Shown one piece after another: positions 1 to 64,000 of a stretch of 64,000 nt of DNA. The notes below the pieces were generated by a model. The model ran no database searches, was not told the origin of the DNA, and saw only the letters and a list, made by a program, of their open reading frames with translations. The number at the start of each line of letters is the position of its first letter. The first letter of the stretch is position 1. The translations under genes were made by a program, and so were the position numbers. The DNA is from Myxococcales bacterium. GTDB lineage: Bacteria > Myxococcota > UBA727 > VGSZ01. The stretch spans positions 41,723 through 105,722 of the forward strand of contig JAHFED010000002.1 in the NCBI GenBank assembly GCA_023248635.1. Direction: 5' to 3'.

Positions 1-164
1 ACCTTCACGCCGACGCGTTCGAGCACGGCCTTGCCCAATTCGTCGACGAGGAGGGCTGCGAGCAGGTGCTCGGGCTCGATGGCCTGGTGCTGTCGGGCAC
101 GGGCCACCTTCTGCGATTCGACGAGGGTGGCTTGGGACTTGGGCGAGTATTTGGCGAGGTTCAT
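1..164 (-). CDS. clpB: Clp-family chaperone, N-terminal fragment; the gene continues past the window edge
   Basis: Minus-strand ATG at 164. Translation MNLAKYSPKSQATLVESQKVARARQHQAIEPEHLLAALLVDELGKAVLERVGVK matches the opening of the Clp N-domain (ClpB-like ...HQ.IEP.HLL.ALL). It is absent from the ORF track because it is open-ended. Confidence 0.55.
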   Translation of the reverse strand, partial: MNLAKYSPKSQATLVESQKVARARQHQAIEPEHLLAALLVDELGKAVLERVGVK

Positions 165-218
165 GGCGCGGTGAACCTATATCGATTGCCCCGCAGATGC
201 AGGGGTTGGAAGCGGGCC

Positions 219-1007
219 TCAGTAGTCGTCGGCGGCGAGTTCGCTTTTGCGGTCGACCAACCACCCCTCGAGGCTGTCGGCGTCGAACCAGGGCCCATGG
301 CCGGGAAAGAAAGCGGCGCCGCCGTCGACGAGCAGCTGCTCGAGCGCACGCACATCCCCCGCAGGATCCGCGGAGTAGAAATGGGTGGTGGCTCGTCCCT
401 GGTGCTCGCTGCCGGCCTCGTCGGTGCCGCGGATCAGGTCGCCGACGAAGACGTCGCCGGACTGCAGCACGACGGAGACGCTGCCCTTGGTGTGGCCGGG
501 AGTGGCAACGACGCGTCCGGGGACGCCGAAGGGCGTGAGATCGAGCTCGGTGCCGAGGACCAGATCCGGCGTGAAGGGGGGAAAGCTCTTGTCGAGCAGA
601 GGTCGCAGCGCCTCCCCTTCCCAGATTTGGCTCTCGGGGGGCTCAGAGAAGCCGGCTTCGGCGAATTCGACGTCGGCAGCGCCGAGGGCGATGGGGGCAG
701 CAATCTCGGCCTGCAGTGCCGCCGCGGGACCGAGGTGATCCAGGTGGCCGTGCGTCAGAACCACCAGAGTGACGGCGTCGAGGGCAATGCCTTCGATGGC
801 GAGGCCCCGCTCGATCTCTGGCAGGTCGCCCTTCTCTGAGAGATCGACGAGCACGGTGCCGCTGCCGCCCTGCAGAGCCCACACATTGCCGATCCCCACC
901 AGCAAATGGTGGATGACAACGTCGTCGCGTTCAAAGATCCGCACTTCGGGATCGCAGCCGAGGGTGGCAACCAAAGCGAAGGGGGCAAAAACGAGAGAGG
1001 GGCGCAT
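219..1007 (-). CDS. MBL-fold metallo-hydrolase, probable lipoprotein
   Basis: HxHxDH motif (VLTHGHLDHLG). N-terminal signal with lipobox-like LVATLGC. Confidence 0.8.
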   Translation of the reverse strand: MRPSLVFAPFALVATLGCDPEVRIFERDDVVIHHLLVGIGNVWALQGGSGTVLVDLSEKGDLPEIERGLAIEGIALDAVTLVVLTHGHLDHLGPAAALQAEIAAPIALGAADVEFAEAGFSEPPESQIWEGEALRPLLDKSFPPFTPDLVLGTELDLTPFGVPGRVVATPGHTKGSVSVVLQSGDVFVGDLIRGTDEAGSEHQGRATTHFYSADPAGDVRALEQLLVDGGAAFFPGHGPWFDADSLEGWLVDRKSELAADDY

Positions 1008-1116
1008 GGGTCAGCGTCGGCAAGGAGCGCCGCGGCGTCAAGAGGACGTCGTCGCCGGCCCCGTCTGCTGTTTGCGCGCGCCGCGGGTCCTGGGGCACCC
1101 TGCGCGCGAGGTTCCC

Positions 1117-1620
1117 ATGAAGTCTGCCGCCCTCTGCGCTCTCCTCGTCGTCGTCGTCAGTAGCATCGCCCGCGCCCAGGAGCCGCCGACGCCGCCGGCG
1201 CCGGGCCCGCCGTTGCCGCCGGCACCAACCGCCGACGAGATTCGCCGGGTGAGCGCGTACTACCTGAAGGGCAAAGAGAGCGGCCCGATCCTGATCGAGC
1301 TCTCGCTGTGTGCGGACATCGGCAAGACCGAGGAAGGCAAGTTGGCCTGCGGCGCCCCCCTGCCGACGACGCTGAAGAAGGGCGATGCCATCACCGCCTT
1401 CGTGAAGTTCTTCGCTCCCAAAGGTGGCAAGTATGAAGACCTGAAGATCAAGTTTCTCGTCGACGGCGAGGTCCGCAGCACCAGCGACTTCACGGTCACG
1501 GAGTCTTGGACCGGGTACGCGAACTACAAGAAAACCACCGCCAACAAGCTGGGCACCTGGGAGGTGCAGGTCCTGCGTGGCGACGTCGTCCTCGAGTCTC
1601 GCAAGATCGGCGTGGAATAA
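1117..1620 (+). CDS. Secreted hypothetical protein
   Basis: In-frame ATG at 1117 gives the signal peptide MKSAALCALLVVVVSSIARAQE. The upstream part of track ORF 769..1620 is Arg/Pro-rich antisense noise opposite the MBL gene. Confidence 0.6.
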   Translation: MKSAALCALLVVVVSSIARAQEPPTPPAPGPPLPPAPTADEIRRVSAYYLKGKESGPILIELSLCADIGKTEEGKLACGAPLPTTLKKGDAITAFVKFFAPKGGKYEDLKIKFLVDGEVRSTSDFTVTESWTGYANYKKTTANKLGTWEVQVLRGDVVLESRKIGVE

Positions 1621-1722
1621 GGTCCGGGCAGGCCTCCCTGCGCACGTCGCGTACTTGGCGCTGGTTGCACGAGGCAGCTAGGCTGCCTCCCGTCCAGAGC
1701 ACGACACAGAGCGGAGCCCGCG

Positions 1723-2700
1723 GTGGTCTATTTCAGCCCGGCGACCAAAGAAATCACAGCGAAGATCGTCTACTACGGTCCGGGCATGTGTGGAAAGACC
1801 ACGAATCTGCAAAAGGTGCATGAGTTAATGCGCCCGCAGATGAAATCTGAATTGGTGAGTGTTGCCACCGAAACAGACCGCACCATCTACTTCGATTTCC
1901 TGCCGGTGAAGTTGGGCAAGATCGCGGGCTTCGACTTTATCGTCCGCAGCTTTACCGTTCCGGGTCAGCCGTACTATGGCGAGACCCGCAAGATGGTCCT
2001 TCAAGGCGCCGACGGCATCGTCTTCGTCGCCGACAGCCAGCGCTACATGCTGGATCAGAACAAAGACAGCCTCATCGATCTCAAGCGAAATCTAAAGATC
2101 AACGGCCTCGATTACGCCACGATTCCCATCGTACTGCAGTACAACAAACGTGACCTTCCTGACTGCCTTCCCATTGCGGATCTCGAACAGGCGCTCAACG
2201 AGCGGAAGGTGCCCTTTTTCGAAGCCTCGGCGTTCAAGGGCATCGGCGTCGTAGAGACCTTGAAGGCCGTGACCCTGACCGTCTTCAAGCACGTCCGCGA
2301 CGGCGGCATGCAAAACCTCGGCAAGCCCGCAGCATCGCGCAGCACCGTCGCCGTCCCCACAGGTGCCCCCGCCCCGGTTCCGGCCGCCGTGCCGGGTGCG
2401 GCCCTGCCCCGCCCCCCGTCGGCCCCCCGTCCGGTGGCCACGGGCGCTGGGCCCGCGCCCGCCCCGGCCGCCTCCGAGGCCCTGCAAAACTCCATGGGCG
2501 CCCTCATCTCCAACACGCAGGAGGGCACGGCCCCGATGCCGTCGAAAGACGCCATCGGCCTGCAGGAATTCCAGAACATGGCGGTGCTGCACCACCGGCT
2601 GACCGAACGCGTGGCCCAGCTCGAGAAGGAGCTGACCCGCGTGGCGCAAGAGCAGCAGGATCTGAAGCGCATCGTCGGCCGCAAGCTCATGGGCACCTGA
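1723..2700 (+). CDS. MglA-family Ras-like small GTPase with a ~130-aa Pro/Ala-rich and coiled-coil C-terminal extension
   Basis: GTG start. KIVYYGPGMCGKTTN P-loop, TDRTIYFDFLP switch I, VPGQ switch II, and QYNKRDL (NKxD). The first ~195 aa are collinear with MglA as I remember it. Confidence 0.85.
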   Translation: MVYFSPATKEITAKIVYYGPGMCGKTTNLQKVHELMRPQMKSELVSVATETDRTIYFDFLPVKLGKIAGFDFIVRSFTVPGQPYYGETRKMVLQGADGIVFVADSQRYMLDQNKDSLIDLKRNLKINGLDYATIPIVLQYNKRDLPDCLPIADLEQALNERKVPFFEASAFKGIGVVETLKAVTLTVFKHVRDGGMQNLGKPAASRSTVAVPTGAPAPVPAAVPGAALPRPPSAPRPVATGAGPAPAPAASEALQNSMGALISNTQEGTAPMPSKDAIGLQEFQNMAVLHHRLTERVAQLEKELTRVAQEQQDLKRIVGRKLMGT

Positions 2701-2704
2701 AGCA

Positions 2705-3262
2705 ATGGGCAAACGCGCATGCGTGTTGCTGATCGAGGGCTTCGAAGAGACCGAAGCCGTCGTCGTCGTTGACGTGCTGCGCCGGGCCGAGGTCCAGGTC
2801 ACGGTCATCGGCGTCGAGACCCGCAGGGTCACCGGCAGCCATGGCATCTCCATCAACGTCGACGCCGCCCTGCAAGACGTCGTCGCCGTCGGCAGCTGCT
2901 TTGATTGTGTGGTGCTGCCAGGGGGCATGCCGGGTGCCGGCAAGCTGAGAGACAGCGCCATGGTGCAGGAGTTCGTCGTCGCCCAACACGCCGCTGGCGC
3001 CATCGCCTCCGCCATCTGCGCCGCCCCCATCGCGCTGGCAAGGTTCGGCCTGCTGCAGGGCAAGAAGGCCGCGTGCTACCCGGGCTTCGAGGAGCAACTG
3101 GGCGGCGCGCTGGTGCAGGGCGATGCCGTCGTCGTCGACGGCGATGTCGTCACCAGCCGGGGGGTTGGCACAGCCTTGGCCTTCGCTCTGGTCCTGGTCG
3201 ATCGTCTGGCCGGCACCGACATGGCCCGCTCCCTCGCCACCCGCTTGCTCGTCGAGCGTTGA
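2705..3262 (+). CDS. DJ-1/PfpI (ThiJ/YajL-like) family protein
   Basis: Typical DJ-1 layout: VLPGG...., nucleophile-elbow Cys in AICAAP, 185 aa. Confidence 0.8.
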   Translation: MGKRACVLLIEGFEETEAVVVVDVLRRAEVQVTVIGVETRRVTGSHGISINVDAALQDVVAVGSCFDCVVLPGGMPGAGKLRDSAMVQEFVVAQHAAGAIASAICAAPIALARFGLLQGKKAACYPGFEEQLGGALVQGDAVVVDGDVVTSRGVGTALAFALVLVDRLAGTDMARSLATRLLVER

Positions 3263-3295
3263 GCCCCCTTGCTCCAAACGTGATCGGCGCAGGGA

Positions 3296-3910
3296 TCAAT
3301 CCTCCCCTTCGCCCTCCCCCTCCTCGCCGCCGTCCCCCCCCTTCTGGTCGGCGTCGCCTTCGCCTTCCTCGCCCTCACCTTCGTCCCCCTCGCCCTCACC
3401 TTCTTCGCCCTCACCTTCTTCGCCCTCCCCTTCTTCGCCCTCACCTTCTTCGCCCTCACCTTCTTCGCCCTCACCTTCACCTTCACCTTCACCTTCACCT
3501 TCACCTTCACCTTCACCTTCACCTTCGCCTTCGCCTTCGCCCTCGCCACAGGGCTCGAGATTGTCAGCGACGATGCCCGTCGCTGTGGGCCCATCGGCCA
3601 CCGCCAAGGCAAAGGTGCCGCAGCGCCGGGGCTCCAGGGGCGGCACGCTGTTGGCCTCGACGGCGAGACCGAGACCAAAGATGGTGATGGCCCCGTCGTA
3701 GTCGCCGGGCGCCAGGACGAGGGAGAACAGGACGAGGTCGCCTTCGGCGCTGGCCCGCCGGGTTTGGTCAGCGACGACGATCTCGGCCAGCTCATCGTCG
3801 CCGACGCCGACGACGACGACGGTGACGTTGGCTTGCTGCACCAGCTCTTCGGGGCCGCGGCACGATGCAGCGGCCACACAACAAAGCAGTCCCAACCACG
3901 CACGCATCAT
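3296..3910 (-). CDS. Lipoprotein with an 83-aa (GE)n / GEGEE-repeat C-terminus
   Basis: Start re-picked to ATGATG at 3910 (MMRAWLGLLCCVAAASC lipobox). ATGA overlap with the stop of the upstream caspase-like gene. The C-terminus is almost pure Gly/Glu. Confidence 0.7.
   Translation of the reverse strand: MMRAWLGLLCCVAAASCRGPEELVQQANVTVVVVGVGDDELAEIVVADQTRRASAEGDLVLFSLVLAPGDYDGAITIFGLGLAVEANSVPPLEPRRCGTFALAVADGPTATGIVADNLEPCGEGEGEGEGEGEGEGEGEGEGEGEGEGEEGEGEEGEGEEGEGEEGEGEEGEGEGDEGEGEEGEGDADQKGGDGGEEGEGEGED
3299..3547 (-). repeat. Coding simple-sequence repeat: hexamer (ccttca/gccttc)n and 15-mer (ccctcaccttcttcg)n, encoding (GE)n / (GEGEE)n
   Basis: caccttcaccttcaccttc... runs and five near-identical 15-nt units are directly visible. 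Confidence 0.9.
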
Positions 3911-5448
3911 GGAAGAGCGACCTCGCCGTCTTTGAGCGACATGGACCACAGCACCAGTCCGCCGCCGGCGAGGCCCAGGGCCACTGCGCTCACGGTGAGC
4001 GCGGTGGCGCCGTTGCGCCAGCCATCGACCTCGAGAGTGAGGGCCGAATCCAGCTGTCCTGACCGCTCGAAGGATTGCTCAAGCTCTTGAAATGCGAGCT
4101 GGTTGCCGACGACGGCGCCGACGGCCGCAACGCCTGCGAGCCCGGCACTTCCGAGCAGGACGCCGCCGATGGTGCCGATCGGCAGGCGCAGGGGCGGGCT
4201 GCCCGCCGACGACCAGGGAGGCACAAACAACTCCGCTGCGGCCGCCGGCTCCACCAGGGTCTGGGAGGCAAAGAAGCCCCGCACGAACCCTTCGTCGAGG
4301 GGGCGCTCGAAAAGACGCGCAAAGGGGCCGCCGCCGTCGCCGCGGGCCGTTGGTGCGCTGTTGAAGTCGAGGGAAGAGAGCGCATACGCGCCCCCCGAAC
4401 GGGGCACGAGCACAGCCTCGCTGCCATCGCGCTGCACCAAGAAAAAGGGTTGGCCAACCAACGAGAGGTACACCGGGCGATCGCCGGCCCGGTTCACCTC
4501 GGCCCAGGGCACGCCGCGCGAATCGAGCAGACGCACCCGTCCGGGTTGGTCGACGGCGAGAAAGGAGGACGCTCCAGAGCGCCGCAGGTCGACGAGGGCA
4601 GCGTGAGGTCGCTGCAGCGGCGGCTCGGCATAGATCTGCAGCCGTGCCCGGGGATCCTCGATGCCGTGGGAGGCGGCACCGACGAAGGCCGCCGCTTCGC
4701 CATATTCGACGTCGCCGTCGCCGTCGACGTCGCCGCCGCCGGTGAGCGCCGAGCGCAGCAGGTAGGAAAACACCCCAGAAGAAAGAGCCCGCGACTCGTG
4801 CACCTCGGTGGCCTGCGACGTCGACACCATCAGCCCGGTCCGCGCGATGACGTCTTGGGGCAAGGGGTCTTTGAGAGCGTCGAGCAGGGCGGGCGTGAGG
4901 GCGACGCCTTCGTCGCCGTCGCCGCGGCTCTTGACGAAGAAATAGCTGGAGCAGGCGTCGACGATGACGTGGTTGAGATCCGCCGGCGAGGGCAGCAACA
5001 CCTGTCGCGCGAGGTCGCTGCGCGTGAAGGGGCCATCGGCAAAAACCACGAAGCCCTGGCCGCCGTCGTCGACGTCGCCGTGTCCCGCGAAGGCAAACAC
5101 CAGCTCGGTCTGGGCGCCGTGGTCCTTCTCCTGACGCAGCAGCCAAAAGGCTTCGCCCAGGGCGCCAGCGAGGGCCTCTTTGGTGGGTGGACGTGCGATG
5201 TCGACCAGGTCCGGAAAGGCCCGGGCGCTCTCGTGGTCGAAGGTCGTCAACAACCAGGCCCGGCTCGCTCCGGGGGCGAGCTGCAGAAACAGGCGCGCGG
5301 CATCGTCGTCGGCGAAGGAAAGAGGGGAGTGGGGATCAGCGCCGCCCCCGTTGTGGCCGACGACGACGACGACGCGGCCCGGGGCTGGCGCTGCGGGGGC
5401 GACCGCGGTCAGCGAGCACCACAGCACCCACACCACCCCCGCGCTCAT
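3907..5448 (-). CDS. Caspase-like (peptidase C14 / clan CD) protein, exported, with a C-terminal two-helix membrane anchor
   Basis: Signal peptide MSAGVVWVLWCSLTAVAPAAPA. Catalytic-dyad context ELVFAFAGHGD (His) and NHVIVDACSSYFF (Cys) with caspase-like spacing. Two hydrophobic helices lie near the C-terminus (IGGVLLGSAGLAGVAAVGAVV; ALTVSAVALGLAGGGLVLW). Confidence 0.75.
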   Translation of the reverse strand: MSAGVVWVLWCSLTAVAPAAPAPGRVVVVVGHNGGGADPHSPLSFADDDAARLFLQLAPGASRAWLLTTFDHESARAFPDLVDIARPPTKEALAGALGEAFWLLRQEKDHGAQTELVFAFAGHGDVDDGGQGFVVFADGPFTRSDLARQVLLPSPADLNHVIVDACSSYFFVKSRGDGDEGVALTPALLDALKDPLPQDVIARTGLMVSTSQATEVHESRALSSGVFSYLLRSALTGGGDVDGDGDVEYGEAAAFVGAASHGIEDPRARLQIYAEPPLQRPHAALVDLRRSGASSFLAVDQPGRVRLLDSRGVPWAEVNRAGDRPVYLSLVGQPFFLVQRDGSEAVLVPRSGGAYALSSLDFNSAPTARGDGGGPFARLFERPLDEGFVRGFFASQTLVEPAAAAELFVPPWSSAGSPPLRLPIGTIGGVLLGSAGLAGVAAVGAVVGNQLAFQELEQSFERSGQLDSALTLEVDGWRNGATALTVSAVALGLAGGGLVLWSMSLKDGEVALP

Positions 5449-6284
5449 CGTGGCCTGCGCACAATCAAGCGGGACTGCACAGCCACGTCGACGGGCAAGC
5501 GCTCCAGTTGAGCCAGCGGCACACCCGCGCGCAAGGCCCCGTTGAGCCGCTGCTCGACGTCGACGCCCGAGAAGGCCACATCGGAGAGCAGCACAAAGAG
5601 CGTGACGTCGCCGGCGTCGGGCAGGCGGGCCATGGTTGAGAGCAAAGCGTCAGCGGTTCCTGCGGGCACCGCGAGGGCCGACGACGACGGGGCAAAGGGC
5701 GGCAGCCACACGGGCTGCGAGCTTTGATCGATGCCGACCACGAAGGCGAACTGGGCGCGCGGGGAGAGGTTCGTCGTCGAGAAAGCCAAGGTCCCACCGG
5801 GTGCGCAGTCGACGTCGGCCCCGGTCTGTCGCGCGCCGGCGCTGGCCTCGTCGAAGATGGCGCCGTCGATGACGCAGCGCACGTGCACACCCAGCGGGGC
5901 CTGCGCCCCACCCCGAGAGGCAAGGTCGTCGACGGGGAGCGCCCAGAACAAGAACGCGCAGGTGGCCGCCCCCAGGGCTGGCGCCAGCGATCCCCACCAC
6001 GCGCGCATCCCAAGGCGGCCAGCGCTCGGCGCGACATGCGGGGTCTGCTCCTCATCGAGGGCGCCGTCGTCGAGCAGGCGGCGCAAGAGCAGCTCCTGTT
6101 GACCGCTGGACAAGCCGGCAGCGGCCGCGGACCGGTGCTCGGCCCGCCGAAGCAGGTCGTAAGCGGCGGCCACGTCGTCGTCAACGTCGACGACGTCGCA
6201 CATCCAGCGCCGCAACAGCGATGGCAGCGCGCCGCCGCTGTAGGCGGGAAGCAGGCGCAGGGCGATGGCGCGGCGCAGTCCCAT
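5445..6284 (-). CDS. Single-pass membrane protein, putative anti-sigma factor
   Basis: Lies 4 nt downstream of the ECF sigma gene. One TM helix (WWGSLAPALGAATCAFLFWALPV) separates a cytoplasmic N-domain from a ~170-aa periplasmic domain. ATGA overlap with the downstream caspase-like gene. The call rests on position and topology only. Confidence 0.45.
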   Translation of the reverse strand: MGLRRAIALRLLPAYSGGALPSLLRRWMCDVVDVDDDVAAAYDLLRRAEHRSAAAAGLSSGQQELLLRRLLDDGALDEEQTPHVAPSAGRLGMRAWWGSLAPALGAATCAFLFWALPVDDLASRGGAQAPLGVHVRCVIDGAIFDEASAGARQTGADVDCAPGGTLAFSTTNLSPRAQFAFVVGIDQSSQPVWLPPFAPSSSALAVPAGTADALLSTMARLPDAGDVTLFVLLSDVAFSGVDVEQRLNGALRAGVPLAQLERLPVDVAVQSRLIVRRPR

Positions 6285-6288
6285 AGCG

Positions 6289-6918
6289 TCAGTCCTTTCG
6301 TGTCTCTTTGTGCTTACGGCGCAGCAAGCTCGACCCGATCACGACTTTCGCGTTTCTCAAAAAACCTGCCTTGCGCAGGGCGGCCAGCAACGCGGTGCGC
6401 AGGGCGGTGTCTCGTTTGCGCACCTTGGGCTCGCTCCACCCCAAGAGCGCCGCGGCGGCGGCCAGGGAATGCTGCTGCTCGAAGCGGAGCCGAAAGAGCT
6501 CACTCTCCTCGTCGCCGAGCTCCCCCCGCCAGGCCTGCAGGGTGGCATCGAGCTCGCGCTCTTCCTGCCGGGCGGCCGGGTCGTCGTCGGCGAGGAGGGC
6601 CGGCATGTCCTCGGGCGCCCGGGAGTCGAAGCGTCGCTCGATGCGCAGCCGATCCACCACGACGTGCCGGGTGATCGTCGACAGCCAGGCCCCATAGGGA
6701 CGCACGCCATCCCAGGTCGCTCGCGCCTTGGCGCCAAAAGCCTTGGTGAAGACCTCGTGCACCAGCGCTTCGACCTCGTGCTCCGGCGCGCGCGTCGCCC
6801 TGATTTGGCGGGCGACACCGGGGGCATAGAGCTGAAAGACCCGCGCGAGAGCCGCCCGATCTCCTCGACGAAAGCCATCGATGAGGAGCGGCGCACCCTC
6901 GAGCGGGTCCTCAACCAT
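6289..6918 (-). CDS. ECF-type RNA polymerase sigma-70 family factor
   Basis: Region 2-like ...PYGAWLSTITRHVVVDRLRIERR and region 4-like LFRLRFEQQHSLAAAAALLGWSEPKVRKR. 209 aa. Confidence 0.8.
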   Translation of the reverse strand: MVEDPLEGAPLLIDGFRRGDRAALARVFQLYAPGVARQIRATRAPEHEVEALVHEVFTKAFGAKARATWDGVRPYGAWLSTITRHVVVDRLRIERRFDSRAPEDMPALLADDDPAARQEERELDATLQAWRGELGDEESELFRLRFEQQHSLAAAAALLGWSEPKVRKRDTALRTALLAALRKAGFLRNAKVVIGSSLLRRKHKETRKD

Positions 6919-6923
6919 GGCGC

Positions 6924-7889
6924 TCAGTCGTTCTCGCCTTCGCCTTCGCCTTCGCCTTCAGCGCCATCATCGTCCTCGCCAGCGTCGCCAGCGTCGCCGT
7001 CATCGCCACCTTCGCCTTCGCCTTCGCCTTCGCCCTCGTCGTCGCCGTCATCGTCGTCGCCGTCATCGTCTTCGCCGTCATCGTCGTCTTCGCCGTCATC
7101 AGCGTCTTCGCCCTCTTCGCCGTCGTCGGCGTCGCCGTCGTTGTCGTCGTCGTCATCGCTCTCGTCGTTTTCGCCGTCGTTATCGTCGTCGTCGTCGTCG
7201 TCGTCGTTTTCGCCGTCGTTGTCGTCGTCATCGTCGTTGCCATTGTCGATGCCATCGTGGTCATTGTCGTCGTCTTCGTCGGCGTCGTCTTCGTCGGCGG
7301 TGCCATCGCCGTCGTCGTCGTCGTCGACCAGGTCGCAGTCGCCGTCGTCGTCGGTGTCGAGATCTTCATTGTCATCGTCGTCGCCGGAACCGTCAGCGTC
7401 GGTGTCGTCGACGTCAGCGACGTCGTCGTTGTCGTCGTCGTCGTCTTGCAGATCGCTCTCGCCGTCTTCGTCGCTGTCGATTTGATCGAGTGGGTTCTCC
7501 TCGGCCTCGACGTCGTCGCCGGCGGTGGACAGCTGGGCCGTGGTGACGTCGCCCTGCCAGGTCGGCAGGCTCGTGGCGTCGGGGGCGCCGCCAGACTTCG
7601 AGGCGACGCGGAGCACGCGGGTCACGTCTCCCTCGACGACGAACACCGAGACCGGGCGGGCCGAGGCGATGGCCACGCGGAAGGCCCCGTCGGCCGCAGG
7701 AGACGCGCGAAAGGCGTTGCCGCGAGCGTCGATCACCAACACTTCCGCAGCCCCAGCCGGCGCCGTCCCGGTCAGCGCTCGGCCCTCGTCGACGGGGTCC
7801 GGCGGATCGGCGGCGGGGCCGGGGAGGGCGCAGGCAACGAGGGGAAGCAGGGTCGTGGCCACGGCGAATCGAACAAAGGTCTGCATCAT
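6924..7889 (-). CDS. Lipoprotein with an extremely acidic (Asp/Glu/Gly/Asn) C-terminal half ending in (GE)n
   Basis: Start re-picked to ATGATG at 7889 with AGGAG upstream (MMQTFVRFAVATTLLPLVAC lipobox). The N-terminal domain is beta-rich. About 190 aa are nearly pure D/E/G/N. The stop lies 5 nt before the sigma gene. Confidence 0.7.
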   Translation of the reverse strand: MMQTFVRFAVATTLLPLVACALPGPAADPPDPVDEGRALTGTAPAGAAEVLVIDARGNAFRASPAADGAFRVAIASARPVSVFVVEGDVTRVLRVASKSGGAPDATSLPTWQGDVTTAQLSTAGDDVEAEENPLDQIDSDEDGESDLQDDDDDNDDVADVDDTDADGSGDDDDNEDLDTDDDGDCDLVDDDDDGDGTADEDDADEDDDNDHDGIDNGNDDDDDNDGENDDDDDDDDNDGENDESDDDDDNDGDADDGEEGEDADDGEDDDDGEDDDGDDDDGDDEGEGEGEGEGGDDGDAGDAGEDDDGAEGEGEGEGEND

Positions 7890-8149
7890 GACTCCTGGGG
7901 CTGCCTGACGCAGCCGTGGAAGGCCGAACAACTCGGTTCCTGGGGTTTACGGCGCAGCCGCAGCGCCGCGATCGACTTTCTGCTGAGGGGATGTAGATCG
8001 CTCGCCAGCGCACACTCCAGCGCGCAGCGACGCGGGCTGCATCGACCTCGGCGAAAGCGGGTCACAACAACGTCCCAGTTCGCATCGTCCGGCCGCTCGC
8101 GTTGCCGCTTTCCTGGCCTGCTCCGTAGCCTGTCGATCGGGGTACAAAC

Positions 8150-19321: not shown

Positions 19322-19457
19322 AGGCTCCCCCCAATGCTGTGGCGCCGGCTTCGGCCTCGCCAGAATAAGGGCGGTGGCCGACGAGGGGCAAAGGTCCAGC
19401 GCTGCCAGCCAAATCAAATCAAGACGCGCCAGCGTCTTGAACGTCCAAACTTCGAAC

Positions 19458-22091
19458 TCAACGACGCGCGGCGCGGGCCACCAGGCGGCCTTCGACGACG
19501 GCAAGGCGGATGCGGGCTCCGTCTTTGACCTCGCCGCGCAAGATGGCTTCGGAGACCGGGGTCTCGACCAAGCGCTGGATGACCTGGCGCAGCGGCCGGG
19601 CCCCGAGGCCCGCGTTGCCGGCGTCGGCGCTGGATTGCTCGACGAGAAAGGCGAGCACGGGCTCGTCGAACTTGAGGCCGATGCTGCGCGTGGTCATCAG
19701 CGCGCGGGCTGATTGCTCCAACTGCAGCGCAGCGATCCGGCACAGCTCCGACGTCGACAACGCCGCAAACACGCACTTGTCCTCGATGCGCCCCCACAGC
19801 TCGGGGATGAAGTGCTTGCGCGCGGCCGCCAACACCAGGTCCTCGAGCCGCTGCAGCTCGCGCTGCTTGGAAAGGGGGCCGCCGCCGTCGTCGACAGCGA
19901 AGCCCACCGGTTTCTTGTTGCTCTGCGCCAGCGCAGCCGAGCCCAGGTTCGAGGTCATGATCACGACGGCGTGTCGAAAGGTGACGGTGCGCCCCTGCGA
20001 ATCGGTGAGGCGGCCTTCGTCGAGCACCTGCAACAACACGGGCAGCACGTCGGCGTGGGCCTTCTCGATTTCGTCGAGCAAGACCACAGCGTGGGGGCGT
20101 CGGCGGATGGCCTCGGTCAGCTGGCCGCCGTCGTCGTGCCCGACGTAGCCCGGGGGGGCGCCGGTCAAGCGAGCCACCGTGTGAGGCTCGCTGTACTCGC
20201 TCATGTCGAGCCGCAAGAGCGCCTTCTCGGTGCCAAAGAGAAAGTCGGCGAGGGCCTTGGCCAGCTCGGTCTTGCCCACACCCGAAGGGCCGAGAAACAA
20301 GAAGCTGCCCATCGGGCGGTGCGTCGAGAAACCCGCGTAGTTGCGCCGAATGGTGTGGGCCACCTTCAGCACCACGTGGTCGTGACCGACGACGCGCTGG
20401 CCGAGGCCCTGCTCCATCTCCATGAAGCGTTGCTGGTCCTTGGCCAGCACCCGATCGAGGGGGACCTTGGCAACGTCGGCGGCGACGCGGGCGACGTCTT
20501 CGCGTCCGATTTCTTTGACACCAGACCGACGACCTCTCGATAAACTGAGATCAAGCAGATCGATGGCCTTCGCCGGCAATTTCTTATCATGAATAAAACG
20601 CGACGAAAGCTGCACAGCCGCCGCAATGGCATCCGACGACGCCGTCACGCCATGGTGCTTCGCGTACAGAGGTGCTGCGCCCTCGAGGATGCGGATGGCT
20701 TCTTCGTCTGATGGTTCTTCGACGAGAATTCGCACGAATCTTCGCTCAAGTGCTGGGTCTTGCTCGATGTATTTCCTGTATTCGTCGATGGTGGTGCTGC
20801 CGATGCAGGGAAAGTCCCCGCGCGCCAGTGCCGCCTTGAGCTCGTTGGCCGCGTCTTGGGGGCCCTCGCCCGAGGCACCAGCACCCATCAGCGTGTGGAT
20901 CTCGTCGATGAAGACAATGACATGCCCCTTGCTGCGCACCACATCGCGCTTGAGTCCCTGCATGCGCTCCGAGAAGGAGCCGCGCAGCGAAGTCCCCGCC
21001 ACGATGCGCCCCATGTCGAGCTCGATGATGACCTTGCCCAGCAGGGGCGCGACATCGACGTCGCCGCGCATGAGCTTCACCGCCAATCCTTCGACGATGG
21101 CGGTTTTTCCGACGCCGGGATCACCGACCAGGCAAGGATTGTTCGCACGACGCTTGCCGAGCACGTCGATGAGCTGCTCGAGCTCGGCCGCGCGACCCAC
21201 CGCTGGATCAAGGCTGCCGTGCACAGCCAGCGAGGTCAGATTGCGCCCCAGCGCCGTGAGCCAGGGGAAACGATCAGGATCGAGATCGAAGGCCGTCGGC
21301 GGCAAGGTGAGGGCGATCGACGGCGGCGGCGGCTCTCGCCTCTTGGGCTTTTGATCTTTCCTTCGATCGTGGTCGGCGCCATCGCGTGCCGCCGGCGGGC
21401 CCAGAGGCTCGGGCATCAGCTGGGGCACGGCGCGCAGGGCTTCGTTGTCGACGACGGACACCTCCGATGGTGCTGCGGCCTGCGCCGCCGTCGGATCGAG
21501 ACCGCCATCGAGCATGGTTTTCTTCGAGACCACCCAATCATCAGAGCGCTTGGGCTCGACGGCACGGGCGCGTGGTCTGGCGCGCGCAGGCGGAGGCTCG
21601 CTCTCGACGTCGGGCTCTCGTGCGTCCTGCAACGACTGCTGCAGCCGGCGCGGGAGCACACCGGTCACATAGGCCATCACGCGGTTTCGCAACGACGCCG
21701 TGCCGCCGAGCGCGCTCTCGAGCAGCTGCCACGCCGCGCCCTCGCGCACCTTGAGCAGGGCCACGAGCAGATGAAGGGTATTGGTGCTGCGGGCATCGCA
21801 GCGCAGGGCCGTCTCTTCAGCGGCGGCGAGCACCGCGAGCAGGGCATCGGGCTCATCCACCAAAGCCGGACCAATGAGCGCCAGCAGCCGATCTTCGTCG
21901 ACGAAGGCCTCGCGCAGCACCAGCTCGGCCGGGTTTGGCACCGTGAAAAGAGCCAGGACGACGTGCGTCGTCGAGAGCACCTGCGACACACCGTCGGCGA
22001 TGGCCCGCGCTTCGTGCAGCGCGCGAACGAGGTCGGCGGCCTGGGGCAATTGTGCAGACCGGGCGGCGGCGGCATCGGCTCGGAACGTCAT
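19458..22091 (-). CDS. ClpA/ClpC-type double-AAA+ ATPase with a long low-complexity linker after the Clp N-domain
   Basis: Start re-picked to ATG 22091 ([10 protein letters not shown]...). Clp_N repeats are present. AAA1 has Walker [11 protein letters not shown]; AAA2 has Walker [13 protein letters not shown] plus [11 protein letters not shown]. There is no long ClpB-type M-domain. A ~140-aa Pro/Arg/Asp-rich insert precedes AAA1. Confidence 0.85.
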
Positions 22092-22265
22092 CTTGGTCGT
22101 CCTCGTCGTCGTCACGACCGGGGTCGCAGTGAGGCGCGTGCGCGGCGCGACATACACCTTTCCTCCCCATCGAGGAACCGCCGCCCGCCTCATCTCCAGC
22201 TGTGCTTTGCGGAGCGACGGACGAGCCGTCCGTGCTATCGCTGGCGCCGACGGAGACGCAGCCCC

Positions 22266-23936
22266 ATGAGCCCGGATTCGATTGGCCGCTTGCCCCGAGG
22301 CGATGGCCCCCCTCCCCCCAGCAGCGAGCTGCAATCCACCGTGGCATCAGCGCGGTGGTTCCACAGCGGCGTCGTCGTCGTCACTGGCCTTGCGTCGACG
22401 CTGCTTGTGCGCAGCGTGGTGCAGGGTCTTGCTCCTGAGGCGCACTACGCCGGCGAGCTTGCGGCCCTCGTCGGCATCGTCGCCTGCGGGGTCGCCGCAG
22501 GGGTGTTGCACAGCCTGCCACCCAACGAGGCGGCGCTGCTGTCGCGCTTCGCCGAGCAGATGCGCAGCGACGAGAGGCTGCGGGCGCCGACGCTGCCGGG
22601 CTTGTACGGGGCCATCGCCCGCCATCTCAACGCCATCGCCGACCGGGCTTCCCGCGCCCAAGCCATCGAGCTGCCGACGCGCGCGAGTCTGCGCCAATCC
22701 GACACGGTGGTGCAGATCCTCGACGACGCCCGCAACCAAGCGCAGATCCAGGGCCAGTCCCTCGACGACACCAGCGCGGCCATGGCCCAGATGGCCGCCA
22801 CCGTGCGCACCATCGCCACCAGCGTCGAGTCGTTGGCGACGTCGGCCGAAGAGTCGGGCAGCTCCATCCTCGAGATGAGCGCCATCAACGACGAAATGGC
22901 GGAGAACATCGGCGAGCTCGCGGCGGCCATCGAAGAGACCGCCGCCAGCATCGAAGAGATGATCTATTCCATCAAAGAGGTGGCCAAGAACATCGAAGAC
23001 TTGGCCCTGGCCGCCGAGCAGACGTCGACGTCGATGAACCAGATGGAAGCCTCCATCAACCACGTCGAAGAAAACGCCACGGCTACGGCTCGCTTGTCCG
23101 AAGACGTGATTCGCGACGCGGCTCGGGGTGCCGATGCTGTCAAACGTACCCTGCTGGGCATCGACGACATTCGGGCTTCGTCGCGCGCCGCCTCCGACGT
23201 CATCCGCGCGCTGGGCGAACGCATCGGCGCCATCGGCAACATCCTCAACGTCATCGACGACGTCGCCGAGCAGACCAACCTGCTCGCCCTCAACGCCGCC
23301 ATCATCGCGGCCCAGGCCGGCGAGCACGGTCGGGGCTTCGCCGTCGTCGCCGACGAAATCAAGGATCTGGCCGAGCGCACCGGGGCCTCCACCAAGGAAA
23401 TCGCCGACCTCATCCGCGCCGTCCAAGAGCAGTCCAAGAACGCCATCACGGCCATCGCGCGCGGCGAGAACTCCGTCGAAGCCGGCGTGATCCTGAGCCA
23501 AGCAGCCGAGGGCGCACTCGGCGAAATCGTCGGCTCCGCGGGCAAGGCCACCGAGATGGTGAAGGCCATCGCCATGGCGACGGTCGAACAGAGCCGGGGC
23601 TCCAAGGTCGTCGCCGACGCCGTCGATCGCATCGCTCGCACGGTGCAGCAAGTCGCCGCAGCCACCGCCGAGCAAGCCCGCGGCTCGGAGCAGATCATGC
23701 GCAGCACCGAGCGCATGAAGACCCTGTCGAGCCATGTCGAGCTCTCGTCCGAAGAGCAAAGCAAGGGCAGCAAGCAGATCGCGGCGGCCATCGAGCACAT
23801 CAACGAGATGGTGCGCCAACTCCACCAGGCCCAGCAGGAGCAGTCACGGGGGAGCGTTCAGCTCCTCGCCGCCGTCGAGCAACTGCGACAGAGCCAGTTC
23901 CGTCAAATCGACGTCCTCGACCGCATGTCGAGGTAG
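22266..23936 (+). CDS. Methyl-accepting chemotaxis protein (no recognisable periplasmic sensor)
   Basis: Highly conserved MCP signalling hairpin [41 protein letters not shown]. Start chosen at ATG 22266. The upstream 500 codons of track ORF 20760..23936 are antisense to the Clp gene. Confidence 0.85.
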
Positions 23937-23940
23937 GACT

Positions 23941-26900
23941 TCAACGACCAAGGTAACGTCGACGGACTGTGGCCAACAGCAGCAGGCAGCCCACGACGGC
24001 CCCATCGGCCGGGCCGAGCGAAACGTCGGAGCAGCTGAACGTCGGCGTGGCGCGGCGCTCGTCGCCGACGTTTGGCTCACCCTCTCCCTCTCCCTCGCCC
24101 TCTCCCTCGCCTTCGCCCTCTGCCGCTACCTCGCCCTCGCCCTCGCCTTCGTCCGCGCTGCGTCGGGGGTCACTGTCGAGCACGTCGAGGATGCCGTCGC
24201 CGTCATCGTCGCCCCTCCCCTCTTCGTTGTCGCCCAAGCCGTCGTCGTCGCTGTCGCGATCGCGCGTGCTGGCTCCCATCAAGAGCTCGGTGGCATCGTC
24301 AAGGCCGTCGTCGTCGGCATCGCGATCGACGTAGTCCGCCAAGCCGTCGCCGTCGAAGTCCCCCGCGCCCTCGTCGGCATCGGGTGATCCGTCACCGTCG
24401 CTGTCGTCGTCGAGGGCGTCGATGCGCGCGTCGCCGTCGTGGTTCGCGGGCGCTGCCGGCTCGCCGACCTCGATGTCATCGCTGAGGCCATCGTCATCGC
24501 TGTCAGCGCCAAAAGGGTCGGTGCCCAGCGCCGTCTCAATTGAGTTTTCGAGGCCGTCGCCGTCGAAGTCGGCCCGTGGCCCGTCGGTGTCGTCGAGGTC
24601 ACGGAAGTCGGGTGTCCCGTCGCCGTCGAGATCGCCGGTGCCGTCGTCGCGGTCGAGCGCGCCGTCGCCGTCGCTGTCGCTGTCGAGGTTGTTGGGTAGA
24701 TCGTCACCGTCGGGATCGGTGGATCCCTCGATGTCGTCCTCAATGGAGTCGTCGTCGCTGTCGAGGTCGAGCCAGTTGCCCGCGCCGTCGAGATCGGGGT
24801 CCTGCGTGCCCTCGCTGAGGGTTGGCAGGCCGTCGCCGTCGTCGTCGTCGTCGAGGGCGTCGGGCACCGCGTCGCCGTCACTGTCGGTGGGGTGCGCGGG
24901 GTCTGCGCCCACCTCGGGACCATCGAGCACACCGTCCTCATCGCTGTCGGGGAGGAGCGGATCGGTGCCGATGCGCGCCTCGTCGACGTCGAGGACGCCA
25001 TCCGCGTCGTCGTCGCCGTCGGTGCAATCCGGCGCGGCATCGCCGTCGGTGTCCTCGAACTCGTCGACCAGAGAGCCGTCGCAATCTGAATCGACGAGGT
25101 CGCAGGCCTCGGGGGCGTTGGGGAAAATCGCCGGCGAGCGCGGCGCGCAGTCGACGACATCGGGGAAGCCATCGCCATCGTCATCGTCGTCGAGGCAATC
25201 CGGTGTGGCGTCGTGATTGTCGTCGTTGAAGTCGTCGACCAACGATCCATCGCAGTCCGAGTCGACGGTGTCGCAACTCTCGGGCGCTCCGTGAAAAACG
25301 GCGGCGTCTGCATCGGCGCAGTCGCTGCGATCGGGGTCGCCGTCGTCGTCGTCGTCGTCGTCGACGCAATCTGGCAGCGCATCACCGTCGAAGTCGGCGA
25401 AGCCATCGCCGAGCGAACCGTTGCAATTCGAGTCGATCGAGTCGCACCGCTCGGGCGCATTCGTGAAGACGGTGTTGTCCTCGTCGTCGCAGTCGCTCGC
25501 ATCCGGATCGGGGTCATTGTCGTCGTTGTCGTCGACGCAGTTGGGCACGCCGTCACCGTCGGTGTCGACGAATTCGTCGCTGCGAGAGCCATCGCAGTCG
25601 GAGTCCACGCCGTCACACAATTCCACAGCCCCGGTGAAGATCAGTGGGTCGCCGTCGTCGCAGTCCGTGACATCCGGGTCGCCGTCGGCGTCGTCATCGC
25701 CATCGATGCAGTCGGGCAGGCCGTCGCCGTCGACATCAGCGAAGCCATCGACCAGCGAGCCGTCGCAATCCGAGTCGATGGCGTCGCAGGCCTCGGGAGC
25801 TCCGGTGAACACGAGGAAGCTCCTGTCGTTGCAATCCGTGGCATCGGGATCTGGGTCGTTGTCGTCGTTGTCGTCGACGCAATCAGGGACGCCGTCACCG
25901 TCGCTGTTCACGAACTCGTCAACGAGGGAGCCGTCGCAGTCCGAATCCACGGCGTCGCAGAGCTCGAAGGCCCCTGTGTAGACCAGCGGGTCGGCGTCGT
26001 CGCAGTCAGTGCCATCGGGGTCGCCGTCGGCGTCGTCGTCGGCCTCAATGCAGTCGGGCAGTCCGTCGCCGTCAGAGTCGGCGAAGCCATCGACCAGCGA
26101 GCCATCGCAGTCGGAGTCGATGGCGTCGCAAGCCTCGGGGGCACCGGTGAACACGATGGCGCTGCGATCGTTGCAATCGGAGGCATCGGCATCGGGGTCG
26201 TTGTCGTCGTTGTCGTCGACGCAATCCGGGAGCCCATCGCCATCGGTGTTCAAGAACTGATCGACGCGGGAGCCATTGCAGTCCGAGTCCACACCGTCAC
26301 ACAGCTCGAGCGCACCGGTGAAGATGAGCGGGTCGCCGTCGTCACAGTCGCTGACATCGGGGTCGCCGTCGGCGTCGTCGTCGGCCTCGATACAGTCGGG
26401 CACATCATCGCCGTCGAAGTCCTCGAACTCATCGGCCAGCGAGGCATTGCAATCGGAGTCGACGGCGTCGCACTTCTCGGGGGCCCCGGCGAACACGGTG
26501 GCGTCCCGGGGGTTGCAGTCCTCACCGTCGGGGTCGCCGTCGCCGTCGTCGTCGACATCGACGCAATCCGGATCGGAGTCGCCGTCGAGGTTCGCGAAGC
26601 CATCGACGCGCTCGCCGTCACAGTTGGAGTCGACGGCGTCGCAAGCTTCGGGAGCACCTGGGTGCACGCTGGCGTCGAAGTCGGCGCAGTCGAAGGGTGG
26701 CTGAAACCCATCACCATCGACGTCGAGGTCGATGCAGTCGGGCAGCAGGTCGCCGTCGAGATTTGCGAAGCCCTCGACGAGGTCGCCGTCGCAATTCTGA
26801 TCGATGTCGTCGCACGCCAGCGGCGCCCCGTGAAAGACGGAGGCATTGGCGTCGTCGCAGTCCGTGAGGTCGGCATCGCCGTCGTTGTCGTCGTCGGCGT

Positions 26901-27966
26901 CGACGCAGTCGGGCTGGCTGTCCTCATCGAAATTGGCGAAGCCGTCGACCAGAGATTGGTTGCAGTTGGCATCGATGAGATCGCACAGCTCAGGCGCACC
27001 TGTGAAGACGGCCGTGTTGTTGTCGTCGCAGTCCGTGACATCGGGATCGGCGTCGTTGTCATCGTTGGCGTCGACGCAATCGGGCTCAGTGTCGCCGTCG
27101 AAATTGGCGAAGCCATCGACAATCGACCCGTCGCAGTTGGAGTCGATGAGATCGCAGCTCTCCGGCGCGCCATGAAAGATCGCCTCGTCGTCGGGGTCGC
27201 AGTCGAAGAAGTCGGCGTCGCCGTCGCTGTCGGCATCTGCCGTGGGCAGTCCGCCAAAGCGGAGGGTGCGATCTTCGAGGTCGAGGGGATCGAGGAAGTC
27301 GAAGAAGTGCTCGTCGGGGTCAAAGCGCTCGTACACCCCATTCGACGTGGAGGGGATGGGCTCGACCAGCGTGCTCAGATCGACGGGGCCTGGGTCGGCG
27401 CCGCCGCAGGAGTAGCCGACGATGACCGGCACGCGGATGTCTGGATGCACGTCGGAAAGCTCGATGACGAAGCCGCCCTCGGGCGTCAGGATGGTGCGGA
27501 AGGTGGAGGCGCTGTTGTCGGGATTTGCATAGGGCACCGCCGTGAAGCGCGCCTCGAAGGTGTTGGTCGATCGGAAGAACTCCACAGCGCCGCCGGGCGG
27601 AAAGGGCTCGACCGCCGTCGGTCCGGGATCGAAGTCCGTCCACATCATCGCGATCTTGGGGAGCGGTGCCGTCGTGAAGAAATCGGCGGCGCTGGCAAAG
27701 TCAAAGGTGGTCGCCGCCGCCGGGGTACCAAAGAGCAGAAGGCCGTTCGCGTGGACCCTCAGCTTGGTGAAGGTCTGGCCACAAAAGGGGAAGGAGAAGC
27801 CGATGTCGATCTCGGTGGAGACCGAGTCGTTCTGCAGCGGCTGGGTCGGAAGGGCTGGCGTCTTCTGCCGCGTCACGGCGGTGGCGTGCACCGGCGACGC
27901 GGCGACGACGACGACGAAGCCGATCCAAGGGACGCGCACGCGGTTCTCCGGGCCGGGGTGAGGCAT
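23941..27966 (-). CDS. Giant surface protein: NIDO-like domain, 13x MopE-type Cys-rich repeats, TSP3-like Asp repeats, (GE)n, and a MYXO-CTERM-like tail
   Basis: Start re-picked to ATG 27966 (MPHPGPENRVRVPWIGFVVVVAASPVHATA). The N-domain carries FSFPFCGQTFTKLRVHANGLLLFG ... IAMMWTDFD. Thirteen copies of ..GAPE.CD..DSDCDGS.VD.F.D.DGD..PDC.D.. follow. DxDxDGxxD repeats are present. The C-terminus is FSCSDVSLGPADGAVVGCLLLLATVRRRYLGR. Confidence 0.85.
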   Translation of the reverse strand: MPHPGPENRVRVPWIGFVVVVAASPVHATAVTRQKTPALPTQPLQNDSVSTEIDIGFSFPFCGQTFTKLRVHANGLLLFGTPAAATTFDFASAADFFTTAPLPKIAMMWTDFDPGPTAVEPFPPGGAVEFFRSTNTFEARFTAVPYANPDNSASTFRTILTPEGGFVIELSDVHPDIRVPVIVGYSCGGADPGPVDLSTLVEPIPSTSNGVYERFDPDEHFFDFLDPLDLEDRTLRFGGLPTADADSDGDADFFDCDPDDEAIFHGAPESCDLIDSNCDGSIVDGFANFDGDTEPDCVDANDDNDADPDVTDCDDNNTAVFTGAPELCDLIDANCNQSLVDGFANFDEDSQPDCVDADDDNDGDADLTDCDDANASVFHGAPLACDDIDQNCDGDLVEGFANLDGDLLPDCIDLDVDGDGFQPPFDCADFDASVHPGAPEACDAVDSNCDGERVDGFANLDGDSDPDCVDVDDDGDGDPDGEDCNPRDATVFAGAPEKCDAVDSDCNASLADEFEDFDGDDVPDCIEADDDADGDPDVSDCDDGDPLIFTGALELCDGVDSDCNGSRVDQFLNTDGDGLPDCVDDNDDNDPDADASDCNDRSAIVFTGAPEACDAIDSDCDGSLVDGFADSDGDGLPDCIEADDDADGDPDGTDCDDADPLVYTGAFELCDAVDSDCDGSLVDEFVNSDGDGVPDCVDDNDDNDPDPDATDCNDRSFLVFTGAPEACDAIDSDCDGSLVDGFADVDGDGLPDCIDGDDDADGDPDVTDCDDGDPLIFTGAVELCDGVDSDCDGSRSDEFVDTDGDGVPNCVDDNDDNDPDPDASDCDDEDNTVFTNAPERCDSIDSNCNGSLGDGFADFDGDALPDCVDDDDDDDGDPDRSDCADADAAVFHGAPESCDTVDSDCDGSLVDDFNDDNHDATPDCLDDDDDGDGFPDVVDCAPRSPAIFPNAPEACDLVDSDCDGSLVDEFEDTDGDAAPDCTDGDDDADGVLDVDEARIGTDPLLPDSDEDGVLDGPEVGADPAHPTDSDGDAVPDALDDDDDGDGLPTLSEGTQDPDLDGAGNWLDLDSDDDSIEDDIEGSTDPDGDDLPNNLDSDSDGDGALDRDDGTGDLDGDGTPDFRDLDDTDGPRADFDGDGLENSIETALGTDPFGADSDDDGLSDDIEVGEPAAPANHDGDARIDALDDDSDGDGSPDADEGAGDFDGDGLADYVDRDADDDGLDDATELLMGASTRDRDSDDDGLGDNEEGRGDDDGDGILDVLDSDPRRSADEGEGEGEVAAEGEGEGEGEGEGEGEPNVGDERRATPTFSCSDVSLGPADGAVVGCLLLLATVRRRYLGR
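24075..24150 (-). repeat. Coding simple-sequence repeat encoding (EG)n
   Basis: ccctctccctctccctcgccctctccctcgccttcgccctc... Confidence 0.85.
25020..27245 (-). repeat. Array of 13 diverged tandem MopE-type (putative metal-binding) Cys-rich repeat units of ~55-60 aa each
   Basis: Recurrent E.CD..D.[DN]C[DN].S.VD.F core, counted 13 times in the translation. Confidence 0.8.
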
Positions 27967-28132
27967 TGAGGCTAGAGGCGCCACGTCTCCAACGCCGGTG
28001 CCGAGGACCCCCAGCCAAAATGGCGCGGCCACCTGTCCGAAGCGCCCCTCGGGCGAGGTGCCGATGCCCCGCACGGGCGTGCCGACGTCGAGCCCCCTTG
28101 TGTGAAGGCGGTGTGTGCGTTCAACCTTGGCC

Positions 28133-28948
28133 ATGGCCGCACTCACCCAACTCGGCTGGTTCCTCCTCAACACCTTGCAGGCGCTCTTTCTCTTTTTCTG
28201 GAGCGTGCTCTGGATGGGGGCAGGTGCCGTCGCCGGTCTCTTGGGCCAACAGGCCTTTGGTCTTCGCCTCGCGCACATCGCCTGGTCACCGGGCGTGTTC
28301 TGGGCCGCCGGCGTGCGCGTCGACGTGCGAGGGCTCGACAAGATCGACTGGAAAAAGCCCCACGTCTTCGTCGTCAACCACCAATCGATGATCGACATCG
28401 CAGCCCTGCAGCGGGGGCTGCCGACGAACTTGCGCTTCATCTCCAAAGCCGAGCTGCTCAACGTGCCCTTCATGGGCGCCTACATGCGCAACGTCGGCAT
28501 GATCGCCATCGATCGCGGCAACTCGGCGGCGTCCATTGCCAAGCTCGAGGCCGCCGCGCGCGAGATCGCCAACGGAACGGCCTCCGTCGTCGCCTTCGCC
28601 GAAGGCACGCGCAGCCGCACCGGCGCCATCCTCCCCTTCAAGAAGGGCGCTTTCATGCTGGCGCTCACGGCCCAGGTCCCCGTCGTCCCCCTCTCCATCG
28701 AGGGCGCGCGCAAGGCGTTGCCGCCGGATGGTTTCAAGGTGCGCCCCGCCGTGATTCACCTCGACATCGGCGACCCCATCTCGACCATCGGCATGACCGC
28801 CGCCGACAGAGACCGACTGATCGAGCAAGCCCACGACGCCGTCGTCGCCATGAATGTCGCCGCCGGTGGCCTCGGCGTCGGATCGGTGACCATCGAGTTC
28901 GGCGGCGCCAAGCGGGGTGCCGTGGTGCCGACGGTCTCGCGTCCTTGA
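28133..28948 (+). CDS. plsC: 1-acyl-sn-glycerol-3-phosphate acyltransferase
   Basis: HX4D motif VVNHQSMIDI, the FAEGTRS motif, and PVVPLSI. The start could be ATG 28133 or GTG 28115. Confidence 0.85.
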   Translation: MAALTQLGWFLLNTLQALFLFFWSVLWMGAGAVAGLLGQQAFGLRLAHIAWSPGVFWAAGVRVDVRGLDKIDWKKPHVFVVNHQSMIDIAALQRGLPTNLRFISKAELLNVPFMGAYMRNVGMIAIDRGNSAASIAKLEAAAREIANGTASVVAFAEGTRSRTGAILPFKKGAFMLALTAQVPVVPLSIEGARKALPPDGFKVRPAVIHLDIGDPISTIGMTAADRDRLIEQAHDAVVAMNVAAGGLGVGSVTIEFGGAKRGAVVPTVSRP

Positions 28949-29772
28949 TCAGCGAAGAAGAACCGTTGCCCGATGCCTTGCGCGCGGACCGGCGGACCTT
29001 CGTCGAAAAGAACATCTACGACGCCGCCGACTGGTACGACGTCGACTACGCCGCCTACCGCGGGGAGTTCACCTTCTATCGCTTGCTGGTGGCCCGCCAC
29101 GCCCGCACCGGCGTCGTCGTCGAGCTGGGGGCTGGCACGGGACGTCTGACCTTGCCCTTGTGTGAAGACGCCAGGCTGCATGCGGTGGAACCGTCGGCCT
29201 CCATGCGCGGGCGACTCCTCGACAAACGCGCCAAAGCCGGCTTCGACGACGCGCGTTTGTGCGTCGAAGACGGCGTCGCTGCCGCTTTCGTCGGCCCTGA
29301 TGCACCCGTCAAGCTCGTGATCTTTGCTTTCAACGGCGTGCTGCACCTGTCGTCGCGCGACGAGCTGCGCCGGAGCTTTGAGCACATCCGTCGAAAGCTC
29401 GACGACGACGGCAGCTTTGCCCTCGATCTCACTCCACCTTATTGGGAGACCATGCTGCGCGGCTCTGTCCCCTGGGGACGCATCGACGAGCGCGTGCATC
29501 CCCAGAGCGGGCGGCGTTTTCTCACCTGCGATCGCTCCAGCTACGAGGCAGCCACGCGCACCACCCGCATCGACATCCGCTACGCCTACGCCGACAACAA
29601 CGACGACGACGGCGTGCAGATCACCCTGCGCCAGCACATGTGGACCACGCCCGAGATCTTGCAGGCCCTGCACGACACCGGCTTCGTCGTCGACTCCTGC
29701 TTCGGCAACGTCGACCTGTCGCCTTTTTCCGAAGGTTCACCGCGGCTCTTGGTCAGCGCGACGAAGCGTTAG
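28945..29772 (+). CDS. Class I SAM-dependent methyltransferase
   Basis: Motif I VVELGAGTGRLTLPL and post-I AVEPS. The only in-frame start near the domain is TTG 28945, which overlaps the plsC TGA (TTGA). The start is uncertain. The upstream part of track ORF 28102.. is an out-of-frame read through plsC. Confidence 0.7.
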   Translation: MISEEEPLPDALRADRRTFVEKNIYDAADWYDVDYAAYRGEFTFYRLLVARHARTGVVVELGAGTGRLTLPLCEDARLHAVEPSASMRGRLLDKRAKAGFDDARLCVEDGVAAAFVGPDAPVKLVIFAFNGVLHLSSRDELRRSFEHIRRKLDDDGSFALDLTPPYWETMLRGSVPWGRIDERVHPQSGRRFLTCDRSSYEAATRTTRIDIRYAYADNNDDDGVQITLRQHMWTTPEILQALHDTGFVVDSCFGNVDLSPFSEGSPRLLVSATKR

Positions 29773-39107: not shown

Positions 39108-39225
39108 CGCGCTTCCGCTCGTTGTCCGAGGCGCACCGCGACGACGAGCTTGGGCCGAACCAAAGAAAAAACCCCCAGGCTTCGCGAGGGCTTTATGGAA
39201 CCTGCTGTCCCAGCGGTTCCGCGTG

Positions 39226-39238
39226 CTGGAGGCGGCGG
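39226..39238. repeat. Distal direct repeat (att-like scar) of the ssrA 3' end
   Basis: ctggaggcggcgg is identical to 39952-39964. Extending 3' gives 17 of 20 matches. Confidence 0.6.
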
Positions 39239-39398
39239 AAAGCGGACTCCGTACTTTTGGTGACGACGAGAAACGCGTGTTTTTCGTCGATCGTCAACGA
39301 GAACCATGCGGCATGGTGTTGCAGGGTGCGGCGCCTGATTTCCTGTACGCGTTCACGGGTGGGGTTGAGCGGCTGGCTGCCACGGCCATCACAGCGGC

Positions 39399-39908
39399 AT
39401 GAACAACTCCACCTTCAAGGACGTGCACCTGGAGATGACCGACGTGGACTTCCGGCGTGGTCACATCAACGTGCAACGGGCTGTGTGCCGGGGCGTTGTC
39501 GATCGACCGAAGGGGGGTCGCTCGCGACGGGTGCCGTTGACGAAGAGGGTCGCCGCCGCCTTGCAGAAGGTCAGGCACCTTCGTGGTGCCCTCGTCCTCT
39601 ACAGCGACGGCGACGACGGCCCCGTGACCCAGAAGACGGCGGAGGTGTGGATGAAGACGGCCCAGCGGCGGGCCGGGTTGCCGGTGACGGGGCGACTGCA
39701 CGTTCTCCGGCAGACGTTCTGTAGCCGGCTGGCGATGCTCGGGGCGAGCCCGAGGGCGATCATGGAGCTGGCAGGCCACGCCGACATCTCCACGACCATG
39801 GGGTACCTGCACCTGTCCCCGAAGACGGTCGACTTGGCCATGAAGCTGCTGGAGACCGACCCCAGCGGCAACCTGACGGCAACACAGCAAGAGGCAGAGG
39901 AGGGATGA
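39399..39908 (+). pseudogene. Tyrosine recombinase (phage integrase family); catalytic-domain-only fragment
   Basis: 169 aa. Box I Arg (GGRSRRVPL), HVLRQTF (HxxR), and LAGHADISTTMGYLH (His and the Tyr nucleophile). The N-terminal core-binding domain is missing. Confidence 0.8.
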
Positions 39909-39912
39909 AAGG

Positions 39913-39936
39913 AAACCCCCGGTTTCCCGGGGGTTT
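39913..39936. terminator. Bidirectional hairpin between the integrase fragment and ssrA
   Basis: aaacccccgg-tttc-ccgggggttt, a 10-bp perfect stem. On the minus strand it is followed by cctttc. Confidence 0.6.
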
Positions 39937-39952
39937 AGGTCTGTTCAAAAAC

Positions 39953-40314
39953 TGGAGGCGGCGGGAATCGAACCCGCGTCCGAAAGAAGTCACCGACAGG
40001 CCGCTACACGCTTAGTCCTTGATTTGTACTCGGCGCCGGCGTCCAAGGACACACTCCGTCGTCGAGCCCCGACCCATTTTCTCACTCACATCTCGGGCTG
40101 AGGCAGATGCGAGCCAGCTCCATCAGGTTCACTGGGATCCCCTCGCAGGAGCAGACCTGGGGCCAGTGCGTTCTCTAGGCCTTCTTCAGGCTGCGAGAGC
40201 GAGCTCAACGTTGTCGTTGGCTTTTTTTGTTTTCCCGCTCGTTTTGACGCTGAGAACGGGATCCGCGGCGTGCTGCCTGGCGCTTTCCTCCCTCGTCGAG
40301 ACCAGGTCGCCCCC
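39953..40314 (-). ncRNA. ssrA: tmRNA (SsrA), tag peptide ANDNVELALAA
   Basis: The 5' end GGGGGCGACCTGGTCTCGACG and the 3' end TTTCGGACGCGGGTTCGATTCCCGCCGCCTCCA match tmRNA termini. The acceptor stem has a G3:U pair. The tag reading frame is GCC AAC GAC AAC GTT GAG CTC GCT CTC GCA GCC TGA at 40221-40186. CCA is not encoded. Confidence 0.93.
40186..40221 (-). other. tmRNA tag-coding segment (resume codon GCC to TGA)
   Basis: Encodes ANDNVELALAA*. It is preceded by an A-rich tract, and the ...LAA ending is typical of ssrA degrons. Confidence 0.85.
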
Positions 40315-40381
40315 ATTGGCGAACCGCGCTAACGATACACACACCGGCGCCACTGACAAGGCGCGCAGGCCGAGGTGGGGC

Positions 40382-40936
40382 ATGGGCGTGGACGACGACA
40401 ACTCCAAGGACCCCGCGACCGAGACCACCCAGAACAACGTGGTTCGCGTGGACTTTGCCGCACGCAAGAAGCCCAAGCAGCCCGAGCTGACGCAGCCGTC
40501 GTCGTCGTCGGAGCTGGGGGCCGATCGTCCTGAGAAGCTGCGCGTGTTTTCGCGCCTGATCGAGCGCGGCATGGTGATGGTCACGACCGATGCCCGGCGC
40601 GACAACGTCAGAGTGCCCCCGCGTCTCAGCGGCGAGCTGCAGCTCAACTTAAACTTCAGCCACAAGTTCGGCCTGGCGGACTTCTTCTACGACGACGACG
40701 GCGTCCGCTGTTCTCTGAGCTTCAACGGGCAGCCCTTCTTCTGCGACATCCCTTGGCCTGCTGTCTGGGGGCTGACGTCCCACGCCGACGGCGAACGCGT
40801 GTTGTGGCCCGATTCCCTGCCCGAGGAGCTGCGCACCCTCCTGCCCGCTCAGGCGCGGCACCCCAAGGACGACGACGGCGACGACCCGCCTCCTCCGCCT
40901 TCACCGCCCCGACCGACGCTGCGTCGCATCAAGTAG
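40382..40936 (+). CDS. sspB: SspB-like ClpXP adaptor (stringent starvation protein B family)
   Basis: ATG 40382 follows GAGG. The core VMVTTDARRDNVRVPPRL...LQLNLNFSHKF....DDDGVRCSLSFNG....C.IPW.AVW resembles SspB. A long acidic/Pro linker ends in PRPTLRRIK (compare E. coli ...GRPALRVVK, the ClpX-binding tail). Confidence 0.75.
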   Translation: MGVDDDNSKDPATETTQNNVVRVDFAARKKPKQPELTQPSSSSELGADRPEKLRVFSRLIERGMVMVTTDARRDNVRVPPRLSGELQLNLNFSHKFGLADFFYDDDGVRCSLSFNGQPFFCDIPWPAVWGLTSHADGERVLWPDSLPEELRTLLPAQARHPKDDDGDDPPPPPSPPRPTLRRIK

Positions 40937-41122
40937 CGGTGGGACCTAGGCCGACATCGCCGCCGACGCCCCTTCCCGTCGACGTGTGTCACCTCACAGA
41001 ACTTTGACGTGGATCAAGGGGCACAAAGACCGCGGCCCGGTGGCTTTCGTTCATACTCTGACCGAACCATTGGCCCGCCGCGGGTGTCCGTCGCCTGCAG
41101 AGACACGAAGAAAGGGACCGCC

Positions 41123-42535
41123 ATGCAAAGAACCGCCGTCATCTACGGGCTCGCGCTCTCCACCCTGGTCGGCGTCTTCTTGTTGGCGCCCCGCCTGGTT
41201 GCGCCGCCGAAACCACCCGATCCCGTCGCTGCCCCGCGCAGCGCCGCCCCGATCACCAAGCTCGTCTACGGCGACGGCGTCCTCGAGGTCACCGCCATGC
41301 TCGATCGCGGCCACCTCGCCAGCGGCTCCCTCGAGCCCGTGTGGATGGACGTCGCCATCAAGGCCGCCGGCATCCAAGCCCGCGCGCCCCTCGCTGCCGT
41401 CCTCGTCATCGATCGCTCTGGCAGCATGGCCGGCGACAAAATCGATGATGCGCGCCGCGCCGCTGAACGCTTCGTGCAGGGCATGGTCGACGGTGACATG
41501 CTCAGCATCGTCACCTACGGCAGCGACGTCACCGTCGACCTGCCCTTTGCCACTCTCGACGGCGCCACCCAGGCCCGCGCGCTCGGCATCGTTCGGCGCA
41601 TCGAAGAGGGCGGCGGCACCAACATCGACGGCGGCATGCTCGCGGCGAAGTCCCAGCTCGCCGCTGCCAACACCGCGGGCAAGGTCATGCGCGTGGTCTT
41701 GATCTCGGACGGCCGTCCCACCGAGGGCGACCGCCGCACGTCGACGTTGAGCGGTCACTCGCAAGCCTTGCGCAGCCAGGGCGTCACGGTGTCCACCGTC
41801 GGCCTCGGCCTCGACTACAACGAAGACCTGATGGAGCAGATGGCCGTCGATGGCGGCGGCCGCTACCACTACATGAAGACTGGTGCCCAGATGGCCCAGA
41901 TCCTCGACGCTGAGCTGCAACACGGCCGCAACGTCGTCGCCGGCAACGTCAAGCTTCACCTGCCGCGCGCCCTCGCCGCTGGCCTGCGCGTCGCCGGCGC
42001 TCCGGGTCAAAAGGACCTCGGCAACGGCGACAAGCTCGTCGTCGACGTCGGCGACCTTGCTGCTGGTGAAGAGCGCCATGTGCTCGTGAAGATCGAAGCC
42101 GGCAGCGCCGACGACATCGGGTTCGCGGCTCCCGAGCTCGTCTACAACAAGGCCGGCCAAAGCGCGCAGTCGCTGGTGGCCCAGCGCGCCGACGCCTTTC
42201 GCATGCTGCCCACCACCGACGTCGCCGTCCTGAACAGCAGCCGCAACGACGACGTCCGGGTCCGCGTGCTGCAGATCGAGGCCAGCCTCGCGCTCACCGC
42301 GTCGATGAACCAATGGTCGCAAGGCGACTCTGCGGGAGCCCGCGTGAACCTGCTCAAGGCCAAGACCGAGCTCGCCGCCGTCGCCCAACGCACAGGCAAC
42401 GTCATGCTGATGCGCGAAGCCAAGAACTTCGACGACGTCCTCAGCTCGGTGGATTCGCCCATGCCGGTCTCCTCGGCCGCAGGTCTCGACGTCGTCAAGG
42501 CCCAGAAGGCCCGCGCCTTCGACCTGCGCCGCTGA
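41123..42535 (+). CDS. Membrane-anchored von Willebrand factor type A (VWA) domain protein
   Basis: N-terminal TM helix. MIDAS motif VIDRSGSMAG...T and a GGGTNI motif. Start re-picked to ATG 41123. Confidence 0.8.
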   Translation: MQRTAVIYGLALSTLVGVFLLAPRLVAPPKPPDPVAAPRSAAPITKLVYGDGVLEVTAMLDRGHLASGSLEPVWMDVAIKAAGIQARAPLAAVLVIDRSGSMAGDKIDDARRAAERFVQGMVDGDMLSIVTYGSDVTVDLPFATLDGATQARALGIVRRIEEGGGTNIDGGMLAAKSQLAAANTAGKVMRVVLISDGRPTEGDRRTSTLSGHSQALRSQGVTVSTVGLGLDYNEDLMEQMAVDGGGRYHYMKTGAQMAQILDAELQHGRNVVAGNVKLHLPRALAAGLRVAGAPGQKDLGNGDKLVVDVGDLAAGEERHVLVKIEAGSADDIGFAAPELVYNKAGQSAQSLVAQRADAFRMLPTTDVAVLNSSRNDDVRVRVLQIEASLALTASMNQWSQGDSAGARVNLLKAKTELAAVAQRTGNVMLMREAKNFDDVLSSVDSPMPVSSAAGLDVVKAQKARAFDLRR

Positions 42536-42560
42536 GCCGTCGAGGTTGACATGGCAGGAG

Positions 42561-42595
42561 CGACCACCGGCTGGCATGTGCAGCGGTGGTCGTTT
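42561..42595 (+). terminator. Candidate terminator after the VWA gene
   Basis: cgaccaccg ... cggtggtcg, a 9-bp stem with a 14-nt loop, followed by tttcgcttc. Confidence 0.35.
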
Positions 42596-42646
42596 CGCTT
42601 CTGCTCCATCGCTAGGGTCCTGTGATCAATTCTGGAGGAGCAAGCC

Positions 42647-43903
42647 ATGGCTCTGGTCTTTCGCGCCCCGTCGGAGTTTTGGAGAGAGACCGCAGCCGTC
42701 ACCGCCGGCGCCGTGGCTGCGGGCACTGCCGTCGGCGTCGCGGGCCTGCTGGGCGCGCCCATCGAGGCGGCGGCGGGTGCGGCGGCGCTGCTGGGCGGAT
42801 CGGTGGGCGCGGCCCTGACCCGGCCCAAGCGACCCGAGCAGCGGACCTGGGTGCGCGGCGTCGTCGGCGGCGTCGGCGGCGCCTTGGCCGGATTGGGTTT
42901 TGCAGCCTTGTCGTGGCGCTTCAACCTCGGGCTGCCTGGCGTCATGGCTGCGGGCGGCCTGGGGGGACTCGCGCTGGCCACGCTGCTCGGCGCTGAAGAG
43001 CACATCAAGCACCGCGCGTCGCAGGTGGCCGGGCTCGTGGCGGCGACCGCCGTGGGGGCGTTGGGTGCCGCCGGTCTCGAGAACGCCGCGCGCTTTGCGA
43101 CCTCGGAGTCGGCTCCCGTCACCTTGACGACGGCGACGCTGGCCGGCTTGTTGGGCTTGTGGATCGCGGCTGCATCTGGGCTGCGACGCGTGCAGGCGGT
43201 GAAAGAGCCGCTGCTCGAAAAAGCGGATCAGGTGATGGAGTCCCTCGTCGATCCGGTGCATGCGAAGGTGCTCGAGGGCTTGTCGACGTGGTCCGAGATC
43301 GAGACCGCGACCACCAAAGACGATTCGATGTCGGCGGACGCGCGGGCAGAAACCGTCAAGCAGGCGCGGCTGCTCGTCGACGCCCTGCTCGAGACCGCCA
43401 AGACGTGGGGCCAGATCCACCACGACATCAACAGCCCCAAGGTCAAAGCCGTCGACGACAAGCTGCTGGATCTCGATCGACGTTTGCAAGAGACCGACGA
43501 CGACGTCACCCGGGGTCACCTCCTGCGGGCTCTCTCTGCTTTGCAGGCGCAGAAGTCAGCCATCGATGGCTTGAAGATCGGCATGGGGCGCGCCGAAGCC
43601 GCCATCGACGCGCAGCTGGCCTTGCTCGAACGCCTGCGCCTTGCAGTCGCCCAGCATCGGGTCAGCGATCGGGAGCGCTTCAACGTCGAGCTCAGCGCCG
43701 TCGCCGAGCAGGCCAGCCGCTTGTCCGACGATCTCGAGTCGCTGTCGGCGGCCATCGCCGAAGCCGAGTCGCTGACGGATCGCCGCACCCTCGCCGACCT
43801 CGAGCGCGGAGCTCGCAAGGCCCTCAACCACCTGCCCGAGCTCGTCGTCGAAGAGAAAGCGGAGCAACCAGAGGAAGTGGCGGCGCCGTCGGCGAAGTCT
43901 TGA
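42647..43903 (+). CDS. Multi-pass membrane protein with a long cytoplasmic coiled coil, hypothetical
   Basis: GGAGGAG RBS. The Gly/Ala-rich N-half contains about 4-5 hydrophobic helices. The C-terminal ~220 aa are heptad-rich. Confidence 0.6.
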   Translation: MALVFRAPSEFWRETAAVTAGAVAAGTAVGVAGLLGAPIEAAAGAAALLGGSVGAALTRPKRPEQRTWVRGVVGGVGGALAGLGFAALSWRFNLGLPGVMAAGGLGGLALATLLGAEEHIKHRASQVAGLVAATAVGALGAAGLENAARFATSESAPVTLTTATLAGLLGLWIAAASGLRRVQAVKEPLLEKADQVMESLVDPVHAKVLEGLSTWSEIETATTKDDSMSADARAETVKQARLLVDALLETAKTWGQIHHDINSPKVKAVDDKLLDLDRRLQETDDDVTRGHLLRALSALQAQKSAIDGLKIGMGRAEAAIDAQLALLERLRLAVAQHRVSDRERFNVELSAVAEQASRLSDDLESLSAAIAEAESLTDRRTLADLERGARKALNHLPELVVEEKAEQPEEVAAPSAKS

Positions 43904-43980
43904 TGTTCAAGCCTGTTCGAGGCGCTGGCGCTGCTTGAAGGGGTCGTGCCTTCATTGAGCAGCGTGTGCTAGCGCGGGGC

Positions 43981-44517
43981 ATGCGGGCTCTGATCGTTTT
44001 CCTGTTGTTGGTGACGGCTTGTCCGGCGACCAGTGTTGCGCCGCCCCCGGCCTCGACGCCGGCGAAGAAGAGCAATGTCACGGTTCCGCCGCGCCTCGAC
44101 CTGCAGCGGGCTGTCGTCGTCGTCGAAACAGCCACCGGTCCCCAGCGCATTCGTGTGGAGCTGGCCGTGAAAAGCAACGAACGCGAGCGCGGGCTCATGT
44201 ACCGCGAGTCCCTCGACGACGACGAAGGCATGCTCTTTTTGTTCGAAGAGCAAGAGCGTCGCGCCTTTTGGATGAAGAACACCTACCTTCCGCTCGACAT
44301 GTTCTTCATCGACGAAGACCTGGTCGTGCAGGGGATCGTCGAAAACGCCGAGCCGCTGACGACGTCGTCACGCCGCATTGATAAGCCAACCCGTCACGTC
44401 TTGGAGCTCAAGGGCGGGGCTGCGCGCAAGTTGGGCATCGCGCCCGGCAGCCGCGTCACTTTCGAGGGCGTTCCGCTGGAGCTCTGGCAGCGGACGAAGC
44501 CAAGGGAGACCCCATGA
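43981..44517 (+). CDS. DUF192 (COG1430) domain protein, probable lipoprotein
   Basis: ERERGLMYRESL..DEGMLFLFE......FWMKNTYLPLDMFFID...V..I. MRALIVFLLLVTAC lipobox. The start could be ATG 43981 or GTG 43966. Confidence 0.75.
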   Translation: MRALIVFLLLVTACPATSVAPPPASTPAKKSNVTVPPRLDLQRAVVVVETATGPQRIRVELAVKSNERERGLMYRESLDDDEGMLFLFEEQERRAFWMKNTYLPLDMFFIDEDLVVQGIVENAEPLTTSSRRIDKPTRHVLELKGGAARKLGIAPGSRVTFEGVPLELWQRTKPRETP

Positions 44518-45029
44518 TCCACGCCCTCGATGGCCACGAGCCCCGCATCCACCCTGACGCCTTCGTTCACAAGGACGCCACCGTCATCGGCCAGGCGGTG
44601 GTGGGCGCGCGCTCTTCCATTTGGCCCGGCACCGTCCTGCGCGCGGACATGGGCCGCATCGTCGTCGGCGAAGACACCTCGATCCAAGATGGAACCATCG
44701 TGCATCTCACCGAGGGCTGGAGCGAGACCCTCGTGGGCGACCGTGTGACCGTAGGACATCGCGTGATTCTGCACGGCTGCCACGTCGGCGACGACTGCTT
44801 GATCGGCATGGGCTCGATCCTGCTCGACAACGTCAAGGTCGGCGCGGGCTCTTTGGTGGCCGCTGGATCGCTGGTGCCGGTGGGGATGGAGATTCCGCCG
44901 GGGTCCTTTGTGCGCGGCTCGCCCGCGGTGATCAGCGGCCCAGTGAAGGACCACCACAAAGCCATGATCGACGGCGGTTGGCGCACCTACGTCGACTACT
45001 CCAAGCGTTACAAAGCGCAGCTTGGGTAG
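44514..45029 (+). CDS. Gamma-carbonic-anhydrase-like / left-handed beta-helix (YrdA/PaaY/CaiE family) protein
   Basis: ATGA overlap with the upstream gene. Hexapeptide repeats are present. IWPG.VLRAD...I.VG..T.IQDG...H and VGH..ILHGC.VG. Confidence 0.8.
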   Translation: MIHALDGHEPRIHPDAFVHKDATVIGQAVVGARSSIWPGTVLRADMGRIVVGEDTSIQDGTIVHLTEGWSETLVGDRVTVGHRVILHGCHVGDDCLIGMGSILLDNVKVGAGSLVAAGSLVPVGMEIPPGSFVRGSPAVISGPVKDHHKAMIDGGWRTYVDYSKRYKAQLG

Positions 45030-45054
45030 AGGCCTTCGTCGACGACGTCGCTTC

Positions 45055-46428
45055 TCAGAAGCGCTCGATGGTGAAGTCGTCGTTGGGGTTTGGCCCCGGC
45101 GCGGCGGGCGCCGGTCCGGATCGCGGCGGCGCCAAAGGCGGCGATGGCGGCTGGGGTTGAGGCGGGCGCGGAAACCCCGGCGGGAACCCAGGCGGTGCTG
45201 TGGCCACGCTGGTCGGCGGTACCGGCCGACCCTGCACCGCAGGCTGATAGTGCTGCTGTTGCAGCTGCGGCGGCGGAGCCATCCCCGGTATCTGTCCGGG
45301 CTGCACGCCGGGGCGCTGGTTGCCGATGTCGAAGCCATCCCACGAGGAGTCCGAGGTGCCGCCGATGCCACTGACCCGCAGGGCGAAGTCGTCGGGATTG
45401 GTGGACTGCCGCATCGCTTCTTCGTAAGTGATAAGGTGTCCGGTCAGCAGACCCATCAGCGATTGATCGAAGGTCTGCATGCCGTAGCTGGTCGTGCCTT
45501 GTTGGATGGCATCGTGCAGTTCTTTTGTACGATCTTTGTCTTCGATCAGCTCGCGTGTGCGTGCCGTCGAACGCAAGATCTCAACGGCGGCGACGCGGCC
45601 GCGGCCATCGGCGCGGGGTACAAGGCGCTGGGAAATCACGGCTTTCAGAATGCTTCCTAGTTGCAGCCGGACCTGTTTTTGTTGGTAGGGAGGAAAGGCA
45701 GCCACGATGCGAGTGATCGTCTCTGTCGCATCGAGCGTATGCAATGTCGACATCACCAGGTGCCCGGTCTCTGCCGCCGTCATCGCTATCTCGATGGTCT
45801 CGAGGTCGCGCATTTCTCCGACCAGGATGACGTCGGGGTCTTCGCGCAGGGCCGAGCGCAGCGCACGGGTGAAGCTCTTCGTGTCGACGCCGACTTCGCG
45901 CTGGTTCACGACGCTGCGCTTGTCGCGAATGAGAAACTCGATGGGGTCTTCGACGGTCAGAATGTGGGCCGTACGGTTGGTGTTGATGGTGTCGATCATC
46001 GCCGCCAACGTCGTCGACTTGCCTGACCCCGTGGTCCCCGTGACGAGAACGAGCCCACGTTCCTCGTTGCAGATCTTCTCGAGGGTCTTGGGCAGATTCA
46101 GCTGCTCCATCGTCATGATCTTGAAGGGGATCACGCGAAAGACGATGCCGACGGTGCCGCGCTGCATGAACACGTTCACGCGAAAACGCCCGAGCCCAGG
46201 AACGCCGTAGGCGAGGTCGATCTCGTTTTCCTCTTTGAACTTCTCCTTCTGGAAGTTGTTCATGATGCTGACGGCCATGCGCCCGATGTCTTCGGGCGAC
46301 AGACGCTTCGCATCCTTGAGGGGCACCAGCGATCCGTCGACGCGGAACATGGGCGGCAGCCCGGCCTTGAGGTGGATGTCGCTGGCGCCACCCTTGATGG
46401 CGACGGTAAGGATGTCGTTCAGCTCCAT
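45055..46428 (-). CDS. pilT: PilT-family type IV pilus retraction ATPase with a ~100-aa Pro/Gln-rich C-terminal tail
   Basis: ATG 46428 follows AGGAG. Walker A GTTGSGKSTT, Asp box VEDPIEF, Walker B DPDVILVGEMRD, His box TGHLVMSTLHT. Confidence 0.88.
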   Translation of the reverse strand: MELNDILTVAIKGGASDIHLKAGLPPMFRVDGSLVPLKDAKRLSPEDIGRMAVSIMNNFQKEKFKEENEIDLAYGVPGLGRFRVNVFMQRGTVGIVFRVIPFKIMTMEQLNLPKTLEKICNEERGLVLVTGTTGSGKSTTLAAMIDTINTNRTAHILTVEDPIEFLIRDKRSVVNQREVGVDTKSFTRALRSALREDPDVILVGEMRDLETIEIAMTAAETGHLVMSTLHTLDATETITRIVAAFPPYQQKQVRLQLGSILKAVISQRLVPRADGRGRVAAVEILRSTARTRELIEDKDRTKELHDAIQQGTTSYGMQTFDQSLMGLLTGHLITYEEAMRQSTNPDDFALRVSGIGGTSDSSWDGFDIGNQRPGVQPGQIPGMAPPPQLQQQHYQPAVQGRPVPPTSVATAPPGFPPGFPRPPQPQPPSPPLAPPRSGPAPAAPGPNPNDDFTIERF

Positions 46429-46514
46429 GCCGTGCTCCTGACGTTCCGGTCCAGGTGACCGTAGCACCCGAACCCACGCTGGTGGCGCGGCGTGCTGGCT
46501 CGTAGACTGCCGCC

Positions 46515-47051
46515 ATGTTCTCCTTCGCGCTGACGCTTCTCGTCACCACCGCTCAACCCCCGGCCACGGCGGCGCCGACGACGTCCACCCTGGCTCCGGT
46601 CAGCGACAAGGACTACGCCGCCCTCATCTTGGGCCCCCGCGCCGGCAAGGTGGTCGTCGTCAATTTCTGGGCTTCCTATTGTTTGCCCTGCATCGAGGAG
46701 ATCCCCGCGCTGCAAGAGCTGGCACGCGAGTACGCAGCCAGGGCCGACGTCGTCTTCGTGTCCACCGATCCCCCCACGCAGGGCGCGCACGCGCTGTCGG
46801 TGCTGAAGAGACACAAGGTCGAATTCCCTGCCCTCAGGCCGGGGGGCCCAGTCGCCAGCTTCATTGTGTCAAATGAAGATCCGGATCCCTTCATCAAGAT
46901 GATCGACCTGGAATGGCAAGGGGAAATGCCATACACCGTAATCTACAACGGCAAAGGCGCGGCGGTTCAGAAGCTGCCCGGCGGCCACGGCAAGGCCGAG
47001 TTCCAAGCCGCGATCGACAAAGCGCTCCCGCTCCCGGCGAAGAAGCCGTGA
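46515..47051 (+). CDS. TlpA/ResA-like periplasmic thiol-disulfide oxidoreductase
   Basis: Signal peptide. Thioredoxin-fold active site NFWASYCLPCIEEIP (CxxC). Confidence 0.8.
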   Translation: MFSFALTLLVTTAQPPATAAPTTSTLAPVSDKDYAALILGPRAGKVVVVNFWASYCLPCIEEIPALQELAREYAARADVVFVSTDPPTQGAHALSVLKRHKVEFPALRPGGPVASFIVSNEDPDPFIKMIDLEWQGEMPYTVIYNGKGAAVQKLPGGHGKAEFQAAIDKALPLPAKKP

Positions 47052-47446
47052 GCGCAGCACCGGTGCTCTACTTCGACGGCGTCTGCAACCTCTGCAACCG
47101 ATCGGTGCAGTTCGTTCTCGACCACGAAGCCGACGCCTCCCTTCGCTTCGCTTCCTTGCAGTCCGGGCAAGCGCAAAAGGTGCTGGTTCCGCTCGGCATC
47201 GACCCCACCGACCTCGATTCGGTGGTCCTCGTCAAAGACGGTGTCGCGTTCGCGCGCTCTGCCGCAGCATTGGAGATTACACGTTACCTCAAAGCACCCT
47301 GGAGGTGGCTGCAGATCTTCTTGTGGATTCCCAGTCCAATTCGCGATTTCTTCTATAAATTGATCGCCAAGAATCGTTACCGACTCTTCGGTCAGAAGGA
47401 TGAATGCATGATCCCGACGCCGCAGCTCAAGGCGCGTTTCCTGTAG
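47048..47446 (+). CDS. DCC-family thiol-disulfide oxidoreductase (DUF393)
   Basis: GTG 47048 overlaps the upstream TGA (GTGA). The N-terminal YFDGVCNLCNRSVQFVLDHE motif (DGxCxLC) is present. Confidence 0.75.
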   Translation: MSAAPVLYFDGVCNLCNRSVQFVLDHEADASLRFASLQSGQAQKVLVPLGIDPTDLDSVVLVKDGVAFARSAAALEITRYLKAPWRWLQIFLWIPSPIRDFFYKLIAKNRYRLFGQKDECMIPTPQLKARFL

Positions 47447-47449
47447 CCC

Positions 47450-47507
47450 TCATCCCGCGTCCGCTTGATGTTCGACCGCGTTCCGAGAGGGGAAAGACGC
47501 GGGATGA
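47450..47507. repeat. 12-bp perfect inverted repeat with a 34-nt spacer, between convergent genes
   Basis: tcatcccgcgtc (47450-47461) and gacgcgggatga (47496-47507). Confidence 0.5.
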
Positions 47508-47643
47508 TGCGCGTGAAGCGCGCCCGCGGAACGCGGAGTTGGTGGGGGGCCCCGCGTCCGGCTGCGCCGGCGCGAGGTCTGCAGAGGAGCATCCCCGACG
47601 GCGATGAACGAGACCCGCGGTCGAAGTTCAGCGAGATCGGGGA

Positions 47644-49275
47644 TCACAAGAGGGGGGCAAGCAGCTCGAGCATCGGCTCCATCGCCCGCGCCGCCCTGAG
47701 TTGCTCGGTCGTGCAGTGATTGTCGGGGCCGAAGACGACGACGGGATTGCCATCTTTGGTGGTGGGGAGGCCGTCTGCGCCCCGCTCGATGCGATACTCG
47801 ACGACGCCGGGCGCACCTGCGGAGATGCGATCGCGCACCAGGCCGCCGACGGTCTGGGCCACCCGCTTGCTCCACAACGCCCCCACGACCTCGCCGTTCA
47901 CCCCCGCCGAGAGGGGATCGAGATTGTAAGAGCCGACGAAGGCCACCTGCTCGTCGACCACACCCACTTTGGCATGCATCAGGCGGCCTTCGGCAACGAC
48001 GAAGAGCCGCGCGCCCGCGACGCGCGCCAGCATCTCCGGCCACTGTCTCAAGAAGGCGGCTTGGGTCGCCGGGCTGTCTGACGAGGCCGGGCTGTTGGTG
48101 AGGATGGTGATGGCGACGCCGCGGGCGCCCGCCTGCTCCAAAGCCCGGAGACCGCGGGGCGTCAACACGAAGTAGGGGCTTTGAATGATGAGCTCCCGTT
48201 GCGCGGACTGCACAGCGGCGAGCAGGCCATCGTTGACGGTGTTCTTCGCCAGCGCGCCTTCTGACGAATGGGTATCGAGCAAACGCAGCGACACGGCATC
48301 CTCGGGGAGCGCGGGCACGCCCCGGCTCGCTGCCCCGCGCAGCCGGGCCTCCCGGGCCAACTGGCGCGTAACCTGTCGAAGGGTCGCGCGCACTTCGTCG
48401 GCGGGAATGGCACTCTGCGCTGCTGTCAGCTGGCCTTCGAGCACGAGGGCGATCGCGTCACGCTGTGCCTCCCTCGCCGCGGCGTCGACGGCGTCAAAGG
48501 CCGCGAAATCATCGGCGGAAAAGGGGGCGTCTGCGAGCCATTGCGTCATGGCCTTCACGCTGAGCGCGAGGGCAGTCCGCCCATCGCCGCGGGCCTCGAC
48601 CATCAAGGGCGTCGTGCGCTGCGCCGCGAATTCGGCGACGAAGGCCTCCGTCATGACCGCCGCCGCGCTCTGCCCTTCGTAAAGCAGGTCCATGTCGATG
48701 AAGGCATTGGACTGATCGTGGGGATCCGAAAGATAGTCGCGCGACATGTTGCGGCCGCCAGCGATGGTGGTGCGGCCGTCGACGATCATCAGCTTGTCGT
48801 GGTTCGACGCCGCCACCGCACGCAAATCGCCGCGAGCGATGGTCTCGCTGATCTGAAAGAGAATGGGGTTGTAGACGCGAACGTCGGCGCCGGCCTTTTC
48901 GACCTCTTGCAGGAGAAAACGCTGTGCGCCGCGGATGATCCCCGCCGAGCCGCGCGCATCGAGCATCAGGCGCACCTTCACCCCCGCCCGCGCCTTCTCG
49001 GCGAGCAAGCCCAAGAGCGTCAGGCCGTAGGCATCGGGCTCGATGATGAAATACTGGACGTCGATGGTGTGCTGGGCCCCCTGCAGCAGGTTCATCCTCG
49101 CGACCCAAGCATCGACGTTGTCGTCGAGGATGCGAACGCGCGCCTCAGCTGGTGCCGGCATTCCATCGAAAGCCGCGCGGAGGTTTGCCGGCGCCGGCGG
49201 GAGCTCACGGTCGACGAGCTGAGGGGTCGAGCAGGCCGTTGCCGCGACCACAATCAAGACGGGAGGAATGCGCAT
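47644..49275 (-). CDS. Phospholipase D / cardiolipin-synthase-family lipoprotein (two HKD motifs)
   Basis: Start re-picked to ATG 49275 (MRIPPVLIVVAATAC lipobox). HKD 1 is NHDKLMIVDGRTTIAGGRN; HKD 2 is LMHAKVGVVDEQVAFVGSYNLD. Confidence 0.85.
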   Translation of the reverse strand: MRIPPVLIVVAATACSTPQLVDRELPPAPANLRAAFDGMPAPAEARVRILDDNVDAWVARMNLLQGAQHTIDVQYFIIEPDAYGLTLLGLLAEKARAGVKVRLMLDARGSAGIIRGAQRFLLQEVEKAGADVRVYNPILFQISETIARGDLRAVAASNHDKLMIVDGRTTIAGGRNMSRDYLSDPHDQSNAFIDMDLLYEGQSAAAVMTEAFVAEFAAQRTTPLMVEARGDGRTALALSVKAMTQWLADAPFSADDFAAFDAVDAAAREAQRDAIALVLEGQLTAAQSAIPADEVRATLRQVTRQLAREARLRGAASRGVPALPEDAVSLRLLDTHSSEGALAKNTVNDGLLAAVQSAQRELIIQSPYFVLTPRGLRALEQAGARGVAITILTNSPASSDSPATQAAFLRQWPEMLARVAGARLFVVAEGRLMHAKVGVVDEQVAFVGSYNLDPLSAGVNGEVVGALWSKRVAQTVGGLVRDRISAGAPGVVEYRIERGADGLPTTKDGNPVVVFGPDNHCTTEQLRAARAMEPMLELLAPLL

Positions 49276-49283
49276 GTCTTGTT

Positions 49284-52200
49284 CTAGCTCGGATCTCTGG
49301 CGCTCCTCTCGCTGAGCGGGCGGCGACGTCGACGCAGGGCCGCCAGCACGACCAGGACTGCGCTGCTGGCGGGCAGCTCCCCGCCGGCAGCGCAGTTGCA
49401 GCCCACCAACGCGCCGAACGCGCCACCACTCGCGCTCCAATCGGCGGGGAGCCGTGTGTCGTCGTCGCAGGCGTCGCCTTGACCGTCGCCATCGAAGTCG
49501 GCCCGTTGCATCCCACCCAGGTCGGCACACAGATCCCGCTGGTCGAGCCCCCCGGCTCCCTCGGCATCACCCTCACCTTCCGCCTCACCGCCCCCTTCTC
49601 CCTCGCCCTCGCCCTCACCCCCACCCTCACCCTCGCCCTCACCCCCACCCTCGCCCTCACCCTCACCCTCGCCCTCACCCTCACCCTCCCCCGCCCCTGG
49701 CAGAAGGGGGTCGAGATAGTTGGGAATGCCGTCGCCGTCGTCGTCGGCGGTGCCTTCCTCTTGATCGCTGCTGCCGTCGGCGTCGGCGTCGGCGTCCAGC
49801 CAGTTGGGGACGCCATCACCATCCACGTCGGTGTCCTCTGGCGTGAAGCTGCCGGGGATGCTGCGGTACTCCACCTCCTCGCGCGTGGGGATGCCGTCGC
49901 CGTCGTCGTCGCCGTCGAGGATGTCGAGGATGCCGTCCTCGTCGGTGTCACGAGCGTCGGCCCCATTGTCGGTTTCAGCACCGTCAGGAACAGCATCGAA
50001 GTCGGTGTCGATGAAGTTGGGATCGCTGCCGAGCTGCGCCTCGCGCCCGTTGGTCACACCGTCGCTGTCGGCATCACCCCCGAAGTCATCGTTGGCGTCG
50101 AGGTAGTTGGGGGCGCCGTCGCCGTCGATGTCGGAGCGACCCTCAAGCTCGTCTGGGTTGCCGTCGCCGTCGCTGTCGAGGTCGAGGTGGGCCGGGTGCC
50201 GGTCGCCGTTGAGGTCGTCGCCGAACGCCAACGCATCGGCGCGCTCGACGATGGTGAGGATCCCATCCCCGTCGTCGTCGTCGTCTCGGAAACACGGGAT
50301 GCCATCGAAGTCGAAGTCCGAGCTGTCGTTATCGGTGCGATCGGGCACCGTGTCGTCGTCAGAGTCGAGGTCCCGCCCGTCGACGGTGCCATCACCGTCG
50401 GTGTCGACGAAGGAGCCGGCATTGCTCTCGACCCCGTCGACGATGCCGTCGCCGTCGGTGTCGCTGTCGAAGGGATCCGTCAGCGACGTGCCGAGCTCGA
50501 CTGCGTCCGCGATGCCGTCGCTGTCGCTGTCGACGAAGGGGCCGTCGGTGTCGATGAAATCCAGGTAGTCGCGCACTCCGTCGGAGTCGGCGTCGCCGCG
50601 GCCGTCTACGCCGTCAGCCCCGTTTTGGCCGTCGGCGTTGGCGTCGTTCCAGTTGAGGAGGCCGTCGGCGTCGGCGTCGCTCCCGATCAGCGAGGAGTCG
50701 TTGAATTCGACACCGTCATCGACGCCGTCCCCGTCGGAGTCGATGCTCAGGGGATTGCTGCTCAGCTGCGTGAGCTCCTGCGCGTCCGACAAGAAGTCGC
50801 CGTCGGTGTCGGCCAAGCGCGGGCTGGTCTCGTTGCCGTCGACGACGCCGTCCCGGTCGATGTCCTCGGCGCCATCTTGGAGCCCGTCGCCGTCGCTGTC
50901 GGCCACCAAGGGGCTGGTCAGCACGGTGTGGACTTCGATGCCGTCGGAGATGCCGTCGTCGTCGGAGTCCGCGTCGTTCGGATTGGACTCCCCAGCGTCC
51001 ACGGCGCCGTCTGCGTCGAGGTCCTCTTCGCCATCGAGCAGTCCGTCGTCGTCGCTGTCGGCGTCGTCGGGATCCGTCTGCGTGGCGACGTCGGTGTCAT
51101 TGAACGTCGTCGTCGGCAGCCCCGTCGCCCCCACCTCGACCGAGTCCGGGAGGCCGTCGCCGTCGTCGTCGTTCTGCCCCGGATCGCGGCGGCTGAACTC
51201 CACGCCGCGGACCTCGCCGGCGAGAGTGGTGACCCGGCGGTCGACGACGATGCCGGCGATGGAGATACGGGCCACGCTGTAGTTGTTGTTGCTCTTGTCC
51301 TGGGCCGTCTCGACGATGAGGAAGTCCGAACCGAGCACCGCGCTCTCCACGACATGCAGGGCTCGATCGGATCCGTCGGTGTAGGTTTCGCTGGCTCGCG
51401 TTCGCAGCCGTGGACCGGCCACGGGAACGGTGGCCGTTGACCCAGCGAGGGTGAAGCGCGTCACGCCGCAGCGGCGGTTGTCGTCGTCGCACACTGCACC
51501 GACGTTGCCGCCAGAATCGCTGTGGAAGTAGAACTCGTCGCGTGCTGCCACCCGAGCGATCGACCCCGCCCTCATCGTCACGACGCTGCTCAGCTGCGTC
51601 GGGGCTCCCAACGCCATGCCGCGAAAATTGAAGCCCACGGTCGAGATCTGCTCGATGCCAAACGCGGTGCTTTTGTTCTGGGTGAACAGCAGCTGGGCGC
51701 TGTCGTCATCGACGAGCAGCTGGTTCCCCTCGCCCTCCGGCGCCTCGGTGTCGGGGCCGATGATGCGCTCGGCGAGGAGCCGGCCATGGGTGACGCTGTT
51801 GTCGATGGAATAGGCCTGCAAGAGCGCGAAGTCCTGATCGGTGCCGACGTCGTCGCCGACTGTCGTGACGAGCACTCGTCGGTAGGGATCGATGACGATC
51901 GCCCCGCCCGTGCACGGTTCGCGATCTGCTGGAATCAGTCCCGCGGCGGCGGTGCCGGGCGAAGGACAATGGGTCTGGAACCCAAAGGCCGTGGGCGCCA
52001 AATTCGTCGCGTCGAAAACGTCGATGCCGGCGCCGTTGAGGGTGCGCAGGTAGAGGCGCCGCATCTCGGTGTCGAGAGCAACGCCGCCGTAGGAGGTGGG
52101 GGTGATGACCTCACGAAAAGTCGTCGGCGTCGCGATGTCGGCCACCTGGATCCGACCAACGCCAACGACGACGCTGCCGTTGCCCACATAGATCGTGCGA

Positions 52201-52292
52201 TCGGGATCGAGCGCCGGTGCGCCCAACTGGGCGCGCGCGGCGAGAGAAAAGCAGGCGACCACCGCCAGAGCAGCAAAACGCATCGCGTTCAT
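49284..52292 (-). CDS. Large surface protein: N-terminal beta-rich domain, TSP3-like Asp repeats, (GE)n, and a MYXO-CTERM-like tail
   Basis: Start re-picked to ATG 52292 (MNAMRFAALAVVACFSLAARAQ). Many D.D.DG..D..D repeats. (GE)n at ~49560-49700. The C-terminus is GALVGCNCAAGGELPASSAVLVVLAALRRRRR. The stop is 8 nt upstream of the PLD gene start. Confidence 0.8.
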   Translation of the reverse strand: MNAMRFAALAVVACFSLAARAQLGAPALDPDRTIYVGNGSVVVGVGRIQVADIATPTTFREVITPTSYGGVALDTEMRRLYLRTLNGAGIDVFDATNLAPTAFGFQTHCPSPGTAAAGLIPADREPCTGGAIVIDPYRRVLVTTVGDDVGTDQDFALLQAYSIDNSVTHGRLLAERIIGPDTEAPEGEGNQLLVDDDSAQLLFTQNKSTAFGIEQISTVGFNFRGMALGAPTQLSSVVTMRAGSIARVAARDEFYFHSDSGGNVGAVCDDDNRRCGVTRFTLAGSTATVPVAGPRLRTRASETYTDGSDRALHVVESAVLGSDFLIVETAQDKSNNNYSVARISIAGIVVDRRVTTLAGEVRGVEFSRRDPGQNDDDGDGLPDSVEVGATGLPTTTFNDTDVATQTDPDDADSDDDGLLDGEEDLDADGAVDAGESNPNDADSDDDGISDGIEVHTVLTSPLVADSDGDGLQDGAEDIDRDGVVDGNETSPRLADTDGDFLSDAQELTQLSSNPLSIDSDGDGVDDGVEFNDSSLIGSDADADGLLNWNDANADGQNGADGVDGRGDADSDGVRDYLDFIDTDGPFVDSDSDGIADAVELGTSLTDPFDSDTDGDGIVDGVESNAGSFVDTDGDGTVDGRDLDSDDDTVPDRTDNDSSDFDFDGIPCFRDDDDDGDGILTIVERADALAFGDDLNGDRHPAHLDLDSDGDGNPDELEGRSDIDGDGAPNYLDANDDFGGDADSDGVTNGREAQLGSDPNFIDTDFDAVPDGAETDNGADARDTDEDGILDILDGDDDGDGIPTREEVEYRSIPGSFTPEDTDVDGDGVPNWLDADADADGSSDQEEGTADDDGDGIPNYLDPLLPGAGEGEGEGEGEGEGEGGGEGEGEGGGEGEGEGEGGGEAEGEGDAEGAGGLDQRDLCADLGGMQRADFDGDGQGDACDDDTRLPADWSASGGAFGALVGCNCAAGGELPASSAVLVVLAALRRRRRPLSERSARDPS
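49560..49700 (-). repeat. Coding simple-sequence repeat encoding (GE)n with GGG interruptions
   Basis: ccctcaccctcgccctcaccc... periodic hexamers. Confidence 0.9.
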
Positions 52293-52495
52293 GGTGCCCG
52301 ACTTGGCGTCGCTGCGTCCTGTTCCGTTCTGTGCGCAGGCGTCCCACCTGAGCTCGGGTGGGGCGGGAGGACTCGGGCGACGTGCGACGTGAGCTGGATC
52401 AGATCTCCCGACCCAGCGACTTGCGCGCCCAGGGGGTGGGGCGCAGAATGACCCATCGCTGGTGAACGAACGCCAGGAAGCAGAAGGACGACGCG

Positions 52496-53074
52496 ATGAA
52501 GACCATCCTCCTCGGCGCATGCACTGTTGGACTTCTCACCGGATGCCTACAGGAGCGCACCTACCTCGATCCAGAACAGAACATCGGCCTCACCGGCTCC
52601 TCCTCGAACATGTCGCTGCGCGACGGCCAGGTGCACGGCGACTTCGGTCCGCGACGAGGCTTCGACGGCGAAGCGACCCGCCTCGAAGGCAGCAACGATC
52701 CCCAGTACGGCATGACCGTCGTCAACGTCGTGCGCGAACAAGAGAACGTCGGCGCCGGCATGGTGATCTTGTCGATCTCCGGCCGCACCCTCGACAATTT
52801 CGAGCCCGGCGAGCACAGCTTCCGCTACGACCAGAACGACCTCTCCACCAACAGCGAGATCTTCGTCAACGTCTGCGGCGGCAACGACGACACCGCCTTC
52901 GACTACGACGCACCCGCCGAAAACGGCACGATCACCGTCGAAGACGGCACCGATGGGCAGCGCCACGTCGACATCCACACCGAGACGCCGGTGGTCGATG
53001 CCTCGACGGGGGTACCCACCGACGACGTCGAGATCAGCGACTCGTCCTTCGCCTACCAGCCGAGCCAGCGCTGA
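52496..53074 (+). CDS. Lipoprotein, hypothetical
   Basis: Lipobox MKTILLGACTVGLLTGC. A terminator lies downstream. Confidence 0.6.
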   Translation: MKTILLGACTVGLLTGCLQERTYLDPEQNIGLTGSSSNMSLRDGQVHGDFGPRRGFDGEATRLEGSNDPQYGMTVVNVVREQENVGAGMVILSISGRTLDNFEPGEHSFRYDQNDLSTNSEIFVNVCGGNDDTAFDYDAPAENGTITVEDGTDGQRHVDIHTETPVVDASTGVPTDDVEISDSSFAYQPSQR

Positions 53075-53094
53075 AGCAAACGACCTGATGAAGA

Positions 53095-53122
53095 AACGGA
53101 GCCTTTCGGCTCCGTTTTTTTT
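53095..53122. terminator. Rho-independent terminator, bidirectional
   Basis: aacggagcc-tttc-ggctccgtt followed by a T-run. An A-rich tract on the other side serves the convergent minus-strand gene. Confidence 0.8.
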
Positions 53123-53126
53123 CTGC

Positions 53127-54158
53127 TCAGAGGCGGCCGGCGTCGAGCTCGGCCTTCAACCACGGAATGGTCTTTTGAAGCGCGATCTCGGGATCGACCA
53201 AGGGCTCGTAGGCCAGATCGCGGCGGGCGTTGCTGAGGTCGTAGTAGTGGCTGGTGCCGAGCTGGGCGGCGACGAAGCGGGTCATCGGCGGCTCCCCAGA
53301 AAGCGAGAAGAGCGACCACGCGCCTTCGAGCAGTGCGCCGACGCCGACGGCCACTGGATAGGGAATGCTCTTGTGCAGCGGCGTCAAGCCGACGGCGGCG
53401 AAGATGCGGTTCACCCACACCCAGGGCACCACGGGGTGTCCGTCGGAGATGAAGTAGGCCTTGCCGGCGTTCTTTTGCCGATCGGTGCCGAGGGCATCGG
53501 CAGCGAGCAAGTGCGCATGGGCGGCGTTGTCGACGTAGGTGACGTCGACTTTGTTTCTACCGGCGCCGACGATGCGCAGTCGTCCCTGGCGGTGGCGCCC
53601 GACCATGCGCGGCAGGATGTGGGGATCCCCCGGTCCATAGATGAGGTGGGGGCGCAGGGCCGTCGTGAGCAGCACCGTCGGACCGCGGGTGTGGGGCTGG
53701 GCGTTGGCGGCGAGCACGCGCCTCTCGGCCTCGGCCTTGGTGCGGCCATAGTGGTAGAGGTGCTTTTTGGGATAAGGCAGCGATTCGTCGGCGTTGTCGG
53801 CGTCGCCGCCGTCGAAGGTGACGCTGGGTGACGAGGTGTGCACCAAGCGCGAAACGCCCCGCGCCAGGCAGGCATCGATGACGTTTTGGGTGCCCTGGAT
53901 GTTGGCGGCGTCGTAGTCGGCGGGATCGCCCCAGACCCCGGCTTTGGCGGCGACGTGAAAGACCACGTCTTTGCCGGCGACCGCGTCCTTGAGCAGCGCG
54001 GCGTCGACGACGTCGCCGCGAACGGTGGTGGCTCCCAGGGCGCGCACCTCGGGGTAATCCGAGCGGCCGAGGACGACGACCTCGTCACCGCGGTCGACCA
54101 GCATCTTGACGATGGCCTTGCCGAGGAAACCGCCGCCGCCGGTGACGAGAGCCTTCAT
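53127..54158 (-). CDS. 3-beta-hydroxysteroid dehydrogenase/isomerase-family NAD(P)-dependent epimerase/dehydratase
   Basis: Rossmann motif VTGGGGFLG and catalytic YxxxK (YHYGRTKAEAERRVL). ATGA overlap with the upstream kinase gene. Confidence 0.75.
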   Translation of the reverse strand: MKALVTGGGGFLGKAIVKMLVDRGDEVVVLGRSDYPEVRALGATTVRGDVVDAALLKDAVAGKDVVFHVAAKAGVWGDPADYDAANIQGTQNVIDACLARGVSRLVHTSSPSVTFDGGDADNADESLPYPKKHLYHYGRTKAEAERRVLAANAQPHTRGPTVLLTTALRPHLIYGPGDPHILPRMVGRHRQGRLRIVGAGRNKVDVTYVDNAAHAHLLAADALGTDRQKNAGKAYFISDGHPVVPWVWVNRIFAAVGLTPLHKSIPYPVAVGVGALLEGAWSLFSLSGEPPMTRFVAAQLGTSHYYDLSNARRDLAYEPLVDPEIALQKTIPWLKAELDAGRL

Positions 54159-55063
54159 GCGCCGTCGCCTATCACGTCAACGCCGGCGGCGCCCAAGGTG
54201 AGCGGCAGGACGGCGAAGTCCACGCCGAGGGCCTCGATGGCTTGCTCTGCGCGCCGAGGCGAAGAGAAAAAGCAGACGGCGACGTCGCCGCCGCCCGCGC
54301 CCGAAGGCTTCGCGACCCCGCCAAACCTCGCTGCGATCCCTGCGATCGCGCGGTGCTCGGCGGAGACGATGTCGCAGCCGCTCCACTCGCCCAGACCGCT
54401 CAAGGCGCTGAAGGCGCTCTGCACGGCCGAGAGCCGCTCCGGCACGCCCCGCGACGTCAGAAAGGCTTCGCTCGCGCGTCCGAGTTTCTCAACGAGAGTC
54501 CTCATGAACGCAGAGCCGGGCTTTCTCTGATCGTTGATCTCGTCGAGGAAGGAGCGCGTGTCGACGGAGACTCCCGTCCAGACCACCACCGTCGTCAGCC
54601 CGGCCAAGTGCACCGCACGCACGTCGAAGACGTCGTCCGCTCTTCTGGCATAGCGCTGAATGCCGCCGTAGACGGAGGCGCAGACGTCGACGCCGCTGCC
54701 TTTGCCTTTCTGGAAATTCCGGTGGGCTCTTTGGGCGAGAGCGTGGAGCTCGTCGAGTGGGATGTGTGGTTTCAGTGCGCGCAGCAGGCCCACGCACGCC
54801 GCTGCTGATGAGCCCAAGCCGTATTTGTCTTTGCCGCTGCGAAAGGCGCTGGTGTCGAGCACGATGCGGCCGTCGACGTCGTCGCCAGCGATGGCCAAGC
54901 AGGCCGCGACCAGGCCTCCTTCATCGCGTTCGATCTTCAGGGCGCCCTGCTCCCTCGTGCACACCGCGCGAACGTCGACGGCAGCGACGACTGCGGGGTA
55001 GCCGTGCAGCACTGCGTATTCGCCCATGAGCACGAGCTTTCCCGGAGCCGTGGCTGTGATCAC
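54155..55063 (-). CDS. mvaK2: Phosphomevalonate kinase (GHMP kinase family)
   Basis: GTG 55063 overlaps the mvaD TGA (GTGA). APGKLVLMGEYAVLHG, GLGSSAA, and KPSGAGGGDVAV (a PMK-type rather than MK-type C-terminal motif). Confidence 0.7.
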   Translation of the reverse strand: MITATAPGKLVLMGEYAVLHGYPAVVAAVDVRAVCTREQGALKIERDEGGLVAACLAIAGDDVDGRIVLDTSAFRSGKDKYGLGSSAAACVGLLRALKPHIPLDELHALAQRAHRNFQKGKGSGVDVCASVYGGIQRYARRADDVFDVRAVHLAGLTTVVVWTGVSVDTRSFLDEINDQRKPGSAFMRTLVEKLGRASEAFLTSRGVPERLSAVQSAFSALSGLGEWSGCDIVSAEHRAIAGIAARFGGVAKPSGAGGGDVAVCFFSSPRRAEQAIEALGVDFAVLPLTLGAAGVDVIGDGA

Positions 55064-56018
55064 GCGGTGATCCTCGCCGCCGATCCGGGAGCGCAGACGT
55101 CGACACCGACGACGCCCGGGATCGCTTTGGCAGCAGCTGCAATGGCAGCCGCGTCGTCGGGGGCGCAGAGGATTTTTACATGGGGGCCAGCGTCCATCGT
55201 CGCCCACGCGCCGGTGCCTTGGGCGCGCAGGGTCTTCACGGCCTGCAGCACCGCGATGGTGGTGGGTTGGAAGTAGAAGAAGCCAGGACGGGCTGCCAAC
55301 GTCGTCGCGTGCATCTTCAGGGTCGAGTGTTCCATCACCTCACCGAGGCGGGGAAGGTCGGCGGCGGCGAGTGCTGCTTGGGCGTCTCTGAGGTCTTGGG
55401 GATGGGTATCGACCCACGCTGTGAAGAAGGGCGACGTCGACGCGGTGTGCTCCATGCCTTGGGTCGAGGCTGTCTCTTTTTTTCCGGACGTCGTGCGCAC
55501 GACCACCAAGCGCGCATCCAACGACGTCGTCAACGGTTCTGCACAGGAGTCGCTGCCGTCGTCGCGCGTGCCGCGGTGCCAGAGCACGAAGCCGCCGAAG
55601 ATCGATCGCGCGGCCGATCCCGAGCCTTGGCGGGCGAGGATGGAGAGGTCTTTGTCGTCGAGGTGCAGACCATAGGCGCGCGTGGCTGCCAAGGCCAAAG
55701 CCGCGAAGGCCGACGCCGACGACGCGAGGCCCGCCGCCGTCGGAACGTGGTTCGTCGACGTCACCCGGGCCTTCTCTGTGCGCCCGGCCAGCGCGCGAAC
55801 CCGATCGAGGAAGAGAAAGACCTTTTGCGCTTCGTTGTTTTCGACGTCGTGGCCGTCGAGCAGGAAGGCATCGTGGTCGGCGATCTCGACGGAAGTCTCG
55901 GTGCCGAAGCGATCCAGGGTGAGGCTGAGGCTGCCCACCGCCGGCAGGTTGAGGCCCGCGCTGGGACGTTTGCCCCAGTACTTCACGAGGGCGATGTTGG
56001 TGTGCGCCCAGGCTGTGG

Positions 56019-56022
<4 letters not shown>
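55060..56022 (-). CDS. mvaD: Diphosphomevalonate decarboxylase
   Basis: NIALVKYWGKR, AAGLASSASAFAALA and GSGSAARS motifs. GTG 56022 overlaps the upstream ABC-F TGA (GTGA). An alternative ATG at 56055 would overlap the upstream gene by 37 nt. Confidence 0.85.
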
Positions 56023-57938
<1,916 letters not shown>

Positions 57939-57978
57939 CAGACAGTCATAGAGCCGACGACGACGACGGCAACCCGGT

Positions 57979-58701
57979 TCAGGGGGCTGCCTCGGCCCCG
58001 GCCTGTTTCGCCTTCAAGGTGACGCCGCCGTTGCTGTCGCGCAGGCCCTCTTTGTCGAGGTGGAGGCGGCGCGGCATGCGCTCGGCCAAGCGCGGATTGT
58101 GGGTGACGACGATGGCGGTGAGGCCGCGATCTTTGTTGAGCCTCTCGATGATCTCGTGGATGCCCCGGCCCGTCGACTCGTCGAGGTTCCCGGTGGGTTC
58201 GTCAGCCAGCAGCACCTTGGGATCGTTCATCAAGGCCCGCGCCAGCGCGACGCGTTGTTGCTCGCCACCCGAGAGCTCGCCCGGCCGGTGCTCGAGGCGC
58301 TGGGCCAACCCCACCTCGGTGAGCAGCAGGCGCGCGCGTTGCTCGACCTCCGCCCACGGACGCCGCGCGACCCGCCCCGGCATCATCACGTTCTCGATGG
58401 CGGTGAATTCCGGCAGCAAGTGGTGAAACTGAAAGACGAAGCCGATGCGCTCGTTGCGAAAGCGCGCGATGCCAGCCGGCGTCTGCTTCCACACGTCGAC
58501 ACCGTCCATGATGACGTCGCCGCCGCTGGGGGTGTCGAGGGTGCCGAGCACGTGCAGCAGCGTCGACTTGCCCGCACCCGACGGCCCGGTCAAAGAGACC
58601 AGCTCGCCGCTCTGAATGGAGACGTCAATTCCCTTTAGCACCGGGATTTGGTGTCCATTCAGCCAGTAGTGCTTGCTGAGGCTTCTGGCTTCAATTTTCA
58701 T
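57979..58701 (-). CDS. lolD: Lipoprotein-releasing ABC transporter ATP-binding protein
   Basis: [44 protein letters not shown], and LLADEPTGNLD. It is adjacent to a LolC/E-type permease gene. Confidence 0.8.
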   Translation of the reverse strand: MKIEARSLSKHYWLNGHQIPVLKGIDVSIQSGELVSLTGPSGAGKSTLLHVLGTLDTPSGGDVIMDGVDVWKQTPAGIARFRNERIGFVFQFHHLLPEFTAIENVMMPGRVARRPWAEVEQRARLLLTEVGLAQRLEHRPGELSGGEQQRVALARALMNDPKVLLADEPTGNLDESTGRGIHEIIERLNKDRGLTAIVVTHNPRLAERMPRRLHLDKEGLRDSNGGVTLKAKQAGAEAAP

Positions 58702-58724
58702 TGCGGTCCATCATCGAAGATCGA

Positions 58725-60728
58725 TCACTCATAGCGCAAGCCCTCGACGGGTTTCATGCGGGCGGCCAGCAGTGCTGGGTAGATGGTCGCCAGGTACGAG
58801 AGGCCCAAAGCAGCCACCCACACCAGAAAGACCTCGAAAGGCTCGACGTGAACCGGCAGATCCGAGATGTAATACACGCCGGGGTCGAGGCCGATGCCGA
58901 AGGTCTTGATGACCCAGCAGATGCCGACGCCCAGCGCGATCCCCAGCGCCGTCCCCAGCCCACCCACGGTGATCCCATAGGTCACAAAAATCTTCATGAT
59001 CGACGTATCCGTCGCACCCATAGTCTTCAGAATCGAGATCTCCTTTGATTTCTCGATCACGAAAACAATGACGACGGCCGCAATCAGGAAGCTTGCGACG
59101 ATGACGATGAAATTCAAGATAATAAACATGGCAATCTTCTCCAGCTTCAAAGCCGAGAACAGATTGCGGTTCATCTCCATCCAATCCTTGGTGCGATAGG
59201 GATAGCCGCCGAGAGCGCGGAGAATCTCCCGGGCGATCGACTGCACGTTATCGACGTCATCCAGCTTGTATTCGACGCCGGTGGCCGCGCCCTTGAGCGT
59301 GAAGAAGTCCTGGGCCTCGTTGATGTCGATGTAGATGAATTTCGAATCGTATTCGTACATCCCAGAATAAAATATTGCTGCGACGCGAAAGGCCCGCGCT
59401 TTCGGAATGGGGCCGGTCGGCCCGAGCTCCCCCACCGGCGACACCACGTTCATCACGTCGCCGACGAAGACCTTGAGGTTCTTGGCCATCTCGACGCCGA
59501 TGACGATGCCTGGCAAGGGACGATCGGATCCCAGAGCCGGCACGGATCCGACGCCGGCGGCAGCTTTGGCGATGGCGTCGTCGGCGGCTTCTTTGAGGGC
59601 TTCGTCGGGCTTCTTTGGATCGTCGTCGACGATGGGCTTCGCCTTTGGAACGGCGATGCTCTCGGGGTGCTTGAGATGGCTGAGCTCGCCCTTGTCGATG
59701 TTCTTGCGCAGCTCGGTGACGGTGTTGATGGTGTCGGCGTCGATGCCCTTCAGCAGCGCACCGGTCAGGTTGGTGTCGGAGGAGACCATCACCTCGTTCA
59801 AGACGAAGGGCGTGGCCCCCAGAACGCCGGGGACCTTCTTCGTCTTTTCGACAACATCATTGTACTCAGTGAAATCACTGCCATATTTCAACACTAGAAG
59901 GTGAGCATTCGCACCAAATATCTTGGTGCGCAAATCCGTGGAAAACCCATTCATCACGCTCATCACCACGACCATGGCCATCGTGCCCACGGCCACCGCC
60001 AGAACGGAGATCACGGTGATGATGCCGACGACGTCGCCGCCTTTGCCCATCAAGAAGCGGCGGCCGATGAAGCCCTCGTAGCCCCAGCCCGCCTGGAATT
60101 CGCCGTCGCCGCAAAACAAGAATCCGAAGGATCCACCCAGCACCAAGGACAAACCTAGAATCAGCAGACCCGTGATCAAAATAACTGCGAAATAGGCGGC
60201 GGCAGTGCCATAGGTGAACATCGTCGACGCCTGGTCGGCCAGGGCCACGGGCAGCAAGCTGAACAAGGCGGTGACCCAGAGCCCCTCGAGAAAGGCCACA
60301 CGCCGGGCCAACAGGGCCATGACGAAGCCTCCGGCGAAGCCACCCACGATCAAGCCGACGACGACGGCCGACTGCACGGGCTCACCGGACCAGCCGAGCA
60401 CCGCCGTGCCGACCCACAGCCCCGCCCGCGCACCCACCAAGACCAGGGCGATCCCCGCCGCGAGGGCGCCAGGGTGCAAGCCGCCCTCTGCTCCCTTCTT
60501 CCACATGCCGCCGTTGCGCGCTTTGACATCGGGGGGAAGGCGCGCCACCGCCATACCCACCAGCAGAGGTGCAGCGATCAAAGAAACGGGCGGCAGGGCG
60601 GCGACGACGGCCACTCCCAGGGGCAGCGCAGCGACGACGGCGGCGCGGGCGGCCAAGAATCCCAGCGCGAGGAGCCATGCGGCCGCCGCGACGCCCACGG
60701 CGGCCATCAACTGAACGGAAGGATCCAT
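58725..60728 (-). CDS. LolC/LolE-type (FtsX/MacB-like) ABC permease with a ~220-aa polytopic N-terminal extension
   Basis: The C-terminal ~440 aa is a typical LolC/E (FIGRRFL..., periplasmic domain, FtsX helices). The N-terminal part holds about 6 extra hydrophobic helices. The start is uncertain. Confidence 0.75.
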   Translation of the reverse strand: MDPSVQLMAAVGVAAAAWLLALGFLAARAAVVAALPLGVAVVAALPPVSLIAAPLLVGMAVARLPPDVKARNGGMWKKGAEGGLHPGALAAGIALVLVGARAGLWVGTAVLGWSGEPVQSAVVVGLIVGGFAGGFVMALLARRVAFLEGLWVTALFSLLPVALADQASTMFTYGTAAAYFAVILITGLLILGLSLVLGGSFGFLFCGDGEFQAGWGYEGFIGRRFLMGKGGDVVGIITVISVLAVAVGTMAMVVVMSVMNGFSTDLRTKIFGANAHLLVLKYGSDFTEYNDVVEKTKKVPGVLGATPFVLNEVMVSSDTNLTGALLKGIDADTINTVTELRKNIDKGELSHLKHPESIAVPKAKPIVDDDPKKPDEALKEAADDAIAKAAAGVGSVPALGSDRPLPGIVIGVEMAKNLKVFVGDVMNVVSPVGELGPTGPIPKARAFRVAAIFYSGMYEYDSKFIYIDINEAQDFFTLKGAATGVEYKLDDVDNVQSIAREILRALGGYPYRTKDWMEMNRNLFSALKLEKIAMFIILNFIVIVASFLIAAVVIVFVIEKSKEISILKTMGATDTSIMKIFVTYGITVGGLGTALGIALGVGICWVIKTFGIGLDPGVYYISDLPVHVEPFEVFLVWVAALGLSYLATIYPALLAARMKPVEGLRYE

Positions 60729-60777
60729 ACTGCCTCGATCGCTGTTGGGCCTCGGCGCCCGAGACTCAGACCTTCTG

Positions 60778-60827
60778 AAGACGTTCGCGCGTCCTCAACA
60801 TCAAACTTGAGGACGCGCCAGCGTCTT
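60778..60827. promoter_or_regulatory. Long imperfect hairpin between lysS and the lolE-like gene
   Basis: 12-bp perfect core gcgcgtcctcaa-catcaaac-ttgaggacgcgc (60787-60818), extended by aagacg/cgtctt. No U-tract. Confidence 0.4.
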
Positions 60828-60832
60828 GAACA

Positions 60833-62749
60833 TCAACACTTGTCCGGTCGCATCTGGGGAAAGAGGACGACGTCGCGGATGGAGGTCTGGTTCGTCAACA
60901 CCATGACCAGCCGATCGATTCCAATGCCGAGACCGGCCGTCGGCGGCATGCCGATCTCCAGCGCCTGGCAGAAATCCTCGTCGAGCTCGTTGGCCTCGGC
61001 GTCACCGCGCGCTCGTTCACGCAGCTGGGCGGCGAAGCGCTGGCGCTGATCGACGGGGTCGTTGAGCTCGGAGAAGGCGTTCGCCAGCTCCATGCCGGCC
61101 ATGATGAGCTCGAAGCGATCGGTGACGGCGGGATCGTCGTCGCGGCGGCGGGCCAGTGGGCTCACGGCCACGGGGAAATCGGTGATGAAGGTCGGATTGG
61201 TGAGAGTGCGCTCGACCTCGTGATCAAAGACCGAATAGAGCAAAGACAGCGCGATGTTTCGCCGACGGGCCCGCATCGGATCGACGGCGCGTCGCGGGAG
61301 ATCCATCTCGCCGGTGTCCTCATCGAAGGCACTGACCGCGGGCGTGGCCTGGCCGGCGGTGGCGAAGGCCGTCGACGCGCTGGAGCTCAGTGGCACCGTG
61401 ACGTCGTCAAAGATGGGTTCGTCGCCGCCGACGTCGACCCCGGTCTTTGAGGCCAGCGCCCGATCGATGCTGCGCCCCAGCGCACGCAGGAAGTCCGCCG
61501 ACCCCGCCTTGAATGCAGTCCGGGCGCGGGTGACGACGTCGCCGCCGCCTGGCTCGATGCCAGGGATGATGCGCTCGGCTTCTTCGTCGGAGAGCTCTTT
61601 CAAGCACACCAGCAGGGGCTCATCGGGATGGGCGGTGTGGCCGACGACGTAGCCCAGCGCCTGCTCCACCGAGTCGATCTCGCTCAGGTTGACCCCCTCG
61701 AGCTTCAGGTGCTCAGCGACCAGCACCGCAATGGGCACGCGGCGCCACGGACGTGAGACGTCGACGACACGCTCTCCCCAGGGGATCTTGGTCGTGCTGC
61801 GCAGCTCGGTGACCAGCTGACTGATGACCGTCTCGGTCAATTCCATCATATCCTGATAGGACGCATATGCCTGATAAACCTCGATGGAAGTAAACTCAGG
61901 ATTGTGTCGAGCGCTCACGCCTTCATTGCGAAACTGGCGCCCGATTTCGTATACGCGTTCGAGGCCGCCGACGACGAGGCGCTTGAGGTGCAGCTCGGTC
62001 GCAATGCGCAAATAAAGATCGACGTCGAGCGTATTGTGGTGTGTGGTGAAAGGCTTGGCGGTGGCGCCGCCGGCCAGCTCTTGCAGAACCGGAGTTTCCA
62101 CTTCGATAAAGCCACGCTCATCGAGGAAACGCTGAATGCCCCGAATGATGCGGCTGCGATCGCGGAACACCTGGCGAATCTCGGGGTTCACGATCAGATC
62201 GACATAGCGGTGCCGATAGCGCTGTTCGACGTCGGCGAGGCCGTGGAATTTGTCCGGCAGGGGCCGTACGGATTTGGTCAACACGCGCAGCCCGTCGGCG
62301 GCGATGGTGAGCTCGCCGGTGCGCGTCTTCATTGGAGTACCAGCGACGCCGACGATGTCGCCCAGGTCCATGAGCTTGAGCATGGCGTAGGTGGGGGCAC
62401 CGACCCGGTCGAGCTTCACGTAGACCTGAATGTCCTTGCTCGAGGCATCGCGCAGGGTGAAGAAGCTCGCCTTGCCCATCTGCCGCAGGGTCATCACGCG
62501 ACCAGCCACGGTGTGGACAGTGTGTACCTGCTCGAGCTGTTTGGCGTCGACGGCGCCGTAGCGGGCGTGGAGGTCGGCGGCACTGACCTCGGGGCGAAAA
62601 TCGTTGGCGTAGGGGTCGAGCCCGGCGGCGCGGATCTTCGCCGCCTTGTCGATGCGCACCTGAATCAGGTGGTGGGCGTCTTCGCCTCCTGCCACGGGCG
62701 CATCGGGTGCACCGCTTGGGGCAGGAAAGTTCGGGTCACTGGGCACCAT
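60833..62749 (-). CDS. lysS: Lysine--tRNA ligase (class II) carrying a large internal insertion
   Basis: OB-fold and class II motifs: RYRHRYVDLI, FIEVETPVL, YLRIATELHLKRL.VGG..RVYEIGR.FRNEG.S..HNPEFT..E.Y, and GMPPTAGLGIGIDRL.M. The start could be ATG 62749 or ATG 62830. Confidence 0.88.
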   Translation of the reverse strand: MVPSDPNFPAPSGAPDAPVAGGEDAHHLIQVRIDKAAKIRAAGLDPYANDFRPEVSAADLHARYGAVDAKQLEQVHTVHTVAGRVMTLRQMGKASFFTLRDASSKDIQVYVKLDRVGAPTYAMLKLMDLGDIVGVAGTPMKTRTGELTIAADGLRVLTKSVRPLPDKFHGLADVEQRYRHRYVDLIVNPEIRQVFRDRSRIIRGIQRFLDERGFIEVETPVLQELAGGATAKPFTTHHNTLDVDLYLRIATELHLKRLVVGGLERVYEIGRQFRNEGVSARHNPEFTSIEVYQAYASYQDMMELTETVISQLVTELRSTTKIPWGERVVDVSRPWRRVPIAVLVAEHLKLEGVNLSEIDSVEQALGYVVGHTAHPDEPLLVCLKELSDEEAERIIPGIEPGGGDVVTRARTAFKAGSADFLRALGRSIDRALASKTGVDVGGDEPIFDDVTVPLSSSASTAFATAGQATPAVSAFDEDTGEMDLPRRAVDPMRARRRNIALSLLYSVFDHEVERTLTNPTFITDFPVAVSPLARRRDDDPAVTDRFELIMAGMELANAFSELNDPVDQRQRFAAQLRERARGDAEANELDEDFCQALEIGMPPTAGLGIGIDRLVMVLTNQTSIRDVVLFPQMRPDKC

Positions 62750-62828
62750 GCCTCCTGGGGTCGCAGAGGGGCCCAAGTCGCCACGACGACGTCGACGTGT
62801 CAACGCAGTGCTGCTAGAGGCCGCCGTC

Positions 62829-63566
62829 ATGACTGCTTCGCCTCCGCACGGGAACGAGGTCGCCGGCCACGGCACCGCGTTGGTGTGTCTGCCGACCTAC
62901 AACGAGCGCGAGAACCTGCCGTCTTTGGTGGAGGAGCTGCTCGATACCGCCCCCGTCGACGTCCTCATCGTCGACGACAACTCTCCCGACGGGACCGGCC
63001 GCGTTGCGGATCTCCTGCAGAAGAAGAACCCGGGGCGCGTCTTTGTGTTGCACCGCGGAAAAAAGCTGGGGCTGGGCACCGCCTACGTCGAGGCTTTCCG
63101 CTTCGGGCTCAGCCGGGGCTACCCCCTGCTGTTCGAGATGGATGCCGATTTTTCCCACCAACCTCGCTACATCCCCGAGCTGTTGCGGGCCGCCGAAAGC
63201 AACGACCTGGTGCTGGGCAGCCGCTACACCCAAGGGGGCGGCACGGAGAATTGGGGGCTGATGCGTCAGGCGCTCTCGCGGGGCGGATCCCTCTACACGC
63301 GCTCCATCCTGCATCTGCCGGTGAAGGATCCGACGACGGGCTTCAAGTGTTTTCGACGTGAGGTGCTCGACGCCATCGACCTCTCGACGGTGACAGCGAC
63401 GGGCTACGCCTTTCAGATCGAGCTCACCTGGCGTGCCTGGAAACTCGGCTTTCGCATCAAGGAGGTTCCCATCGTTTTTTACGAACGTCAGGGCGGACGA
63501 TCGAAGATGTCGACGGGCATCATCGGCGAAGCGGTGACGTCGGTGTGGAAGATGCGTTTCCGTTGA
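62829..63566 (+). CDS. GT2-family polyprenol/dolichol-phosphate mannosyltransferase-like glycosyltransferase
   Basis: PTYNERENL, LIVDDNSPDGT, EMDADFSH, and GFKCFRREVL motifs. Start chosen at ATG 62829. Confidence 0.8.
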   Translation: MTASPPHGNEVAGHGTALVCLPTYNERENLPSLVEELLDTAPVDVLIVDDNSPDGTGRVADLLQKKNPGRVFVLHRGKKLGLGTAYVEAFRFGLSRGYPLLFEMDADFSHQPRYIPELLRAAESNDLVLGSRYTQGGGTENWGLMRQALSRGGSLYTRSILHLPVKDPTTGFKCFRREVLDAIDLSTVTATGYAFQIELTWRAWKLGFRIKEVPIVFYERQGGRSKMSTGIIGEAVTSVWKMRFR

Positions 63567-64000
63567 CCAGCGCGTCGAGCAGGGCCCGCCTCGTCGAGAC
63601 TCGCACCGGGCTCGGCCTCGTCGACGACGACGTTGAGGACTTGTCGCCCCTCGTCATCGATCTGGCACACGCCCGCCGCCTGGGCAGCGATGACGACCTG
63701 CTGCGCGCGCTCGGGCGAGGCAAAGGCGTCGTCACCGTCGTCGACGCGACGGCGGGCATCGGTCGCGATGCTGCGGCCCTCGCCCTCGCTGGCTTCGACG
63801 TGACAGCCATCGAGCGTGCTCCGCTGGTGCAGGCCCTGTGGGCAGACGCCCTGCGCCGCCACCAGCCACCGCGCCTGCGCTTCGTCGCCGACGACGCCGC
63901 CGCCCACCTCGACGCTGTCGCTGGCACCGAGGGCGCCCCCGACGCCGTCTTCCTCGACCCCATGTATCCCACCGGCCGGCGCACGGCCCAGGCCCAGCGC
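63563..64000 (+). CDS. rsmJ: 16S rRNA (guanine1516-N2)-methyltransferase RsmJ, 5' part; runs off the window
   Basis: Open frame from TTG 63563 (TTGA overlap with the upstream stop) to the window end. VVDATAGIGRDAAALALAGFDVTAIERAPLV and AVFLDPMYP match the RsmJ motifs (DATAGLGRDAF...ERNP; YLDPMFP). Not in the ORF track because it is open-ended. Confidence 0.7.
   Translation, partial: MTSASSRARLVETRTGLGLVDDDVEDLSPLVIDLAHARRLGSDDDLLRALGRGKGVVTVVDATAGIGRDAAALALAGFDVTAIERAPLVQALWADALRRHQPPRLRFVADDAAAHLDAVAGTEGAPDAVFLDPMYPTGRRTAQAQR

What the first reader, a model, noticed from the sequence alone, without database searches (positions are those of the whole stretch)
3296..7889. Tightly coupled five-gene operon linking an ECF sigma/anti-sigma pair to an exported, membrane-anchored caspase-like protease and two (GE)n-tailed lipoproteins
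The gene order on the minus strand is acidic lipoprotein (7889-6924), ECF sigma (6918-6289), single-pass membrane protein (6284-5445), caspase-like protein (5448-3907), then (GE)n lipoprotein (3910-3296). The spacers are 5, 4, -4 (ATGA) and -4 (ATGA) nt, which implies co-translation and fixed stoichiometry. The caspase-like protein has a Sec signal, an intact His/Cys dyad context (FAFAGHGD; VIVDACSS), and two C-terminal TM helices. Its protease domain would therefore face the periplasm next to the periplasmic domain of the presumed anti-sigma. That periplasmic domain loosely resembles the DUF4384-type module that often accompanies bacterial caspases (recollection, low confidence). My hypothesis is that a clan-CD protease acts as the site-1 protease, or as the sensor, for regulated proteolysis of the anti-sigma. 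That would be a surface-signalling design different from the known DegS/RseP or Prc types. Alternatively, the sigma factor could control a caspase-based envelope or death module.
Basis: partly seen in the sequence, partly recalled or inferred. Interest (0 to 1): 0.65.

Follow-up and report, generated by a model that had tools for sequence, protein, structure and literature searches.

The report
Sigma/anti-sigma pair with dedicated periplasmic caspase-like protease
This groundwater myxobacterial locus encodes a stress-type sigma factor, its membrane anti-sigma factor and an exported caspase-like protease; the three genes stay together across Myxococcota, and conserved Arg-Gly motifs suggest, without proving, that the protease cuts the anti-sigma factor to switch the system on.

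Summary
Five minus-strand genes lie at the stated coordinates, with spacers of 5 nt, 4 nt, ATGA and ATGA.

- **B** is an ECF sigma factor.
- **C** belongs to a zf-HC2 (ZAS) anti-sigma family, although this copy has lost its zinc ligands.
- **D** is an exported clan-CD/C14 protease. His123, Cys166 and an acidic S1 pocket (D47-49, D164) are invariant in 81/81 relatives. It also has a canonical EF-hand loop and a C-terminal hydrophobic helical hairpin.

The order B-C-D is conserved in 65 of 80 Myxococcota genome loci, and B and/or C is present in 78 of 80. A and E are specific to this clade, but a variable lipoprotein gene follows D in at least 33 of 74 loci.

New evidence for the site-1 idea is a shared motif. 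The only near-invariant residue across the anti-sigma family is Arg124, in a floppy juxtamembrane motif Φ-x-small-R-G. The protease carries the same motif (R175-G176) where caspases autoprocess. The pattern resembles the LVSR preference of MALT1, the best structural match to D.

No cleavage has been shown. DdvA (a fused CHAT domain) and craspase are precedents, so I rate this a new variant of a known kind.

The parts
7936..7951 (-). Candidate ECF-type promoter element CGTAAACCCCAGGAAC (GGAAC as the -35 element), 47-62 nt upstream of the gene A start. This is a lead only.
   Evidence: It is the only intergenic element shared with the closest relative L081. It is unique in the 64-kb window, with 0.03 matches expected by chance. 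No sigma-70 promoter was found in 3000-8400.
6924..7889 (-). Gene A: a lipoprotein of 321 aa with lipobox LVAC (Cys20). It has an N-terminal domain of about 110 aa and a 191-aa polyanionic tail encoded at 6927-7499.
   Evidence: ORF and junction. The tail has 93 D and 25 E, no K or R, and nine DxDxDG-like motifs. No Pfam or NCBIfam hit. It is conserved only in the close clade L081, L001, L003 and L083.
6289..6918 (-). Gene B: an ECF (group 4) sigma factor of 209 aa.
   Evidence: TIGR02937 scores 50.6 bits against a cut-off of 42.9. Sigma70_r2 and Sigma70_ECF score above their cut-offs. The closest solved structures are the ECF-subfamily sigma chain 6dxo_A (E 2e-8; BldN by recollection) and CnrH. 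It lies next to the D family in 72/80 loci.
5445..6284 (-). Gene C: a single-pass anti-sigma factor of 279 aa. It has a cytoplasmic four-helix domain (6045-6284), a TM helix (5934-5996), a floppy linker and a periplasmic beta-sandwich (5457-5894).
   Evidence: The family profile A3 hits RsiW 5wuq (E 3e-7), ChrR, DdvA 8rlz and 3hug_B (RslA by recollection). 32/51 members match zf-HC2. The window copy lacks the His/Cys ligands. AF2 model: pLDDT 83.5, linker about 53. Foldseek finds only generic Ig-like folds.
5910..5924 (-). Juxtamembrane motif L121-A-S-R124-G125 of C. The family consensus is [F/L/W]-x-[A/S/P]-R-[G/S]. This is the predicted site-1 cleavage site.
   Evidence: R124 is Arg in 50/51 and Lys in 1/51 family members that share only about 20% identity. 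It is the only near-invariant residue besides P196. It lies in the low-confidence linker of the model.
3907..5448 (-). Gene D: an exported clan-CD / Peptidase_C14-like protease of 513 aa. Its parts are a signal peptide (5383-5448), a caspase-fold domain (4654-5379), a beta-sandwich (4369-4638) and two hydrophobic C-terminal helices (4108-4176 and 3949-4017).
   Evidence: AF2 model: pLDDT 88.3, pTM 0.83. Foldseek: MALT1 (E 8.5e-7), metacaspase-9, caspases, gingipain, legumain. 34/41 relatives hit Peptidase_C14. Signal peptides and TM pairs across the family. 960 clusters at 50% identity score E<=1e-30.
5302..5310 (-). D47-D48-D49 at the start of helix alpha1. This is the predicted acidic S1 pocket, which would give Arg/Lys specificity at P1.
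   Evidence: Invariant in 81/81 members. The helix starts at residue 46 in the model. It occupies the same topological place as TbMCA2 Asp95 and MALT1 Asp365 (PMC4357240).
5080..5082 (-). Catalytic His123, within the G-H-G motif.
   Evidence: Invariant in 81/81 members.
4951..4959 (-). D164-A-C166: the catalytic Cys, with the L4 Asp two residues before it.
   Evidence: D164 and C166 are invariant in 81/81 members. The Asp two residues before the Cys corresponds to TbMCA2 Asp211 and MALT1 Asp462 in the S1 pocket.
4921..4926 (-). R175-G176: a predicted autoprocessing site at the start of the disordered loop 176-193, the equivalent of the caspase intersubunit linker.
   Evidence: R in 79/81 and G in 69/81 members (40/41 for each in A4). 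pLDDT is below 50 for residues 176-193.
4696..4731 (-). EF-hand-type Ca2+-binding loop, D240-V-D-G-D-G-D-V-E-Y-G-E251, flanked by helices 226-238 and 249-260.
   Evidence: The family profile hits EF-hand loops of calcium-binding proteins (E 1e-5). Pfam EF-hand_5 matches 9 and EF-hand_1 matches 5 of 41 relatives. Loop positions 1, 3, 5, 6, 8 and 12 are conserved in 74-80 of 81 members.
3296..3910 (-). Gene E: a lipoprotein of 204 aa with lipobox AASC (Cys17). It has an N-terminal domain of about 105 aa and a (GE)n/(EGEGE)n tail encoded at 3299-3544.
   Evidence: ORF and ATGA overlap. Tandem DNA repeats of 6 and 15 nt. The tail has 40 acidic residues out of 74. The N-terminal domain is conserved in L081, L082, L001, L003 and L006. 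A lipoprotein gene follows D in at least 33/74 loci.

Best explanation
This is a self-contained envelope-signalling cassette, conserved across Myxococcota. The ECF sigma factor B is held at the inner membrane by the single-pass ZAS-family anti-sigma factor C.

The next gene, D, encodes an exported metacaspase/paracaspase-like cysteine protease. It is anchored in the membrane by a C-terminal helical hairpin, so its active site sits in the periplasm beside C.

Proposed mechanism:
1. On a signal, possibly gated by Ca2+ through the EF-hand loop and/or relayed by the neighbouring lipoprotein, D matures by cutting its own linker at R175|G176.
2. D then cuts C after Arg124, in the floppy juxtamembrane motif Φ-x-small-R|G.
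3. The short periplasmic stub that remains is a substrate for an RseP-type site-2 protease.
4. Sigma B is released and transcribes its own operon and unknown targets.

Shown here: the gene identities and folds, export signals, the conserved dyad and acidic pocket, the conserved motifs, phylum-wide synteny, and clade-specific ECF-like promoter motifs upstream of the sigma gene.

Inferred: sigma binding by C, every proteolytic step, the role of Ca2+ and the role of the lipoproteins.
For: 1. Synteny. B-C-D occurs in the same order and strand in 65/80 genome loci from Myxococcaceae to Nannocystaceae and Bradymonadia, and B and/or C is present in 78/80. The flanking genes are not conserved.
2. C is a ZAS anti-sigma factor by profile homology. 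Its model shows a four-helix N-domain, a TM helix, a disordered linker and a beta-sandwich.
3. D has a caspase fold. H123, C166, D164 and D47-49 are invariant in 81/81 members. These positions match the acidic S1 pockets of the Arg-specific TbMCA2 and MALT1.
4. Across an anti-sigma family sharing about 20% identity, the only near-invariant residue is Arg124 (50 R and 1 K of 51). Its neighbours are a hydrophobic P4, a small P2 and Gly/Ser at P1'.
5. D carries the same motif, [LFM][AV]x[SGA]-R-G, 9 residues after the catalytic Cys at the start of a disordered loop. This is the position where caspases autoprocess.
6. The motif pattern matches the preference of MALT1, the top structural hit: Leu at P4, a tolerant P3, small Ser/Pro/Ala at P2 and near-absolute Arg at P1 (PMC3304489).
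7. Bipartite ECF-like motifs lie upstream of the sigma gene and differ by clade. TTCGTCCA-N16-CGTT occurs in 13 loci and CAACCCA-N16-ATAG in 9, which fits autoregulation.
8. There is a precedent in the same phylum. DdvA fuses a periplasmic caspase-fold CHAT domain to a ZAS anti-sigma factor, is processed by RseP, and is proposed to autocleave in its TM-proximal linker (PMC11506125).
Against: - There are no experimental data for any member. The source is a DNA-only groundwater metagenome, so even co-transcription is unverified.
- The window's D scores below the Pfam C14 threshold, and its signal peptide lacks a basic N-region.
- The window's C has lost the zinc ligands, so its binding to sigma rests on homology alone.
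- The conserved Arg could be structural, a docking or pseudo-substrate residue, or the site for a different protease.
- ECF operons often carry output genes, so linkage alone does not make D a regulator.
- The loop between D's two hydrophobic helices is net acidic. That is not what the positive-inside rule predicts for a cytoplasmic loop.
- Nannocystaceae variants of D lack the membrane hairpin altogether.
- No complex model of D with C could be run.
Confidence: 0.5

Rival explanations
1. D is an output of the sigma factor rather than its activator. On this view the operon is an autoregulated ECF unit, and its co-transcribed cargo is an envelope protease that processes other substrates. Candidates include the variable lipoprotein encoded just downstream, or surface and matrix proteins. 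C would be cleaved by generic proteases of the DegS/Prc/RseP type.
For: Cargo genes are common in ECF operons (general knowledge). A lipoprotein gene follows D in at least 33/74 loci and often overlaps its stop codon. These lipoproteins carry adhesion or ligand-binding modules (VWA, Big_6, FG-GAP/TIG, TSP_3), which could be protease substrates. Variants of D without a membrane anchor exist.
Against: The core that travels together is sigma, anti-sigma and protease, not protease and lipoprotein. The lipoprotein is absent from Nannocystaceae-type loci. This view does not explain why the one near-invariant residue of the anti-sigma factor is an Arg in a motif mirrored in the protease.
Confidence: 0.25
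2. D and C form a non-destructive regulatory complex. Either D acts as a co-anti-sigma factor or sensor that shields C, as RseB does on RseA. Or the C linker and beta-sandwich act as a pseudo-substrate inhibitor of D, as securin does on separase, so that the sigma pathway reports on or restrains protease activity.
For: The pattern of a conserved Arg in a floppy linker facing an acidic S1 pocket equally fits an inhibitory pseudo-substrate. The proteins are predicted to sit side by side in the membrane. Clan-CD enzymes are often held by pocket-occupying segments, as in legumain AP and the gingipain prodomain (PMC4357240).
Against: The dyad and S1 pocket are fully invariant in 81/81 members, which argues for real catalysis. 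A Gly at P1' and a small P2 are typical of cleaved sites rather than inhibitors.
Confidence: 0.15
3. This is the first reader's alternative: a caspase-based death or defence module placed under sigma control.
For: Bacterial caspase-like proteases take part in some abortive-infection and conflict systems (general knowledge). NCBIfam gave a weak hit to 'caspase, EACC1-associated type' (E 0.0055, 16 bits against a cut-off of 140).
Against: The protease is exported rather than cytoplasmic. No defence genes are linked to it in 80 loci. The neighbours in the window are housekeeping-type genes. The NCBIfam hit is far below its cut-off.
Confidence: 0.05

Closest known systems
[quoted passage not shown]
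   Same: Both come from the same phylum. Both combine an ECF sigma factor, a single-pass zinc-finger-type anti-sigma factor and a periplasmic caspase-fold module with a His-Cys dyad. In both cases cleavage is proposed in the flexible TM-proximal linker, followed by RseP. The C-family profile hits the DdvA N-domain (8rlz, E 1.7e-4).
   Different: In DdvA the caspase-fold domain is a CHAT domain fused to the anti-sigma factor behind TPR repeats, and it is proposed to act on the partner protomer within a DdvA dimer. Here it is a separate C14-like polypeptide with its own signal peptide, EF-hand loop, beta-sandwich and membrane hairpin. The anti-sigma factor here carries only a small beta-sandwich. 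DdvS controls a CBASS/CRISPR island, and no such genes occur here.
Craspase (type III-E gRAMP-Csx29 TPR-CHAT protease)
   Same: A clan-CD caspase-like protease acts on putative anti-sigma factors (as summarised in PMC11506125). From memory, the substrate is Csx30, which holds an ECF sigma factor.
   Different: Craspase is cytoplasmic, activated by guide RNA, and part of CRISPR defence. Its cleavage sites are not Arg-based (after M or L).
Regulated intramembrane proteolysis of anti-sigma factors: RseA by DegS and RseP, RsiW by PrsW and RasP, FecR-type by Prc and RseP
   Same: The proposed logic is the same: a periplasmic site-1 cut near the membrane, an intramembrane site-2 cut, then sigma release. 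RsiW is the best PDB match of the C-family N-domain.
   Different: The known site-1 enzymes are serine or metallo-proteases, and most are shared housekeeping enzymes encoded elsewhere. Here the candidate is a dedicated, operon-encoded cysteine protease of clan CD.
Metacaspases, orthocaspases and the paracaspase MALT1 (Peptidase_C14B)
   Same: D shares the caspase-hemoglobinase fold, the His/Cys dyad, and Asp residues on alpha1 and two residues before the Cys, which predict a basic P1. Many metacaspases depend on calcium, and type II metacaspases have conserved autoprocessing sites (PMC4357240). MALT1 prefers LVSR|G.
   Different: D is exported to the periplasm and membrane-anchored. Its putative Ca2+ site is a canonical EF-hand loop rather than the metacaspase Asp cluster. 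The window copy fails the Pfam C14 threshold, and no PDB caspase is found by sequence search.

Membership tests
ECF (group 4) sigma-70 factors | Sigma-2 and sigma-4 regions only, matching the ECF superfamily models above their cut-offs. | tested here: met
   TIGR02937 scores 50.6 against 42.9, Sigma70_r2 25.6 against 24, and Sigma70_ECF 24.3 against 21.1. The region 4 models score below their cut-offs (18.6 and 17.3). No named equivalog is reached: the BldN family scores 53.8 against 206.
Class I / ZAS (zf-HC2) anti-sigma factors | An N-terminal anti-sigma helical domain homologous to those of RsiW, ChrR and RslA. | tested here: met
   The family profile A3 hits RsiW (E 3.3e-7), ChrR (3e-5), DdvA (1.7e-4) and 3hug_B (7e-4; RslA by recollection). 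32/51 members hit Pfam zf-HC2. The window model has four helices spanning residues 3-80. The window copy alone gives no Pfam hit.
Class I / ZAS (zf-HC2) anti-sigma factors | The H-x3-C-x2-C zinc-binding motif. | tested here: not met
   Relatives carry HLxxCxxCRxxY. The window and its close clade have L..D..LAAAYDAL at that position, with no His or Cys. This copy is therefore a zinc-less derivative of the family.
Class I / ZAS (zf-HC2) anti-sigma factors | A single TM helix, with the gene directly downstream of its sigma gene. | tested here: met
   The TM helix spans about residues 97-117. The spacer after B is 4 nt. The same arrangement occurs in 65/80 loci.
Class I / ZAS (zf-HC2) anti-sigma factors | Binds and inhibits its cognate sigma factor. 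| not testable with these tools
   This needs a two-hybrid, pull-down or reporter assay.
Peptidase_C14 (caspase/metacaspase), clan CD | A match to the family HMM above its gathering score. | tested here: not met
   The window protein scores 14.1 bits against a cut-off of 21.4, with E 0.038. At family level, 34/41 distant relatives match at E<=0.01, with a best E-value of 2e-13.
Peptidase_C14 (caspase/metacaspase), clan CD | The caspase-hemoglobinase fold. | tested here: met
   The AF2 model has pLDDT 88. Foldseek gives probability 1.00 for MALT1, AtMC9, CED-3 and caspase-7, and also hits legumain and gingipain.
Peptidase_C14 (caspase/metacaspase), clan CD | A His-Cys catalytic dyad following successive central beta-strands, with Gly next to the His. 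| tested here: met
   G-H123-G follows strand 114-121 and D-A-C166 follows strand 158-164. All are invariant in 81/81 members.
Peptidase_C14 (caspase/metacaspase), clan CD | Proteolytic activity and P1 specificity. | not testable with these tools
   Arg/Lys at P1 is predicted from D47-49 and D164, by comparison with TbMCA2 and MALT1. An enzyme assay is needed.
EF-hand calcium-binding loop | A 12-residue loop with D/N at positions 1, 3 and 5, G at 6, a hydrophobic residue at 8 and E at 12, lying between two helices. | tested here: met
   The loop D240-x-D-x-D-G-x-V-x-x-x-E251 lies between helices 226-238 and 249-260. The profile hits EF-hand proteins. Pfam EF-hand models match 9 and 5 of 41 relatives. 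Metal binding itself was not tested.
DUF4384 (PF14326) | A match to the Pfam model in the periplasmic domain of C. | tested here: inconclusive
   The window copy gives no hit at E<=1. 6/51 relatives hit weakly, with a best E-value of 0.014. Foldseek finds only generic beta-sandwiches with E>=4e-3.
Bacterial lipoproteins (genes A and E) | A signal peptide ending in a lipobox [LVI][ASTVI][GAS]C. | tested here: met
   A has LPLVA-C20 and E has VAAAS-C17. This is a pattern match only, and acylation was not tested.

The most novel reading that the evidence does not exclude
Myxococcota use a previously unrecognised class of dedicated site-1 protease. This is an operon-encoded, periplasmic, membrane-tethered metacaspase-like enzyme with an EF-hand Ca2+ switch. 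It autoprocesses at Φ-x-small-R|G and then cleaves its partner anti-sigma factor at the same motif a few residues outside the membrane. A variable lipoprotein encoded next door would serve as an interchangeable ligand-sensing input. This would be a split, in-trans version of the DdvA design. It would define a family of about 1,000 clusters at 50% identity, making it a large group of caspase-driven transmembrane signalling systems in bacteria.
Probability: 0.4. Interest if true: 0.78.

Novelty: new variant of a known kind. Interest (0 to 1): 0.62.

Why it matters
Regulated proteolysis of anti-sigma factors is a central route by which bacteria sense their envelope and surroundings. The known site-1 enzymes are serine or metallo-proteases.

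A dedicated, co-encoded caspase-family enzyme would add a new protease class to that scheme. It would give bacterial C14 proteases, whose physiological substrates are mostly unknown, a concrete substrate and a predicted cleavage motif. It would also link to the emerging theme that caspase-fold proteases control ECF sigma factors, as in DdvA and craspase.

The hypothesis is directly testable. Cultured myxobacteria carry the cassette, including Myxococcus spp., Archangium violaceum, Hyalangium versicolor, Enhygromyxa salina and Paraliomyxa miuraensis. The residues to mutate are C166, H123, R175 and the EF-hand loop in D, and R124 in C.

Tried and rejected
- **Window proteins A, C and E against Pfam and NCBIfam:** no hits.
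- **PDB sequence search with the D-family profile:** it found only EF-hand loops and no caspase. The caspase assignment therefore rests on Pfam hits in relatives and on the predicted fold.
- **Foldseek on the C model:** it gave only generic Ig-like sandwiches such as PDE6D, RhoGDI and MSP. This does not inform function.
- **A and E N-terminal domains:** they are not detectably related to each other.
- **BLAST clustering of flanking ORFs:** no conserved neighbour was found beyond B-C-D, with at most 7 loci sharing one. This run missed the fast-evolving lipoproteins, which were recovered later by lipobox and motif scans.
- **Window promoter:** neither clade-specific motif (TTCGTCCA-N16-CGTT, CAACCCA-N16-ATAG) occurs upstream of A or B. 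Only a GGAAC-containing element shared with one relative was found, and three attempts to fetch more close relatives returned gene maps without DNA.
- **RNA evidence:** only groundwater DNA runs hold the sequence.
- **Literature:** the main text of the ECF reclassification paper does not mention caspase or DUF4384, and its supplements are not held. Searches for orthocaspase or metacaspase with anti-sigma or ECF returned only the DdvA papers.
- **Negative control:** I looked at the genes next to unrelated sigma genes in three loci. These were too few and too different to serve as a control.
- **Complex model:** a model of C with D could not be run, because of the structure-prediction cap and input restrictions.

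Full report
**1. The observation**

The six-frame ORF list and the minus-strand sequence confirm five consecutive minus-strand genes:
- A, 6924-7889
- B, 6289-6918
- C, 5445-6284
- D, 3907-5448
- E, 3296-3910

The junctions are exactly as described. There are 5 nt (gcgcc) between A and B, 4 nt (cgct) between B and C, and ATGA start/stop overlaps at C/D and D/E. An AGGAG sequence lies 5 nt before the ATG at 7889.

The unit is bounded by unrelated genes. A convergent DJ-1/PfpI gene ends at 3262. A divergent gene at 8150 encodes a protein with two LamG domains. Further out lie a metallo-beta-lactamase-fold gene, an MglA-like small GTPase and an ABC-F ATPase. The region is about 68-70% G+C. The sequence occurs only in groundwater metagenome DNA runs. 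Relatives are all Myxococcota.

**2. What the genes are**

*Gene B* is an ECF sigma factor. TIGR02937, Sigma70_r2 and Sigma70_ECF all score above their cut-offs. It reaches no named equivalog. Its nearest solved relatives are the ECF-subfamily sigma chain 6dxo_A (BldN by my recollection) and CnrH.

*Gene C* has no Pfam or NCBIfam hit on its own.
- I iterated a profile over the ORFs of 80 related loci, which recovered a homologous gene in 77 of them.
- A 51-member alignment of that family hits the anti-sigma domains of RsiW (E 3e-7), ChrR, M. xanthus DdvA and 3hug_B (RslA by recollection) in the PDB.
- 32 of the 51 members match Pfam zf-HC2.
- Distant members carry the classic HLxxCxxCRxxY zinc motif. 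The window copy and its close clade have replaced the ligands, reading L..D..LAAAYDAL.
- The AF2 model (pLDDT 83.5) shows four N-terminal helices (3-80), a TM helix (101-115), a low-confidence linker (116-130) and a confident beta-sandwich (131-276).
- That sandwich has only generic Ig-like structural neighbours. Its link to DUF4384 is weak and partial: 6/51 members, with a best E-value of 0.014.

*Gene D* scores below the Pfam C14 threshold, but the caspase assignment is secure for several reasons.
- 34/41 distant relatives match Peptidase_C14, with a best E-value of 2e-13.
- The AF2 model (pLDDT 88, pTM 0.83) matches MALT1, Arabidopsis metacaspase-9, CED-3, caspases, legumain and gingipain.
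- H123, C166, H160, D164 and D47-D48-D49 are invariant in all 81 family sequences examined.

Relatives have textbook Sec signal peptides, for example MKRALLLLLCCAALVVAPQLRA|AP. Most have two C-terminal hydrophobic helices. A Nannocystaceae subgroup instead has a long C-terminal extension and no anchor.

The family is large and uncharacterised. It has 960 clusters at 50% identity with E<=1e-30, and the few named members are called 'hypothetical protein' or 'caspase family protein'.

*Genes A and E* are lipoproteins, with lipoboxes LVA-C20 and AAS-C17. Each has a small N-terminal domain and a polyanionic low-complexity tail.
- A's tail is 191 aa long, with 93 Asp and 25 Glu, no Lys or Arg, and nine DxDxDG-like motifs.
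- E's tail is a (GE)n/(EGEGE)n array built from 6- and 15-nt tandem DNA repeats.

**3. What travels together**

A scan of one genome per species returned 80 loci. The organisms include Enhygromyxa salina, Paraliomyxa miuraensis, Hyalangium versicolor, Archangium violaceum and several Myxococcus species.
- B-C-D occurs in the same order and on the same strand in 65 loci.
- In six further loci B and/or C is present but rearranged.
- Most of the remainder are contigs truncated at the upstream end.
- Only two loci show no sigma/anti-sigma pair at all.

Nothing else in the flanks is broadly conserved. The conserved core is therefore a three-gene cassette.

A and E belong only to the window's clade. 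The window, L081, L082 and L001/L083 show them, as do L003 and the contigs carrying P0005 and P0013. L006 has the E-like gene only.

A lipoprotein gene does follow D in at least 33 of 74 loci, and it often overlaps D's stop codon. At least 15 of these share an N-terminal PCPCxxGWxCC motif. Their C-terminal parts vary widely: VWA, Big_6/Big_13, FG-GAP/TIG, TSP_3 and MopE-like.

**4. Evidence bearing on mechanism**

(a) *Specificity pocket.* In Arg/Lys-specific C14B enzymes, the S1 pocket is formed by an Asp on helix alpha1 and an Asp two residues before the catalytic Cys. These are TbMCA2 Asp95/Asp211 and MALT1 Asp365/Asp462 (PMC4357240). D has the invariant D47-49 at the start of its alpha1, where the model helix starts at residue 46. 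It also has the invariant D164-x-C166. A basic P1 is therefore predicted. This is an inference from topology, and I did not superpose the structures.

(b) *A candidate substrate site.* The anti-sigma family shares only about 20% identity overall. The only near-invariant residues are Arg124 (50 Arg and 1 Lys of 51) and Pro196. Arg124 sits in a juxtamembrane motif: [D/E][G/E]-[F/L/W]-x-[A/S/P]-R-[G/S]. The motif lies a variable 5-35 residues after the TM helix, inside the linker that AF2 models with low confidence.

(c) *The same motif in the protease.* R175-G176 is preceded by a small residue and a hydrophobic residue. R175 is present in 79/81 members. It lies 9 residues after the catalytic Cys, at the start of the only disordered loop of the model (176-193, pLDDT below 50). 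This is where caspases and type II metacaspases autoprocess (for metacaspases).

(d) *Match to a known specificity.* The pattern is hydrophobic P4, free P3, small P2 and Arg at P1. That is the preference measured for MALT1: Leu-Val-Ser-Arg, with Arg near-absolute, Leu strongly favoured at P4, and Ser/Pro/Ala at P2 (PMC3304489). MALT1 is also the best structural match to D. I treat this as a resemblance and not a test.

(e) *Calcium.* A canonical EF-hand loop (D240-x-D-x-D-G-x-V-x-x-x-E251) lies between two helices. It is conserved in 74-80 of 81 members at each key position. It is recognised by PDB EF-hand proteins and by Pfam EF-hand models. Many metacaspases require Ca2+.

(f) *Autoregulation.* Bipartite ECF-like motifs lie 50-100 nt upstream of the sigma gene, and they differ by clade. 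TTCGTCCA-N16-CGTT occurs in 13 loci and CAACCCA-N16-ATAG in 9 loci. In the window, the only candidate is a unique CGTAA-N5-AGGAAC element at 7951-7936, shared with the closest relative L081. This is a lead only.

**5. Most likely mechanism**

I propose a regulated-proteolysis cassette.
1. C sequesters B at the inner membrane.
2. D is exported and tethered beside C, and it is activated. Activation may involve Ca2+ and/or the neighbouring lipoprotein, and may include self-cleavage at R175|G176.
3. D cuts C after Arg124.
4. The short remaining stub is then a substrate for an RseP-type site-2 protease, and B is released.

Gene identities, folds, motifs, export signals and synteny are shown by the results above. 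Sigma binding, every cleavage step and the nature of the signal are inferred. I put this at about 0.5.

Three rivals remain.
- D is simply cargo of the operon and acts on other envelope substrates (0.25).
- D and C form a non-destructive complex, either RseB-like shielding or securin-like pseudo-substrate inhibition (0.15).
- The locus is a death or defence module (0.05). For this I found no support: the protease is exported and no defence genes are linked to it.

Several points count against the favoured model.
- The window copy's signal peptide is weak, and its C14 score is below threshold.
- The loop between D's two hydrophobic helices is acidic.
- Some D variants have no membrane anchor.
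- There are no experimental or transcript data for any member.

**6. Comparison with what is known**

The closest system is M. xanthus DdvS/DdvA. There, a ZAS anti-sigma factor carries a periplasmic TPR-CHAT caspase-fold domain. It is processed by RseP and is proposed to autocleave in trans in its TM-proximal linker (PMC11506125). The present cassette looks like a split version of that design, with five differences:
- The protease is a separate C14-like polypeptide.
- It has its own membrane anchor.
- It has an EF-hand loop.
- There are no TPR repeats.
- The anti-sigma ectodomain is a small beta-sandwich.

Craspases are a cytoplasmic, RNA-guided parallel. The DegS/PrsW/Prc paradigms share the logic but use other protease classes.

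Full-text searches found no description of this cassette. The supplements of the ECF reclassification paper, where such a group might be listed, are not held.

I therefore rate it a new variant of a known kind. The interest lies in the phylum-wide conservation and in a precise, testable cleavage-site prediction. It is tempered by the existing precedents and by the absence of any functional data.

Noticed in passing
window 4696-4731 (-), D residues 240-251: A canonical EF-hand Ca2+-binding loop sits inside the caspase domain.
   Followed up: yes
window 4921-4926 (-), D residues R175-G176: A near-invariant Arg-Gly pair lies 9 residues after the catalytic Cys, at the start of the only disordered loop. 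It looks like an autoprocessing site and mirrors the motif in the anti-sigma linker.
   Followed up: yes
window 6150-6210 (-), C residues about 25-45: The window's anti-sigma factor and its close clade have lost the H-x3-C-x2-C zinc ligands that distant family members keep. The copy is a zinc-less ZAS derivative.
   Followed up: partly
L047, L051, L054, L058, L059, L063, L065, L067-L071, L074, L078 and others, immediately downstream of the D homologue: These loci encode lipoproteins that share an N-terminal Cys-rich motif, (R)PCPCxxGWxCC. Their C-terminal domains are highly variable: VWA, Big_6, FG-GAP/TIG, beta-propeller-like repeats and TSP_3. They could be interchangeable sensors or substrates.
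   Followed up: partly
L037, L042, L047, L054, L058, L059, L064, L066-L069, L071, L074 (about 50-100 nt upstream of the sigma gene); L018-L022, L026, L030, L031, L044, L046: Two bipartite promoter-like motifs occur upstream of the sigma gene, one per clade: TTCGTCCA-N16-CGTT and CAACCCA-N16-(C/G)ATAG. They are presumably the autoregulated ECF promoters.
   Followed up: partly
L015, L017-L022, L026, L027, L030, L031, L044, L046, L060: A variant of the protease, mostly in Nannocystaceae, is 720-1070 aa long. It has a long C-terminal extension and no membrane hairpin, and these loci have no downstream lipoprotein.
   Followed up: no
window 6365-6379 (-): A terminator-like hairpin followed by a T-run (CCTGCGCAAGGCAGG TTTTTT) lies inside the 3' end of the sigma gene, about 75 nt before its stop codon. 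It could be chance or an attenuator between the sigma and anti-sigma genes.
   Followed up: no
window 3354-3547 and 7036-7445: The acidic tails of E and A are encoded by long tandem arrays with periods of 6, 12, 15 and 30 nt. Such arrays are likely to vary in length between strains. Relatives have DAG- or GE-type linkers at the same place.
   Followed up: no
window 6927-7499 (-), A tail: The tail holds nine DxDxDG-like motifs and has a net charge of about -118. It may be a high-capacity divalent-cation binder. This is notable beside an EF-hand protease, but it rests on composition alone.
   Followed up: no
L081 1177-1833 (+): The closest relative's genome carries a second copy of the A-type N-terminal domain (54% identity) about 3 kb upstream of the operon.
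   Followed up: no
window 8150-10390 (+): A 746-aa protein is transcribed divergently from the operon. It has two LamG/Laminin_G_3 domains, a repetitive Asp/Val-rich region, and a C-terminal Cys-Gly, hydrophobic, RRR tail that resembles a MYXO-CTERM sorting signal. It is not conserved next to the cassette in relatives.
   Followed up: partly
window 1723-2700 (+): An MglA-like small GTPase (Arf/Ras family hits) carries a Pro/Ala-rich and coiled C-terminal extension of about 130 aa.
   Followed up: no
window 4015-4110 (-), D residues 447-478: The loop between D's two hydrophobic helices is conserved (N449, L456, D467) but net acidic. That is unusual for a cytoplasmic loop, so the topology of the hairpin is uncertain.
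   Followed up: no
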